Source: an uncultured Actinomycetes bacterium (lineage in GTDB: Bacteria; Actinomycetota; Thermoleophilia; Gaiellales; Gaiellaceae). Taken from it: a stretch of 64,000 nucleotides of DNA. This document shows positions 1 to 64,000 of the stretch, in pieces. Positions within the stretch are counted from its first letter, which is position 1. Each line of letters opens with the position of its first letter. Both the position numbers and the translations under genes were made by a program. Under the pieces are notes generated by a model. That model did no database searches, was not told where the DNA came from, and saw only the letters and a list, made by a program, of their open reading frames with translations. Where the stretch lies: positions 403,745 to 467,744 of the forward strand of contig CAVSTY010000003.1 of the NCBI GenBank assembly GCA_963731015.1, given 5' to 3'.

Positions 1-76
1 CAGCGATCGCAGGACGCCGGAGTGATCCTCGTGCTGCTCGGCATCGTCCTGATCACAGCGGGGAGCTAGACGTGGG

Positions 77-394
77 TCACCCGCCGAGCGTGTGCCGCAG
101 CTCGCGCACCGCGTCGGGCACGAGCCGGTAGTACGCCCACGTGCCGCGGCGAGACGCTTCGACGAGCCCGGCGTCACGTAACACTCTCAGGTGGTGGGAG
201 ATCGTGGGCTGCGAAAGCTCGAATGCCGCGTTGAGGTCGCACACGCAGCACTCCTCGGTCGAGGCGAGCCGGTTGACGATCGCGACGCGGGTCGGGTCGG
301 AAAGCGCGCGGAAGCGCGCCGCAAGCGTCTCGCTCGCCGCCGGCTCGAGGGGCTCGGTCGCAGGGCCGCAGCAGAGGACGGGCAGAGTCTTCAT
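77..394 (-). CDS. ArsR/SmtB-family metalloregulatory repressor
   Basis: 105-aa ORF. It carries the winged-helix motif SQPTISHHLRVLRDAGLV and the alpha3 metal site ECCVCDL. An extra N-terminal Cys pair (VLCCGP) resembles CadC-type sensors. Confidence 0.9.
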   Translation of the reverse strand: MKTLPVLCCGPATEPLEPAASETLAARFRALSDPTRVAIVNRLASTEECCVCDLNAAFELSQPTISHHLRVLRDAGLVEASRRGTWAYYRLVPDAVRELRHTLGG

Positions 395-431
395 CGATCT
401 TGGTCAATATACTGTATCGACATCGATCGAT
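393..431. promoter_or_regulatory. Candidate ArsR operator / divergent promoter region
   Basis: AT-rich imperfect 19-nt palindrome GTCAATATACTGTATCGAC (403..421), flanked by ATCGAT at 393..398 and ATCGATCGAT at 422..431. It lies between the arsR-like start and the mini-ORF. Confidence 0.35.
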
Positions 432-444
432 GAAAGGAGAGGCG

Positions 445-498
445 ATGAAGCGCACCGACTGTTGCGACTGCTGCGGCTGCGGTACCGGCTGCTGCTGA
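445..498 (+). CDS. 17-aa cysteine-rich peptide MKRTDCCDCCGCGTGCC (candidate mini-metallothionein-like peptide)
   Basis: ATG 445 to TGA 496-498. AAAGGAGAGG lies at 433..442, with GGAG 5 nt before the ATG. 15 of 17 codons end in G/C, like genuine genes here. A hairpin lies 10 nt downstream. The ORF is below the length cutoff of the ORF track. Confidence 0.45.
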   Translation: MKRTDCCDCCGCGTGCC

Positions 499-507
499 GC
501 ACCACAT

Positions 508-533
508 GCCGGCGGGGCGTACGACCCGCCGGC
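508..533 (+). terminator. Stem-loop after the mini-ORF
   Basis: Perfect 9-bp stem GCCGGCGGG / CCCGCCGGC with an 8-nt loop, followed by GCCTTTG (weak U tract). Confidence 0.4.
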
Positions 534-736
534 GCCTTTGTGTCCGACCCCGCGAGTAACTTCCATCGTATAAAGACCAATCTCGTCGGCGTGCTCCGCG
601 ACGTGCCGCTGACGACGCTCGCCTTCGCGATCGCGCTCGGTCTGTCCCTGATGGCTGATCGAGCTCGGGACGGTTCTCCTGATCGCACTGCTCGTGCGGC
701 GGCTCTCGTCGCACGCTGATATCCCGGCCGACTAGC

Positions 737-1660
737 TCAGACGTTGAAGCGGACGTTGAGGACGTCGCCGTCCTCGACGACGTAGGTCTTGCCTTCGAGC
801 CGCTGCTTGCCGGCCCGCGCAGCCTCCGCGTGACCGCCCGCCGCGACGAGATCGTCCCAGCGCACGACCTCGCACCGGATGAAGCCGCGGGCGATGTCGG
901 TGTGGATGGTCTCCGCGGCGTCGAGCGCGGTCCGGCCGCGCCGAAGCGTCCAGGCCCGCGTCTCCTTCTCGCCCGCGGTGAAGAAGGTGATGAGGTCGAG
1001 CGTCTCCGCGAGCCGGCGTACGACCTCGCCGAGCGCAGACTCGCCGGCGCCGCGGAACTCCGCCGCCTCCTCGGGCGACAGCTCCGAGAGCTCGGCTTCG
1101 AGCTGGAGGTCGATCCCGTCGCCTCCGTTGACAAGCTCGAGCAATGGCTTCGTCGTCAGCGGATCGAGCTCGGGCGGAAGCTCGTCCTCCCACTCGGCCA
1201 GCGCCCGGCCGGCGTCGAGATGGGCGAGAAGCCGCTCGAGGTCGGCCGCCTCCGCCTTGAGCCGCGCGTCGCCCGACTTCGCCTGCTTGCCGACGCGTTC
1301 GAGACGCCGCTCGACGTGGTCTCGGTCCGCCACCAGCAGCTCAAGCTTCAGCGTCTCGAGGTCGTCGGCGGGAACTCGCGTGCCTGAGAAGCCGTCGAGC
1401 ACCACGAGCAGCGCGTCGACCTGCCGGAGGTTGCCGAGCAGCTGAGGCCCCGTCCCGGGAATGTCGACGACGCGTACGGCCGCCGGCGTGACCTTTCGCG
1501 CCCCCACGGTCGCAGCGAGCTGCTCCAGCCGCTCGTCCGGAATCTGCGCCATCCCGACGTGCTCCTTGCCGGAGCCGTGCGTCTCCGCGCGCGTCAGCGC
1601 ACGAAACAGCGTCGTCTTACCCGAGCTCGGCAGCCCGACGATCCCGACCTCCAGCGCCAC
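737..1660 (-). CDS. ychF: YchF-type GTPase/ATPase (shortened form)
   Basis: P-loop GLPSSGKTTLF at the N-terminus and a TGS-like C-terminus ending EGKTYVVEDGDVLNVRFNV. It is 307 aa versus ~363 in E. coli. Confidence 0.85.
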   Translation of the reverse strand: MALEVGIVGLPSSGKTTLFRALTRAETHGSGKEHVGMAQIPDERLEQLAATVGARKVTPAAVRVVDIPGTGPQLLGNLRQVDALLVVLDGFSGTRVPADDLETLKLELLVADRDHVERRLERVGKQAKSGDARLKAEAADLERLLAHLDAGRALAEWEDELPPELDPLTTKPLLELVNGGDGIDLQLEAELSELSPEEAAEFRGAGESALGEVVRRLAETLDLITFFTAGEKETRAWTLRRGRTALDAAETIHTDIARGFIRCEVVRWDDLVAAGGHAEAARAGKQRLEGKTYVVEDGDVLNVRFNV

Positions 1661-1669
1661 GCGCGGAGG

Positions 1670-2287
1670 CTAGCCGGGCTGCGGGTCCTGCTGGGCGATC
1701 TGCTTCTGCAGGGAGACGAGCGCGCGGTGCTGGAGCGACTTGATCGCGCCCTCGTTCTTGTCGAGGATCGCCGCCACCTCGGCGTTCGGGAGGTTGAAGA
1801 CGAACTTCAGCGTCAGCACCTGCTGCTGCTCGGGCGAGAGGCGATCGATGAGCTTCAGCATCGACTCGCGGCCGATCGTCTGCATCGCCCGAAGCTCGGC
1901 TGACGGCTCTTCCTCGCCCGGCGGCTCCGGAACCTCCTCCTCCGGCTGCCAGCGGCGGTGAGCACGGAAGTGGTCCATGGCGAGGTTGTGGGCGATCCGG
2001 AACAGCCAGGCGGAGAACGGCGCCGACTGCCACTTGAAGCTGCCGATCTTCTCCAGCATCTTGAGGAAGGTCTGCGTCGTGAGGTCCTCGGCGTCGTGCC
2101 GGTTGCCCACGCTGACGTGGAGGTAGCTGTAGATCCGGTCGAAGTGGATGAGGTACAGCTCCTCGAGAGCCTCGCGTTCGCCCTGCTGGCCGCGTTCGAC
2201 GAGTTCCCGCACGTACTTGGTCGATTCGCGCGCAAGCGGACGCTCGGTAGGAGAGCTCATCCCCTCTTCATTTCCCCGTGACCCCAT
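1670..2287 (-). CDS. ECF-type sigma-70 family RNA polymerase sigma factor
   Basis: Region 2 (DAEDLTTQTFLKM...FSAWLFRIAHN) and region 4 (LSPEQQQVLTLKF...AEVAAILDKNEGAIKSLQHRAL). Confidence 0.85.
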   Translation of the reverse strand: MGSRGNEEGMSSPTERPLARESTKYVRELVERGQQGEREALEELYLIHFDRIYSYLHVSVGNRHDAEDLTTQTFLKMLEKIGSFKWQSAPFSAWLFRIAHNLAMDHFRAHRRWQPEEEVPEPPGEEEPSAELRAMQTIGRESMLKLIDRLSPEQQQVLTLKFVFNLPNAEVAAILDKNEGAIKSLQHRALVSLQKQIAQQDPQPG

Positions 2288-2305
2288 CGGAGCTAACTCC
2301 TGCAG

Positions 2306-2539
2306 CTATCCCGAGCCGAAGCCCACACGGCCGGCGCGGACGATCCGCTTGTAGTACGCGACGTGTGCAACGACCACGTGGAGCGGGCCGTCCTCGGTAT
2401 CGAGCACGACGACCGGCTTACCGGCTCCCGTCGAGCCGAGTGCCGACTCGAGCTCGTCGGCCGTGAGTTCGTCGACGAAGCTGCCGACGATCTGGCCGCC
2501 CGCAAAGCCGAGCTCGACGCGTACGCGTTCGTCAGCCAA
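2306..2539 (-). CDS. DUF3107-like small protein
   Basis: The tail of ORF 2306..3271 (VRVELGF...PVVVLDTEDGPLHVVVAHVAYYKRIVRAGRVGFGSG) resembles actinobacterial DUF3107 proteins. A TTG at 2539 is preceded by GGAGG; the start is uncertain. Confidence 0.55.
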   Translation of the reverse strand: MADERVRVELGFAGGQIVGSFVDELTADELESALGSTGAGKPVVVLDTEDGPLHVVVAHVAYYKRIVRAGRVGFGSG

Positions 2540-2939
2540 CTGCAACCACCTCCGAGAGAACGCCGTGGACGGAATCGGGATGGACGAAGGCGACCTCGAG
2601 GCCGAACATGCCGCGCCGCGGCGTCTCGTCGAGCAGCTCGGCACCCGCTTCGGACAGGTCCACGAGGGCCGCGCGGATGTCCTCGACCTCGTAAGCCACA
2701 TGGTGCATCCCGGGACCGCGCTTCGCGAGGAAGCGGCCGACGGGCGTGTCCTCATCGAGCGCGCCCAGGAGCTCGAGCCTGCTCTGCCCGACGCGGATGG
2801 ACGCCGCCTCGACTCCCTGCTCCTCCACGCGCGCGCGTTGCTCGAGCCGCGCGCCGAAGAGGCGCTCGTACGTGTCGAGCGCGCCGTCGAGATCCTCAAC
2901 CGCCAGACCGACGTGATGCACCGAGCGCGGCGTCTCCAT
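2532..2939 (-). CDS. mce: Methylmalonyl-CoA epimerase (VOC/glyoxalase fold)
   Basis: 135 aa. HHVGLAVEDLD...GPGMHHVAYEVEDI...FVHP, typical of the epimerase family. Confidence 0.8.
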   Translation of the reverse strand: METPRSVHHVGLAVEDLDGALDTYERLFGARLEQRARVEEQGVEAASIRVGQSRLELLGALDEDTPVGRFLAKRGPGMHHVAYEVEDIRAALVDLSEAGAELLDETPRRGMFGLEVAFVHPDSVHGVLSEVVAVG

Positions 2940-2972
2940 CTGGCGATCGTATTTGAAAGACTCGCGCCGACG

Positions 2973-3662
2973 ATGCGTGCCTTCGCCCTCGCCCTGGTCG
3001 TGACGGCCGTGCTCGTCGCCGGCTGCGGGAGCTCCAGCAAGGCGGCGAAGCCGAACAACGAGGCGTCGAAGCCGGCCGACCAGGTCTTAGCGGACGCGAA
3101 GGCAGCCGCGACGAGCGCGAGCTCCGCGCATGTCTCGGGGAAGCTGGTCTCGAACGGCACCGCCATCACGCTCGACCTCTCCATGGCGCGCGACAAGGGG
3201 GCGAAGGGCTCGGTGTCGATCAACGGGCTCGGGTTCGACCTGGTCAAGATCGGCGACACCGCGTACATCAAGGGCAGCGACGCCTTCTATCAGCATTTCG
3301 CCGGCCCCGCCGTCGCGCAGCTCATCCACGGCAAGTGGATCAAGGCGCCGACCACCAGCAAGCAGTTCCGTTCGTTCGCGGCGCTCGCGAGCGTCTCCGG
3401 GCTCTTCGCCGAGATCGGTGCGAACCACGGCAAGCTCGTCAACGACGGCAAGACGACCTACAAGGGCCAGCCGGTCGTCGCCATCCGGGACCTCTCGGAC
3501 GACAGCAAGCTCTATGTCGCCGCGACTGGCAAGCCGTACCCCGTGGCGATCGTCGGCGGCCGGAAGAACCAGTCCGGCACCGTCACGTTCAGCGACTGGA
3601 ACCAGCCCGTGTCGCTGTCGGCGCCGAGCGGCGCCCTCGACGTCTCGCAGTTCCTCGGCTAG
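2973..3662 (+). CDS. Secreted lipoprotein, possibly LolA/LppX-like fold
   Basis: The ATG at 2973 gives MRAFALALVVTAVLVAGCGSS, a signal peptide plus lipobox. The upstream part of ORF 2463..3662 is antisense to mce. Confidence 0.7.
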   Translation: MRAFALALVVTAVLVAGCGSSSKAAKPNNEASKPADQVLADAKAAATSASSAHVSGKLVSNGTAITLDLSMARDKGAKGSVSINGLGFDLVKIGDTAYIKGSDAFYQHFAGPAVAQLIHGKWIKAPTTSKQFRSFAALASVSGLFAEIGANHGKLVNDGKTTYKGQPVVAIRDLSDDSKLYVAATGKPYPVAIVGGRKNQSGTVTFSDWNQPVSLSAPSGALDVSQFLG

Positions 3663-5203
3663 GCGGAACTAGCAGGCACTTCGCCAGGCTCGCTCGCGAC
3701 CACGCGCGGCACACCGACGGTCTCGGAGGCGCTCGACTCCGCCTCGACGTCCTCGACGAGCGCGTGCAGCTCGTCGCGGACGAGCGTCTCCTTCTCGAGG
3801 AGCGCGGCCGCGATCCGGTCGAGCGGAGCCCGGTGCTTACGCAACAGCCGCACGGCCACCTCATAGGCTCCGTCCGTGAGACGCGACTGCTCCTCGTCGC
3901 GCAGGCGCTTCGTGGACTCCGAAAGGGCGTAGTTGTCGGCCCGCATCGTGCGGGAGGTGACCGTGTCGGACATGCCCCACTCGAACACCATCGAGCGCGC
4001 GATCTCCGTCACCTTCTCGAGGTCGTTGGCGGCGCCGTTCGTGACGCGGCCGAAGACGACCTCCTCGGCGGCCCGGCCGGCCAACGCGACGATCATCCCG
4101 TCGACGAGCTCCTCCTTCGTGTGGAGGTAACGGTCCTCCTCCGGCAGGTAGTAGGCGTAGCCGAGCGCATTTCCGCGAGAGACGATGGTCACCTTCTGGA
4201 GCTCCATCGCCGAGCCCATCAGGTGCCCCATGAGCGCGTGACCGCCCTCGTGGTAGGCGAGGATACGGCGCTCCTTGTCGGTCAGCACCTTGCGCTGCTG
4301 CAGGCCGGCGACGACACGCTCGAGCGCCCAGTCGAAGTCGGCCTGGGCGATCGAGACGTCGCTGCGCCGCCCCGCCTTGATCGCCGCCTCGTTGCAGATG
4401 TTCGCGAGCTCGGCTCCGGTCAGGCCCGAGGTCTGCCGCGCGACGACACCGAGATCAACGTCGTCGAGGTTGAGCGGCTTGCCGCGGGTGTGGACGCGGA
4501 GAATGGCCTCGCGGCCGGCGAGATCGGGAGGAGGCACGAGCAGCTGGCGGTCGAAACGTCCGGGCCGCAGCAGGGCCTGGTCGAGATCCTGGATCCGGTT
4601 CGAGGCGCCCATCACGACGACCTGCTCCGCACCTTCGAAGCCGTCGAGTTCGACGAGGAGCTGGTTGAGCGTCTGATCCTGCTCGCGGTTGAAACCATGC
4701 CCGGAGCGCTGCGCGCCGACGGCATCGAGCTCGTCGATGAAGATGATCGCGGGCGCGTTCTTCCGCGCTTCGATGAAGAGCTTGCGAATGCGAGCCGCGC
4801 CGAGGCCTGCGAACATTTCGACGAACGACGAGGCCGAGGCGCTGTAGAAGTTCGCGCCCGACTCGCACGCGACGGCCTTCGCGAGGAGCGTCTTCCCGGT
4901 CCCCGGCGGGCCGTAGAGGAGAAGGCCCTTCGGCACCTTCGCGCCGAGTCGCTGGAAGCGCTTGGGGTCCCGCATGAAGTCGACGACCTCCATGAGCTCG
5001 CCCCGCACCTCCTCGACTCCGGCGACGTCGTCCCAGCCGACCTGCGACCTCGTGCCCTTGGCCATGGTCGCCGGCGACGTGCGCGGCATCATCCCGACCG
5101 TCTTCCAGAGCACCCAGGCCATGAAGGCGACGAGCAGGAAGAACGCGAGCGGCAGCCACGTCGTGGCGAAGTCCGCCGCAGAGTGCAACCAGTTCCCCAC
5201 CAT
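3659..5203 (-). CDS. ftsH: FtsH-family AAA+ zinc metalloprotease, single-TM short N-terminus
   Basis: Walker A GPPGTGKT, Walker B IIFIDELD and zinc site HEGGH. There is only one N-terminal hydrophobic helix. Confidence 0.9.
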   Translation of the reverse strand: MVGNWLHSAADFATTWLPLAFFLLVAFMAWVLWKTVGMMPRTSPATMAKGTRSQVGWDDVAGVEEVRGELMEVVDFMRDPKRFQRLGAKVPKGLLLYGPPGTGKTLLAKAVACESGANFYSASASSFVEMFAGLGAARIRKLFIEARKNAPAIIFIDELDAVGAQRSGHGFNREQDQTLNQLLVELDGFEGAEQVVVMGASNRIQDLDQALLRPGRFDRQLLVPPPDLAGREAILRVHTRGKPLNLDDVDLGVVARQTSGLTGAELANICNEAAIKAGRRSDVSIAQADFDWALERVVAGLQQRKVLTDKERRILAYHEGGHALMGHLMGSAMELQKVTIVSRGNALGYAYYLPEEDRYLHTKEELVDGMIVALAGRAAEEVVFGRVTNGAANDLEKVTEIARSMVFEWGMSDTVTSRTMRADNYALSESTKRLRDEEQSRLTDGAYEVAVRLLRKHRAPLDRIAAALLEKETLVRDELHALVEDVEAESSASETVGVPRVVASEPGEVPASSA

Positions 5204-5237
5204 CTCAGCCTCTCATCGGCAGCAAGTGTCGCATCCC

Positions 5238-5867
5238 TTAGCCGAGTGACACAGCCGCCTCCCCGGCTGTCGTCGAGCGGACGCCGGCGTCACACCAGGC
5301 CGCTACACACGCGGCAACTCGCGACTCGTCGACGCCGCGCGATGCGTCCTCCACGAAGGCGATGCGGCGGCCGCGGCGAAGCAGGGCACGGACAGCCGCG
5401 TCGTCGCAGATGTCGGTCGCGACGCCGAAGAGGAGGATCTCGTCAGGGTCGAGCACGTCGAGCAGTGTCTCGGTGTTCGGGTTCGTGAAGGGGTCGTACT
5501 GCTTCTTCGGGATCAAGACCTCGCGGCGGCCTTCGAGCAGGCGGCGCAGGATCGGCACGGGGACGGGCACGAGCGGCAGCGGCAACGGGTCGCGCTGCTT
5601 CGTCTCGGGGATCTTCTCGGCGCCACGGGTTCCGAGCAGGCAGTGTGGCGGCCACGTGCTGTCGAAGTCGGGGTCCGGGGAGATCTCGGGGTCGGTGAGC
5701 TCGTGCTGGTCGCAGGAGGCGACGTGGACGACGCCGGCCGCGCGCGCCGCCTCCACCAGCTGTGCCATCGCAGGCCTCGCCTCCTCCGCGCCTGCGAAGT
5801 AGAGCTTGCCGCCCGGCTCGACGAAGTCGACCTGCGTGTCGACGTCCCAGAGGATCGTCCCGCTCAT
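5238..5867 (-). CDS. Isochorismatase-family cysteine hydrolase (nicotinamidase-like)
   Basis: MSGTILWDVDTQVDFV...ATDICDDAAV in the tail of ORF 5238..6857. Its ATG overlaps the ligD stop (ATGA at 5864..5867). Confidence 0.8.
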   Translation of the reverse strand: MSGTILWDVDTQVDFVEPGGKLYFAGAEEARPAMAQLVEAARAAGVVHVASCDQHELTDPEISPDPDFDSTWPPHCLLGTRGAEKIPETKQRDPLPLPLVPVPVPILRRLLEGRREVLIPKKQYDPFTNPNTETLLDVLDPDEILLFGVATDICDDAAVRALLRRGRRIAFVEDASRGVDESRVAACVAAWCDAGVRSTTAGEAAVSLG

Positions 5868-8170
5868 GCGCGCAGCCTCTTCAGCGCCGGCTCGAGACGC
5901 TGACGCGTCGTGAGAACGCCGGCGAAGAGGTCGCCGTGACGGCGAATGCGCTCCAGCACGACCTCCATCGTGAACTGCCGCGCGTCGAGCGAGTCGTCGA
6001 TCTCCTCCCAGCGCAAAGGCGTCGAGACCGGAGCACCCGGACGCGGCCGCACCGAGTAAACCGAGGCGATCGTCTTCCCCTCGCCGTTCTGGTTCGCGTC
6101 GATCAGGACACCGCGCCGCTTCGCCTTCGACCACTCCGTCGTCACGAGCCCGCGATGGGTGCGCGCGAGCGCCCCCGCCACGATCTCGCAGAACTCGCGC
6201 GTCTGCGCGTACGTGTACCGCCGCTGCACCGGAACGAGCACGTGCATGCCGTCGGCGCTGCTCGTCTTCGGGAAGGACGCGAGCCCGAGCGCGTCGAGCG
6301 CCTGCTTGACGACGAGCGCGACCTGTACGACCTCGGGGAAGCCGACGTCGGGAGAGGGGTCGAGGTCGAAGAGGACGAAGTCGGGCCGGTCGGGCTTGTC
6401 GACCCGCGAATACCAGGCGTTCATGTCGATGCAACCCATGTTCGCCATCCAGGTCAGCGCATCCTGGTCGTTCACGATCGGCGCGTCGATCCAGCGCTTC
6501 TTCGGCGGCCGCTCGCGCGTGGAGACCTGCACGTGGAACCGCGGAATCCACTCCGGCATCCCCTTCGGCGCGTCCTTCTGGAAGAAGGCCTTGCCGAAGG
6601 CACCGTCGGGGTAGCGGCGCATCGTGAACGGCCGGCCACGCAGATGTGGCACGAGCACCTGGCCCACCGCCCGGTAGTAGTCGACTAGGTCGCCCTTCGT
6701 GATCCCCTCGTCCGGCCAGAAGATCTTGTCGAGGTTGGAGAGCTTGACCTTGCCCGCGTCGACTGCGGCTGGACGCTCGCGCCGCACGTCCTCTGCCGGC
6801 TTGTCGTCTCGGAGTCCCTGGAAGGACGGAGCGCGCAGGTGGCCGTCGTGCGTCCACTCCGCGAACTCGACCTCGGCGACGAGTCGCGGCTCGACCCAGA
6901 CGACGTCACCCTTCTTCACCCTCGGCATCTTCGGCACGACCGCGAACGGCGGCTCGTCGCGGCGGAGTGGCTCGAGCTTCGCGAGGAGCTCGCCGATCAC
7001 CCGCTCGCCGAAGCCGGTGCCGACGTTCCCGACCCATTCCCACTCCTCGCCGCGATGGACACCAAGCACGAGCGCGCCGAAACTGCCGCTCCGCCGGCCC
7101 TGACCCTTCGTGTAGCCGCAGATCACGAACTCCTGGCGCCCGTGCGTCTTGATCTTCAGCCAGTCACGGCCGCGACCTCCCGGGGAGTAGCGCGACGACG
7201 GCCGCTTTGCCATCACACCCTCGAGTCCGAGCTCGTACGCCGCCTCGAGCAGCGCCTCGCCGTCCTCGAACGAGCCGGAGAGCTGGACCACCGGGTTCGG
7301 CGCCAGGAGCTCCTCGAGCCGAGCCCTCCGCTCGGTCAGCGGCAGGTCGACCAGGGGCTCACCGTCGACCTCGAGCACGTCGAACACCTCGTACGCGAGC
7401 CGTGAGCTCCCCTGTTGCATCGCCGAGAAGCTCGCCTTTCCATCGGCGTCGAGCGCCACGACCTCGCCGTCGACGACCGCGTCCGGCGTGCGCAGCGCCT
7501 TCGGGAGCTCCTTCGCCACAAGCGTGAACCTCTGGGTCAGGTCGTTGCCCCTGCGCGAGACGAGTTTCGCCTCGCCACCGCGGACGTAGGCGAGCGCGCG
7601 GTAGCCGTCCCACTTCGGCTCGAACTGCCAATCCTGGCCGCGCGGTAGTTCCTCGGTGAGCGTCGCGAGCATGGGACGGTAGACGCGCCGGCCGAGCGTC
7701 ACGCCGTCGTCGCGCTTGCGGAGGATGAGCCAGTTCTTCTCGTCGCCGGAGAGGTGCGCCGGCACGAGCGTCCACGTCCCGTCGAGCCGCTCGCCGTGCA
7801 GCCGCACCGTGAGGCCGCCGTCGCGCTTCTCCTCGAGCAGCTCGTACGTTCCTCGGTCCCAGATCTCGACCGTGCCCGCTCCGTAGTTCCCCTGCGGGAT
7901 CTCGCCCTCGAAGCTGCCGTACTCGAGCGGATGGTCCTCGACGTGGACCGCGAGGTGCTGCTCGCCCGGCTCGAGCGGGACGCCCTTCGGCACGGCCCAC
8001 GACGCGAGAACACCGTCGCGCTCGAGGCGGAAGTCGTAGTGGAGCCGCCGTGCGTCGTGCCGCTGGACGACGAAGATCGGGCCTTTCGCCTTGCCGCGCT
8101 CGCCCCCGAACGGCTCGGGTGTCTGCTTGCGATTTCGCTTGCGTTCGTACTCCGAAAGCTTCTTGCTCAC
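5864..8170 (-). CDS. ligD: Multidomain NHEJ ligase LigD (phosphoesterase-ligase-polymerase order)
   Basis: 768 aa. PE domain (VVQRHDARRLHYDFRLE), adenylation motif KWDGYR and a C-terminal primase-polymerase domain (FDLDP). Confidence 0.92.
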   Translation of the reverse strand: MSKKLSEYERKRNRKQTPEPFGGERGKAKGPIFVVQRHDARRLHYDFRLERDGVLASWAVPKGVPLEPGEQHLAVHVEDHPLEYGSFEGEIPQGNYGAGTVEIWDRGTYELLEEKRDGGLTVRLHGERLDGTWTLVPAHLSGDEKNWLILRKRDDGVTLGRRVYRPMLATLTEELPRGQDWQFEPKWDGYRALAYVRGGEAKLVSRRGNDLTQRFTLVAKELPKALRTPDAVVDGEVVALDADGKASFSAMQQGSSRLAYEVFDVLEVDGEPLVDLPLTERRARLEELLAPNPVVQLSGSFEDGEALLEAAYELGLEGVMAKRPSSRYSPGGRGRDWLKIKTHGRQEFVICGYTKGQGRRSGSFGALVLGVHRGEEWEWVGNVGTGFGERVIGELLAKLEPLRRDEPPFAVVPKMPRVKKGDVVWVEPRLVAEVEFAEWTHDGHLRAPSFQGLRDDKPAEDVRRERPAAVDAGKVKLSNLDKIFWPDEGITKGDLVDYYRAVGQVLVPHLRGRPFTMRRYPDGAFGKAFFQKDAPKGMPEWIPRFHVQVSTRERPPKKRWIDAPIVNDQDALTWMANMGCIDMNAWYSRVDKPDRPDFVLFDLDPSPDVGFPEVVQVALVVKQALDALGLASFPKTSSADGMHVLVPVQRRYTYAQTREFCEIVAGALARTHRGLVTTEWSKAKRRGVLIDANQNGEGKTIASVYSVRPRPGAPVSTPLRWEEIDDSLDARQFTMEVVLERIRRHGDLFAGVLTTRQRLEPALKRLRA

Positions 8171-8237
8171 GCCGTCTTTCCCAGTTTCAAGCTGTACGCC
8201 TGCTGTTTACACAACGAATACATAGCGGGGATAAGCC

Positions 8238-8255
8238 TGTGGACGGTGTGGACAG
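8238..8255. repeat. Two abutting DnaA-box-like 9-mers
   Basis: TGTGGACGG TGTGGACAG (reverse complements CCGTCCACA and CTGTCCACA), 68 nt upstream of the ligD GTG. Confidence 0.3.
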
Positions 8256-8303
8256 CGGTCGCGTCCCACGCCATAAAATCTCCCTAAATCTGCCCTAAGC
8301 TAC

Positions 8304-9239
8304 TCAGGCGAAGACGCCGAGCGAACGGAAGCGCGCGCGGCGCTGCCGACGGAGATCCTCGCCCGGAATCCCCTCGAGCCCGGCCAGGGATTCGCGCAGC
8401 GCCTGCCCGAGCAGACGCGCCGCCATGTCAGGATCGATGTGCGCCCCGCCCATCGGCTCGGGAACGATCTCGTCGACGACACCGAGTTCGAGACAGTGAA
8501 TCGCGTCCGGACGGAACGCGGCCGCTGCCTTCTTCGCCTGGCCAGCGTCGCGCCAGAGAATCGCCGCGCAGCCCTCCGGCGAGATCACGGAGTAGATCGC
8601 GTTCTCCTGCATGAGGACGCGGTCGGCGAGCGCGATCGCGATCGCCCCGCCGGAGCCGCCCTCACCGATCACGCACGCCACGGTCGGCACTTTCAGCCGG
8701 GCCATGGTCGCCTGCGACCGTGCGATCGCCGCGCCCTGACCGTGCTGCTCGGCGACGACGCCGGGATAGGCGCCGGGCGTGTCCACGAGCGAGACGATCG
8801 GGAACCCGTGCCGGTCGGCGAGCTCCATCGCATGCCAGGCCTTGCGGTATCCCTCCGGGTTCGGCATCCCGAAACGCCGACTCGCGCGCTCGTGGATGTC
8901 GCGTCCCTTCTGCTGGCCGACGAGGACGATGGTGCGGCCGTCGAGCTTGCCGAGGCCGGCGATCATCGCGCCGTCGTCGCCGAGGGCATGATCGCCGTGC
9001 AGCTCGAACCAGTCGTCGAGCAGGCGCTCGACGTAGTCGAGCGTGTACGGCCGCTCGTCGTGGCGGGCCAGCTCGACCTTGCGCCAGATCTCCTCGTCGG
9101 TGGCCTCCTCGCCGATCCTGGCGATCTGCCGCTGGAGCCGCTCGAGCTCGCCGGAGATGCGCGCGCCGCCGAGCAGCGGCAGGTTCCTCAGCCGCCCGAG
9201 CCGCTCGCGCAGCCTCAACTCGTGCTCAGTCGGGGGCAT
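8304..9239 (-). CDS. accA: Acetyl-CoA carboxylase carboxyltransferase alpha subunit
   Basis: 311 aa, E. coli-type separate CT-alpha (...GRPIGVVANQ-like core, GGSGGAIAI). Confidence 0.92.
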   Translation of the reverse strand: MPPTEHELRLRERLGRLRNLPLLGGARISGELERLQRQIARIGEEATDEEIWRKVELARHDERPYTLDYVERLLDDWFELHGDHALGDDGAMIAGLGKLDGRTIVLVGQQKGRDIHERASRRFGMPNPEGYRKAWHAMELADRHGFPIVSLVDTPGAYPGVVAEQHGQGAAIARSQATMARLKVPTVACVIGEGGSGGAIAIALADRVLMQENAIYSVISPEGCAAILWRDAGQAKKAAAAFRPDAIHCLELGVVDEIVPEPMGGAHIDPDMAARLLGQALRESLAGLEGIPGEDLRRQRRARFRSLGVFA

Positions 9240-10062
9240 CGAAAAGCCTCAGGAGTCGAGTCAGCGTCGGCCGCAGCTCGGAGCGCGGCACGATCGCATC
9301 GATCTGGCCGTAGCGGAGGTTCTGCTCGGCCCGGCCGAAGTCGTCGGGCAGCTTCTCGCGCGTGATCTCCTGGACGACACGCGGCCCGGCGAACGACATC
9401 AGGGCGTTCGGCTCGGCGAGAACGACGTCGCCAAGCGTCGCGAAGCTCGCGAGCACGCCGCCGGTCGTCGGATGGGTCATCACGGAGATGAGCGCCTGCC
9501 CGGAATCGTGGAGGTCCTCGACCGCAGCCACGGTCTTCGGCAGCTGCATGAGCGCGAGAATCCCCTCCTGCATCCGCGCGCCGCCCGAGCTCGTGACGGA
9601 GACGAGCGGCATCCCCGCAGCCGCCGCCGAGTCGCAGGCGCGAGAGAGCTTCTCGCCGACGACGCTGCCCATCGACCCGCCCATGAAGGCGAAGTCCATG
9701 ACGGCGAGCTCACAGTGGCGTCCGTCCATTGTCGCCCGGCCGATCACCATCGCGTCGGCAAGCCCGGTCTTCATCTCGGCCTCGGCGAGGCGCTCGGTGT
9801 AGGGGCGAAGGTCGAAGAAGCCGAGTGGGTCCTCGGAGCGCAGCTCCGTCGCCTCTTCGCTGAAGGAGCCGGCATCGGTCAGGGACGCGATCCTGGCCCC
9901 GGCGCGCATCGGGAAGTGGTGACCGCACTGCTCGCAGACCCAGAGACTCCGCTCGAGCTCGTCGTCGCGGTAGTGCGAGTGGCAGCTCGGGCAGGTGTTC
10001 GGGTCGGTCGGCGGAGGGGTCGGCTGGTCGTTCGTCTCGACCGAAACGTCGATTTTGGCCAC
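9226..10062 (-). CDS. accD: Acetyl-CoA carboxylase carboxyltransferase beta subunit
   Basis: 278 aa with an N-terminal zinc ribbon CPSC-x15-CEQC followed by the CT-beta core. It overlaps accA by 14 nt. Confidence 0.92.
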   Translation of the reverse strand: MAKIDVSVETNDQPTPPPTDPNTCPSCHSHYRDDELERSLWVCEQCGHHFPMRAGARIASLTDAGSFSEEATELRSEDPLGFFDLRPYTERLAEAEMKTGLADAMVIGRATMDGRHCELAVMDFAFMGGSMGSVVGEKLSRACDSAAAAGMPLVSVTSSGGARMQEGILALMQLPKTVAAVEDLHDSGQALISVMTHPTTGGVLASFATLGDVVLAEPNALMSFAGPRVVQEITREKLPDDFGRAEQNLRYGQIDAIVPRSELRPTLTRLLRLFDAPD

Positions 10063-10108
10063 GTCAGGAGCTTAGACCTCGCACTCGAGAGGGCGGTTGC
10101 GAAGGGGC

Positions 10109-10876
10109 TCAGTAGCCGAGAGCCGCAGCAAAGCGACCGAGCTGCTCGACGTTCGCCGGGTCGGGCGCGAGCCCCGTGAAGCCTGCGCCCACGAGCTTGC
10201 CGCTCTCCCTCACGTCCGCGAGCAGCTGCTCGACCTCGCCGAGCGTAGGTCCGCCGGGCTCGGGCATGAACACCGCGAGCTCGTCCGGATCGAGCACGTC
10301 ACAGTCGAGCGCGACGTAGACGGCGCCGGCTCGGCCGAGCAACGCGCGAGGGTCGTCCCCGATCCCCGACGCGGCGATGTACTCCTCCTCGGGCGGGTCG
10401 AGGTTGCGCGCTCCCCAGAGCACGACGTCGGCAGCGGAGATCGTGCCCCGGTCGAGCAGCGTGCGCAGCGGCATCCCCCACTCGTTGCCGGAGGGGGAGG
10501 TCTCAGGCGTGTTGAGATCGCCGTGCGCGTCGAGCCAGAGAACGGCTACCTGCCCATGGCGGGCGGCGAGCCCCTCGACCGCGCCGACGTGGGCGCAACA
10601 ACAGCCGCCGAGCACGAGCGGCCGCGCGGGCAGGTCGGAGGCGACCGCGAGCGTCTGCATCGCGAGCGTCTCCTCCTCGATCACGGCCACCTCGGGGTAG
10701 TCGAGCGCGAGCGAGGCCGCCTCGACCATCGGCTCTCCGCCGTCGCCCCACGCGCGCGGCACGCGAACGAGCCCGGCGTTGAAGGTGCGGCCGCAGCTGT
10801 GGCACTCGTAGCCCTCGTCGACCGCGACGGCCGTGAGCGTGCGGCAGTCGGGACACCGAGCGCGCAGCAGGCTCAT
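10109..10876 (-). CDS. Arginase/ureohydrolase-fold protein with N-terminal zinc ribbon
   Basis: CPDC-x17-CHSC is followed by GGCCCAH, WLDAHGDLNTP and ALDCDVLDP. The ATG at 10876 overlaps the stop of the upstream gene (ATGA); an alternative GTG lies at 10906. Confidence 0.75.
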   Translation of the reverse strand: MSLLRARCPDCRTLTAVAVDEGYECHSCGRTFNAGLVRVPRAWGDGGEPMVEAASLALDYPEVAVIEEETLAMQTLAVASDLPARPLVLGGCCCAHVGAVEGLAARHGQVAVLWLDAHGDLNTPETSPSGNEWGMPLRTLLDRGTISAADVVLWGARNLDPPEEEYIAASGIGDDPRALLGRAGAVYVALDCDVLDPDELAVFMPEPGGPTLGEVEQLLADVRESGKLVGAGFTGLAPDPANVEQLGRFAAALGY

Positions 10877-11755
10877 GCGTCCGTTTTCTCGAAGGCCACG
10901 CCGCACGATTCCACGTGCATGCCGGCGCGCTCATAGAGCCGCACGGCACCGGTCTCGTTCTGGGAGTCGACGTCGAGGGTGACGCGCGTCGTGCTGCGGC
11001 GCCAGAACTCGGCGAAGGTCCGCTGCAGGAGCGCCTTGCCGAGTCCTTTGCCCCGCCACGCAGGCCGGACTCCGATCGCGCCGACGTAGCCCCCGCCGGC
11101 GACGCTCGCATCGTTGCGCGTGACGGCGGCGAGCTCATCCCCGTCGCGCACGACGAACCAGACGGGGCCGTGCTCGTCGCGGTGCTGGCCCTGGCGCAGC
11201 TCGAGCCACTCGTCGAACGGCGTCTGATGCCACTCCCAATGCTCTGCGAACGACTCGTTCAACGCCTCGTAGAACGCCTCGTACTCGTCGTCGTGCAGCT
11301 CGTCCACGACCAACCCGGCCGGGAGGACGGGCTCCGACGGTTCCTCGGTCAGCTCGATCGCCATCTCGTAGAAGCGGCGCACCTCGCGATAGCCGCGCGA
11401 CTCGAAGAGTGCACGCGCCGCGGCATCGGGCTCCGGGGCGCCGACGAGGATCTTCTTCACCCCCTCCGCGCGCGCGAACGCCTCCCCGTCGCTCGACGAT
11501 CTCGCTTCCGAGGCCACGGCCCTTGTCGGCGACGACGCCCCGGATGTTGGCCGCGTCGCCGTGCACGCCGTACGACGCGCTCGCGACCATGCGGCCGTCC
11601 TCCTCCCAGACCCACGACTCCTTGCTGTAGTGCAGGAACATGAGGATGTCCGCACCGGTAAGGCGGCCGGGGCGGCCGTAGAGACGCTCCTCCTCCGCAG
11701 AGATGAGCGCCGCGACCACGGGCGCGTCGTCCTCGACGAACGGGCGGATGTTCAT
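10873..11755 (-). pseudogene. Two-domain GNAT acetyltransferase (MshD-like), reading frame broken near 11484..11492
   Basis: The N-terminal half (MNIRPFVEDD...GLGSEIVER) lies in the frame of ORF 11135..12085. The C-terminal half (DGEAFARAEG...AFEKTDA) lies in the frame of ORF 10873..11655. Both halves are collinear with the intact paralog at 11752..12648. Confidence 0.7.
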
Positions 11756-12648
11756 GCGAGCTCCTTCTCCCAGACGACCTGCTCTGTATCGACGACCATG
11801 CCCACGCTTTCGTACAGCTTCGTCGCTCCGGTTGTGTTCTCGGCGTCGACCCCGAGGCCGACCCGCCGCTGCCCACGCCGGTGAAACTCGCGGAAGCTGT
11901 GCAGCAGCAGAGCCTTCGCGAGTCCGCGGCCCCGCCAGGCAGAACGAACGCCGATCGCGCCGATCCAGCCGCCGCCGGAACGCTCGGGGTCGTTCCGGGT
12001 GGCAGCCACGACGTCCTTGTCGGTGTGGACCAGGAACCACAGCGAAGGGTCGTGATCCGGCCTCGCGATCTGTCGTTCCCACCACTGCTCGAATGGTGTC
12101 GGCCGGAACTCCCAGTGCTCGGCAAACGCCTCCTCGAGCGCCTCGTGGAACGCACGCGCCTGCTCGGGGGAGAACGGCTCGATGCGAAAACCATCCGGGA
12201 GCCGGGGAGCGGGCGGCGGGTCGTCGCCCAACTCGATCGTCATCTCCCAGAAGCGGCGCACCTCGCGATAGCCGCGACCGGTGAGCAATGGTTCCGCCGC
12301 CACGTCCGGCGCAATGGTCACGGCGTGGATTCGGCCGACACCCAGCGCGCGCAGCCGCTCCTCGCTGCGGTCGACGAGCTCCGACCCGAGACCGCGACCG
12401 CGCCGCTCACGATGGACGATGCCGATTGCGACACCCGTGTCGTCGTGCTTCTCCACCCACCCCACTGAGACGAGCCGTCCGTCCTCCTCGTACAACCAGG
12501 TGTCGTGCGGAAGATCGGGGCCTGCGAGCCACGCCGTGATGTCTGCCACGCCCAGCCGCGACGGACGGCCGAAGAGATGTGTTTCGTCCTCGGCGAGAAA
12601 TGCCGCGAGAGCGGGGAAATCGTCGGGTGTGATCGGGCGGACGTTCAC
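11752..12648 (-). CDS. Two-domain GNAT acetyltransferase (mycothiol synthase MshD-like architecture)
   Basis: 298 aa with two GNAT cores (RGRGLGSELV and RGRGLAKALL). Its stop overlaps the start of the next gene (ATGA). Confidence 0.8.
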   Translation of the reverse strand: MNVRPITPDDFPALAAFLAEDETHLFGRPSRLGVADITAWLAGPDLPHDTWLYEEDGRLVSVGWVEKHDDTGVAIGIVHRERRGRGLGSELVDRSEERLRALGVGRIHAVTIAPDVAAEPLLTGRGYREVRRFWEMTIELGDDPPPAPRLPDGFRIEPFSPEQARAFHEALEEAFAEHWEFRPTPFEQWWERQIARPDHDPSLWFLVHTDKDVVAATRNDPERSGGGWIGAIGVRSAWRGRGLAKALLLHSFREFHRRGQRRVGLGVDAENTTGATKLYESVGMVVDTEQVVWEKELA

Positions 12649-13289
12649 GCCGGCGCGAGCGAGTCGAGGCTCTCTGCGAGCCCGGCCAGGCTCCGCAGCT
12701 CGATGTCGGGCTGCGGCTCGGCCTCTTCGCCGAGCCGGTTGATCCAGATCGTGCGCAGCCCGAGCGCAGAGGCGGGTGCGATGTCGTGGAAGAGGCTCGC
12801 GGCGACGTGGACGTGGCGCCCGCGGTCGGCTCCGCTCCGCGCGAAAAACTCGTCCCAGTGCGCCGGCGCGGGCTTGTAGGAGCCGATCTCGGACGCGGCG
12901 ATGGTCAGCTCGAACCTGACGCCGACCCGGGCGAGCGACGCGGCGAGAAGGTCGGGGTCGGTGTTCGAGAGGACGGCGAGCCGCCAGCCGCGGGCGCGCG
13001 CCTCCTCGAGCGCCGCCGGCACCTCCGGGAACGGAGGCCAGTCCGGTAGCGAGCGCCCCAGCGCGTCCTGCCGACCGGCGGGAGCGCCCAGCCGGGCGAG
13101 GGCGACGGCCATCACCTCGCGATAGCTCCGGCTCGGATCCTCTCGCTGGATCTGCGGCTCCAGCTCGTGGTAGCGGTGCAGCAGCTCACCGCCGCGCGCC
13201 GCACCGAACAACCGCTCGAGCCCGCGGCCGATGCCGGCGTTCCAGTCGATCAGCGTCCCATAGCAGTCGAACGTCGCCCAGCGCCCCAC
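12645..13289 (-). CDS. HAD-superfamily hydrolase (haloacid dehalogenase type II-like)
   Basis: 214 aa with the N-terminal motif FDCYGTLID. Confidence 0.8.
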   Translation of the reverse strand: MGRWATFDCYGTLIDWNAGIGRGLERLFGAARGGELLHRYHELEPQIQREDPSRSYREVMAVALARLGAPAGRQDALGRSLPDWPPFPEVPAALEEARARGWRLAVLSNTDPDLLAASLARVGVRFELTIAASEIGSYKPAPAHWDEFFARSGADRGRHVHVAASLFHDIAPASALGLRTIWINRLGEEAEPQPDIELRSLAGLAESLDSLAPA

Positions 13290-13316
13290 GACGCCGAGCC
13301 TATACGCGCCGGACCG

Positions 13317-14579
13317 CTAGTCCTCGAAGCGCCTGAAGACGACGCAGGCGTTGTGGCCGCCGAAACCGAAGCTGTTCGACACCGCCACCTTCACGTCGGC
13401 GTCTCGCGCCTCGTTCGGCACGTAGTCGAGGTCGCAGGTCGGATCCTCGACCTCGTAGTTGATGGTGGGTGGCAGCTTGCCGTCGCGGATCGAGAGCACC
13501 GTGAACGTCGCCTCGATCGCACCCGCCGCTCCGAGACAGTGGCCCGTGGCTCCCTTCGTCCCCGAGACCGGCGTCTTGTAGGCGTTCTCTTCGCCAAGCG
13601 CGTACTTCAGCATCTGAGTCTCGGAGGAGTCTCCGATCGGGGTGGACGTCGCATGCGCGTTGACGTAGTCGACCTCGTCGAGGCCGACGCCGGCGTCTCC
13701 GAGAGCCATCTTGAAGGCCGACACCGGGCCGGTCGGGTCGGGGTCGGTGATGTGCTTCGCATCGGAGGACAGGCCGTAGCCGGCCACCTCCGCGTAGATC
13801 TTCGCGCCGCGGCCCTTCGCATGCTCGAGCTCCTCGAGCACGAGCAGCGCGCCCGCCTCGCCCATGACGAAGCCGTCACGCTCCGCGTCGAAGGGCCGGG
13901 AGGCGCGCACCGGATCGTCGTTGCGGCGCGAGAGCGCGCGCATCGCGCCGAAGCCGGCGATCCCGACCTCGCATACTGCCGCCTCCGTGCCACCGCAGAG
14001 CATTACGTCGGCGCGTCCCAGCCGGATCGCGTCCGTCCCGTCACCGATCGCCATGTTCGAGGCGGCGCACGCCGTGCACTCGGACAGGAGCGGCCCGCGT
14101 GTGCCGAGCTCGATCGAGACCCAGCCCGCGCCGAGGTTGGGGATGATCGCCGGGATCGAGAATGGGTTTACGCGGTCCGGTCCGCGATCGACCAGCACGG
14201 AGTGGCACTCCTGGAACGATCGCAGGCCACCGATGCCGGTAGCGACCGCGGCGCCGATCCGGTCAGCCTCCCTCGCGACCTCGAGCCCCGAGTCGGCGAC
14301 CGCCTGGCGGGCGGCAGCAAGGATCAGGTGCGTAAAGCGGTCCATCCGCCGCGCCTGCTTCCGGTCGATCCAATCCGTCGGGTCGAAGTCCTTCACTTCG
14401 CAGGCAATGTGCACCGAATAGTCACTGTGATCGAACTGCGTGATCTCGCCGGCGCCGGACTCGCCTGCGAGCAGGCTCGACCACGTGGACTCGATGTCGA
14501 GCCCGAGCGGTGTCACCGCGCCCAGCCCGGTGACGACGACGCGCCTGCGTCCGTTGAGAGAACCGTTCCCTGTGGTCAC
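13317..14579 (-). CDS. fabF: Beta-ketoacyl-ACP synthase II
   Basis: VVVTGLGAVTPLG..., an active-site Cys region (ECTACAAS) and C-terminal GFGGHNA. The GTG at 14579 overlaps the fabG stop by 1 nt. Confidence 0.9.
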   Translation of the reverse strand: MTTGNGSLNGRRRVVVTGLGAVTPLGLDIESTWSSLLAGESGAGEITQFDHSDYSVHIACEVKDFDPTDWIDRKQARRMDRFTHLILAAARQAVADSGLEVAREADRIGAAVATGIGGLRSFQECHSVLVDRGPDRVNPFSIPAIIPNLGAGWVSIELGTRGPLLSECTACAASNMAIGDGTDAIRLGRADVMLCGGTEAAVCEVGIAGFGAMRALSRRNDDPVRASRPFDAERDGFVMGEAGALLVLEELEHAKGRGAKIYAEVAGYGLSSDAKHITDPDPTGPVSAFKMALGDAGVGLDEVDYVNAHATSTPIGDSSETQMLKYALGEENAYKTPVSGTKGATGHCLGAAGAIEATFTVLSIRDGKLPPTINYEVEDPTCDLDYVPNEARDADVKVAVSNSFGFGGHNACVVFRRFED

Positions 14580-15304
14580 TACATCCCGAGTCCGCCGTCG
14601 ACGAGCAGCACGTCCCCTGTGATGAACGATGCCTCGTCGGAGCAGAGGAAGCGTACCGCGCCGGCCACGTCGTTCGGCTCCCCGAGCCGCCCAAGCGGCG
14701 TGTTGCCGAGCATCGCGGACGTCGCCTCCTCCGGCAGGACGTCGGTGAGCTGCGTTCGCACGTAGCCGGGCGCGACGACATTCGCCCGCACGCCGCGGCT
14801 GCCGAGCTCTCGCGCGAGCGACTTCGTGAAGCCGATGATCCCGGCCTTCGACGCCGCGTAGTTCGTCTGCCCCCAGTTGCCGTGTACGCCGACGATGGAA
14901 GAGACGTTGACGATCGAGCCGGCCCGCTTCTTCATCATCGGCCGACACACGGCCCGGCACGTGTAGAAGACGGAGGAAAGGTTCGTTTCGATCACGGTCC
15001 GCCAGTCGTCGTCGGGCATGCGCGCCAGCAGGCCGTCGCGCGTGAGGCCGGCGTTGTTGATGAGGATGTCAAGATCGCCAGCCTCCTCGACGAGCCGGGC
15101 CGCCTCCTCGGCACTCGAGACGTCGGCCTGGACGGCTCGGCCCTGGATCTCTTTCGCCAGCGTCTCGGCCTCCTCGGCTCCGCTGCGATAGCCCACCACG
15201 ACGTCGGCGCCGGCGCGGGCGAGCTCCAGTGCGATCGAGCGCCCGATCCCCTTCGAGGCGCCCGTGACGAGGGCACGCTTGCCCTCGAGCGAGCAGAAGG
15301 TCAC
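14579..15304 (-). CDS. fabG: 3-oxoacyl-ACP reductase
   Basis: 241 aa SDR: TGASKGIG and YAASKAG. Confidence 0.9.
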   Translation of the reverse strand: MTFCSLEGKRALVTGASKGIGRSIALELARAGADVVVGYRSGAEEAETLAKEIQGRAVQADVSSAEEAARLVEEAGDLDILINNAGLTRDGLLARMPDDDWRTVIETNLSSVFYTCRAVCRPMMKKRAGSIVNVSSIVGVHGNWGQTNYAASKAGIIGFTKSLARELGSRGVRANVVAPGYVRTQLTDVLPEEATSAMLGNTPLGRLGEPNDVAGAVRFLCSDEASFITGDVLLVDGGLGM

Positions 15305-16230
15305 GGCGATTCGGCGAGCAGCTCGGGAAGCCGCTCGAGCGCCTCGATGCTGTTGACCGAGACGGCTTTGACACTACGGTCGATCCGCTTGACGAGCCCG
15401 GAGAGCACGTTGCTCGGCCCGACCTCGACGAAGGTTCGGACGCCGTCGCGCATGAGCTCCGTCGCCGACTGGGTGAAGCGCACCGGCGCGGTGAGCTGGT
15501 CGACGAGGAGCGGTCCCATCCGCTGAGCCGACTCGACGCGTGCGGTCACCGTCGACATGAACGGCACGACCGGCTCCTGGAAGCGCACCTTCTCGATCGC
15601 GGGCCGCAGCCGGTCGGCGGCGCGCGCGACGAGCGGCGAGTGGAAAGCGCCGGAGACCTTGAGTTTCACGACGCGGCGAGCGCCCTCGCTCTGCGCCTGC
15701 TCGATGCACTCGTCGACGGCGAGGTGCTCGCCGGAGACGACGATCTGCCCGGGACAGTTGTAGTTCGCCGGCCACACGCCGAGGATGCGGCGGCAGAGAC
15801 CCTCCACCACGTCGTCGGCCAGGCCGAGGATTGCGGCCATCGAGCCGGGGTTGCGCGCCGCGGCCTCGGCCATCGCCAGGCCACGCTCGCGCACGAGCGC
15901 CATCGCCTCTTCCAGAGTCATCGCCTCGGCAGCCGCCAGCGCGGCGAACTCCCCGACCGAGTGGCCGATCACGAAGTCCGCCTTCACCCCGCGATCCTGC
16001 AGAGCCGCCAGCACCGCGAGTGAGGTCGCAACGAGCGCGGGCTGCTGCACCGCGGTGTCGACGAGCTCCTCGGCGTCGGCGTGGAAGCAGAGGCGCTCGA
16101 GATCGAGACCCGTCGCTGCGCTCCCGCGTTCGAACACCGCTCTCGAGGCGGGCACGGCCTCCGCGAAGTCACGGCCCATGCCGGCCTCGAACGAGCCTTG
16201 GCCCGGAAAGCAGAACGCGATCTTGCTCAT
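15301..16230 (-). CDS. fabD: Malonyl-CoA:ACP transacylase
   Basis: 309 aa: FPGQGS and GHSVGEF. Confidence 0.92.
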   Translation of the reverse strand: MSKIAFCFPGQGSFEAGMGRDFAEAVPASRAVFERGSAATGLDLERLCFHADAEELVDTAVQQPALVATSLAVLAALQDRGVKADFVIGHSVGEFAALAAAEAMTLEEAMALVRERGLAMAEAAARNPGSMAAILGLADDVVEGLCRRILGVWPANYNCPGQIVVSGEHLAVDECIEQAQSEGARRVVKLKVSGAFHSPLVARAADRLRPAIEKVRFQEPVVPFMSTVTARVESAQRMGPLLVDQLTAPVRFTQSATELMRDGVRTFVEVGPSNVLSGLVKRIDRSVKAVSVNSIEALERLPELLAESP

Positions 16231-17225
16231 GTGGCAGCTCCTATCGTCCAGCGCATCAAGGCGCTTCCCCAGGTCAGTCCTGCGCCCATTCCCGTCATGA
16301 GTACGAGACTGCCGGGCCGAAGCCTGCCGTCTGCCTGTGCTTCCGCAAGCGCGAGCGGAATCGAGCCGGACGAAGTGTTGCCATAACGGTCGACGTTAAC
16401 CACCACCCGATCCGACGGGATCCCGAGCTTCCTGGTTGCGTGATCGATGATGCGAACGTTCGCCTGGTGGGGAACGTAGACGTCGACGTCCTCGATGCGC
16501 GCCCCACACTCCGCCAGCACGTCTTCGGCAGACGAGACGAGAACACGCGTAGCGAACTTGAACACCTCACGTCCGTTCATCTTCACGTATTTCTCGGGCT
16601 CCTCGAAGCGGCGCGAGCCGCTGCCCGGGAGCCAGAGATGCTCGCCGCCGGCGCCGTCGGCGCCGAGCTCGAACCCGAGGAAGCCCGCCTCCTTCGCCGG
16701 CTCGAGCACGACCGCCCCTGCTCCGTCTCCGAAAAGGACGACCGTCGAGCGATCGCTCCAGTCGAGGATGCGCGAGAGCACGTCGCCGCCGACCACGAGC
16801 GCGCGCCGCGAAAGGCCCGACGCAACCATCCCGTACGCCTGCGCGATCGCGTACATGAAGCCCGTGCAGCCGGCGGAGAGGTCGTAGGCCGCCGCCTCTT
16901 TCGCGGCCAGCTGGTCGGCAAGGATCGCCGAGGTCGAAGGGAACATCATGTCCGGCGTCACGGTGGCGACGATCAGGAGATCGACGTCCGTCCCGTCACT
17001 GCCGGCCTGCTCGAGCGCCTGCTGTACGGCGGGCAGCGAGAGGTCGGAGAGCGCCTGCGAGTCGGCGGCGACCCGGCGTTCGCGGATGCCCGTGCGCTCC
17101 ATGATCCATTCGTCGGAGGTGTCGACCATCTGTGCAAGCTCATCGTTCGTGACCACTCGCTCGGGCGCGTAGGCACCGAGGCCCGTGATCGTGACGTGCA
17201 CGTCGCTGCGGCCGTGACCGATCAT
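16227..17225 (-). CDS. fabH: Beta-ketoacyl-ACP synthase III
   Basis: MIGHGRSDVHVTITGLGAY..., with SAGCTGF at the active site. The ATG at 17225 overlaps the fabZ stop (ATGA). Confidence 0.9.
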   Translation of the reverse strand: MIGHGRSDVHVTITGLGAYAPERVVTNDELAQMVDTSDEWIMERTGIRERRVAADSQALSDLSLPAVQQALEQAGSDGTDVDLLIVATVTPDMMFPSTSAILADQLAAKEAAAYDLSAGCTGFMYAIAQAYGMVASGLSRRALVVGGDVLSRILDWSDRSTVVLFGDGAGAVVLEPAKEAGFLGFELGADGAGGEHLWLPGSGSRRFEEPEKYVKMNGREVFKFATRVLVSSAEDVLAECGARIEDVDVYVPHQANVRIIDHATRKLGIPSDRVVVNVDRYGNTSSGSIPLALAEAQADGRLRPGSLVLMTGMGAGLTWGSALMRWTIGAAT

Positions 17226-17674
17226 CCGCCTTCGCTCCCCACGAAGACCGTCAGCATGGCCTCGACTGCGAGCTCGCCGTCCACGGTCGCGCGGCCCTGT
17301 CCCTTTGCGATCGGCCCCCGCACGCGCAGGAACTCGCACTCGAGCTCGAGCACGTCGCCCGGTTCGACGACGCGCTTGAAGCGGCAGTCGTCGATCCCGG
17401 CAAAGAACGGGATCTTGCCCCGGTTCGCCTCGTCGGCGAGAACCGCGACCGCGCCGCACTGGGCGATCGCCTCGATGGTCAACACGCCGGGCATCACCGG
17501 GCGGTCGGGGAAGTGCCCCTGGAACCACCAGCCGTCCTCGGGAACGAGGAAGCGCCCGCGCACCTTCCGGCCGGGCTCGAGCTCCAGCACCTCGTCGACG
17601 AGCAGGAACGGAGGCCGATGCGGGATGATCGACTCGATCGTCTCCCGCCCGAACGGGGCTGCAGGAAGGGTCAT
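17222..17674 (-). CDS. fabZ: 3-hydroxyacyl-ACP dehydratase
   Basis: 150 aa with FQGHFPDRPVMPGVL. Confidence 0.9.
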   Translation of the reverse strand: MTLPAAPFGRETIESIIPHRPPFLLVDEVLELEPGRKVRGRFLVPEDGWWFQGHFPDRPVMPGVLTIEAIAQCGAVAVLADEANRGKIPFFAGIDDCRFKRVVEPGDVLELECEFLRVRGPIAKGQGRATVDGELAVEAMLTVFVGSEGG

Positions 17675-18261
17675 GCGACGTCGCGCTGCTGGAGCCGCTC
17701 ACGAAGGCGATTCCTGCCGCGATGCGCATGACACTTGGCCGTCCCGACCGGCATCCCGGCGGCGGCCGCGATCTCCTCGAACGTGTAGCCGAGGGCATCC
17801 TTGAGGACAATCACCTGAGCCTGCTCGGGCGAGATGTTCGCGAGCGAGTCGCAGAGCTCGCGCCGCAGCTCGGTGATGCGCACGCCGCGGGTCGGATCGT
17901 GCTCGATGGCGATACCGATCTCCTCGGGCAGCGGATCGTGAACACGTGTCCGCTGACGCTCGGCCACGTCTCGACACGTATTGACCACGAGCCGGTGCAG
18001 CCAGGTCGAGAACTGCGCCTCGCCGCGGAACTGCTTGAGGCGGACGCACAGCTTCGCCAGCGCCTCCTGCGCCGCATCGCGTGCGTCCTCCGGATCGCGC
18101 AGCAGATGCCGCGCGAGCCGCTCGACCCGCGGCGCGTGCCGCACGCAGAGCGCCTCGAGCGCCCGCTGGTCGCCGGCCTTCGCGCGGGTCACGAGAATCG
18201 GGTCGCTGAGGCTCGCATAGTCGAGACTCCGCTCGCGCAGCGGCTGTCTGATCCTCCCCAC
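17671..18261 (-). CDS. ECF-type sigma factor heading the fab chain
   Basis: Regions 2 and 4 are recognisable (DARDAAQEALAKL...STWLHRLVVN; EEIAAAAGMPVGTAKCHAHRGR). Its stop overlaps the fabZ ATG. An alternative GTG start lies at 18192. Confidence 0.85.
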   Translation of the reverse strand: MGRIRQPLRERSLDYASLSDPILVTRAKAGDQRALEALCVRHAPRVERLARHLLRDPEDARDAAQEALAKLCVRLKQFRGEAQFSTWLHRLVVNTCRDVAERQRTRVHDPLPEEIGIAIEHDPTRGVRITELRRELCDSLANISPEQAQVIVLKDALGYTFEEIAAAAGMPVGTAKCHAHRGRNRLRERLQQRDVA

Positions 18262-18283
18262 GGTCGAAGTAGTCTAAGGGCGG

Positions 18284-18868
18284 GTGTCGGATCTCTCGCC
18301 GGGTTCTGTCGAGCCGTTGCTGCAGGGGCGCCTCGGGCGCCCGTACCGCTTCGTCGAGGAGTGCGCTTCGACCCAGCGCCTGCTCGAAGCGGGCGAGGCC
18401 GAAGGGGCGCTGGTGGCGACCGACCTCCAGACGCAGGGCCGCGGCAGGCTCGGCCGCACGTGGGAGACACCGCCGGGGCGCGCGCTGCTCTTCTCCGTCC
18501 TGCTCCACCCGCGGCCGCCGATGGCGCTCTGGCCGGAACTCTCGCTCGTCGCCGGCGACGCCGTTGCCGATGCGTTGCGTCAGGAGACCGGAGTCGCAGC
18601 GGAGCTGAGCCACCCGAACGACGTCCTGATCGAGGGGCGGAAGGTCGCAGGGATCCTGCCCGAGGCCACTGTCGGCCGGGTCGTGCTGGGAATCGGCGTC
18701 AACGTGAACCAGGCGAGCGAGGAGCTACCGGCCGAGACGCCCAAGCCCGCGACCGCGCTCCGCGTCGAGACCGGCCGGGAGTGGCCGCGGGCACCGCTGC
18801 TCGCCGCGATCCTGCTCGAGCTCGAGCGCCGCTACGACGACTGGCAGCGGCTGCACACGAACCGCTGA
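18284..18868 (+). CDS. birA: Biotin--[acetyl-CoA-carboxylase] ligase, catalytic core only
   Basis: GRGRLGRTWETPPG motif. It is 194 aa, with no HTH and apparently no C-terminal SH3-like domain. Confidence 0.85.
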   Translation: MSDLSPGSVEPLLQGRLGRPYRFVEECASTQRLLEAGEAEGALVATDLQTQGRGRLGRTWETPPGRALLFSVLLHPRPPMALWPELSLVAGDAVADALRQETGVAAELSHPNDVLIEGRKVAGILPEATVGRVVLGIGVNVNQASEELPAETPKPATALRVETGREWPRAPLLAAILLELERRYDDWQRLHTNR

Positions 18869-18871
18869 ACC

Positions 18872-19168
18872 TCAGCCGAGGTCGGGGCGCTGCTCGCGGA
18901 AGTTGCGCGCCGCATCGATCGCGGCGCCGAGGTTCAGGCCCTTGTCCTTCGCCTGCTTGATCAGCATCACGGTCTCGAGAGCGTTGATGTCGTAGATCCG
19001 CTGTTTCTTGCCCTTGGTGGGGATGTGCGCCTTGTTCGTCCAGTAGTCGAGCTGCATCTTCGAGATGCCGGCGATCTGGCAGACCTGTCCGAGATAGAGC
19101 CCGACGTTGTCGAGATGCTCCGCGAGATTGATCGGTTCGAGAAGATCGACCTGCCTGCTGACCGCCAT
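18872..19168 (-). CDS. MerR-type helix-turn-helix DNA-binding protein
   Basis: 98 aa. YLGQVCQIAGISKMQLDYWTNKAHI resembles a MerR/excisionase-type HTH. Confidence 0.6.
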   Translation of the reverse strand: MAVSRQVDLLEPINLAEHLDNVGLYLGQVCQIAGISKMQLDYWTNKAHIPTKGKKQRIYDINALETVMLIKQAKDKGLNLGAAIDAARNFREQRPDLG

Positions 19169-19249
19169 TTGCCCTCACCGCCGCTTCGGGGCTGAACTCC
19201 GCTTGAGAGTTATAGAGATCCGGGCCCGTTTTTTAAAGGGGGCGCTGCA

Positions 19250-24632
<5,383 letters not shown>

Positions 24633-24633
<1 letters not shown>

Positions 24634-25700
24634 TACGCCGCCGCCTCCAGCACCGCGCCCGGGGTCACCTCAAGCAGCTGGTCCGGCGGCGTCGGCAGCA
24701 TCGCGGCGTCGGTGGCGGTGACGAGAGCCTGCCCGGCACTCCGCACGCGGGCCGCAAGGATCCTGCGTCGTCCGGGGTCGAGCTCCGAGAGAACGTCGTC
24801 GAGCAGAAGAAGTGGCGGCACGCCGGTCCTGTCGGTAATCGTTTCGGCCTCGGCGAGGAGCAAAGCCAGCAGAGCGAGCCGCTGCTCTCCCTGCGAGCCG
24901 AAGCTGCGGAGATCCCGGCCGCCGGCGGCGATCACGATGTCGTCGAGATGCGGCCCGTGCGAGGTCACGCCGCGTTCGAGATCGCGGTCGAGCGCGGAGG
25001 CCAACCCTTCCGACGTCGGCGGCTCGCCGTCGTAGCGGAGGGAGACATCCCCGAGTCCGAACTCGTCTGCGCGAGCGCCGAAGGCCGGCTCGAGCAGGGC
25101 GAGAGCCTCGAGGCGGGCGGCGACGAGCTCAGCTCCGAGCACCGTGACGCGCTCGCTCCACGGCTCGATGGCATCACGACTCGACGCTCCGATCCTTACC
25201 CGCCGGAGCGCGGCGTTCCGCTGCGCCACCGCTGCGCCGTACTCCGTGGGCAGCAGCGCCCGCACCGGCGCGAAGCGGCCGAGGACGCGGTCGAAGTACG
25301 CGCGGCGAGCGGCAGGCGGACCCTTCACGACGCCGAGCCGGTCCGGCGTGAACACCAGCGTCGAGGCGAGCGCCCGCAGCTGCTCGGCCGCCCGCAACGG
25401 CGCGCCGTTCAAGCGGGCGCGCTTTCCCTCGCCCCGCCGAACGGTCACTTCGAGCTCGAGCCCGACCTCGCCGCGGTGACCGGCCACCGCAGCCCGGGCA
25501 CCCTCGGCGCCGAACCGCACGACCTGCGAGTCGGTGCGAGTACGCGGCGAGAAGCCCTGGGTCGCGACGTGGACGGCCTCGAGCAGATTCGTCTTGCCCA
25601 CGCCGTTCGCGCCCACGACGACCACGAGCCCCGGTTGCAGTGTCAGCTCGAGCCGCTCGTAGGAGCGAAAGTCGCGGAGAGAGGCAGTCTCGACGATCAG
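24633..25700 (-). CDS. recF: DNA replication/repair protein RecF; inferred CTG start
   Basis: Walker A GANGVGKTNLLEA. Homology (LIVETASLRDFRSYERLEL) continues upstream of the first canonical start (GTG 25625) to a CTG at 25700 that overlaps the dnaN TGA. Confidence 0.85.
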
Positions 25701-26827
25701 CCGGGCAGGCGGATCGGCATGACGAGGTACGTGAAGTCGTCGGCCTCGTCGGTGAGGATCGCCGGCCGGAGCGGGCTGATCAGCTTCAGCTTCACGTCGT
25801 CGCCCTCGACCGACTCGAGCCCTTCGCGCAGGAACTCCGCGTTGAAACCGATGTCGAGCGGCTCGCCGCTGTAGGCGACAGGCATCGACTCCGTCGACTC
25901 GCCGACCTCGTGTGTCCGCGCCACGACCGTGACCTCGCCGTCGGCGAAGCGCAGCTGGAGCGGAGTTGCGCGCTGGATCATCACCGCCGCACGCCGCACG
26001 ACATCCAGGAGCTCGGCGCGCGAGATCGTCAGCTCGTGCTCGAACGTCTCGGGCAGTAGCTGCCGGTAGTTCGGGAACTGGCCGTCAATCCGGCGCGTCG
26101 TGAGCCAGACGCCGCCGACCGAGAAGAGAACCTGGTTCTCCTGCACGCCGACCGCGATCTCGTCGCCGTTGCCCGGGATGCGCTGGAGCTCCTGCAACGC
26201 GCGGCTGGGGACGATGGCCTCGAGCTCGGGCGCCCCTGCTGCAAGCGACGTCTCCTTCACGGCGAGCCGGTACGAGTCGGTGGCCGCCATCACGAGCTTG
26301 TCGCCGACGAACTGGACGAGGACGCCGGTGAGCACCGGGCGCGCCTCGTCGCGAGAGGCCGCGCGGGCAACACGGCCGATCGTCTCGAGAAGCGCCTCAC
26401 GGTCCACCGCGAACGTCTCCGCCTCGGTCAGCTCCGGCAGCCGCGGGAAGTCCTCGGCGTTGTACGTGTGCAGCGTGTAGCTCGCGCTGCCCGAGCCGAC
26501 ATGGACGACCGACTCTGCCGCGCGGTGCTCGATCGTGACCTCGTCTCCCGGCAGCAGCCGGGCGATGTCGACGAGGGTGCGGCCCGGCAGCACGATCGCG
26601 CCGTCGCCTTCCACCCGCGCCGGCACTGTCGCGCGTAGCGAGAGCTCCATGTCCGTGGCCGCCAGGCGAAGGTCGTCGCCCTGAGCCTCGAGCAGGATCC
26701 CCGACAGGATCTGGATCGCCGTCCGGCTCGAAACAGCGCGGCCGACGAGCGTGAGTCCCTGCACGAGCTCGTCCTTCGTGCAAGTAATCCTCAGCCCGGC
26801 ACCGACTGCGATGTCACTCTCGATCAT
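25697..26827 (-). CDS. dnaN: DNA polymerase III beta sliding clamp
   Basis: 376 aa in the conserved position, with a C-terminus ending YLVMPIRL. Confidence 0.95.
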   Translation of the reverse strand: MIESDIAVGAGLRITCTKDELVQGLTLVGRAVSSRTAIQILSGILLEAQGDDLRLAATDMELSLRATVPARVEGDGAIVLPGRTLVDIARLLPGDEVTIEHRAAESVVHVGSGSASYTLHTYNAEDFPRLPELTEAETFAVDREALLETIGRVARAASRDEARPVLTGVLVQFVGDKLVMAATDSYRLAVKETSLAAGAPELEAIVPSRALQELQRIPGNGDEIAVGVQENQVLFSVGGVWLTTRRIDGQFPNYRQLLPETFEHELTISRAELLDVVRRAAVMIQRATPLQLRFADGEVTVVARTHEVGESTESMPVAYSGEPLDIGFNAEFLREGLESVEGDDVKLKLISPLRPAILTDEADDFTYLVMPIRLPG

Positions 26828-26856
26828 CTTGGGATTCTCGTAGAAGTCATAGGGAG

Positions 26857-26930
26857 TGTGGACGACGGGGAAGACGTGCTTCTAGTCGCTTCCTTCCTGC
26901 GGTTTGCGTGTGGAGCTTCATTGTGGACGA
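26857..26930. promoter_or_regulatory. DnaA-box-like cluster in the dnaA-dnaN spacer
   Basis: TGTGGACGA at 26857..26865 and 26922..26930, and TGTGGAGCT at 26909..26917, all in the same orientation. Confidence 0.5.
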
Positions 26931-26957
26931 TCCGAAGGGTCCCACAGGCGGCAAGCG

Positions 26958-28331
26958 TCAGCGGACCTGCTTCACACGTGCGGTCAGCTCCTGCACGAGG
27001 TTGTACACAGACCTGTCCTCACGGATCAAGCGGGAGATCTTCGAGGTCGCATGGATCACCGTGGTGTGGTCGCGGCCGCCGAACTCCTTGCCGATCTTGG
27101 GCAGAGACGAGTCGGTGAGCTCGCGGGAGAGGTACATCGCCACCTGCCTCGGATAGACGATGTTCTGGGAGCGCTTCTCGCCGCAGAGCTCGTCGTGCGA
27201 GAGACCGAAGCGCTCGGCGACGAGATCCTGGATCCGCTTGATCGAGACCTCGGCGGCCTCTCCCTGGGGGAAGACGTCGCGCAGGACGTCCTGCGCGAGC
27301 TCGACCGTCATGGGTCGGCCGGTGAGTGAGGAGAAGGCGACGACGCGCGTCAGCGCACCTTCGAGCTCGCGGATGTTCGACGAGACGCGGCTGGCGATGA
27401 AGGTCAGCACCTGCTCGTCGTGGACGTGGATCCCGTCGACTTTCACCTTCTTGCGCAGGATCGCGATCCGCGTCTCGAGATCCGGGGGCTGGATGTCGGT
27501 GATCAGCCCCCACTCGAAGCGGCTCCGCAGCCGGTCCTCGAGCGTCGCGATGTCGCGCGGCGGCCGATCGGAGGACAGGACGATCTGCGAGCCGGCCTCG
27601 TACAGCGAGTTGAAGGTGTGGAAGAACTCCTCCTGGAAGCGCTCCTTGCCCTCGAAGAACTGGACGTCGTCGATGAGGAGGACGTCGTAGGCGCGGTAGC
27701 GCTGCTTGAAGCCCTCGATCCGCTTGTCGCGAAGCGAGTTGATGAACTCGTTGACGAACGCCTCGCTCGTCAAGTAGCGCACCGAGATCGCCGACGAGTG
27801 CTCGGCGACGTACTGCGCGACCGCTTGGAGGAGGTGCGTCTTGCCGAGTCCGGTGCCGCCGTAGATGAAGAGCGGGTTGTAGGCCTGCGCCGGCGCCTCC
27901 GCGACTGCGAGCGCAGCCGCGTGGGCGAAGCGGTTCGACGAGCCGATCACGAACGAGTCGAACGTGTACTTCGAGTTGAAGCCCCCGCTCTCGGGCCGGC
28001 CGGGCATGCGCTGGACCATGGGAACGAGGTCGTCCGAGCCCGCGCGGCCCTCCGGGGACTGCCCGGTGCCGTTCGCGACCCGGAGCTCGAGTGGGCGCTC
28101 GAAACCGACGATGTCGCGGACCGCGGCGCCGATCAGCCCGAGGAAGTGACCTTCGATCCAGTCACGGGTGAACTCGCTCGGAACCGTGAGCACGAGCGTG
28201 TCGCCGTCGACCGCGAGGTCGCGGACGTCGCCGAACCACTTGCTGTACGTCCCGTCGCTCAGGGCCTCTCTCAGCCGCCCCGAGATCTCCTCCCAGAGGT
28301 CCTCTGCGGACAGCTCAACTTGGTGCTCCAC
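26958..28331 (-). CDS. dnaA: Chromosomal replication initiator DnaA
   Basis: 457 aa: AAA+ motif [14 protein letters not shown] and domain IV motif DHTTVIHA. Confidence 0.97.
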
Positions 28332-28433
28332 GACGCCCTGCTCCTCCCCGTCTGCAGCCCGGCGGCCAGCATAACAGTGCCTTCGAGCAGGACAAAATCA
28401 GCGCATTTGCAGGCTTTTCCCGTCCGCTGTAAT

Positions 28434-28520
28434 CCGTCCACAGCTGTGGATAGACGTGGGGGAAACTTGCTTCGGCCGCATCCCTGCATCGGTTGCGGCT
28501 GTGGACAAGCCGGTGGACGA
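28434..28520. promoter_or_regulatory. DnaA-box cluster (oriC candidate) between dnaA and rpmH
   Basis: CCGTCCACA at 28434..28442 is inverted against TGTGGATAG at 28445..28453. A perfect TTGTCCACA (as TGTGGACAA) lies at 28500..28508 and GGTGGACGA at 28512..28520. Relatively AT-rich stretches flank the cluster at 28391..28420 and 28561..28593. Confidence 0.6.
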
Positions 28521-28593
28521 AGCGCGGCTATACTGGCCGCCGCACCCCGCGACCTGCGGGGATTTTTCTGGCAGAGACAGTCTTTTTACAGTC

Positions 28594-28728
28594 GTGAAGC
28601 GCACCTATCAGCCCAACGTCCGCCGCCGTAAGCGCAAGCACGGCTTCCGCGCCCGCATGTCGACGAAGGCCGGCCGCGCGATCCTGAAGCGCCGCCGCGG
28701 CAAGGGCCGAGCTCGCCTCTCGGCGTAG
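28594..28728 (+). CDS. rpmH: 50S ribosomal protein L34
   Basis: A GTG start gives [44 protein letters not shown] (44 aa). Confidence 0.9.
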
Positions 28729-28753
28729 CTGCGGTCGGCACTAAGCTGCACCC

Positions 28754-29107
28754 GTGAAGCGCGCCAACCGCCTGTCCCGCTCCCGGGACTTCGACGCGGT
28801 GCATCGCCGCGGACGCTCGGTCTCGTCCCGCTTTCTCGTGCTCTACTGGCTGCCGCAGGAGGAGCCGGCGGAACCACGCATCGGGTTCGCTGTGCCGCGG
28901 GCTGCAGGCGGCGCCGTCGAGCGGAACCGGATCAAGCGCCGCCTGCGGGAGGTCTGGAACGAACGGCTCGACCGTGTCCCCGCTGGACACGACTACGTGC
29001 TGATCGTCCGCCCGGGACTCGTCGAGTCGGCGGAGACAAACGGATTCGCGTGGCTCGGCGAACGCGTCGATGAGCTGCTCGAGCAAACGGGGGTTCTCGC
29101 GGCATGA
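28754..29107 (+). CDS. rnpA: RNase P protein component
   Basis: 117 aa basic protein immediately after rpmH. Confidence 0.9.
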
Positions 29108-29334
29108 GTGTCGTGATGCGCCTGCCGAGCCTGCTCGGGATCGGCCTCGTCTGGTTCTACCGCCTGACCTTCGGCGCGGTCTTTCCCACCACGTGCAAGT
29201 ACCACCCGTCGTGCTCCGAGTACGCGATGCAGGCGCTGCGCCGCCATGGTCTCGTCAAGGGCAGTGCCCTCGCCGGCTGGCGTCTGCTCCGGTGCAACCC
29301 GTGGAGCCGGGGAGGCTTCGACCCGATTCGATGA
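29104..29334 (+). CDS. yidD: Membrane protein insertion efficiency factor YidD
   Basis: [11 protein letters not shown]...RCNPW motif. Confidence 0.9.
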
Positions 29335-30158
29335 TGCTCTTCGCCATCCCGATCATCAGCCAGCTCGAGACCGTGATGAATCACGTTCTCCACTGGTTCC
29401 ACTACAACGTCGGGCTCACCTGGGCCTGGTCGATCGTGGCGGTCACCGTCGTGGTCCGGATGCTGCTCGTGCCGATCACGATCAAGCAGATCCACTCGAT
29501 GCAGAGTCTGCAGCGCCACGCGCCGCAGATGAAGGAGATCCAGAAGAAGTACAAGGGAGACAAGCAGAAGCAGAACGAAGAGCTGATGAAGTTCTATCGG
29601 GAGAACAACATCAACCCGGCCGCCTCGTGCCTCCCGATGCTCCTGCAGCTGCCGGTCTTCATCTCCCTCTACTACGCGCTCAAGCACGAGCACTTCCCGC
29701 CCGGCTCGGACCTTTCGTGGCTCAACTTCATCCACAACATCTCGCTGGGGACGACGACGCAGTGGGGCGGCTACATCCTGCTCGTCGTCTACGTGGCGAG
29801 CCAGATGGCGTCGTCGTACTTCATGATGACGACCGCCGACAAGACGCAGCGCACGCTCTTCATGATCATGCCGCTCGTCTTCGTCTTCATCATTGCGCGC
29901 TTCCCGGCCGGGCTCGTCCTCTACTGGGTGACGACGAACCTCTGGACGGTCGGGCAGGGACTGATCACGCGGCGACTGGTCGCGAAGACGCCCGCCCCAA
30001 GCGCCGAGAAGCGCAGCTCGCGGACGCCGCCGAAGGACGACGGGTCGAGCGGGAACGGTGCGAGCCCGGAGCCTCCGGTGCCGAAGCCGGATCCGTCGCC
30101 CGCCTCGCAGCAGCCCCGTCAGGTGCGACGCAAGAAGAAGCGCACGAGTCGGAGATGA
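29331..30158 (+). CDS. yidC: Membrane protein insertase YidC (short Gram-positive type)
   Basis: MMLFAIPII... with LVPITIKQ...[14 protein letters not shown]...[16 protein letters not shown]. The ATG at 29331 overlaps the yidD stop. Confidence 0.9.
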
Positions 30159-30850
30159 ACGAGATCGCGGACCTGACCTCCGAAGCGACCGGGGAGACGG
30201 TCGGGGAGGCGAAGTGGGCGGCGCTGCGCGAGCTCGAGCGGCGGCATCCCGGGCTCGACAAGGCCGCGGTGCAGTTCGAGGTGGTCTCCGAAGGTGAGCG
30301 CGGGATCCTCGGCGTCGGCTACGAGCCCGCCCGCGTCGTGGCGCATCTGCCGGCGGAAGCCGCGGAGGCGGCGGCGGCAACCGGGGCCGCGCTCGACGAG
30401 AGCGACCAGGCCGCAGCTGCACGGGCGCTCGTAGCGCAGCTCGTCGAGACGCTCGGTGTCGAAGCGGACGTCGTCGCCCACGACGAAGCCGAAGCGATCG
30501 TCGTCACCTGCTCGGGGCCGGACGTCGGACTCCTCATCGGCCGCCACGGCCAGACGATCGACGCGGTCCAGTACCTCCTGAACGTGATCGCCTATCGCGC
30601 CTACGGCGAGGAGAAGAGAGACGTCGTCGTCGACGCCGCCGGCTATCGCGCCCGGCGGCAGGCGACGCTTGAGACGCTCGCCTTGCGGGTCGCCGAGCGG
30701 GTTCGCGAGTCGGGCGAACGCGAGGAGCTCGAGCCGATGACGGCGGTCGAGCGCAAGGTCGTCCACCTGAGCCTCAAGGAGGTCGCGGGCGTTGGGACGG
30801 CCTCCGAGGGCACGGAGCCGAACCGCTACGTCGTCGTCGTTCCTGAGTGA
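30155..30850 (+). CDS. jag: Jag/KhpB-type RNA-binding protein (KH + R3H)
   Basis: [20 protein letters not shown]... with IGRHGQTIDAVQYL (KH) and a C-terminal R3H-like region. The ATG overlaps the yidC stop. Confidence 0.85.
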   Translation: MNEIADLTSEATGETVGEAKWAALRELERRHPGLDKAAVQFEVVSEGERGILGVGYEPARVVAHLPAEAAEAAAATGAALDESDQAAAARALVAQLVETLGVEADVVAHDEAEAIVVTCSGPDVGLLIGRHGQTIDAVQYLLNVIAYRAYGEEKRDVVVDAAGYRARRQATLETLALRVAERVRESGEREELEPMTAVERKVVHLSLKEVAGVGTASEGTEPNRYVVVVPE

Positions 30851-31412
30851 CTGGCTGAGCGCAGTCGTCGAGGCGCCGGGGCTGACGGCCCTGAGTGACC
30901 TCGACCGGGCGCGAGACATGCTGCTGGACGACGCGCTGCGGGCGCTGCCGTTGCTGGAGCGATACGACGGAGCGATGGTCGACGTCGGCTCGGGCGGCGG
31001 CTCACCGGGGATCCCGCTCGCAGCTGCACTGCCCGAGCGGGAGATGACACTGCTCGACGCGGAGCGCCGTAAGTGCGACTTCCTCCTCCGCTGGGCCCCG
31101 CCGAACGCCGAGGTCGTGTGGGGGCGTGCGGAGGAGCAGCCGCCGGAGCGATGGAGCGTGGCACTGGCGAAGGCGCTTGCCCGGCCGCCCGTTGCAGCAG
31201 AGCTGTGCCTGCCGCTGGTGCGGAGTGGCGGCGCGGCGATCCTCTGGCTCGGCGAGCGGGCGGATCTCGAGCAGCTCGCGGCCGCGGCGGAGCAGCTAGG
31301 CGGAGGCGCTCTCGAGGTGCACGACGGTCTCGCGGTGCTGCCGAAGATCGGGCCGACGCCGCCCGGCTTCCCGCGCCGCGCCGGCGTTGCGAAGAAGCGT
31401 CCGCTGGCGTAG
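30792..31412 (+). CDS. rsmG: 16S rRNA m7G methyltransferase RsmG
   Basis: VDVGSGGGSPGIPLA SAM motif. The TTG at 30792 is preceded by AAGGAGG, but that start implies a 59-nt overlap with jag, so it is uncertain. Confidence 0.8.
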   Translation: MGRPPRARSRTATSSSFLSDWLSAVVEAPGLTALSDLDRARDMLLDDALRALPLLERYDGAMVDVGSGGGSPGIPLAAALPEREMTLLDAERRKCDFLLRWAPPNAEVVWGRAEEQPPERWSVALAKALARPPVAAELCLPLVRSGGAAILWLGERADLEQLAAAAEQLGGGALEVHDGLAVLPKIGPTPPGFPRRAGVAKKRPLA

Positions 31413-31417
31413 CGACA

Positions 31418-32182
31418 ATGACCACGGCCATGAGCCGCATCTACGCCCTTGCGAACCAGAAGGGCGGCGTCGGCAAGACGACGACCGCCGTCAATCTCGC
31501 CGCCTGCCTCGCCGAGGCCGGCGAGCGTTCGCTCGTGATCGATCTCGATCCGCAGGCGAACGCGACCTCGGGTCTCGGGATGCGGGCGAACGGAACCTCG
31601 AGCTACGACCTCCTCGACGGCGCACCGCTCGCCGACCTCGTCCACCCGACCGCGTTCGCGAACCTCGATCTCGTCCCGGCCAAGCCGGATCTCGCCGGCG
31701 CCGTCGTCGAGCTCTCGGGACGCTCCGACGGCGAGCGGTATCTCTCGGAGGCTCTCGCTTCCGGCAGCGAGCGCTATGACTTCGTCTTCCTCGACTGCCC
31801 GCCCTCGCTCGGCCCGCTCACGGTCAACGCGCTCGCGGCCGCCGACCGCGTGCTGGTGCCCGTCCAGGCCGAGTACTACGCGCTCGAGGGTCTGACGCAG
31901 CTGCTGCATTCGGTCGAGCTGATCCGGCGGCGGCTCAACCCGACTCTCGGCATCGGCGGCGTCCTCCTCACGATGGTCGACGGCCGCACGCGCCTCGCGC
32001 ACCAGGTCGAGGAAGAGGTGCGGCGGCACTTCGGCGACCTCGTCTTCCGCACCTCCGTCCCGCGCTCGGTGCGCCTCGCCGAGGCCCCGAGCCACGGACT
32101 GCCCGCGATTGCCTACGACCGTCGCTCCGCCGGAGCCGACGCCTACTGGAAGGTGGCGATGGAGCTTGTCGAGCGCGCCTGA
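31418..32182 (+). CDS. parA: Chromosome partitioning ATPase ParA/Soj
   Basis: Deviant Walker A KGGVGKTTTAVNLA. Confidence 0.92.
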   Translation: MTTAMSRIYALANQKGGVGKTTTAVNLAACLAEAGERSLVIDLDPQANATSGLGMRANGTSSYDLLDGAPLADLVHPTAFANLDLVPAKPDLAGAVVELSGRSDGERYLSEALASGSERYDFVFLDCPPSLGPLTVNALAAADRVLVPVQAEYYALEGLTQLLHSVELIRRRLNPTLGIGGVLLTMVDGRTRLAHQVEEEVRRHFGDLVFRTSVPRSVRLAEAPSHGLPAIAYDRRSAGADAYWKVAMELVERA

Positions 32183-33050
32183 GTCCTCCCCACAGCGCCG
32201 CGGTCTCGGCCGCGGCCTCGAGGTGCTGATCGGCGGCCAGCCGGTTCCGAGCGAGCTGCTCGAGATTCCGGTCGACGCGATCCATCCGAACCCGCGCCAG
32301 CCGCGGCGCCGCTTCGAGCCCGAGGCCGCTTCCGGGCTGGCCGAGTCCGTGCGGCAGCAGGGCGTGATCCAGCCGTTGCTCGTGCGGCCGCGCGGCGTGG
32401 GCGGCTACGAGATCGTCGCCGGCGAGCGCCGCTGGCGGGCCGCGCGGGAGGCGGGCCGCGAAACCGTTCCCGCCGTGGTGCGGACGGCCGACGATCGCGA
32501 CACCCTCCTGCTCGGTCTCGTCGAAAACGTTGCCCGCGAGCAGCTGACGCCGATCGAGGAGGCCCGCGCGTACGCCGTCCTCATCGACGAGTTCTCGCTG
32601 TCGCTCGGCGAGGTGGCGGAACGGGTCGGCCGCTCGAAGCCGTCCGTCTCGAACCGGATCCGCCTGCTCGAGCTGCCCGACGACGTGCTCGGCATGGTCG
32701 AGCGCGGCCAGCTGACCGAGGGACATGCCCGGGCCGTCCTCGCCGTCCCCGACCAGGAGGGCCGTCGCCGGCTCGCACGCGAGATCGTGCGACGCGGCCT
32801 CTCGGTTCGGGCGGCCGAGCAGCGGGCCAAGTGGGCCGGCGCGCGGCAGAGGCCGCGGACGCGCTCAGCACCGGTCGACCCGGCGCTCGCCGAACGCGTG
32901 CGCGGTGCCGTCGACCAGCTGACCGGCCGCCACGCGCGCGTCCTCCCCGGACGGGTCGAGCTGCCCTTCGGCGACGAGCACGACCTCGCCGAGCTGGTCG
33001 AGGCGCTCGAGAACGCGGCGGCTACAATTGCGCCCCGCAGTTCCCATTAA
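32166..33050 (+). CDS. parB: Chromosome partitioning protein ParB/Spo0J
   Basis: GLGRGLEVLI, IQPLLVRP and IVAGERRWRAA. A TTG at 32166 has an upstream GGAAGGTGG; an alternative TTG lies at 32109. Confidence 0.88.
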   Translation: MSSAPESSPQRRGLGRGLEVLIGGQPVPSELLEIPVDAIHPNPRQPRRRFEPEAASGLAESVRQQGVIQPLLVRPRGVGGYEIVAGERRWRAAREAGRETVPAVVRTADDRDTLLLGLVENVAREQLTPIEEARAYAVLIDEFSLSLGEVAERVGRSKPSVSNRIRLLELPDDVLGMVERGQLTEGHARAVLAVPDQEGRRRLAREIVRRGLSVRAAEQRAKWAGARQRPRTRSAPVDPALAERVRGAVDQLTGRHARVLPGRVELPFGDEHDLAELVEALENAAATIAPRSSH

Positions 33051-33054
33051 CTTG

Positions 33055-33128
<74 letters not shown>

Positions 33129-33144
33129 CTCCCTGTGCCCCTGA

Positions 33145-33345
33145 TTAGTGCAGGCGGTGTGTGCGGACGAGCCGGCCCCTGGTCTCCGCGTCGAGATCCC
33201 CGTCCAGCGCACCCTCGACGACGAAGCTCGGCGTACGGCCCGTTTGCGAGAGCACCGCCATCCGGAGGACGATCCGGCGGGCGTCCTCGTTCTGCGAGAT
33301 CGCCTCGAGCGATTCGATGTCGTCCAGCCAGAGCGGACGCACCAT
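33145..33345 (-). CDS. Hypothetical small protein
   Basis: 66-aa ORF with high third-position GC. No family recognised. Confidence 0.4.
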   Translation of the reverse strand: MVRPLWLDDIESLEAISQNEDARRIVLRMAVLSQTGRTPSFVVEGALDGDLDAETRGRLVRTHRLH

Positions 33346-33430
33346 GGGTCAAACGCGACCCGCCGAACCGGAGATATGCCTGGTTTCCGGCCCCAGTGCC
33401 TGAGCTATATTCGAGACGAGGTCGCCCGGG

Positions 33431-33943
33431 ATGCAGGAGATGCTCATCTACGGAGTCAGCTTCGATCTGGTCGGCAAACAGCCGATCGTCCTGCTGAAGA
33501 CCGCTGACGGAAACAAGTTCCTGCCGATCTGGATTGGACATCCAGAGGCGGCCGCGATTCTCATGAAGCTCCAGAGCCAGACCTCGGTCCGGCCGATGAC
33601 GCACGATCTCGTGAGCGAGATGCTCGAGCAGCTCGGTGCGTCGATCAGCCGGATCACGGTCACCGAGCTGCGCGAGAACACCTTCTACGCGCAGATCACC
33701 GTGATCCAGGACGGCCAGGAGATCGAGGTCGACTCCCGCCCCTCCGACGCGATCGCGCTCGCCATTCGCGCCGAGGCGCCGATCTTCGCCGCGGACGACG
33801 TGATCGCGGAGTCGGCGATCGAGTTCGAGGGCGAGGAGGTCGACGAGGAGCAGCTCGAGGCAGAGGTGCTCAAGTTCCGCAGCTTCCTCGAGGACGTCAC
33901 GCCTGACCAGTTCGTCGTCGAGAACGGCGACGAGGAGGACTAG
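33431..33943 (+). CDS. Bifunctional nuclease (DUF151/BFN) family protein
   Basis: QPIVLLKTADGNKFLPIWIGHPEAAAI...SRPSDAIALAIR core with an acidic tail. Confidence 0.8.
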   Translation: MQEMLIYGVSFDLVGKQPIVLLKTADGNKFLPIWIGHPEAAAILMKLQSQTSVRPMTHDLVSEMLEQLGASISRITVTELRENTFYAQITVIQDGQEIEVDSRPSDAIALAIRAEAPIFAADDVIAESAIEFEGEEVDEEQLEAEVLKFRSFLEDVTPDQFVVENGDEED

Positions 33944-34650
33944 CTCAGGACGACGGCGAGCACGAGTGTGACGCCGTTGAAGAGGCCGTGCACGAACATG
34001 CCTGGCACCACGCTGTCGGTGCGGTCCCGGAGCCAGGCGAGCGCGATGCCGAAGGGGACAAGGACGATGAGGCCCTCGATCAAGCCGTGCGCGAGACCGA
34101 AGGCGACGCCCACGACGACGATCGAGGTCCAGCGGCCGAAGACGCGTAACAGCGACTGACCCTCGCCGCGGAAGGTGAGCTCCTCGACGAAGGGCGCGAT
34201 GACGGCGAGGAGGACGAAGTTCGCTGCAAAGGCGCCGGCATGGGCGGCTTCCCAGTGCGTCGGCGTCAGCCCCTGCTCCTTGCCCGGGCTCTCCGGCAGC
34301 GGGAGCAGTGACGCGAGCCCGTCGGCCGCGACGATGATCACTGCGGCAATGGCGGCAAACCGCAACGCCTGCATCCAGCTCCGGGGCGCTCGTAGGGCGA
34401 GCAGGTCGAACCTGCCCCACGCGATGAGCAGGACGATCCCCAGCCAGAGCGCGTAAAAGGCGACGCCGTTCTCGAAGGTCGAGTACTTGTAGGCGACGTT
34501 CTTGTCCGTCCGCAGGCCGCGTTCCGAGTAGGAGACGACCACGAAGGCGGCGATGAAGAGCGACCAAACCGTGAGGCGGGTGAAGCTCGGACGAACGGCG
34601 GCGACGCTCACGAGGCCGCAGCATAGGGTTCGGGTCATGCGCCACTTCAC
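33940..34650 (-). CDS. CPBP-family intramembrane glutamic endopeptidase
   Basis: Polytopic protein with EELTFRG and FGLAHG motifs. An alternative ATG start lies at 34638. Confidence 0.8.
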   Translation of the reverse strand: MKWRMTRTLCCGLVSVAAVRPSFTRLTVWSLFIAAFVVVSYSERGLRTDKNVAYKYSTFENGVAFYALWLGIVLLIAWGRFDLLALRAPRSWMQALRFAAIAAVIIVAADGLASLLPLPESPGKEQGLTPTHWEAAHAGAFAANFVLLAVIAPFVEELTFRGEGQSLLRVFGRWTSIVVVGVAFGLAHGLIEGLIVLVPFGIALAWLRDRTDSVVPGMFVHGLFNGVTLVLAVVLS

Positions 34651-35038
34651 GCCGGAGGAGGCGAACGCCGAGCTCGAGCACGTGCGGCCGCTCGTCGCGC
34701 AGCTCGTTGCGACACGGCAGGAGCACGCCGCCGCGCTCGAGCGTCAGGAGGAGCTCGAGCGCAAGATCCGCGGCAACGGCGGCGGCATCCCACCCGCCGA
34801 GCTCGCCCAGGCGACCGCAGAGGTCGACGGCGTCGCGCGGCGCATGGCGCGGCTGGTGGACGAGATCACGAGCCACGGCGCCCAGGTGAAGGATCTCGAC
34901 AGCGGCCTCATCGACTTCCCGGCGCTCCGCCACGACGAGACGGTGCTGCTCTGCTGGCAGCTCGGCGAGGACGAGATCGCCTGGTGGCACGGCGTGGAGG
35001 ACGGTTTCGCCGGCCGCCGCCCGCTTCCGCTCGACTGA
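34637..35038 (+). CDS. DUF2203 family protein
   Basis: MRHFTPEEANAELEHVRPLV...DLDSGLIDFPA...LCWQLGEDEIAWWH. Confidence 0.75.
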   Translation: MRHFTPEEANAELEHVRPLVAQLVATRQEHAAALERQEELERKIRGNGGGIPPAELAQATAEVDGVARRMARLVDEITSHGAQVKDLDSGLIDFPALRHDETVLLCWQLGEDEIAWWHGVEDGFAGRRPLPLD

Positions 35039-35071
35039 GGAAACGCCGCGCCCGCGGCGAATCCGGCGGCG

Positions 35072-35797
35072 ATGCCTTTCTGGCACCGCATAGTCATCGC
35101 TGCCGCCGTCCTGCTCGCCGTCACGCTCCTGGCACGTCTGGTCGACTGGTGGCTCGCTCGGAAGTCGGTCTCGCCGGAGGTCGAGACGCGTTACCGCGTC
35201 CTGCGGCGTGCCGTCAGCGTGACCATCATCGCGGTCGGTCTCTTCTCCGCCCTGCTGGTGATCCCACAGATACGAGCCGTGGCCGGGGGATTGCTGGCGT
35301 CGACCGCCATTCTCGGCGTGATCATCGGCCTGGCGTCGCAACAGACGCTCGGGAACTTCATCGCCGGTCTGCTGATCGCGACGACGCAGCCGGTCCGGAT
35401 CGGCGATCACGTCAGCTACTCAGGCGAGACCGGAGTGGTCGAGGAGATCGGTCTCACGTACACGTTCATCCGCACCGTCGACCGCCGGCGTCTCGTCGTC
35501 CCGAACAGCAAGCTCGCCTCCGACCCCATCATCAACGCCTCGATCCGGAGCCGCGAGACCTTCGCCGAGGTCTCGGTGCCGGTGCCGCTGGCTGCCGATC
35601 TCGATGGCGCGCTGGAGGCGCTGCGGGAGGACGTCGCGGACGAGCGCCATGGCGACGTCTACGTCAGCTCGCTCGACGGCACCGCGACCGTCACCCTGCG
35701 TGCCGCCGCCTCCGACGAGCTCGCGGCCGAGCGCCTCGAGCACGAGCTGCGGCTGCGCGCTCACCGGCGGCTGCGCGCACTCGGCGTCTGGGCGTGA
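35072..35797 (+). CDS. Small-conductance mechanosensitive channel (MscS family)
   Basis: 241 aa with TM helices followed by GLASQQTLGNFIAGLLI and PVRIGD. Confidence 0.85.
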   Translation: MPFWHRIVIAAAVLLAVTLLARLVDWWLARKSVSPEVETRYRVLRRAVSVTIIAVGLFSALLVIPQIRAVAGGLLASTAILGVIIGLASQQTLGNFIAGLLIATTQPVRIGDHVSYSGETGVVEEIGLTYTFIRTVDRRRLVVPNSKLASDPIINASIRSRETFAEVSVPVPLAADLDGALEALREDVADERHGDVYVSSLDGTATVTLRAAASDELAAERLEHELRLRAHRRLRALGVWA

Positions 35798-37720
35798 GCC
35801 GCAGGCGGCAGCCGGCGAAGCGGCGACCGACACGGAGACGGCGCCGCCTCATCCTCGTCCTCGCGATCGCCCTCCCGCTCGTGGTGCTCGCCGCCACCGC
35901 GGCCGGCGGCGCCGTCTACTTCGGCTCGAGCTGCGACCTGAGCACGCTGCGGCCGGTGCGCCAAGCCGACAACTCCCTCGTCTACGGCGCGAACGGCGGT
36001 CTGATCGGCGTGCTGCCCGCGGTCGAGAACAGGACGGCGATTGCGCGCACGGCGATCAGCCCGTGGATGCCGAAGGCGACCGTAGCGATCGAGGACCGCC
36101 GCTTCTACCAGCACGGCGGCATCGACCCGGAGGGGATCCTCCGCGCCTTCGTCGCCGACGCGAGCGCCGGCCACATCGTCGAGGGCGGCTCCACCATCAC
36201 GCAGGAGTTGGTGCGCAACCTCTATCTCTCGCGGGAGCAGACGCTGCAGCGGAAGGTCGTCGAAGCCTGCCTGGCCGTCAAGCTTGCGCGCGTCTGGTCG
36301 AGGGACAGGATCCTCACGGCCTATCTCAACGACGTCTACTACGGCAACCACGCGTACGGGATCGAGGCTGCGGCCGAGACGTACTTCTCCGTTCCGGCGA
36401 GCCGGCTGACGCTCGAGCAGGCGGCGCTTCTCGCCGGGCTGCCGCAGGCGCCGTCGTACTACGACCCGCTCCACAACCCGTCCGCTGCACTCGGGCGCCG
36501 CGACGAGGTTCTGCGCGCACTGCGGCGGAGCGGGGACATCACCGGCGAGCAGTACGCAGAGGCGACGCGCGACCGCGGGCTGCACCTGCGCCCGAGCCCG
36601 GCGTACGCGAGCCGGGAGCCGTACTTCGTCGGCTACGTCGAGAACCTCCTCCAGCAGGCGTACGGAGCAGCGACCGTTCGGGCAGGCGGGCTGAAGATCT
36701 ACACGACGATCCGGCCGCGCCTGCAACACGCCGCGGTGCACGCGCTGTCGGAGGAGCTGTCCGGCCGCAACGATCCGGCCGGCGCGATCGTCTCGATCGA
36801 CCCCGCAACCGGGGCGATTCGCGCGATGGCAGGCGTGACGCCGGCAGCGCCCGGGAATGAGTTCAACCTCGCCACGACGGCCGAGCGCCAGGCGGGCTCG
36901 ACGTTCAAGCCGATCGTCCTCGCCGCCGCGGTGGCGGAGGGCATGAACCCGTGGGCGACGCGCTACCTCTCCGCGCCCTTCTACTACGCGCCGCTGCAAT
37001 GGCGCGTTCGCACGTACGACGGGAGATACGCCGGGCCTGAGAACGTCGCGGCCGCGACGCTTCAGTCGGACAACACGGTCTACGCGCGGCTCGCCCTCGA
37101 CGTCGGCCCGGACGCGATCGTCGGAATGGCGCAGAAGCTCGGCGTGCAGACGCAGCTGCAACCGACGCCGTCGCTCGCCCTCGGGACCGGCGCGGTGACC
37201 CCTCTCGACATGGCTTCGGTCTACGCGACGCTGGCGGCGGGAGGCGTGTACTCCAAGCCGCTCGCAATCCGGCGGGTCGTTTTCCCCGGCGGCAAGGTCG
37301 GCGGCGGCTGGGGCCGGCCGCAGCGGACACGAGTCGTCCCGGACTGGGTCGCGGCGACGGTGACCCATGTGCTCGAGGAGAACATGCTCCACGGCACGGG
37401 AGTGGGAGCGCACGTCCCGGGCCGCATCGACGCAGGCAAGACGGGGACGACCGACGACTACGCGGACGCCTGGTTCTGCGGCTACACGCCCTCGCTCGAG
37501 GCCACGGTCTGGATCGGCTATCCGAAGGGCGAGATTCCGATGCTCGACGTACACGGCGCCGCCGTCTCGGGCCCGACACTGCCCGCGGCAGATCTGGCGG
37601 CTGTTCATGGAGCGCACGGTTGAAGGCTCGGCGACCGCCGCGTTCCCGGCGCCGGCCTCGCCCGCCCAGTTCGTGCCCTGGACCGGACGCTACGCCTACA
37701 CGGCTACGACCCCGCCCTAG
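35794..37720 (+). CDS. Class A penicillin-binding protein (transglycosylase/transpeptidase); apparent +1 frame break near 37588
   Basis: EDRRFYQHGG, GGSTITQ, STFKP, SDN and KTGTT. As read, the frame stops at 37623. The conserved C-terminal QIWRLFMERTV continues in the +1 frame (ORF 37367..37720) with high GC3. Confidence 0.85.
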
Positions 37721-37750
37721 CGGTCCCGCAACTTACGGTATGAAGCCGTC

Positions 37751-38947
37751 GTGGCTTCGCTACTCACTCTCGAGGAGGCGCATGAGTGCGTGCTGAAACA
37801 CGCGCGCCCCCTGCCGGCCGAGCCCGTCCCCATTGCCGACGCCGCCGGACGCGTCACCGCCGAAGACGTGCGCGCCCGGGTCGACCTGCCGCCGTTCGCG
37901 AGCTCTGCGATGGACGGATTCGCGGTGCGCTCGGCCGATCTGCCGAGGACGCTACGGATCGCCGGCGAGTCCGCCGCGGGGCGGCCGTTCGCGGCGCAGG
38001 TCGAACCGGGCTGTGCGGTGACCATCTCGACGGGCGCGGTCGTGCCGGAGGGTGCCGACGCGGTTGTCCCGATCGAATACGTTGTCCAGAGCGACAACAT
38101 GGTAGAGATATCGGAGGCGATCAGACCGGGGGCGCACGTTCGCCCTCGCGGTGGCGACGTCGCCGCCGGAGAGGTGGTGGTCCCCGCCTGCGTGAGGCTC
38201 ACGCCCGCACGCTTGGCTGCGGCTGCGGCCTCCGGCGTCGCTGAGCTGTCGTGCGCACGCCGCCCGAGGGTTGCCGTGCTCGCGACGGGCAGCGAGCTCG
38301 TCGGTCCCGGCGGGGAGCTGCGGCCGGGCCAGATCTACGAGACGAACGGTCTCATGCTCTCCTCCGCGCTGGTCGCTGCGGGCGCCGAGGTGCAGACCGA
38401 GCCGCCCGTAGCGGACGACGAGCAGGCGTTGGGGGAAGCCATCGAGCGTGGACTTGCAGCCGACGTCCTCGTCACCTCGGGCGGTGTCTCGGTCGGCGAG
38501 CACGACCTCGTCCGGGCGGCGGAGCGAGAGCTCGGTGTCGAGGAGGTGTTCTGGCGAGTGGCAATCAAGCCCGGCAAGCCGGTCTCGTTCGGCGTCCGCG
38601 GCGACACGCTCGTGTTCGGCCTCCCGGGGAATCCCGTCTCCGCGCTCGTGGGGTGCGAGCTCTTCGTCAAGCCGGCATTGCGCGCGTTGCAGGGCCTGCG
38701 GGATCCGCTGCCGCGGTTCGAGCCAGGCCGGCTCGCGTCCAGTCTGCGGCGCAACGAGGAGCGCGACGCGTTCGTCCGCGCCCGGTCGCGGGTGGACGGA
38801 GGCGTGCTGGTGCTCGAGCCGGTCACCGGCCAGGAGTCGCACATGATCGTTCGCTCGTCCGCTGCGGACGCGCTCGTGCACGTTCCACGTGGAAACGGGG
38901 AGCTTGCGGCCGGCTCGACTGTGCGCTGGTTCCGTCTCGAGGGCTAG
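37751..38947 (+). CDS. moeA: Molybdopterin molybdenumtransferase
   Basis: 398 aa with PPFASSAMDGFAV. Confidence 0.9.
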   Translation: MASLLTLEEAHECVLKHARPLPAEPVPIADAAGRVTAEDVRARVDLPPFASSAMDGFAVRSADLPRTLRIAGESAAGRPFAAQVEPGCAVTISTGAVVPEGADAVVPIEYVVQSDNMVEISEAIRPGAHVRPRGGDVAAGEVVVPACVRLTPARLAAAAASGVAELSCARRPRVAVLATGSELVGPGGELRPGQIYETNGLMLSSALVAAGAEVQTEPPVADDEQALGEAIERGLAADVLVTSGGVSVGEHDLVRAAERELGVEEVFWRVAIKPGKPVSFGVRGDTLVFGLPGNPVSALVGCELFVKPALRALQGLRDPLPRFEPGRLASSLRRNEERDAFVRARSRVDGGVLVLEPVTGQESHMIVRSSAADALVHVPRGNGELAAGSTVRWFRLEG

Positions 38948-40812
38948 TCGTTCACAGCCCGACGCGTCTGGGGCACTGCGGCGCGGCGCCGCGGGGCGAA
39001 AACCAGCGTGCGGATGAGGTCGCGGACGGGGCCGCGGCGAGGGCGCTCCGACGGAGCGGGATACGGTGCGTAGCGGTTCGCCGCGAGCGCGGCGAGCTGA
39101 CCGGCGGCCGCGAGCCACGCGAGGCCGATCACGAACAACGGCAGCGGCGCGTAGCCGACGGCGAAGAGCTTGACGATGTACCACGGGGCGTCCCAGCCCA
39201 GCCCATAGTGCGTGGCAAACGTCCAGACGAGGTAGGCGGGTCCCAGAAAGCCGGCAAGGAAGACGCCCGCGCGGGCGCCCGGGTGGCGTGTCTGCACCTG
39301 CGGCTGCCAGAGCCAGATGTGTAGCGAGGGAAGGATGAAGATGAGCGCGAACGGGTTCGTCGCCGCCACCAGGAGCCCGATCACGCCGAGCGCGAGCAGC
39401 GCGGCGCTGTGGCCGGCGAGCCGCTCCTCGGGCCGAATCGGCCGTCGCGGCAGTAAGCGGCTGCGGGCGACGAGCCAGCCGGCGCCCGCGAGCAGGGCGA
39501 GCGCCACGAGCGCTCCCCCCGGCCAGGAGACGGAGGTCAGGGGCGGCGCGTATCCACCACTGCCACCCCAGAGGCCGATCGCCCTGAAGACGAGGAAGAC
39601 CGCCCCGACCCACGCCCAGAAGCCGAGGCGGCTGCGATAGCTGCGGAAGGCCGGCGAGATCCGGATTCGGCGCCGGCGACACCGGGCGAACAGGTCGACG
39701 GCTGCCGCGAGGAAGGGTAGGAGCATGGCGACGAGCACGAGCTCGATCGCCCAGCCGCGGATCAGCCGCTGACCGAGGAAGACGTAGTTCGTCGGACCCT
39801 GTGCAAGCGAAACTCCCTGCTCCATCCCGTCCAGGGTGTCCTGCGCAGCGAGGCCGACGACGCCGAGATGCCCCACGTCGAGCCTGGTTCCGTGTCCTCG
39901 CGCCTCGGCGGCGCGCGCGCCGGAGGTCGTCACGGTCACCGCCGGGATCCCGCGGCTCACGAACGGAGCCTGCTCGTACGGATCGAAGGGGAATCCGAGG
40001 CTCGCGAGCTGCTGAAGGCCGCTCGGCCGCGCGGGCTCGCCGTTGCCTCGCTGCGCGAGGTTGGTCCGCAGCGTCTCGACGAGCCCCGGAGCGGGAGAAC
40101 GGGCCGTCTGGCCCCCGAAGACGAGTCGCGGCGCGCCCCGACCGGCGATCGAGTCGAGGTTGACGACCCCGAGGATCTTCGCGTTTCCCTGCTGCTCCGC
40201 GGCGAAGTGCGCGGCGCCCTGGGAACCGTCGACTGCGCCGTCGGTGGAGAGGAAGACGAGGGTGTACGGGAGCGAGATCCGCTGCGCCGCGGCGGTCGGG
40301 GCATAGGAGCGCGCCAGCTCGATCAGGGCCGCCGTGCCCGAAGCGTTGTCGTTCAGCCCGTTGCCGACGCCGCTGTCGTCGCGATGCGCCATCACGATGA
40401 TCTCGGGCGGCGAGAGACCGGTGCCCCGCTTGGCCGTGACGAGGTTGACGAGCGTCGTTCGGCGACCGTTGATTGTGGCGGTGAACGGCTCGCTGTGGAC
40501 GTGGAAGCCGTACGGCTCCAGCTGTTGGCGGAACCAGGCAGCTGCGCCTCTGGCATCAGGCGTGCCGGGCCTCCGGTCCGGATAGTTCGACGCGAGGTCC
40601 CGGGCGAGAAATGCCGCCTGTGACGCCTCGAACGCCGCCGGCAGGCCCGTTTGGGGATGGAGCGCGGGCGGGCGGGCGACGCTGAACGCGAGCAGCAGCA
40701 GCGGCAGTCCGACGAGCAGCCACGCGCCGCGGTAGAGGCGCGCGTTCACGGGACGCTCGAGCGACCCCGGCCGCGAGCGTCGGCGCTCGGGTACGGGCGA
40801 GGCGGCCGTCAC
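38944..40812 (-). CDS. Membrane-anchored M28-family metallopeptidase with polytopic C-terminal domain
   Basis: MAHRDD...NDNASGTAALIELAR, followed by about 8 hydrophobic helices. Confidence 0.8.
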   Translation of the reverse strand: MTAASPVPERRRSRPGSLERPVNARLYRGAWLLVGLPLLLLAFSVARPPALHPQTGLPAAFEASQAAFLARDLASNYPDRRPGTPDARGAAAWFRQQLEPYGFHVHSEPFTATINGRRTTLVNLVTAKRGTGLSPPEIIVMAHRDDSGVGNGLNDNASGTAALIELARSYAPTAAAQRISLPYTLVFLSTDGAVDGSQGAAHFAAEQQGNAKILGVVNLDSIAGRGAPRLVFGGQTARSPAPGLVETLRTNLAQRGNGEPARPSGLQQLASLGFPFDPYEQAPFVSRGIPAVTVTTSGARAAEARGHGTRLDVGHLGVVGLAAQDTLDGMEQGVSLAQGPTNYVFLGQRLIRGWAIELVLVAMLLPFLAAAVDLFARCRRRRIRISPAFRSYRSRLGFWAWVGAVFLVFRAIGLWGGSGGYAPPLTSVSWPGGALVALALLAGAGWLVARSRLLPRRPIRPEERLAGHSAALLALGVIGLLVAATNPFALIFILPSLHIWLWQPQVQTRHPGARAGVFLAGFLGPAYLVWTFATHYGLGWDAPWYIVKLFAVGYAPLPLFVIGLAWLAAAGQLAALAANRYAPYPAPSERPRRGPVRDLIRTLVFAPRRRAAVPQTRRAVND

Positions 40813-40964
40813 GGTCGTTCAGTCTAGGCCCGGATTCGGGCGCGCCGTTTTCCCGTGGAAACGATCGGGGTTAACTCTCTCCAGGCGGGGTAGGGCCAAG
40901 CCCGAGGGTAAACATCGGGGCTTGCAGGCGGGGTCCCTCGGGCGTTAGTGGTAGAAATCGGCGG

Positions 40965-40990
40965 GTTTAGATCCCGGAATCTGCGGTAAA
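40965..40990 (+). promoter_or_regulatory. SigB/SigF-like promoter candidate
   Basis: GTTTAG-N14-GGTAAA, compared with the general stress consensus GTTTAA-N12-15-GGGTAT. It ends 16 nt before the ATG at 41007. Confidence 0.25.
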
Positions 40991-41006
40991 CACCGAGAGG
41001 GTCACG

Positions 41007-41468
41007 ATGGACGAGGCGGCAGTGATCGAGACGGCGGGCGAGACGCTCGAGGGAATGCGAAGCGTGCGGCTCAGCGTGCCCGCCCGTGCGGAGTACATCG
41101 CGCTGGCTCGGCTCGCGCTCAGCGGCCTCGCCGACATCGTCGCGTTGTCCGAGGAACAGCTAGCCGATCTCAAGCTCGCCCTGACCGAGGCCGTGTCGAA
41201 CTCCGTACGGCACGCGTACGCCGGCGGAGCCGGGCTCGTCTCGATCGCGTACGAGCTCACCGGCGATGCGCTTGCCGTCGAGGTCGTCGACGACGGGAAG
41301 GGCTTCGATCCGGAGCGGCCTGCGCCGCTCGAGGGCGAGGAGCTCACGGAAGGCGGCCTCGGCATCGCGATCATCCGCACGATCGCGGACGAGTTCGAGC
41401 TGCAGTCCCAACCCGGGGTTCGGGGCTCGCGCCTGCGTTTCGTGAAGCGGCTGCGCCAGCCGGCCTGA
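41007..41468 (+). CDS. RsbW/SpoIIAB-like anti-sigma factor serine kinase (HATPase_c)
   Basis: 153 aa with N-box EAVSNSVRHAY, G1 DDGKGF and G2 GGLGIAI. Confidence 0.8.
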   Translation: MDEAAVIETAGETLEGMRSVRLSVPARAEYIALARLALSGLADIVALSEEQLADLKLALTEAVSNSVRHAYAGGAGLVSIAYELTGDALAVEVVDDGKGFDPERPAPLEGEELTEGGLGIAIIRTIADEFELQSQPGVRGSRLRFVKRLRQPA

Positions 41469-41471
41469 CTG

Positions 41472-42944
41472 TTGTCAACACCGACAACGTCTCGGCGGAA
41501 GCTTCTCGTCGTCGTCAACCGCGCTCCGGTCTCCTACACGCGTGACGCGGACGGACGCCGGGTGGCCCGGCGGGGCGGCGGCGGTGTCGTCACGGCCCTC
41601 GGCGGACTGCTCGCCCACCACGACGTGACGTGGGTGGCAAGCGCCATGACCGAGGAAGACAGGGTCGTCGCGGCCGAGCAGGACGGCTCGTTCCTCGAGC
41701 AAACGGCGGAGGGGGCCCCGTATCGGTTGCGGTTCGTCGCGCACGACCCGGTCGCCTACGACCGCTTCTACAACGTGCTGGCGAACCCGACCCTCTGGTT
41801 CCTGCAGCACTATCTCTGGGGGTTGGGCTCGGCACCCGACTTCGGGCCGGAGCTGCACGAGGCCTGGAGCGACGGCTACGTGCCGGTCAACGAGGCGCTC
41901 GCCGCCGCGGCGCTCGACGAGCTCGAGCGCGAGCCCGACGCTGCGGTTCTCTTCCACGACTACCACTTGTACCTCGCGCCGGGCTTCGTCCGGGACGCGC
42001 GACCCGGCGTCGTCACGTCGCACTTCGTCCACATCCCGTGGCCCGAGCCTGACTACTGGCATGCACTGCCGCCGGAGCTGCGGGTGGCCGTGCACGAGGG
42101 GCTGCTTGCGAACGACGTGGTCGGCTTTCACACCGAGCGCTGGCGGCGCGCGTTCCTGCTCTCGGCGGAGCGGCTGCTCGGCGCGCGCATCGACCGGGAG
42201 GCCGGGACGGTCGAGCACGACGGCCGCACGACGCGGGTCGTCGCGCGGCCGATCAGCATCGACCCGGCGGAGTTCGACCGCCTGCGGGACGATCCCGGCG
42301 TGCTCGAGCGGGAGGCGGCTCTCGTCGCACGGCGCCCGGAGCAGCTCGTCCTCCGTGTCGACAGGACCGACCCCTCGAAGAACATCGTGCGCGGCTTCGC
42401 CGCCTTCGCCCTGTTGCTCGAGCTCCATCCTGAGCTGCACGGGCGGGTGGGAATGGTCGCGCTGCTCGCGCCCTCACGGCAGGACATCCCGGCGTATGCG
42501 GAGTACCTCGCCGCCGTCGAGACCACGGCGCGTGAGGTGAACGAGCGCTTCGGCCGCGACGACTGGCAGCCGGTGGAGCTCGATGTCGCGGACGACTTCC
42601 TGCGGTCCGTCGCCGGTTACAAGCAGTTCGACGTCCTGCTCGCGAACCCCGTGTTCGACGGGCTCAACCTCGTCGCCAAGGAGGCGTTCCTCGTCAACGA
42701 GCGGGACGGCGTGCTCGTCCTGTCCGAGAACGCCGGCGTGCACGCGGAGCTCGGGGAGTGGGCTCTGACGGTGAATCCGATCGACGTTTCCGGTCAGGCC
42801 GAAGCTCTCTACGCGGCGCTCACGCTCGAGCCGGCGGAGCGGCGACGGCGGGCCGATGCGATCCGCGAGCATGTCCGCAAGCACGACGTCCGAGAGTGGG
42901 TCGACGCGCAGCTCGCCGACCTCGACGCCGTACGATCTTCCTGA
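41472..42944 (+). CDS. otsA: Trehalose-6-phosphate synthase (GT20)
   Basis: 490 aa: LLVVVNRAPVSY..., FHDYHL and a typical GT20 core. TTG start. Confidence 0.9.
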   Translation: MSTPTTSRRKLLVVVNRAPVSYTRDADGRRVARRGGGGVVTALGGLLAHHDVTWVASAMTEEDRVVAAEQDGSFLEQTAEGAPYRLRFVAHDPVAYDRFYNVLANPTLWFLQHYLWGLGSAPDFGPELHEAWSDGYVPVNEALAAAALDELEREPDAAVLFHDYHLYLAPGFVRDARPGVVTSHFVHIPWPEPDYWHALPPELRVAVHEGLLANDVVGFHTERWRRAFLLSAERLLGARIDREAGTVEHDGRTTRVVARPISIDPAEFDRLRDDPGVLEREAALVARRPEQLVLRVDRTDPSKNIVRGFAAFALLLELHPELHGRVGMVALLAPSRQDIPAYAEYLAAVETTAREVNERFGRDDWQPVELDVADDFLRSVAGYKQFDVLLANPVFDGLNLVAKEAFLVNERDGVLVLSENAGVHAELGEWALTVNPIDVSGQAEALYAALTLEPAERRRRADAIREHVRKHDVREWVDAQLADLDAVRSS

Positions 42945-43390
42945 TGGAGGACCTCTCGCACGTCGACGAGTCGGGCGCCGTCCGGATGGTCGACGTCGGC
43001 GCCAAGGAGCCGATGCGCAGGCGGGCCGTCGCCCGGGCCGAGATCCGGATGGCCGCGGCCACTGCGCGGATCCTGCGCGAGCTTCCCAAGGGGGACGCGC
43101 TCGCGACGGCGCAGGTGGCCGGGATCATGGCCGCGAAACGAACGAGCGAGCTCATCCCGCTCTGCCATCCGCTTCCACTGACGCACGTCGAGGTGACACT
43201 CGAGGTGCGCGAGGAGTCGGTCGAGATCGTGTCGGCGGTCGAGACCACGGCGCAAACGGGCGTCGAGATGGAGGCGCTCACCGCGGCTTCGGTAGCGGCG
43301 CTCACCGTCTACGACATGGCCAAGGCGGTCGACAAGGAGATGCGGATCGGCGACGTCGCCCTCGTCGAGAAGACGAAGGAGCGCATCTGA
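42944..43390 (+). CDS. moaC: Cyclic pyranopterin monophosphate synthase
   Basis: MEDLSHVDESGAVRMVDVG...SELIPLCHPLPL. The ATG overlaps the otsA stop (TGATG). Confidence 0.92.
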   Translation: MEDLSHVDESGAVRMVDVGAKEPMRRRAVARAEIRMAAATARILRELPKGDALATAQVAGIMAAKRTSELIPLCHPLPLTHVEVTLEVREESVEIVSAVETTAQTGVEMEALTAASVAALTVYDMAKAVDKEMRIGDVALVEKTKERI

Positions 43391-43866
43391 AGGCAGTGGT
43401 GCTGACGGTGTCGGACGGGGTCGCGGCCGGGACGCGCGAGGATCGCAGCGGTGACGCTCTCGACGAGCTGCTCCGCGGCGAGGGCTACGAGGTCGAGCGC
43501 CGCGTGGTCGCCGACGAACGCGACGAGGTCGCGGCGGCGATCCGGGAGTTGGCGGCTTCGGCTCGCCTCGTGCTCACGACCGGTGGGACCGGCCTTGCGC
43601 CGAGGGACGTGACCCCCGAGGCCACCCGAGACGTGCTCGAGCGCGAGGCGCCGGGCATCGCGCAGGCACTGCGGGCGGACTCGATCGCGAAGACGCCGCA
43701 CGGTCTCCTCTCGCGTGGCGCGGCCGGCGTCCTCGGCTCGACCCTCGTCGTCAACCTGCCGGGCTCGACGGGCGGTTGCCGCGACGGATTCGCCGTCCTC
43801 CGCCCTGCGCTCGAGCATGCGCTCGAGTTGCTTGCCGACGCTCCCACGGCCCACGAGCAGACATGA
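43387..43866 (+). CDS. mog: MogA/MoaB-family molybdenum cofactor biosynthesis protein; inferred CTG start
   Basis: [11 protein letters not shown]...[23 protein letters not shown] lies 5 nt before the CTG at 43387, which overlaps the moaC TGA. The fallback GTG at 43396 has poor SD spacing. Confidence 0.85.
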
Positions 43867-44733
43867 CGGCCGGTTCGGCGCCGGCACCTCTTCCCGCACG
43901 GTTCGCGCGGTTGGTGAAGATCGAGCACACGGTCTTCGCGCTGCCGTTCGCCTACGTCGGGGCCTTCCTCGCGGTGGACGGCACGCCGAGCGGACACGAT
44001 CTGCTCTGGATCACGCTCGCGATGGTGGGCGCTCGCTCGCTCGCGATGGCGCTCAACCGCCTGATCGACGCGCGTATCGACGCGCGGAACCCGCGCACCG
44101 CCGGCCGCGAAATCCCGAGCGGCCAGCTTTCGGTCGCCCAGGTCGTCGTCTTCTGCGTGGCGTCGCTCGCGCTCTTCCTCGTCGGCCGTCTGGCAGCTCG
44201 ATCCGATCGTGCGCTGGCTCTGGCCGATCCCGGTCATCGGCTTTGTCGTCTACCCGTACCTCAAGCGCTACACGTGGCTCTGCCACCTCTGGCTCGGCGC
44301 GGTCGACGGCCTTGCGCCGGTCGGCGCCTGGGTCGCCATCACCGGGAAGCTGCCGTGGCAGGCGTGGCTGCTCGGGGCCGCCGTCGCGTTCTGGATCGCG
44401 GGCTTCGACTTCTTCTACGCACTCTTCGACGAGGAGATCGACCGCCGGGAGGGGCTGCACTCGATCGTTACCCGGTTTGGTGTTCGCGGCGCGTTCGTCG
44501 GTGCTCGTCTCTCGCACGCGGCGACCGTCGCGTGCCTCGTCGCGGTCGGCTTCGGCCTGTCGGTCGATGTCTTCTACTGGCTCGGTGTCGCCGCCGTCGC
44601 GCTCCTGCTCGCGTACGAGCACTCCCTCGTGCGCCCGGGCGACCTGCGGCGGCTCGACACGGCGTTCTTCACGATGAACGGCGTGATCAGCGTCGTCTTC
44701 GCCGCGTTCGTGATCCTCGACACCGTCAGCTGA
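43863..44733 (+). pseudogene. UbiA-family (4-hydroxybenzoate/MqnP-like) polyprenyltransferase, frame broken near 44184..44190
   Basis: The N-terminus ([13 protein letters not shown]...[23 protein letters not shown]) is in one frame. The remainder ([15 protein letters not shown]...[14 protein letters not shown]...) is in the +1 frame (ORF 44209..44733). GC3 switches frame at the same point. Confidence 0.75.
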
Positions 44734-44767
44734 ACGGCCGAGCACGGCGGCGGCCTATCCTGGACGC

Positions 44768-45355
44768 GTGCTCACGGCCCGCCGGCTCGGCAAGCGCTAC
44801 GGCGAGAAGCGCGTCCTGCGGGGAATCGACCTCGCGCTGCCGCGCGGCGGCTTCCTTGTCGTCACCGGCCCGAACGGCTCCGGGAAGACGACGCTGCTGC
44901 GGATCTGCGCCGGTCTCGCGCAGCCGACGGAGGGCACGATCGAGCGGAGCGCGGCGCGCGCGCAGGTCGGCTATCTCGGACACGAGCCGCTCGTCTATCG
45001 CGAGCTGACCGCGCTCGAGAACCTCGAGCTCTACGGGCGCCTCTATCGCCTGCCCGAGCGGCGCGAGCGGATCGGCATGCTGCTCGAGCGCTTCGGGCTG
45101 TGGGAGGCGCGGCACGAGCGCGTCGCCTCGTACTCGCGCGGCATGACGCAGCGGCTCGCCCTCTGCCGCGTCCTGCTGCACGAGCCGGAGCTGCTCGTGC
45201 TCGACGAGCCGTACAGCGCGCTCGACGAGGCCGGCGCCGAGCTCCTGGACGCCCAGCTCGCCGAGCTTTGCGGGGAGCGCACGTTCCTCGTCTCGACGCA
45301 CGACCCGGCGCGCATCCAGCCCTTGGCGAGCGAGGCGCTCGCCCTCGCGACATGA
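44768..45355 (+). CDS. ccmA: Heme-exporter ABC ATPase
   Basis: 195 aa with [13 protein letters not shown], adjacent to ccmB and ccmC. Confidence 0.85.
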
Positions 45356-45990
45356 GCTACGTCCGCGACGTCGGCGCGCTGACGCGCAAGGATCTTCTGC
45401 TCGAGCTCCGGGCCCGCGACACGCTGCCGGCGATGCTGCTCTTCGTCGTCGCCGTCTTCGTCGTCTTCCACTTCGCGCTGCCCGGCACGCCGTCGCGGCT
45501 CGAGACGACCGGCCTGCTCTGGGTGGCGATCCTCTTCACCGCGCTGCTCGGGCTCGGGCGCGCGTTCGTCCCCGAGCGGGAGCAGCGCACCTTCGACGGG
45601 CTCGTGCTCGCGCCGTGCGACCGGAGCGCGATCTGGCTTGCGAAGTCCCTCGCCACGCTCGCGTTTCTCGTTGCTGCCGAGCTCGTGGCGTTGCCGCTCT
45701 ACGCGCTCTTCTTCCACCGAGTCAGCGCCGCGATGGTGGCCGCTGTCTTCCTCGCCGACCTCGGGATCTGCGGGGTGGGGACCTTCCTCGGTGCGATGGC
45801 CGTCGCGACCCGGGCGCGCGACCTGCTGCTGCCGCTGCTCTTCCTGCCGCTCGCCATCCCGATCGTCGTGGGCGCCGTCGGTGCGAGCGTCGTCGCCTCC
45901 CCCGGCCGCTACCTGCTGTTTCTCGCTCTCTACGACCTCCTGTTCGCGGTCGTCTGCTGGGCGACGTTCGAGTATGTCGTCGCCGAGTAG
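45352..45990 (+). CDS. ccmB: Heme exporter membrane protein B
   Basis: [20 protein letters not shown]... The protein is polytopic and its ATG overlaps the ccmA stop. Confidence 0.85.
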   Translation: MSYVRDVGALTRKDLLLELRARDTLPAMLLFVVAVFVVFHFALPGTPSRLETTGLLWVAILFTALLGLGRAFVPEREQRTFDGLVLAPCDRSAIWLAKSLATLAFLVAAELVALPLYALFFHRVSAAMVAAVFLADLGICGVGTFLGAMAVATRARDLLLPLLFLPLAIPIVVGAVGASVVASPGRYLLFLALYDLLFAVVCWATFEYVVAE

Positions 45991-46693
45991 CACGGCTGCT
46001 GCGACAATCCCCTCCGTGGGTCGCATCCCTCTGCCCGCGCTCGCCGTGAGCTCGCTCGTGCTCGTCACGACCGCGCTCGCTTTCGTCTTCTTCGTCGCGC
46101 CGAACGACGCAAACCAGGGCTTCTCGCAGCGGATCTTCTACTTCCACGTCTCGATCGCGATCACGGCCTATGCCTGCTTCGCAGGAGGCGCGTGGCAGGC
46201 GTTCCGGCACCTCTGGAAGCGCGACCCTCGCGCCGACCTCCAGAGCTACGTCTGCGTCCACCAGGGGTTGATCTTCGGGACGCTCGTGCTGCTCACCGGC
46301 TCGATCTGGGCCAAGATCGCGTGGGGCCGCTGGTGGCTCTGGAGCTCGGACCAGCTCGTGCTCTTTCTCGTCCTCTTCCTCTTCTACTGCGCGTACTTCA
46401 TGCTCCGTTTCTCGGTCGACCCCGGGCCGCAACGCGCGAACCTGAGCGCCGTATATGCGCTGTTCGGGGTCGTCCTCATCCCCGTCAGCTTCGCCGCGAT
46501 CCGGCTCGCGAAGGACATCATCCATCCGGTCGTCTTCACGCTGCACGGACCACGGTTCGGCGGCTGGATCCTCGTCACGTACTGCATCGCGCAGGCCGCC
46601 ATGCTCGTCCTCGGGTACACGCTCTACCGGCTCGAGCTCGGCGGCAAGCGGCTCGACGTGCGGCTGCGCCGGTTGAGGGAGGTGCTCGCCTGA
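45974..46693 (+). CDS. ccmC: Heme exporter protein C
   Basis: Tryptophan-rich WGRWWLWSSDQ motif within a polytopic protein. Confidence 0.88.
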   Translation: MSSPSSTAAATIPSVGRIPLPALAVSSLVLVTTALAFVFFVAPNDANQGFSQRIFYFHVSIAITAYACFAGGAWQAFRHLWKRDPRADLQSYVCVHQGLIFGTLVLLTGSIWAKIAWGRWWLWSSDQLVLFLVLFLFYCAYFMLRFSVDPGPQRANLSAVYALFGVVLIPVSFAAIRLAKDIIHPVVFTLHGPRFGGWILVTYCIAQAAMLVLGYTLYRLELGGKRLDVRLRRLREVLA

Positions 46694-46869
46694 CCACTGC
46701 GGAGAAATACGTCACGGCCGCGTACTGCGTCGTGTTCGCCGTCCTCCTCGTCTACGTCCTGATCATGGCGCTGAAGCTGCAGCGCCTCGAGCGTGAGGTG
46801 GACGAGCTCGCCGGGCTCGTGCCCGACGAGGACGCCGACGAAGTCCGGGAGCCCGCGCGCGTTGGCTGA
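46690..46869 (+). CDS. CcmD-like single-TM peptide; inferred CTG start
   Basis: LTTAEKYVTAAYCVVFAVLLVYVLIMALKLQRLE... GAGGGAGG lies 7 nt upstream of the CTG at 46690, which overlaps the ccmC TGA. No canonical start precedes the TM segment. Confidence 0.45.
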   Translation: MTTAEKYVTAAYCVVFAVLLVYVLIMALKLQRLEREVDELAGLVPDEDADEVREPARVG

Positions 46870-47650
46870 GCTGCTCTTCTGGCCCGCGCTGCTGCTCTAC
46901 GGAGAGGCAGCTGTCGGCTACTTCGGCGATGCGAGGCATCCGGGGCGAGCGGGGCGCGCAGCGACCTGGGGAGTCCGGCTCGGCTGGCTCGCGCAGACCG
47001 CACTGCTCGTCGTGCAGGCGACGCGTGACGACGGTTTCCCGTGGGGCACGTGGGCCTCGTCGCTCTCTCTCTTCGTCTGGCTCGTCGTCTCGGCGTATCT
47101 GATCTGGGGCTGCCGCCGGCCGTATCGGCTGCTCGGCCTCGTCGTCATGCCGCTCGCCGTGGCGCTGCTCGTCGTCGCGCGCGCAGGCGGCGGGACCGGA
47201 AGCGGGAGCGCGAGCCACTACTCGAACCTCTTTCTCCTCGTCCACGTCGGGCTCGTGCTCGCAGCCTTTGCCGGCTTCACCCTCGCCGCCGCGCTGTCCG
47301 GGCTCTACATCTGGCAGGAGCGGCGGCTGATGACGCGCCCTGCGACGATCCTCCGGAGGCAGATGCCGGCGCTCGAGACGCTCGACTCGCTCGCGCTCCG
47401 GACGGTCGGGTGGTCGGTGCCGCTCCTGACGCTCGGCGCCATGGTCGGACTCGTGCGGCTCCTGGCGCGTGGCGATCGGCTCGACGCGCTCATCGCCGTG
47501 ACGGTCGCGACCTGGTTCGTCTGGTGCGCGTATCTCGGTCTGCGCCTGCTCGGCGGCTGGGCGGGACGGCGCGCGGCCTACCTCGCTCTGGCCGGTTTCG
47601 CTCTCGTCGTGATCGTCCGGCTGGCGCTCCCCGCAACCCACTTCGCATGA
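46862..47650 (+). CDS. Cytochrome c assembly family membrane protein (HemX/CcsA-like)
   Basis: Polytopic protein directly upstream of hemA, comparable to Bacillus HemX. TTG start at 46862; an alternative start lies upstream at 46793. Confidence 0.7.
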   Translation: MAELLFWPALLLYGEAAVGYFGDARHPGRAGRAATWGVRLGWLAQTALLVVQATRDDGFPWGTWASSLSLFVWLVVSAYLIWGCRRPYRLLGLVVMPLAVALLVVARAGGGTGSGSASHYSNLFLLVHVGLVLAAFAGFTLAAALSGLYIWQERRLMTRPATILRRQMPALETLDSLALRTVGWSVPLLTLGAMVGLVRLLARGDRLDALIAVTVATWFVWCAYLGLRLLGGWAGRRAAYLALAGFALVVIVRLALPATHFA

Positions 47651-48849
47651 TCCGTCTCGTCCTCGTCGGAACCTCTCACCATCACGCGCCCATCGAGGTG
47701 CGAGAGCGGGTTGCGCTCGACCGCGAGGCCGCGCAGGTGCTCGCGGCCCGGCTCGCGGCGGACGGTCGCGAGGCGGCCTGCCTCTCGACCTGCAACCGCA
47801 CCGAGCTGTACGTCGCCGCCGACGACGCGGAGCAGGCTGAGCGGGACGCGGTCAGGGCGCTCGCATCGCTCGGCCCGGAGGTCGAGCCGGCGCTCTATCG
47901 GCTGCAGGACCGGGCCGCCGCGCACCACCTCTTCCGCGTCGCCGCGGGACTGGACTCGCTCGTTCCCGGCGAGGGCGAGATCCTCGGCCAGGTGCGGATC
48001 GCGCACGAGTCTGCGACGACCGGCCCTGTGCTCGACCGAGTCTTCCGGCAGGCGCTCCACGCCGGCCGGAAGGTGCGGGCAGAGACCGCGATCGGACAGA
48101 GCCCTGCCTCGGTCTCGGCGGCTGCCGCCGCGCTCGCCGAGCAGGTGTTCGGCAGCCTCGACGGCCGCTCGATCCTCCTCCTCGGCGCGGGCAAGGTGAG
48201 CGAGCAGGCCGCGCGCAACCTCCGCAGCCGCGGCGCCGAGATCGCGCTCGTCGCCAACAGCAAGACCGAGCGCGAGCGGATCGGCGAGGAGCTGTCGCGC
48301 GTCGACGTCGTGATCGCCTCGACGAACGCGGCCGGCCTGGTGCTCGAGTCGGAGACCGTGGCCGAAGCGCTGCGTCGCCGCAAGAGTCGCCGGCTCCTGC
48401 TCGTCGACCTCGCTGTCCCGCGTGACCTCGATCCCGCGATCCGGGAGCTCGACGGCTGCTACCTCTACGACATCGACGACCTCGAGGGGATCGTGACCGA
48501 GACGCTCTCGCTGCGCCGCAGCGAGGCGGAGCGTGCGGAGGCGATCGTCGCCGGCGAGGCGGAGAAGTTCCACGAGTGGCACGCCTCGCTCGACGTCGTG
48601 CCGGCGATCGCGTCGCTGCGGGCGAGGGCCGAGGAGATCCGCGAGGCCGAGCTGCAGAAGGCCGAAGCGCTGCTCGGGCGGCTCGACGAGAGCCAGCGGC
48701 GGGCGGTCGAGGCGGTGACCGCGCAGATCGTGAACAAGCTCCTCCATCTGCCGACCGTGCGGATGAAACAAGCAGCTGCGGCAGCCGATGGGGTCCTCTA
48801 TGCTGAGACCGTGCGGCATCTCTTCGGTCTCGGCGAGGACGAGCGCTGA
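47647..48849 (+). CDS. hemA: Glutamyl-tRNA reductase
   Basis: MIRLVLVGTSHHHAPIEVRE..., with CNRTELY at the active site. The ATG overlaps the upstream stop. Confidence 0.92.
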   Translation: MIRLVLVGTSHHHAPIEVRERVALDREAAQVLAARLAADGREAACLSTCNRTELYVAADDAEQAERDAVRALASLGPEVEPALYRLQDRAAAHHLFRVAAGLDSLVPGEGEILGQVRIAHESATTGPVLDRVFRQALHAGRKVRAETAIGQSPASVSAAAAALAEQVFGSLDGRSILLLGAGKVSEQAARNLRSRGAEIALVANSKTERERIGEELSRVDVVIASTNAAGLVLESETVAEALRRRKSRRLLLVDLAVPRDLDPAIRELDGCYLYDIDDLEGIVTETLSLRRSEAERAEAIVAGEAEKFHEWHASLDVVPAIASLRARAEEIREAELQKAEALLGRLDESQRRAVEAVTAQIVNKLLHLPTVRMKQAAAAADGVLYAETVRHLFGLGEDER

Positions 48850-48960
48850 ACGTCAAGCCCGCGACGGGGCGTCCGCTGCCGCTTCAGGTGCCGACGGCCT
48901 TCATCCGAGTCCGGCCGCGCGGCGTGGGATGCGCGCCGCCCGTGCGGAGGCGACCCCCCT

Positions 48961-49794
48961 GTGCTCGTCCGCGTCGGCAGTCGCGGCAGTAAGCTCGCGC
49001 TCACCCAGGCCGAGCGCTCCCTTTCCTCTCTGCGGGCGCCCGGCATCGAGCTCGTGCTCGTGCCGATCACGACGGCGGGTGACCGCGACCGCTCGCGGCC
49101 GTTCGGCGAGATCGGCTCGCGCGGCGTCTTTGTGAAGGAACTCGAGGAGGCGCTGCTGGAGCGGCGGATCGACGTGGCCGTCCACTCCGCCAAAGACCTC
49201 ACCGCCACCGATCCGGAAGGGCTCGTGATCGGCGCGTATCTGCGCCGGGAGGATCCGCGCGACGCGCTCTGCGGCGCGGCCGAGCTGCGTCCGGAACTGC
49301 GCATCGGCACGGCGTCGGTGCGGCGGAAGGCGCAGCTGCTGGCGCTCGAGCCGACGCTCTCGATCGAGCCGCTGCGGGGCAACATCGACACGCGGCTGCG
49401 CAAACGGGGCGAGCGGGGGCTCGACGCGATCGTGCTCGCCGCGTGCGGGCTCGACCGGCTCGGGCTCGGGAACGAGATCGGGCACCGGTTCGAGCCGGAG
49501 ACGATGCTGCCCGAGGCCGGACAGGGTGCGCTCGCGCTCCAGGTCCGGGCCGGTGAGGAGCATCTGGTTGCGGCTGCGGACGATGCGGAGACCCGTGAGC
49601 GCGTGGAGGCGGAACGCGCGGTTGTGGCGGCGGTCGGCGGGGGTTGCCTCGCTCCCGTGGCGGCGCATCACGATGGCGCGACGCTGACGGGGCTCATCGC
49701 GGCGGAGGACGGATCCTGGATCGAGCGGCGGACGGGCGACGACCCGGCGGCGCTCGGGGCGGAGCTGGCGGGTGCGGGTACTCGTCACGCGTGA
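48961..49794 (+). CDS. hemC: Hydroxymethylbilane synthase
   Basis: VGSRGSKLALTQA and the cofactor cysteine context GGGCLAPV. Confidence 0.92.
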   Translation: MLVRVGSRGSKLALTQAERSLSSLRAPGIELVLVPITTAGDRDRSRPFGEIGSRGVFVKELEEALLERRIDVAVHSAKDLTATDPEGLVIGAYLRREDPRDALCGAAELRPELRIGTASVRRKAQLLALEPTLSIEPLRGNIDTRLRKRGERGLDAIVLAACGLDRLGLGNEIGHRFEPETMLPEAGQGALALQVRAGEEHLVAAADDAETRERVEAERAVVAAVGGGCLAPVAAHHDGATLTGLIAAEDGSWIERRTGDDPAALGAELAGAGTRHA

Positions 49795-50386
49795 GGAGCT
49801 CGTCTCCCGCGTCGAGTCGCTCGGGCACGACGCGGTCGTCCGCGAGCTGATCCACATCGAGCCACTGGGCGACGAGCCGGTCGACGCTCGCGCGTACGAC
49901 TGGCTCGTGGTGACCAGCCGCAACGGAGCGCACGAACTGGCGCGGCGCGGCGTCACCGCAAACCGCATTGCGGCGATCGGCCCGGCGACGGCCGAGGCGC
50001 TGCGGTCACACGGGCTGCAGGTCGATCTCGTCGCCGCGACCCACACGCAGGAAGGCCTGCGGGAGGAGTTGCCGGAGGGAACGCTTCTGCTCGCTGCCGC
50101 GGAAGGAGCGCGGCAGGACGTTCTCGACGCGGACTTCTTTCCGCTCTACCGGACGATCGAGCTGCTGCCCGACATCCCGAGCGTCGACGTCGCGCTGCTC
50201 ATGTCCGGTTCCGCCGCCCGGGCCCTCGCCGCGACCGGGGCACACGTTCCCGTCGTCGCCATCGGACCCCAGACCGCGGCCGAGGCGCGCGCAGCCGGCC
50301 TGAATGTCGTCGCCGTTGCCGCGACTCAGGACCTCGACGGCCTCGTCGAGGCAGTACGTTCCTCCTCGTGGTCATCGCCTTCCTGA
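49772..50386 (+). CDS. hemD: Uroporphyrinogen-III synthase
   Basis: 204 aa in the HemD position, with a two-lobed HEM4-like sequence. Confidence 0.85.
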   Translation: MRVLVTREELVSRVESLGHDAVVRELIHIEPLGDEPVDARAYDWLVVTSRNGAHELARRGVTANRIAAIGPATAEALRSHGLQVDLVAATHTQEGLREELPEGTLLLAAAEGARQDVLDADFFPLYRTIELLPDIPSVDVALLMSGSAARALAATGAHVPVVAIGPQTAAEARAAGLNVVAVAATQDLDGLVEAVRSSSWSSPS

Positions 50387-51174
50387 GCGACTTCGGGCTG
50401 CAGGACGACTTCGTCGGCACCTGCCACGGCGTCATCGCGACGATCGCGCCCGACGCCCACGTGATCGACGTCACGCACGGAATCCGCCCGGGCCACGTGC
50501 TCCAGGGAGCGCTCGCGCTGGCGAACACAGCGCCGTACATGCCCGCCGGCATCCAGCTCGCCGTCGTGGATCCTGGCGTGGGGAGCAGCCGACGCGCGCT
50601 CGCCCTCCGGGACCGGGACGGCCGGCTGTACGTCGGTCCGGACAACGGGCTCCTCCTGCCGGCCGCCGACCGCTTCGGCGGTGCGGCCGAGGTCCACGAG
50701 CTTGCGAACGCCGAGTACTCGTTGCAGCCGGTGTCCCGCACGTTTCATGGACGTGACCTGTTCGCGCCTGCCGCGGCTCACCTCGCTGCCGGCGTGGCGC
50801 TCGAGGAGCTCGGCCCGCCGCTCGACCCGGACGAGCTCGTGCGGGTCGATCTCCCGCAGCCAGAGGTGGGGCAGAACCGCATCCGTGCCGTCGCGCTGGT
50901 GGTCGACCGGTTCGGCAACGTCGCGCTCAACCTTCGGCGCGAGGATCTCGAGTACGTAGGGCTCGCCCCCGGCACCCGGGTCGAGCTCAGCTCCCGCGGC
51001 GAGCGGTTCTACGCCGTCTCAGCCCGCACGTTCGGGGATGCGCCACGCGGCTCACTGATCCTGTACGAGGACAGCTACGGCAGCCTCGCCCTAGCGGTCT
51101 CGCGGGGCAGTGCTGCTGAGCTGCTGCGCGTCGAGGAAGGCGCCGAGATCGTCCTCGACCTCGCGGCGCGGTGA
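50368..51174 (+). CDS. SAM hydrolase / SAM-dependent halogenase family protein (DUF62)
   Basis: FLSDFGLQDDFVG...VVDPGVGS...GPDNGLL...FHGRDLFAP. Confidence 0.85.
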   Translation: MVIAFLSDFGLQDDFVGTCHGVIATIAPDAHVIDVTHGIRPGHVLQGALALANTAPYMPAGIQLAVVDPGVGSSRRALALRDRDGRLYVGPDNGLLLPAADRFGGAAEVHELANAEYSLQPVSRTFHGRDLFAPAAAHLAAGVALEELGPPLDPDELVRVDLPQPEVGQNRIRAVALVVDRFGNVALNLRREDLEYVGLAPGTRVELSSRGERFYAVSARTFGDAPRGSLILYEDSYGSLALAVSRGSAAELLRVEEGAEIVLDLAAR

Positions 51175-51779
51175 TCGACGGCCAGCGTTTCGCCCGCTTC
51201 GTCACCGACGCGGTCGTCCGGCGGCCCGCGCTCTGGGGAGTGTTCCGCGGTCCGCTGCGCAAGATGTTCGACGACCTCGCGCCGACCTGGGAGACCCGGA
51301 TCGGGCCGCACCACCTCTGGGCGCTTGATCTCGCGCTCGAGGCGGTGCCCGCGCCGCGCCGTGTCCTCGATCTCGGCACCGGCACCGGCGTCGTCGCACT
51401 GGCGCTCGCCGAGCGCTATCCCGAGGCCGCAGTCGTCGGGATCGACCTCAGTCCCAGCATGATCGAGGAGGCCCGACTGAAGTTGCCGCCCGAGCTCGCG
51501 GACCGCGTGCGCTTCGAGGTCGGCGACGCCTCGGCGCTCGCCTGCCCGGACGGCGACTTCGACCTCGTCGTGCTCTCGAACATGATCCCGTTCTCCGGCG
51601 AGCTCGCCCGCGTCGTCGCGCCAGGAGGGACGCTCGTGCTCTCGTTCTCGCGGGGCGCCGAGACTCCGATCTACGTCGCGCCCGAGCGACTGCGCCGGGA
51701 GCTCGGCGGCCGGGGATTCGCGGAATTTGCAGAGTTTTCGGCCGACCCGGCCACGGCGCTCCGGGCGAAGAGGGAGTAG
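51171..51779 (+). CDS. Class I SAM-dependent methyltransferase
   Basis: VLDLGTGTGVVAL motif. Overlaps the upstream stop by 4 nt. Confidence 0.8.
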   Translation: MIDGQRFARFVTDAVVRRPALWGVFRGPLRKMFDDLAPTWETRIGPHHLWALDLALEAVPAPRRVLDLGTGTGVVALALAERYPEAAVVGIDLSPSMIEEARLKLPPELADRVRFEVGDASALACPDGDFDLVVLSNMIPFSGELARVVAPGGTLVLSFSRGAETPIYVAPERLRRELGGRGFAEFAEFSADPATALRAKRE

Positions 51780-51830
51780 GGTCCCAGCCAACGGTCGTCC
51801 GCGACACGGTTGCACCGGTCCGAACGGCCC

Positions 51831-51868
51831 GAGGCCCCCGAGCACGCGCAAGCGAGCATGGGGGCCTC
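51831..51868. terminator. Hairpin between convergent genes
   Basis: Perfect 9-bp stem GAGGCCCCC / GGGGGCCTC with a 20-nt loop, followed by ATTT. Confidence 0.45.
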
Positions 51869-51930
51869 ATTTCGTCGGTTGCTAGATGCCGTGCCCGCCG
51901 ACCCAGCTCACGTCCGGTTGGAGGAGGGAC

Positions 51931-52134
51931 TCACTGGATCCAGTCGGCTGCTGCCGTGTCGGTCTCCGTTTCGGTACCCGGCACGCCGATGGCGCTGTCG
52001 ACGGCCGGCGGGCTCCCCCCCGCAGCACGTTGCGCGGCAGCTTCTGCCTTCTTCACCCGCTTGCGCTCACGGCGCTCCTTCACCGCGAGCTCGCGTGCTC
52101 GCTTCGCGTGCGACTGCTGACTGCGACCGGCCAT
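51931..52134 (-). CDS. Hypothetical small basic protein
   Basis: MAGRSQQSHAKRARELAVKERRERKRVKK... AAGGAGG lies just upstream of the ATG at 52134. No family recognised. Confidence 0.45.
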   Translation of the reverse strand: MAGRSQQSHAKRARELAVKERRERKRVKKAEAAAQRAAGGSPPAVDSAIGVPGTETETDTAAADWIQ

Positions 52135-52212
52135 CGGCCTCCTTTCGAGTCGAGTTTGAGAAGCAGCTGCGGGGTCGGCGACCACCACAGCTGCCCTCTC
52201 CCGCGCTCAGGC

Positions 52213-52416
52213 CTACACCGGCGCGACGTTTGTCGCCTGCGGCCCCTTTTGGCCCTGCTCGGGCTCGTACTGCACCTTCGCGTTCTCAGCGAGCGTCTTG
52301 TAGCCCTCGCCGGCGATTGCGCTGTGGTGAACGAACAGATCCTCGCCGCCGTCGTCAGGAGTGATGAAGCCATACCCCTTGTCAGCGTTGAACCACTTCA
52401 CGGTTCCGGTTGCCAT
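52213..52416 (-). CDS. cspA: Cold-shock protein (CSD)
   Basis: [18 protein letters not shown]...DLFVHHSAI. Confidence 0.92.
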
Positions 52417-52746
52417 GGATGAAAGCACCTCCTCTGCTGTTCAGGAACGGGCAGAGGAAGCGCACCGCGCGCAACCGGTACTCGCTCAGATAGCCGGCCG
52501 ACCCTAGCAGGAGAGCACGGAAGCGCTCTGGGCTGACGCCCGCCTGGGCCAGTGTTCAGGAGTGTTCCCTGACGATGATCGGCTGCGTACACGCCTGCGC
52601 CCCTGGCCGTTCGTAGACGCGGATCAGATCGGGACCGAACAGCTGGTCGAGCTTGGCCTGAGCGTCGAGTCCGTCTCTCTCGACTAAGGCCCGCACCTAC
52701 CCGTCGGATTACCGGTATCAACGGTTCGTGAAGGCTTGGAGAAAGG
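52417..52746 (-). promoter_or_regulatory. Long untranslated region upstream of cspA (promoter plus probable 5' leader)
   Basis: 330 nt without a convincing ORF between tRNA-Phe and cspA. Long structured leaders are typical of csp genes. Confidence 0.4.
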
Positions 52747-52819
52747 TGGCGAGGGCCGGACTCGAACCGGCGACACCCCGGTTTTCAGCCGAGTGCTCTA
52801 CCAGCTGAGCTACCTCGCC
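52747..52819 (-). tRNA. tRNA-Phe (anticodon GAA)
   Basis: The reverse complement folds as GGCGAGG...CTGAAAA...TTCGAGT...CCTCGCC-A. Confidence 0.9.
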
Positions 52820-52881
52820 GCGGCTGGGCGGCGGTCAGTGTAGCCGGGGGCCCCTCCACCGCGAGCGTTAGCCTCCCCGCC

Positions 52882-53796
52882 GTGAGCGTTGAGCACCCCG
52901 TGCGCGAGATCGACGTGATCGGCGCTCCGCTCGACCTCGGGGCGGGGCGTCGCGGCGTCGATATGGGGCCATCCGCGATCCGCTACGCAGGCCTCGAGCA
53001 GCAACTCGCCGACAAACTCGGCGTACGGGTCAACGACGCGGGCAACGTCATCTCGCCCGTGGTGGAGACGACCGATATGGGCGACTCTCACGCGCGCTAT
53101 CTCTCGCAGATCCTCGACCTCTGCGACCGGCTGTCGACGCTCGTCGCCGAGGTGGCCGGACGTGGCTCGCTGCCGCTCGTCCTCGGCGGCGACCATTCGG
53201 TTGCGCTCGGCTCGCTCGTGGGAATGGCCAAGGTGCGCGGCTCGGGCGGCGTGGTCTGGATCGACGCCCACGGCGACCTCAACACCCCCGCGACGTCGCC
53301 GAGCGGCAACGTCCACGGGATGGTGCTCGCCGCGGCGCTCGGGCTCGCCGGCGACGCGTTCCGGCGCGACGGCTGGCCGTTGCCGGCGGTGGAGCCGGGG
53401 AAGGTCGCGCTCGTCGGAGTTCGGTCGCTCGACGACGGCGAGCGGAAGCTGCTGAACGGGCTCGACGTGAAGGTCTTCACGATGAGCGAGATCGACCGGA
53501 TCGGGATCGAGCCGTGCATGCGCGAGGCGCTTGCGCACGCGGCCGGCGCGACGTTCCTCCACGCCTCGCTCGACATGGACGTCATCGACCCCGACTACGC
53601 CCCCGGGGTGGGCACCCCGGTGCGCGGCGGGCTCTCGTACCGCGAGGCGCACCTCGCGCTGGAGACGGTCGCGGAGTCCGAGCTCATCGACTCGATGGAC
53701 GTCGTCGAGGTCAATCCGATCCTCGACCGTGAGAACGCCACCGGGCAGCTCGCCGTCGAGCTCGTGGCCTCGGCGCTCGGCGCTCGCATCCTCTAG
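52882..53796 (+). CDS. rocF: Arginase
   Basis: Canonical GGDHS, DAHGDLNTP and SLDMDVIDP motifs. Confidence 0.9.
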   Translation: MSVEHPVREIDVIGAPLDLGAGRRGVDMGPSAIRYAGLEQQLADKLGVRVNDAGNVISPVVETTDMGDSHARYLSQILDLCDRLSTLVAEVAGRGSLPLVLGGDHSVALGSLVGMAKVRGSGGVVWIDAHGDLNTPATSPSGNVHGMVLAAALGLAGDAFRRDGWPLPAVEPGKVALVGVRSLDDGERKLLNGLDVKVFTMSEIDRIGIEPCMREALAHAAGATFLHASLDMDVIDPDYAPGVGTPVRGGLSYREAHLALETVAESELIDSMDVVEVNPILDRENATGQLAVELVASALGARIL

Positions 53797-53798
53797 AC

Positions 53799-54308
53799 GT
53801 GGAGCTCGAGGTTCGGGACGGCGACATCGCCGACGTGGAGGCCGACGGGATTGCGAATGCCGCGAACGACCACCTGTGGATGGGCGCCGGCGTAGCGGGT
53901 GCGTTGGCGGCGGCCGGCGGCGAGGTCATCGAACAGGAGGCAATGGCGCAGGGGCCGATCGAACTCGGAACGGCGATCGCGACGACTGCCGGGAACCTCA
54001 ACGCCCGGTACGTCATCCACGGCGCTGCGATGGGACAGGACCTGCGCACCGACGCTGATCTCATCGCCCGTACAACGCGCTCCTGCCTCGAGGTCGCGGA
54101 CGAGCTCGGCTGCCGTTCGCTTGCGCTGCCCGCCTTCGGCACCGGAGTCGGCGGCTTTCCATTGGCCGATTGCGCCCGGATCATGGTCGCGGAGGCTCGG
54201 ATCTTCCCGGCCCGGTCGCTCGAGCGCCTGATCTTCGCCGTCTACGGCGGCAAGGCCTACGACGCGTTCTCGTCGGCGCTCTCCTCGCCCGAGCCCGAGG
54301 GCTCGTAG
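53799..54308 (+). CDS. Macro-domain protein (ADP-ribose binding/hydrolase)
   Basis: ANAANDHLWMGAGVAGAL...YVIHGAAMG. Confidence 0.85.
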   Translation: MELEVRDGDIADVEADGIANAANDHLWMGAGVAGALAAAGGEVIEQEAMAQGPIELGTAIATTAGNLNARYVIHGAAMGQDLRTDADLIARTTRSCLEVADELGCRSLALPAFGTGVGGFPLADCARIMVAEARIFPARSLERLIFAVYGGKAYDAFSSALSSPEPEGS

Positions 54309-55516
54309 TAGCGCCGTCCCTCGAGCTCCTCCGGGAGGTAGCTCGTCTCGAAGCCCTGCGGGTCGTCGTGCGGATAGACGTAGCCCTCGCCGTGGCCGAG
54401 CCGGCGGCCGTACCAGGAGCCGTCGCGCAAGGCCTTCGGCGGTCGAGCCGCTCCGCGTTCCTGCACGTCGGCCGTGGCCCGGTTCAGCGCCATGTAGCTC
54501 GCGTTCGACTTCGGCGCGCGGGCGAGGTAGATCACGGCCTGCGAGAGGTTGAGGCGCGCCTCGGGCAGGCCGACGTGCTCCACCGCCTGCGCCGCCGCGA
54601 CGGCTATGAGGAGCGCGCGCGGGTCGGCGTTGCCGATGTCCTCGGAGGCGAGCACGATCATTCGCCGCGCGATGAAGCGCGCGTCCTCGCCGCCCTCGAG
54701 CATCGCCGCGAGGTAGTAGACGGCCGCGTCGGCGTCGCTGCCGCGCATCGACTTGATGAAGGCGGACGTGTAGTCGTAGTGCGCGTTGCCGGTCTTGTCG
54801 TAAACGAGCGGCGGCTTGCGCGCAGCGTCCTCGACGTTTGCTGCGCTGATTGCGCCGTCGGCGGTTTCGTTCGCCAGCTCGACGATGTTGAGTGCGGTGC
54901 GAGCGTCGCCGCCGGAACGGTGCGCGATCAGCTCGACGACCTCGTCGGACGCTTCGCCGCCGACCTCGCCGAGTCCGCGGTGGACGACGACGGCCATCTC
55001 ATCCGGCGTCAGTGCTTCGAGCTCGTAGACCTGCGTGCGCGAGATGAGCGCCGAGTTGACCTCGTAGTACGGGTTCTCCGTCGTCGCGCCGATCAGCGTC
55101 ACGAGTCCCGACTCGACCCCCGGCAGCAGTGCGTCCTGCTGCGCCTTGTTGAAGCGGTGGATCTCGTCGAGGAAAAGGATCGTGCGGCGGCCGGTGGTGC
55201 CGAGCCGCTCCTTCGCTCGCGCGAGCACCTCGCGCACGTCCTTCACCGTCGCTGACACGGCCGACAGCTCCTCGAACGCCGCGCCGGTCGAGGCCGCCAC
55301 GATTCGCGCGAGCGTCGTCTTGCCGCTCCCCGGCGGCCCGTAGAGGATCGAGGAGTGGACGCGGTCCTCCTCGATCGCGCGCCGCAGAGCCGAGCCCTCG
55401 CCCAGCACGTGCGCCTGGCCGACGAACTCGCCGAGCGACTCCGGCCGGAGCCGCTGCGCGAGCGGCGCGACCTCGCGTGCGTGCCGGTCGGCGGCGTCGG
55501 AGAAGAGGTCACCCAC
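54257..55516 (-). CDS. rarA: Replication-associated recombination protein RarA/MgsA
   Basis: [13 protein letters not shown] and [20 protein letters not shown] start at 55516. Confidence 0.9.
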
Positions 55517-55525
55517 GACGGCAGT

Positions 55526-56275
55526 ATGCTCGGCCGCGTGTCTGTTGCCGACTCGTGGAGCGGGGCGAGCTACGAGCGCATCGCGGAGACCTTTGCACCG
55601 ATCCACGATCGCGTCGTCGCGGCGCTCGCGATCGAGCCCGGCGCCCGCGTCCTCGACGTCGCGTGCGGGACCGGCGGCGTGGCATTGCGAGCCGCACAGG
55701 CAGGGGCGGACGTCGTCGGCATCGACATCTCGGCCGACCAGCTCGCGAAGGCGCGACGCGCCGCGGAGGAGGAGGGACTCGCGATCCGCTTCGACGAAGG
55801 CGACTGCCAGGAGCTGCCGTACGGGGACGCCGAGTTCGACTTGGTCGCCTCCGCCTTCGGCGCGATCTTCGCGGACGACCAGGAGCGCACGGCGGCCGAG
55901 CTCGCCCGGGTCTGCCGGACGGACGGACGTCTGGCCATCACCGCCTGGCAAAAGGACCCGTGGTCCGACCTGCACACCAAGGCGGGCCGGCCGCAGTACG
56001 ACGTGGACGCCCGCAGGTGGGGAGAGGAGGAGTACGTCCGGGCGCTGCTCGGCGCTGCGTTCGCACTCGAGCTCGAGCGCGGCACGTGGCGCATCGAGGC
56101 GGATTCCGGCGAGGCGCTCTGGGAGCTCGTCTCGACCTCGATGCCGCCGCTGCGCGCGTGGCTCGCGAGCGTCGACGAGCAGACGCAGGCCCACGCCGAG
56201 CAGGTCTATCTCGACTTCCTTGCGTCGGGTGTCCTCGCGCGCGACTACGTCCTCGTGCTAGGAACGCGCCGATGA
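55526..56275 (+). CDS. Class I SAM-dependent methyltransferase
   Basis: VLDVACGTGGVAL motif. ATG at 55526. Confidence 0.8.
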   Translation: MLGRVSVADSWSGASYERIAETFAPIHDRVVAALAIEPGARVLDVACGTGGVALRAAQAGADVVGIDISADQLAKARRAAEEEGLAIRFDEGDCQELPYGDAEFDLVASAFGAIFADDQERTAAELARVCRTDGRLAITAWQKDPWSDLHTKAGRPQYDVDARRWGEEEYVRALLGAAFALELERGTWRIEADSGEALWELVSTSMPPLRAWLASVDEQTQAHAEQVYLDFLASGVLARDYVLVLGTRR

Positions 56276-57579
56276 ACGCGACGGCTCTCCGGGACGAGGT
56301 CACCGACCTCCTCCAACGTCTGATCCAGGTCGACACGACGAATCCGCCCGGAAACGAGACCGCCGCGGCCGAGCTGCTGCGCGACTATCTCGAGGCGAAC
56401 GGCATCGCCTGCGAGCTGATAGCGCGAGTGCCCGAGCGGGCGAACCTCATCGCGCGGATCCCGGGCGACGACGGGCCGTCGCTCCTCTTGCTCGGGCACA
56501 CGGACGTCGTGCTCGCCGACCCGGCCGAGTGGTCGCTGCCGCCGTTCTCGGGTGAGCTGCGGGACGGAATGGTCTGGGGGCGTGGCGCGATCGACATGAA
56601 GAGCCAGGTCGCGGCGAACGCGGTCGCCTTCGCGTCGCTCGCGCGCGAGGGATTCCGACCAAGCGGCGACCTGATCTTCGCCGCCACGGCCGACGAGGAG
56701 AACGGCACGGGCTTCGGTCTCGAGTGGCTGGTCGAGGAGCATCCCGAGGCCGTTCGCTGCGATTTCTCGATCAACGAGGGAGGCGGCGACCGGGTCGAGC
56801 TCGAGGACGGCCGGGCGATCTACCAGGCGACGGTGGCGGAGAAGATGACCGCTCCTTTCCGGATCCTGGTCAAGGGCCGTTCGGGACACGCGTCGATGCC
56901 GCGCATCGCCGACAACGCGCTCGTCAACGCAACACGGTTGATCGACCGAATCGCTGAGTATCGGCCGGAACCGCAACTCGGCCCCGAGGTCGAGGGCTTC
57001 ATGCAAGCGGTGTTCGGTGAGGTTCCGCCCGCGGCGCAGGTGGTGGCGCGCGTTGCGCCTCTGTCACCGGTCGTCGCGGTTGTCCTCGACGCGTTGCTGG
57101 CACCGACGTTCTCGCCGACGATGATCTCCGCTTCGCAGAAGCGCAACGTCATACCCGCACTCTGCGGAGTCGAGGTCGACTGCCGACTCCTGCCCGGCCA
57201 GCATCCCGAGCACGTCGAACCCATGATCCGCGCCGTGCTGGGCGGCGACGTCGACTACGACCTCGAGTGGGTCGAGGGTGCGCACGGCGGCACTCGCTCG
57301 TCGCTCGACACGCCGCTGTGGCGCGCGGTCGAGGACTGGGTGGCCGAAACCGAGCCGGGAGCGCTCGCCACTCCACTCGCGTGCGTGGGCTTCACCGACA
57401 GCCACTGGCTGCGCCAGGCGTTCGGCACCGTCGCATACGGCTTCTTCCCCACCACGGGCGAGCTGCCGCCCGAAGTGGCCGCGGGGCTCGTCCATTCCGC
57501 GGACGAGCGCATCCCGGTCTCCGATCTCGAGGCCGGGGTCAGCTGGCTGCGTTACGCGGCGCGCGCCGTCCTCTCGTAG
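56272..57579 (+). CDS. M20/M25/M40-family metallopeptidase
   Basis: LLLLGHTDVV...GAIDMK...ADEENG. The ATG overlaps the upstream stop. Confidence 0.85.
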   Translation: MNATALRDEVTDLLQRLIQVDTTNPPGNETAAAELLRDYLEANGIACELIARVPERANLIARIPGDDGPSLLLLGHTDVVLADPAEWSLPPFSGELRDGMVWGRGAIDMKSQVAANAVAFASLAREGFRPSGDLIFAATADEENGTGFGLEWLVEEHPEAVRCDFSINEGGGDRVELEDGRAIYQATVAEKMTAPFRILVKGRSGHASMPRIADNALVNATRLIDRIAEYRPEPQLGPEVEGFMQAVFGEVPPAAQVVARVAPLSPVVAVVLDALLAPTFSPTMISASQKRNVIPALCGVEVDCRLLPGQHPEHVEPMIRAVLGGDVDYDLEWVEGAHGGTRSSLDTPLWRAVEDWVAETEPGALATPLACVGFTDSHWLRQAFGTVAYGFFPTTGELPPEVAAGLVHSADERIPVSDLEAGVSWLRYAARAVLS

Positions 57580-57599
57580 CGCCACTACCCTTTGACGCG

Positions 57600-58385
57600 A
57601 TGGCCAAGGAGAAGATCCGGCTCGGCGGCATGGCTCTGCCGAACGGCGTGCTCGTGCACGGGCCGCACGCCTGGGCGTGCGCGATCCGCCACGACGACGG
57701 CCGGATCGAGGTCGTCTCGGCGCGGAAACGGCTCCAGGCGTCGAAGATCCAGAACCCGTTGTTCCGCGGGCCTGCACGGCTCGCCGAGGCCCTGGCGCTG
57801 CTGCCCCAGATCAAGGTGAAGCTCCCGGCGGCGAAGCTGCCGCTGGAGAGTCCGCGGACGCTCACCTCGATGCTCGGCGCCGCGGTGGTCGTCCGCGGTC
57901 TGCGCGAATCGGGCCTGCGGCCGCTCGCGCGGGAGCTCCTGTCGGCGCTCGTCTCCGTTGCGCCGGCCGTGCTGGCGCTCCGCGGCGGCGAGCTCGCGGC
58001 CTACCACGGCGCGGAGCACATCTCGATCGGCAGCTACGAGCACGGGAAGCGCGCGACGCGCGAGCACGAACGCTGTGGCGGGCATCTCGTCGGGCCGCTC
58101 ATCGTCACGTCCGCGGTCGGCAATGTTCTCGCCGGTCTTGCTCCCGAGCGGCATCGGCGTCAAGCGCAGGCCGCGGCCCAGATCGGGTCGATCGCCGCGG
58201 CCACGGAGCTCTTCGGCTGGATGACGCGCCACCCGGATCGCCTGCTGTCCCGGGCACTGTCGAAGCCGGGGCACGAGCTTCAGCACCGCTTCTCGACCGC
58301 CGAGCCGAGTGCTGCGCAGCTCGAGGTGGCCGAGGCGGCGCTCAAGGCGTGCCTCGAGCTCGAGCATGCCGAGCGCGCCGCGTAG
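57600..58385 (+). CDS. DUF1385 domain protein
   Basis: GGMALPNGVLVHG...YHGAEH...CGGHLV. Confidence 0.8.
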   Translation: MAKEKIRLGGMALPNGVLVHGPHAWACAIRHDDGRIEVVSARKRLQASKIQNPLFRGPARLAEALALLPQIKVKLPAAKLPLESPRTLTSMLGAAVVVRGLRESGLRPLARELLSALVSVAPAVLALRGGELAAYHGAEHISIGSYEHGKRATREHERCGGHLVGPLIVTSAVGNVLAGLAPERHRRQAQAAAQIGSIAAATELFGWMTRHPDRLLSRALSKPGHELQHRFSTAEPSAAQLEVAEAALKACLELEHAERAA

Positions 58386-59448
58386 GCGGCGTCTCGCTCC
58401 CGAAGTCTTCGACCTCCCGGTCGAGAAGATGCGCGCGGGGTGGTACACCGACGCGTACTTCAACCACACCCGCGCGACGCTCCTGGCCGACGGCCGCCGT
58501 CCCCGGGTCGTCGTCCAGGTCTTCCAGAAGAACGACGCGTGGCTCGGCGGGGTGGACGAGGCGATCGCGATCCTCCGGGTCTGCGCGGACGAGCCGGACG
58601 GGCTGACGATCCGCGCCCTCCACGACGGCGACCGGCTCGAGCCCCGGGAGACGGTGCTGACGATCGAGGGCGACTACACGACGTTCGCGCACCTCGAGAC
58701 CGCCTACCTCGGCACGCTTGCGCGACGGACACTGATCACGACCAACGTCGTGCACGTGCTCGAGGCGGCGAACGGCAAGCCGCTCATCTTCATGCCGGCG
58801 CGCTTCGACCACCACCGCGTGCAGGCGGGCGACGGCTACGCGGCGTATGTCGCGGGACAGGTCACGGGCTGCGAGATCGGGGTCACGAGCGACGAGCAGG
58901 CGTCCTGGTGGGGCGGACGCGCACTCGGCACGGTGCCGCACTCGCTCATCGCGGCCTACGGCGGGGACACCGTTCTCGCCGCGCGCAAGTTCGCGGACTG
59001 GGCTCCGCCGGACATGTCCGTGACCGTGCTCGTCGACTTCGAGAACGACTCGCTGCGCACGGCGCTCGAGGTGGCCGAGGCGCTGGACGACCGGCTCTGG
59101 GGCGTCCGGCTCGACACGTCCGAGTCGCTCGTCGACCGCTCGCTTTGGGACGAGATGGGCGACTTCAAGCCCACCGGAGTGAACGAGCGGCTCGTGCGCA
59201 AGACTCGCGACGCACTCGACGCGGGCGGATTCGGCCACGTCCGGATCGTCGTCTCCGGCGGCTTCACCGTCGAAAAGATTCGCGCGTTCGAGGAGAGCGG
59301 CGTACCGGTGGACGCGTACGGCGTCGGCTCCTCGCTCATCCGCGGCGCCAACGACTTCACCGCCGACGTCGTCATGACGGATGGGCAGCCGTCCGGGAAG
59401 TTCGGGCGCCACCTGCGCAACAATCCGCGGCTCGAGCCAGTCGACTGA
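58366..59448 (+). CDS. Nicotinate phosphoribosyltransferase-family protein
   Basis: WYTDAYFNHT...TVPHSLIA...LDTSESL...VSGGF. Confidence 0.8.
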   Translation: MPSAPRRRRLAPEVFDLPVEKMRAGWYTDAYFNHTRATLLADGRRPRVVVQVFQKNDAWLGGVDEAIAILRVCADEPDGLTIRALHDGDRLEPRETVLTIEGDYTTFAHLETAYLGTLARRTLITTNVVHVLEAANGKPLIFMPARFDHHRVQAGDGYAAYVAGQVTGCEIGVTSDEQASWWGGRALGTVPHSLIAAYGGDTVLAARKFADWAPPDMSVTVLVDFENDSLRTALEVAEALDDRLWGVRLDTSESLVDRSLWDEMGDFKPTGVNERLVRKTRDALDAGGFGHVRIVVSGGFTVEKIRAFEESGVPVDAYGVGSSLIRGANDFTADVVMTDGQPSGKFGRHLRNNPRLEPVD

Positions 59449-59450
59449 CG

Positions 59451-59870
59451 CTAGCGCGGATACAGCTGCACGCTGAGGCGCGGCGGAGAGTAGCTCTGGC
59501 AGTTGCTGCGGCTGAACTTCGCCAGCACGCGAGCGCGGAGGGTCCCCACCTCAGTCGCCTGGACGAACGAAAGGCTCTGGCGGTGCTCTCGCCGGAAGGG
59601 GAACCAGACCGTCGGCCCGTCCGGCTGGGCCGTCCGTCGCTGCGTGAGCCGGGCGACTCGGTACGTGACGCTGGTCGTCGCCGCATCCCGAAACACGCGG
59701 ATCCCGAGCGACCACTCCGGCGCGCGGTAGTGGACGCAGTCGTACCGCCAGTAGACGGTGCCGACGCTTGCGACCGCCGTCAGGACGTAGGGCTTCTGCC
59801 GTCCGGCTGCGGCGGAGCTCGGAAGCAGTACGACGGCAGCCACCGCGCCGAGGAAGAACGCCGCTTTCAC
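59451..59870 (-). CDS. Secreted hypothetical protein
   Basis: 139-aa ORF with an N-terminal signal-like sequence MKAAFFLGAVAAVVLLPSSAAA. Confidence 0.55.
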   Translation of the reverse strand: MKAAFFLGAVAAVVLLPSSAAAGRQKPYVLTAVASVGTVYWRYDCVHYRAPEWSLGIRVFRDAATTSVTYRVARLTQRRTAQPDGPTVWFPFRREHRQSLSFVQATEVGTLRARVLAKFSRSNCQSYSPPRLSVQLYPR

Positions 59871-59904
59871 ACAAGAGATACGCGCGACCCCGTCTCAGGA
59901 GTCC

Positions 59905-61146
59905 TCAGTCGAGTCTCCCGGGACGCCCGAGCTGGCCGAGCTCGGCAATGTCCCGGCGGAAGAAGAGCGCGACGGTCCAGTCGACGACGACCCGGACCTT
60001 CCGCGACACGAGCGGCAGCTGGTACAGGTGGTACGTGCGCGTGACGAACCAGCCGAGGAAGCCGTGGAGACGCAGGCCGAGGACCTCGGCGATGCCTTTG
60101 TGCCGGCCGAGTGTGGCGACCTGGCCCATCATGCGGTAGCCGTACGGTTCGGGCGCGCCCACCAGGTTCTTCGCGAGGCGCCGCGCCTGGCGGAGCGCGT
60201 GCTGGCACGTCGGCGGATCGGGCCGTTCGCTCCGCGTGTTCGGCACGAGTGCGCAGTCGCCCAGCGCCCAGACGTGCTCGTGACCGCGAACCCGCAGGAA
60301 CTCGTCAACCTCGACGCGGCCTCTCTCATCGAGCGGCAGCGACCACTCGCGCAGGAGCGGGTTCGGCGCGACGCCGGCCGTCCAGACGAGGGTGTTCGTC
60401 ACTATCCGCGTGCCGTTCCCGAGCACGGCCGCGTCGGCGGAGACCGACTCGAGGGTCGTGCCCACCTGGATCTCGATGCCGCGCTTGCGGAGCTCGGCCG
60501 CGGCGTAGTCGCCGAGCGGGGGCGGGATCTCGGACAGGATTCTCGACGCCGCGTCGACGAGCACCCAGCGGCGCGGCGTCGAGTGCAGCTGCGGGTAGTA
60601 GCGGAGCGCGTCCTCGGTGAGGTCGGACAGCTCGGCGAGCGCCTCGACCCCCGCGTAACCCGCGCCGACGAAGACGAAGGTCAGCCGCCGCACGCGTTCC
60701 TCCGCGTCGCGCGCTCCAGCCGCCAGCTCGAGCTGCTGGAGGACGTGGTTGCGCAGGTAGATGGCATCCGCGAGCGACTTGAAGGCGAGTCCATGTTCAG
60801 CCAGGCCCGGGACGGGGAGCGTCCGCGGCACCGCGCCGAGCGCGACGACGAGATCTCGCCAGCGGATCGTCCGTCCCGCGCCGGTCGCCGTGCGCGCCTC
60901 GAGATCGAGGCTGTCGATCCTCCCGAGTAGCAGCTCGGCCCGGGGGCACATCACGCGCAGCGGGACGACCGTGTGGCGCGGTTCCAGAGTCCCCGCGGCG
61001 GCCTCGGGCAGCAACGGGGTGTAGAGCATGAAATTTTCCGGGCTGACGATCGTGGCTCGGCGGTCGCGCAGGAGCCGCGCGACGTAGGCGCCCGCGAACC
61101 CGCCGCCGAGGACGAGCACGTCACGGTCTTCTAGGCTCTGTTCCAT
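59905..61146 (-). CDS. ndh: Type II NADH dehydrogenase (NDH-2)
   Basis: VLVLGGGFAGAY and FVFVGAGYAGVE dinucleotide folds. The ATG at 61146 is preceded by GGAG. Confidence 0.9.
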   Translation of the reverse strand: MEQSLEDRDVLVLGGGFAGAYVARLLRDRRATIVSPENFMLYTPLLPEAAAGTLEPRHTVVPLRVMCPRAELLLGRIDSLDLEARTATGAGRTIRWRDLVVALGAVPRTLPVPGLAEHGLAFKSLADAIYLRNHVLQQLELAAGARDAEERVRRLTFVFVGAGYAGVEALAELSDLTEDALRYYPQLHSTPRRWVLVDAASRILSEIPPPLGDYAAAELRKRGIEIQVGTTLESVSADAAVLGNGTRIVTNTLVWTAGVAPNPLLREWSLPLDERGRVEVDEFLRVRGHEHVWALGDCALVPNTRSERPDPPTCQHALRQARRLAKNLVGAPEPYGYRMMGQVATLGRHKGIAEVLGLRLHGFLGWFVTRTYHLYQLPLVSRKVRVVVDWTVALFFRRDIAELGQLGRPGRLD

Positions 61147-61600
61147 GGTGCAAGTCTCCGTGATCGGTAGTGGTGCGGAGCACGAGGAACGCGCCGAGGA
61201 GGTCGGACGGCTGCTCGCGGAGAGCGGCGCCACGGTCGTGACAGGCGGGCTCGGCGAGGTGATGGCGGCCGCCTCGCGCGGGGCCAAGCACGCCGGCGGG
61301 GCGACGATAGGGATCCTTCCTGGGGAGACGCGCTACGGACTCAACGAGTGGGTCGATCACGTCGTGGTCACCGGGATCGGCCATGCGCGGAATCTCGCCG
61401 TCGTTGCGTCGGGCGACGCGGTGATCGCCATCGGCGGGCGCTACGGCACCCTCGCGGAGATCGGCCTCGCGCTGACGCTCGCACGGCCGGTCGTCGTGCT
61501 CGAGCCGGGCTGGCAGGTGGAGGGCACGCAGCGGGCACAGACGCCGGCCGAGGCGGTCGAGTTTGCGCTTGCAGCGGTACGGCAAACTCGGGTGTCATGA
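61145..61600 (+). CDS. TIGR00725/LOG-like Rossmann-fold protein
   Basis: VSVIGSG...VVTGGLGEVM...IAIGGRYGTLAEI. Confidence 0.75.
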   Translation: MVQVSVIGSGAEHEERAEEVGRLLAESGATVVTGGLGEVMAAASRGAKHAGGATIGILPGETRYGLNEWVDHVVVTGIGHARNLAVVASGDAVIAIGGRYGTLAEIGLALTLARPVVVLEPGWQVEGTQRAQTPAEAVEFALAAVRQTRVS

Positions 61601-61779
61601 CGCACGTGCTGCTGCTCAACCTCGTCTTCTTCTTCCCGGCGACCTGTGGCGCCTCGGCGTTCGCGTTCTGCATCTACCGGTTTCTGAGGAGCGCGCCGCC
61701 GCCGGCGTCCCCGCCCGAAGGCGGGAGCAAATCGCCCTTGCCGGCCGCGGGGCCGAACGACCTCGCTCGCTCCGCCTAG
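61597..61779 (+). CDS. Hypothetical small membrane protein
   Basis: MTHVLLLNLVFFFPATCGASAFAFCIY... The ATG overlaps the upstream TGA (ATGA). Confidence 0.4.
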   Translation: MTHVLLLNLVFFFPATCGASAFAFCIYRFLRSAPPPASPPEGGSKSPLPAAGPNDLARSA

Positions 61780-62327
61780 GCCGTCTTCGCCGCGTGGCGG
61801 TGGCGGAAGTTGCGCGCCTTTTCGCGGTTGCCGCAGACCTCCATCGAGCACCACGCGCGCGAGCGGTTGCGCGACTTGTCGTAGAAGGCGACGCGGCAGT
61901 GCTCGTCGCGGCAGGTCTTGAGGCGCTTCCAGTCGTCGGTCGGCGCGAGCTCGGCGACGGTCGCGACGATGTGGCCGACCGCGCCGCGGGCTCCGTCGTC
62001 CTCGGGAGCGAGGACAGGGCGTCCGTCCTCAAAACGGACGCCGAGGCGCGCCCTGCGTCCGGCCTCCTCCAGCGTCTGCGAGGCGGCGCCGGCGTCCACC
62101 TCGACCCCGTTGTTCGCGAGCAGGAGCTCCCGGATCGCCTCCCGCACGGCGACGGCGTCCTCGACCTCCTGCTCGGTCGGCTCCACCAGATCGTCCACAA
62201 GGCCCTGCTCGGAGAACCACATGGCGAGCTCGTCCGGCGTGGCGATCCGGTCGATGCCGGTCTCGAAATCGAGGGTGTTCACGTAGTCGCGGACGAGGTC
62301 CAGCTGCGTATGTAAATCCGTAACCAT
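61776..62327 (-). CDS. CGNR zinc-finger (ABATE domain) protein
   Basis: C-terminal WCSMEVCGNREKARNFR. Confidence 0.85.
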   Translation of the reverse strand: MVTDLHTQLDLVRDYVNTLDFETGIDRIATPDELAMWFSEQGLVDDLVEPTEQEVEDAVAVREAIRELLLANNGVEVDAGAASQTLEEAGRRARLGVRFEDGRPVLAPEDDGARGAVGHIVATVAELAPTDDWKRLKTCRDEHCRVAFYDKSRNRSRAWCSMEVCGNREKARNFRHRHAAKTA

Positions 62328-62343
62328 TGTCCTTGCGTCGGAG

Positions 62344-62353
62344 GTTACGTAAC
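62344..62353. promoter_or_regulatory. Perfect palindrome GTTACGTAAC in a divergent promoter region
   Basis: Read directly. It lies between the CGNR gene start (62327) and the plus-strand ORF (62405). Confidence 0.3.
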
Positions 62354-62404
62354 TGGTATTCTCCGAACAGTGGTTAGGGTAGCACGCCGAGTAAAGGAGG
62401 AGTG

Positions 62405-62755
62405 ATGATGCATCCCGAGCTTATGCGCCAGGTCGCCATGTCCCGCATGGCTGACTTCAATCGCAGTGCCGTTCGGTACCGCCAGGCGCACCAGGATCGC
62501 GCCCGCTCGCCGCAGCCCGTGCGGACGGCGATCCAGCTGCGGCTGAGCGCCTGCCGTGAGGAGCTCGAGCGCCTCGCGATCCTGAGCGAGCGGCCGCTGC
62601 ACGAGGGCGAGTGGATCGTGGCGGACGTCGACGGAGTGGCAGTCGCGGCGGTCTCGGTCGATGACGGGTCGACGGTCTACGACCCGTTCCGGCAGACCTC
62701 GCAGGCCGTGTCGCTGCTGAAGCTTCGCCGCAAGCAGGTGCTCGCGACCGCCTAG
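62405..62755 (+). CDS. Hypothetical protein
   Basis: ORF preceded by AAGGAGGA (62394..62401). No family recognised. Confidence 0.5.
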   Translation: MMHPELMRQVAMSRMADFNRSAVRYRQAHQDRARSPQPVRTAIQLRLSACREELERLAILSERPLHEGEWIVADVDGVAVAAVSVDDGSTVYDPFRQTSQAVSLLKLRRKQVLATA

Positions 62756-63825
62756 GCGGTGACGCGACTCTGGAGGAACGTGCGCTCGGTCTCGCTCGGT
62801 GCGAGCTCGAGCGCACGGGAGTAGGCCGCCGCAGCCTCTGCGTCCCGGCCGAGGCGGCGCAGCAGATCGGCGCGGGTCGAGTGCCAGAGGTGGTAGCGCT
62901 CGAGCCCGGTCAGCCCGTCGACGAGCTCGAGCCCGGGCTCCGGCCCTTCGGCCATGGCGACGGCGACCGCGCGATTCAGCTCCACGACCGGCGACGGGCT
63001 CAGCTCTGCGAGCCGGCCGTAGAGGAGCGCGACCTGTGCCCAGTCGACCGGCTCCTCGTAGTGGAGCGACGCGATCGCGGCCTGCAGCTGGTACGGCCCG
63101 GGATGGCGCAGGGACAGTGCTCGCTCGAGTGCACGCCGGCCCTGCTCGATCTCGTCTGCGTCCCAGAGGCTACGGTCCTGCTCGTCGAGCAGGACGAGCT
63201 CTCCCGCGGGTGAGACGCGCGCGTCGCGGCGTGCGTCCTGCAGGAGAAGCAACGCGTGCAGGCCGTGTGCTTCGGCCTCGTCCGGCATCAGCGTCGCCAG
63301 CACCGCGGCGAGCCGGATCGCCTCCGCGCACAGCTCGCGGCGCACGGGCGGCCCGTAGCCGGCGTTGAAGACGAGGTAGATCGTTGCGAGCACGACCCGC
63401 AGGCGCTCCGGCAGCAAGTGCTCCGCCGGCACGCGCAGCGGGATGCCGGCGTCGCGGATCTTCCGCTTCGCCCGGACGAGCCGTTGCGCGAGCGTCGGCT
63501 CGGGGACGAGGAACGCGCGCGCGATCTCGGACGTCTCGAGGCCGCCGACCAGGCTCAGCGTCAGCGCGACCTGGGCCTCCGGCGCGAGCGCCGGGTGGCA
63601 GCAGGCGAAGATCAGCTCGAGTCGTTCGTCGGGGATCACGGCTTCCTCGTCGTCGGGGAGCTCCTCGGCCCGCAAGAGCAGCTCCGTCTTGCGCGCGAGC
63701 GTCTGCTCCCGGCGGATCCGGTCGATCGCCGCGTTCCGGGCCGTCGTGACGATCCAGGCGCCGGGATTGCGCGGCGCTCCGTCGCGTGGCCAGCGCTCGG
63801 CCGCCCGGACGAAGGCGTCCTGCAC
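62752..63825 (-). CDS. Sigma-70/ECF-like sigma factor with long C-terminal helical-repeat extension; N-terminus unresolved
   Basis: NPGAWIVTTARNAAIDRIRRE (region 2) and TSEIARAFLVPEPTLAQRLVRAKRKI (region 4), plus a ~200-aa tail. Similarity (ELTRAYRDERARSIAILGRVLGDLDLAEDA) continues upstream to about 63924 without a canonical start. Confidence 0.8.
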   Translation of the reverse strand: MQDAFVRAAERWPRDGAPRNPGAWIVTTARNAAIDRIRREQTLARKTELLLRAEELPDDEEAVIPDERLELIFACCHPALAPEAQVALTLSLVGGLETSEIARAFLVPEPTLAQRLVRAKRKIRDAGIPLRVPAEHLLPERLRVVLATIYLVFNAGYGPPVRRELCAEAIRLAAVLATLMPDEAEAHGLHALLLLQDARRDARVSPAGELVLLDEQDRSLWDADEIEQGRRALERALSLRHPGPYQLQAAIASLHYEEPVDWAQVALLYGRLAELSPSPVVELNRAVAVAMAEGPEPGLELVDGLTGLERYHLWHSTRADLLRRLGRDAEAAAAYSRALELAPSETERTFLQSRVTA

Positions 63826-63917
63826 CGCGTCCTCGGCGAGGTCGAGGTCACCGAGGACGCGGCCGAGGATCGCGATCGAGCGGGCACGCTCGTCGCGGTA
63901 GGCGCGAGTGAGCTCGT

Positions 63918-64000
63918 CTACGACGCGACCTCCGCCTCGCGCATCACGATCGGGCGCACCTCGATGTGGCCGTAGCGGGCGGACGGGATCTTCGCGGCCC
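63918..64000 (-). CDS. YciI-like protein, 3' fragment (runs off the window)
   Basis: The frame ends ...YGHIEVRPIVMREAEVAS with TAG at 63918..63920. This is the usual partner gene upstream of this sigma type. Confidence 0.5.
   Translation of the reverse strand, partial: AAKIPSARYGHIEVRPIVMREAEVAS

Follow-up and report, generated by a model that had tools for sequence, protein, structure and literature searches.

On comparative sequence evidence, a 17-codon open reading frame at 445..498 on the forward strand of the 64-kb stretch of DNA analysed here (the window) is shown to be a genuine, conserved and separately translated gene that has so far gone unannotated. It is divergent from a gene for an ArsR-type regulator, and on balance we think it probable that its product is a small peptide, released from ArsR repression, with which As(III) or some other thiophilic metal(loid) is bound in the manner of a metallothionein or phytochelatin.

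The reading frame runs from ATG (445) to TGA (496-498), with the coordinates and 17-codon length originally predicted, and translates to MKRTDCCDCCGCGTGCC, an acidic peptide that is about 40% cysteine. A recount agrees with the prediction that 15 of the 17 codons end in G or C, although the number of cysteines is 7 and not the 8 that had been claimed. The strong Shine–Dalgarno (SD) sequence expected ahead of the ORF is found as AAAGGAGAGG at 433..442 on the same strand, and sequence of this type is kept in relatives; all 29 mini-ORFs located with arsR as the only anchor carry GAAAGGAG(G), GAAGGGAGG or a close variant, spaced 2-9 nt (mostly 5-7 nt) from the start codon. Two alternative starts, TTG at 400 and the ATG at 430 that had been proposed to add five residues, were rejected because the frame from them is not conserved in relatives. 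The latter triplet is part of TCGATGAAAGGAGG, a string conserved as operator and SD, and only 9 of 25 relatives have it in frame.

Searches of Pfam and NCBIfam with the window peptide in its 22- and 32-aa forms (E ≤ 10; one Pfam search at E ≤ 1) and with six 20-22-aa relatives of the peptide (E ≤ 10) gave no match. Nothing relevant was found in Rfam at the site, where the sole match was a chance one to Giardia U2 (E 0.33). Exact look-up in a collection of ~15 billion predicted proteins takes peptides of at least 20 residues, a size that the 17-aa form does not reach; ten extended or full-length forms of 20-34 residues, among them the N-terminally extended forms from the window, were absent from it. 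A full-text literature search, with most subscription-journal papers outside its coverage, returned no description of such a peptide and no ars gene encoding a Cys-rich peptide of 13-22 aa, and we know of no such ars gene. The mini-ORF is a clean case of a functional gene missed by every annotation pipeline; gene finders do not call ORFs of such a length.

Loss of the frame or of the cysteine pattern in relatives that keep arsR had been named as the outcome that would count against the gene; instead, a Cys-rich mini-ORF is kept in 27 of 29 assessable Gaiellaceae species, whose ArsR identities range from 64 to 94%. In 26 of the 29 it starts off divergently from arsR at a distance of 44-85 nt upstream, and in the 27th (L003) it has been displaced by an IS insertion. 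The Gaiellaceae mini-ORFs have 13-21 codons with 5-9 Cys and nearly always end in [G/D]CC-stop. Of the 29 arsR-anchored peptides, 26 end in CC with the stop directly after; the stop is TGA in 17 of the 29, TAG in 11 and TAA in one. The SD, the start codon, the 5-9 cysteines and the stop are kept despite sequence divergence, and the length differences, like all indels, consist of whole codons throughout. Four independent close pairs together give 14 synonymous changes on ~36 sites compared with 10 non-synonymous changes on ~153; between the window and one relative (L002) there are 4 synonymous changes and no non-synonymous ones. With pS so far above pN, these alignments show the mini-ORF to be under selection at the protein level. 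Such ORFs are also scarce: on both strands of the window just one ORF of 8-60 codons, that at 445..498, has four or more Cys making up 20% or more of its residues, and the 915 kb of locus sequence taken as a control contain only two others that are comparable.

These observations bear on whether there is a gene here at all. The ORF might instead be a decaying remnant of the Cys-rich 5′ end of arsM, or a GC-rich (CTG/GCT/TGC)n tract open by chance and possibly transcribed into a small RNA. The N-terminal loop of ArsM in one related locus (L013), NAGSCCGDDCCGS, resembles some of the mini-peptides, for example ANGSCCDGGDCC from L025, and the absence of an Rfam match at the site may be set on the same side. 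The likeness makes descent from arsM conceivable; as a motif in low-complexity sequence, beyond the reach of statistical testing, it is suggestive. Against a non-coding origin, the frame, SD, start, Cys codons and stop persist down to an ArsR identity of 64% and on unrelated GC backgrounds, and the Cys codons are kept although each is one step from TGA. Given also the excess of synonymous change, the whole-codon indels and a background of ~2 per 915 kb, we consider it very improbable that the ORF is not a gene.

The peptides of the family are 13-22 residues long, usually end in [G/D]CC and consist almost wholly of Cys, Asp/Glu, Gly and Pro. Cysteine makes up 38% of the residues, glycine 16% and aspartate 15%; Leu, Ile, His and Tyr are absent, and the 492 residues include only 3 Trp, 1 Phe and 1 Val. 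Histidine is absent from every one of the 29 arsR-anchored peptides. A composition of this kind is typical of metallothioneins and phytochelatins, and the family shows the low mass, high cysteine content and paucity of aromatic and hydrophobic residues by which metallothioneins are defined in the broad sense. It is not a metallothionein by sequence homology, in that the mini-peptide matches neither SmtA nor any Pfam or NCBIfam family. Short Cys-rich peptides are also found among the precursors of modified or exported natural products such as RiPPs and thiol-rich metallophores, and RiPP precursors often escape annotation. The mini-peptides have no leader/core organisation, being only 13-22 aa in total, and their conserved neighbours, which are arsR, ychF and a sigma factor gene, include no modifying enzyme, protease or exporter, in line with the earlier remark that modifying enzymes were not to be seen nearby. 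Since, moreover, the contexts vary and a metal(loid) sensor is the only common partner, we attach very little credence to a role as such a precursor.

The divergent gene, arsR, occupies 77..394 on the reverse strand and encodes a 105-aa metalloregulator of the ArsR/SmtB family (Pfam HTH_5, 1.4e-19; NCBIfam HTH_metalloreg, 108.7 bits with a cutoff of 55). This confirms the ArsR/SmtB repressor of the original prediction together with its ECCVCDL motif, in alpha3, and its N-terminal CC (Cys8-Cys9). All ArsR orthologues have both the N-terminal CC and the CVC without change. The NCBIfam family ArsR_Rv2640c_fam scores 82.7 bits, under its cutoff of 155. The best solved structure is 6J0E, the type 3 As(III) repressor CgArsR of Corynebacterium glutamicum (E 3.9e-14), to which phmmer aligns the window protein as PVLCCGPATEPL on PTECCTLATGPL, with PVLCC opposite PTECC. 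The N-terminal CC is therefore aligned with Cys15/Cys16, the vicinal pair that provides As(III) ligands in CgArsR (PMC11868830, where the ArsR site types are described). The two proteins differ in that the window ArsR also has an R773-type CVC, and the third ligand of CgArsR, Cys55 from the other subunit, has no clear equivalent in it; CCVC lies near the position aligned with GGCGP of CgArsR, though not precisely on it.

The CadC structures 1U2W and 3F72 are also among the PDB matches of the window ArsR, and its invariant set of four cysteines (CC + CVC) resembles the alpha3N site of CadC. That site is one for Cd, Pb and Zn, and so the inducer could be a metal and not arsenite. In that case the same gene under the same ArsR-type control would make a mini-metallothionein in the SmtB-SmtA sense, with a divalent or monovalent soft metal (Cd, Pb, Zn, Cu(I) or Hg) as its ligand. 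There are further pointers in this direction: an ArsI/CadI-family gene is paired with one sister-clade ArsR, a HoxN/NicT Ni/Co transporter gene follows arsR in L025, a similar mini-ORF in L107 is paired with a sensor of the MerR/CueR/CadR family, and seven cysteines suffice for about 6 Cu(I) in fungal metallothionein (PMC13107397). Nevertheless, the best structural match of the regulator is an As(III) sensor, the peptide has no His, and the partner genes are of another kind, as set out below; we judge a soft metal an unlikely primary ligand.

The palindromes predicted between the two genes are present as an inverted repeat (20-5-20) across 390-409 / 415-434 and as two dyads of the form ATYGA-N6-TCRAT, the predicted ArsR targets. 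Dyad 1 (ATCGA-TCTTGG-TCAAT, 393..408) shares bases both with the start codon of arsR (CAT, 392-394) and with the upstream portion of the mini-ORF promoter, and dyad 2 (ATCGA-CATCGA-TCGAT, 416..431) adjoins the mini-ORF SD. These are the only two such sites in the 64-kb window, for which the chance expectation is 0.18, and none of 100 shuffles reached two. Nearly every related locus keeps the dyad ahead of arsR, also where arsR is partnered by arsM, an FAD oxidoreductase gene or arsC, and TCGAT followed directly by GAAAGGAGG is conserved in relatives. From this we infer that ArsR binds at both dyads. Alignment of 27 intergenic regions shows TCAATATA(G/C)T to be conserved, and TATACT at 408..413 on the forward strand (TATAGT in most relatives) is a candidate -10 box for the mini-ORF. 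As a sigma-70 consensus scan of positions 1-1000 gave no full -35/-10 promoter, the assignment of this box follows from its conservation.

At the other end, the perfect 9-bp hairpin predicted at 508..533 proved to be present in the centroid fold and to be scored as terminator-like. The whole element, which resembles an intrinsic terminator, extends over 507..543 on the forward strand and consists of a GC stem (508-516 / 525-533), the loop GCGTACGA and the tail CCTTTGTGT. Folding of the entire region is not unusual (z = -1.35), and this hairpin alone stands out from it. In 11 close relatives it is nearly invariant, with one compensatory change from C-G to U-A; more distant relatives have other GC-rich hairpins at the same position, and a hairpin is present after the stop wherever there is room for one. 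Beyond it lies ychF (737..1660, reverse strand; ribosome-binding ATPase/GTPase, Pfam YchF-GTPase_C 3.1e-33), which is convergent with the mini-ORF and marks the end of its transcription unit. Because ychF converges on it, the terminator is probably bidirectional. At least 18 species share the order arsR / mini-ORF / ychF / sigma factor; 14 species have 0-70 nt between the stop codons of the mini-ORF and ychF, and in L014, L018 and L023 the two stop codons overlap. What is shown here is the layout of a stand-alone transcription unit.

This layout is what decides against a cysteine-sensing leader peptide or attenuator, in which ribosomes would stall at the Cys codons. There is a known precedent: short unannotated ORFs rich in Cys codons occur in Actinomycetota as the mycobacterial polycysteine sORFs, which are leaderless, form the first cistron of cysteine-metabolism operons and act by ribosome stalling (10.1101/834739). 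At one locus (L109) the mini-ORF is also in stop/start contact with arsC (TAGATG), and translational coupling is possible there. The mini-ORFs, in contrast, are not leaderless; they have a conserved strong SD of the GAAAGGAGG type. That of the window is monocistronic and tied to arsR, with a terminator directly after the ORF, and in 14 species ychF converges within 0-70 nt. They have no cysteine-metabolism genes next to them, and they are not first cistrons except in L109, where arsC follows, and in L034, where a PPOX-family gene follows. A pure stalling tract would need neither purifying selection nor a C-terminal [G/D]CC. We have rejected the leader peptide on the synteny with convergent ychF and regard it as scarcely credible; this and the RiPP were the two alternatives raised with the original prediction, and the lack of modifying enzymes and the layout disfavour both.

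The genes found around arsR in relatives of the window include those of ars operons (arsC, arsM and MIP channel genes). An arsC-like LMW-PTP gene follows arsR in L002, L008, L014, L015, L016, L023 and L027, and arsC together with a MIP channel gene accompanies arsR in L034; the arsC-like genes score 52-124 bits, under the NCBIfam curated cutoffs of 157-215. The mini-ORF is conserved in lineages other than the Gaiellaceae as well; in L037 (Demequinaceae) it is part of a cluster with arsR, arsC, an arsR-arsC fusion and a MIP channel gene. In L013 the place of the mini-ORF is taken by arsM (294 bits, cutoff 263), with synteny, operator and SD unchanged, and in the ArsR tree this locus falls inside the clade that carries mini-ORFs. 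ArsRs of the sister clade adjoin arsM, ArsI/CadI or FAD oxidoreductase genes. In the 64 kb of the window itself no arsC, arsM or MIP gene was found (only generic methyltransferase similarity), so the peptide would be the only effector there.

A metagenome scan with a DNA pattern that held no ArsR information found 23 mini-ORFs, and for 22 of them an ArsR gene lies on the same stretch, compared with 1 of 97 loci that match the pattern only (Fisher p = 8e-22); these counts and the test overstate independence, because many of the positive loci are related Gaiellaceae. The contigs concerned have GC contents of 46-71%. The arrangements include an operon arsR>mini>arsC in L109, where the mini-ORF stop abuts the arsC start, an operon arsR>arsM>mini in L142 (arsM, 314 bits), one mini-ORF convergent with arsR, and that of L107, which sits behind the MerR-family metal sensor and not behind an ArsR. 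Recurrent linkage to arsR, arsC and arsM and a CgArsR-like sensor are thus shown here at the level of sequence, and the regulon context, as read from arsC, arsM, the MIP channel and the sensor, is arsenic rather than zinc or cadmium. The partners that recur are not CDF or P-type ATPase exporters, and arsM replaces the mini-ORF behind the same operator and SD, both of which speak against a soft metal as the ligand. The smtB-smtA-like arrangement of the original prediction accordingly stands in part: the layout is of that kind and a metallothionein-like role is the best reading, while the regulon context is arsenic and not of the Zn/Cd SmtB type.

The same contexts allow a wider and more tentative proposal, which we put forward as a possibility of well below even likelihood. 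The mini-peptide may be a widespread, dedicated As(III) carrier or thiol donor of the ars regulon, phytochelatin-like in chemistry, ribosomal in origin and possibly derived from the Cys-rich N-terminal loop of ArsM. In bacteria without glutathione, its task would be to pass arsenite on to ArsM, to efflux systems or to the redox chemistry linked to ArsC. If so, it would be a new ars gene that is spread over several phyla and invisible to gene callers.

Returning to the reading that we prefer, derepression of a metal(loid)-binding peptide, the following course of events may be proposed. In the absence of inducer, one or more ArsR dimers would sit on both dyads, which take in the start codon of arsR, the -10 region and the bases of the mini-gene that are transcribed first, and both promoters would be repressed. 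As(III) or another thiophilic metal(loid) would bind the N-terminal CC and the alpha3 CVC of the sensor, and ArsR would leave the DNA. A short monocistronic mRNA would then be made, with a leader of ~25 nt containing the strong SD, a 54-nt ORF and the terminator hairpin, and would be translated efficiently. The thiolates of the peptide would bind the inducer, with about two As(III) per 7-Cys peptide since As(III) takes three thiolates. The bound metalloid would be sequestered or handed to other ars functions, and the lowering of free inducer would close a negative feedback loop. That ArsR represses at the dyads, that arsenite induces and that the peptide binds metal(loid)s are all predictions from sequence. 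As a counterpoint, a free 17-mer with seven thiols might oxidise or degrade quickly in vivo.

The feedback step raises the question of whether the peptide is mainly a regulatory partner of ArsR, that is, an inducer buffer or anti-repressor that tunes the sensor instead of a sink. For example, it could compete for As(III) or form mixed thiolate complexes at the CC site of the sensor. Whenever ArsR represses a gene for a Cys-rich product, that product must act back on free inducer; the coupling to arsR is tight enough for the two to form a two-gene module, and the lineage of the window has no other linked effector. A role in regulation only is less obvious where the mini-ORF follows arsM, precedes arsC or, once, converges with arsR, and the very strong SD suggests bulk production. 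We therefore hold a mainly regulatory function to be improbable.

Among the closest known parallels to the module is smtB-smtA of Synechococcus. Both have a thiol-based ArsR/SmtB repressor, a divergent small Cys-rich effector, inverted repeats in a common operator-promoter region and the feedback logic of a sensor plus a sink; here the layout of SmtA/BmtA type consists of arsR (77-394, reverse), the ORF (445-498, forward) and the conserved dyads between them as predicted operator. SmtA is a 56-aa protein with a Zn4Cys9His2 cluster and a fold like that of a zinc finger. The mini-peptide, at 17 aa with 7 Cys and no His, shares no sequence or HMM similarity with it (Pfam Metallothio_Pro), and the regulator is nearer to CgArsR than to SmtB in a neighbourhood of arsenic and not zinc genes. 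The mini-peptides may also be compared with the small fungal family-1 metallothioneins of Neurospora crassa and Agaricus bisporus and that of Heliscus lugdunensis, which are likewise encoded by genes, very short, without aromatics and furnished with 7-8 Cys. The fungal family-1 proteins have 24-26 aa. They are eukaryotic, have C-x-C motifs and are induced by Cu or Cd, whereas the mini-peptides are bacterial, have 13-22 aa with vicinal CC and acidic residues, and are linked to ars genes.

In probable chemistry the mini-peptides may be likened to phytochelatins, a thiol sink for As(III) and Cd, and in particular to synthetic (Glu-Cys)nGly, in that acidic residues and Cys alternate as in MRAACDCDCDCCKGGC and MLRCDCDCDCDCCGSGCC. 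In nature, phytochelatins are synthesised by an enzyme from glutathione and have gamma-linkages, in contrast to the ribosomal, alpha-linked mini-peptides with their predicted control of transcription by a sensor. Vicinal cysteine pairs are also shared with ArsD and with the N-terminal Cys loop of ArsM (SCCGDDCCG in L013), and in L142 the mini-ORF is co-operonic with arsM. In ArsD the vicinal CC pairs are As(III) ligands; this protein of ~120 aa has a thioredoxin-like fold and docks on ArsA. ArsM is an enzyme, the mini-peptide has neither fold nor domain, and there is no ArsA nearby.

If the peptide does bind arsenite or soft metals, gene-encoded metallothionein-like molecules would extend down to 13-22 residues, below the ~24-26-aa minimum of the fungal proteins, and this would be the shortest known family of gene-encoded metal(loid)-binding peptides. 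It would also be a new, unannotated member of the well-studied ars regulon, in which a sensor and a 17-codon sink make up a complete module for resistance or buffering. Since Gaiellaceae are abundant in soil, the peptide could matter for the speciation and retention of arsenic there. For arsenic biosensors and bioaccumulation strains, the peptides together with their ArsR/operator pairs offer parts that are ready to use, and the peptides have their engineered counterpart in the synthetic phytochelatins.

The gap between the terminator and ychF is filled by a pseudogene remnant of a small membrane protein (541..735, forward strand), which is outside the arsR/mini-ORF system. The intact 108-aa protein of L006 matches 570-653 by tblastn (54% identity, E 2e-4), Met1 has become ATA, and the remainder is deleted or frameshifted.

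The Cys-rich mini-ORF predicted to lie divergent from an ArsR/SmtB gene, with a Shine–Dalgarno (SD) sequence before it and a hairpin after it, is present with all of its parts. It runs on the plus strand from ATG(445) to TGA(498), its SD, AAAGGAGAGG (433–442, +), lies 2 nt ahead of the start codon, and its product, MKRTDCCDCCGCGTGCC, has 17 residues with 7 Cys, rather than the 8 in the title of the original prediction. The in-frame ATG at 430, put forward as another possible start, shares the reading frame of the mini-ORF in no more than 9 of 25 relatives and is therefore not the start codon. Neither strand of the 64-kb window holds another short Cys-rich ORF of this kind. The only Rfam matches above the gathering score in the same 64 kb are two tRNA genes (33055–33128 (+) and 52747–52819 (−)).

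No Pfam or NCBIfam model was matched by any form of the mini-peptide tested, the tested forms of 20–34 residues are absent from ~15 billion predicted proteins (the look-up takes 20 residues or more), and no description of such a peptide was found in the full-text literature searched, a scope outside which most subscription journals fall. The smtB–smtA-like layout that had been proposed, a sensor gene with a divergent Cys-rich ORF, holds, but the mini-peptide lies outside the SmtA family and, judged by its sequence, belongs to no described family. The smallest metallothioneins known to us, those of fungi, have 24–26 residues, and the mini-peptide is shorter. That it is the precursor of a RiPP we consider very improbable.

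The product of the divergent gene, arsR (77–394, −), is an ArsR/SmtB regulator of 105 aa that matches Pfam HTH_5 (1.4e-19) and NCBIfam HTH_metalloreg (108.7 bits). The closest solved structure is that of the Corynebacterium glutamicum As(III) repressor, CgArsR (6J0E, E = 3.9e-14), the PTECC of which aligns with the N-terminal PVLCC of the window's regulator; in CgArsR, Cys15 and Cys16 belong to the As(III) ligands of a type 3 site (PMC11868830). The N-terminal CC and the CVC of α3 are invariant in all ArsR orthologues. The palindromes expected between the two genes were also found: the 50-nt intergenic region is a single large 20-5-20 inverted repeat (390–409/415–434), with two inner ATYGA-N6-TCRAT dyads (5-6-5), dyad 1 at 393–408 overlapping the arsR start codon and dyad 2 at 416–431 abutting the mini-ORF SD. 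The 64-kb window has no further site of this kind; 0.18 would be expected by chance, and none of 100 shuffles reaches two. Whereas the mini-ORF has a very strong SD, arsR, at this one intergenic region, has none (minus strand, 394–416); this lack, together with the −10-like boxes TATATT and TACAGT located 11–16 nt ahead of the arsR ATG in the same stretch, suggests that the arsR mRNA is leaderless or has a very short leader.

Comparison loci (designated L002, L003 and so on) were gathered with the ArsR protein as the sole anchor from 80 species-representative genomes, 30 of which are of the Gaiellaceae type (ArsR identity 64–94%); on this ground the window is assigned to a genome of the Gaiellaceae (Thermoleophilia, Actinomycetota). 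A Cys-rich mini-ORF lies divergent from arsR, 44–85 nt upstream, in 26 of the 29 loci having upstream sequence, and a 27th, in L003, is 2.2 kb from arsR because an IS element has inserted within dyad 2 and uncoupled the two (locus roughly 735–2965). In the remaining two loci the site is taken by arsM (L013) or the contig stops 412 nt upstream (L012). Loss of the ORF or of its Cys pattern where arsR stays had been named as evidence against the prediction; the mini-ORF is kept in 27 of the 29 Gaiellaceae loci. The L003 insertion has a 310-aa zinc-ribbon transposase ORF, IS1595-like by eye. Its ends are inverted repeats (GGGAAGTATCCCTTGA...), and 8 bp of the target, ACGTCGAT, are duplicated; past the insertion the mini-ORF, MKRGDCCDCCGCGTGCC, is intact.

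The mini-peptides are highly divergent (for example MRRCCEDCCGGTGCC, MAECDCPPDCCPAGCC, MRACDCDCCGPDCDCTDCDC and MFANGSCCDGGDCCDGDDCC), with lengths of 13 to 21 aa that differ by whole codons. All 29 arsR-anchored mini-ORFs keep 5–9 Cys, a stop codon (TGA 17, TAG 11, TAA 1) and an SD of the GAAAGGAGG type ending 2–9 nt, mostly 5–7 nt, ahead of the start (ATG 27, GTG 1, TTG 1), and 26 of the 29 peptides finish with [G/D]CC immediately before the stop. Cys makes up 38% of their residues, Gly 16% and Asp 15%, whereas Leu, Ile, His and Tyr are absent. The window and L002 mini-ORFs differ by four synonymous and no non-synonymous changes, and four independent close pairs, pooled, have 14 changes at ~36 synonymous sites against 10 at ~153 non-synonymous sites. 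When 915 kb of locus sequence was scanned on both strands for ORFs with five or more Cys that make up 30% or more of the residues, 28 were found: 26 at the arsR-divergent site, the displaced L003 copy and 2 background. These data argue strongly that the mini-ORF is translated and that purifying selection acts on it as a gene, and we give very little credence to its being a non-coding remnant or an sRNA. In a metagenome contig, L148 (Ga0164301_10003606), YchF is 92% identical to that of the window and ArsR only 69.5%; recombination may have exchanged the arsR/mini-ORF module without its flanks.

The hairpin, 9 nt past the mini-ORF stop, is a perfect 9-bp GC stem (508–516/525–533) with the tail CCTTTGTGT; it is scored terminator-like by the scan and dominates the centroid fold. 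In the 11 closest relatives it hardly varies, apart from a single compensatory C-G to U-A change; more distant ones have a hairpin of another sequence but equal strength, and a GC-rich hairpin is found 3′ of the mini-ORF wherever space allows. Including its 8-nt loop, GCGTACGA, it is conserved above the adjoining coding sequence in 11 species (window, L002–L011), a constraint that would seem to exceed the need of a simple terminator. The gene order arsR/mini-ORF/ychF/sigma factor is conserved, ychF being convergent with the mini-ORF at a stop-to-stop distance of 0–70 nt in 14 species and the two stop codons overlapping in L014, L018 and L023. The extra 200 nt between the terminator and ychF in the window (541–735, +; best match 570–653) are what remains of a gene for a small membrane protein, with ATA as Met1 and the rest deleted or frameshifted; the 108-aa protein is intact in L006 only, where it has no NCBIfam match, and is degraded in L007 also. 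Since the convergent ychF, the hairpin and this pseudogene leave nothing downstream to attenuate, the mini-ORF was rejected as a leader peptide, and a Cys-sensing leader is scarcely credible. Mycobacterial polycysteine attenuators are leaderless and open operons of cysteine metabolism as the first cistron, whereas the mini-ORF is SD-led and stands alone (10.1101/834739).

A DNA pattern holding nothing on ArsR (SD, ATG, 8–18 codons, Gly-Cys-Cys-stop) matched at least 120 loci in metagenome contigs. Among the matches listed, 23 are in-frame Cys-rich mini-ORFs, and 22 of them share their stretch with an ArsR homologue, against 1 of the 97 pattern-only matches listed, although the latter span six times as much DNA (Fisher p = 8e-22, a value limited by many of the 23 loci being related Gaiellaceae). 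The layouts include arsR > mini-ORF > arsC, with the mini-ORF stop abutting the arsC ATG (L109, 70% GC, MTDRYSCGCGCGCGCC); arsR > arsM (314 bits) > mini-ORF (L142, 52% GC, MELDVVCDETCCSGGCCGGGCC); a mini-ORF convergent with a CCCE-type ArsR (L176, 46% GC, MDKSQLICCEDGCCGGGGGCC); a 140-aa ArsR > mini-ORF (L189, L200 and L131, 55–57% GC, MSPCCPGPCCPGDGCC); arsR/mini-ORF/arsC-like (L094, 67% GC, MRACCDEGCCRDGCC); and a MerR-family metal sensor > mini-ORF (L107, contig LKGT01010104.1, near 3131–3190, 65% GC, MCPLCPYCPDDGCC). Judging from this variety, the link of mini-ORFs to thiol-based metal(loid) sensors, mostly of ars systems, exceeds one family and one ArsR subtype. The L107 mini-ORF is SD-led and follows a MerR/CueR/CadR-family sensor, not an ArsR. 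Cys-rich micro-ORFs may accompany thiophilic-metal regulons more generally.

Arsenic genes recur around the mini-ORF in relatives. An LMW-PTP arsC-like gene directly follows arsR in L002, L008, L014, L015, L016, L023 and L027; the top matches of these genes are arsenate reductases, with scores under the curated cutoffs. L034 has arsC and a MIP channel. None of arsC, arsM and MIP is found within the 64-kb window, and the absence of the arsC-like gene from its lineage is read as loss; window 1–68 is the 3′ end of a membrane-protein gene (...GVILVLLGIVLITAGS*) convergent with arsR, the 278-aa L004 homologue of which has no NCBIfam match. In L013, one Gaiellaceae species, arsM (2179–2952, minus strand of the locus; NF008823, 294 bits, above cutoff) stands exactly at the mini-ORF position, with synteny, dyads and SD unchanged. 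The N-terminal Cys loop of this ArsM, NAGSCCGDDCCGS, resembles several mini-peptides; the two may have a common origin or bind the same ligand, a suggestion that is offered as a lead only. Sister-clade ArsRs of other Actinomycetota have the same dyad operator and are partnered by arsM, ArsI/CadI or an FAD oxidoreductase; one of them, in L037 (Demequinaceae), is accompanied by a mini-ORF of its own, MCEDNGCCTPGCC, with SD and terminator, and the cluster there also comprises arsR, arsC, an arsR-arsC fusion and a MIP channel. By its genomic setting, the mini-ORF is embedded in arsenic regulons.

We class its product as a putative sensor-controlled Cys-rich sink. ArsR, predicted to bind both dyads, would repress both divergent promoters until As(III) or another thiophilic ion bound its sensor cysteines and released it. 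The short monocistronic mRNA would then be strongly translated, and the 7 thiolates of the mini-peptide would chelate the inducer, at ~2 As(III) per peptide since As(III) takes three thiolates. The bound metalloid would be sequestered or handed on and free inducer would drop, giving negative feedback. Vicinal CC is an As(III)-binding motif of ArsD. It is also that of CgArsR (PMC11868830), and the chemistry of the mini-peptide is like that of phytochelatins and of fungal metallothioneins with 7 Cys, in which ~6 Cu(I) are bound (PMC13107397). A new ars function, as As(III) carrier or thiol donor, is a fair possibility, and a mainly regulatory role, as buffer or anti-repressor, is improbable. Somewhat less improbable, though still unlikely, is a mini-metallothionein specific for Cd, Zn, Cu or Hg; the four-Cys set of the sensor also resembles the α3N site of CadC, and L107, L025 and L031 hint at metals. 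In L025, one Gaiellaceae species, arsR has immediately downstream a gene for a HoxN/NixA/NicT-family Ni/Co transporter (3454–4551; TIGR00802, 361 bits), which hints at an ArsR ligand range wider than arsenic.
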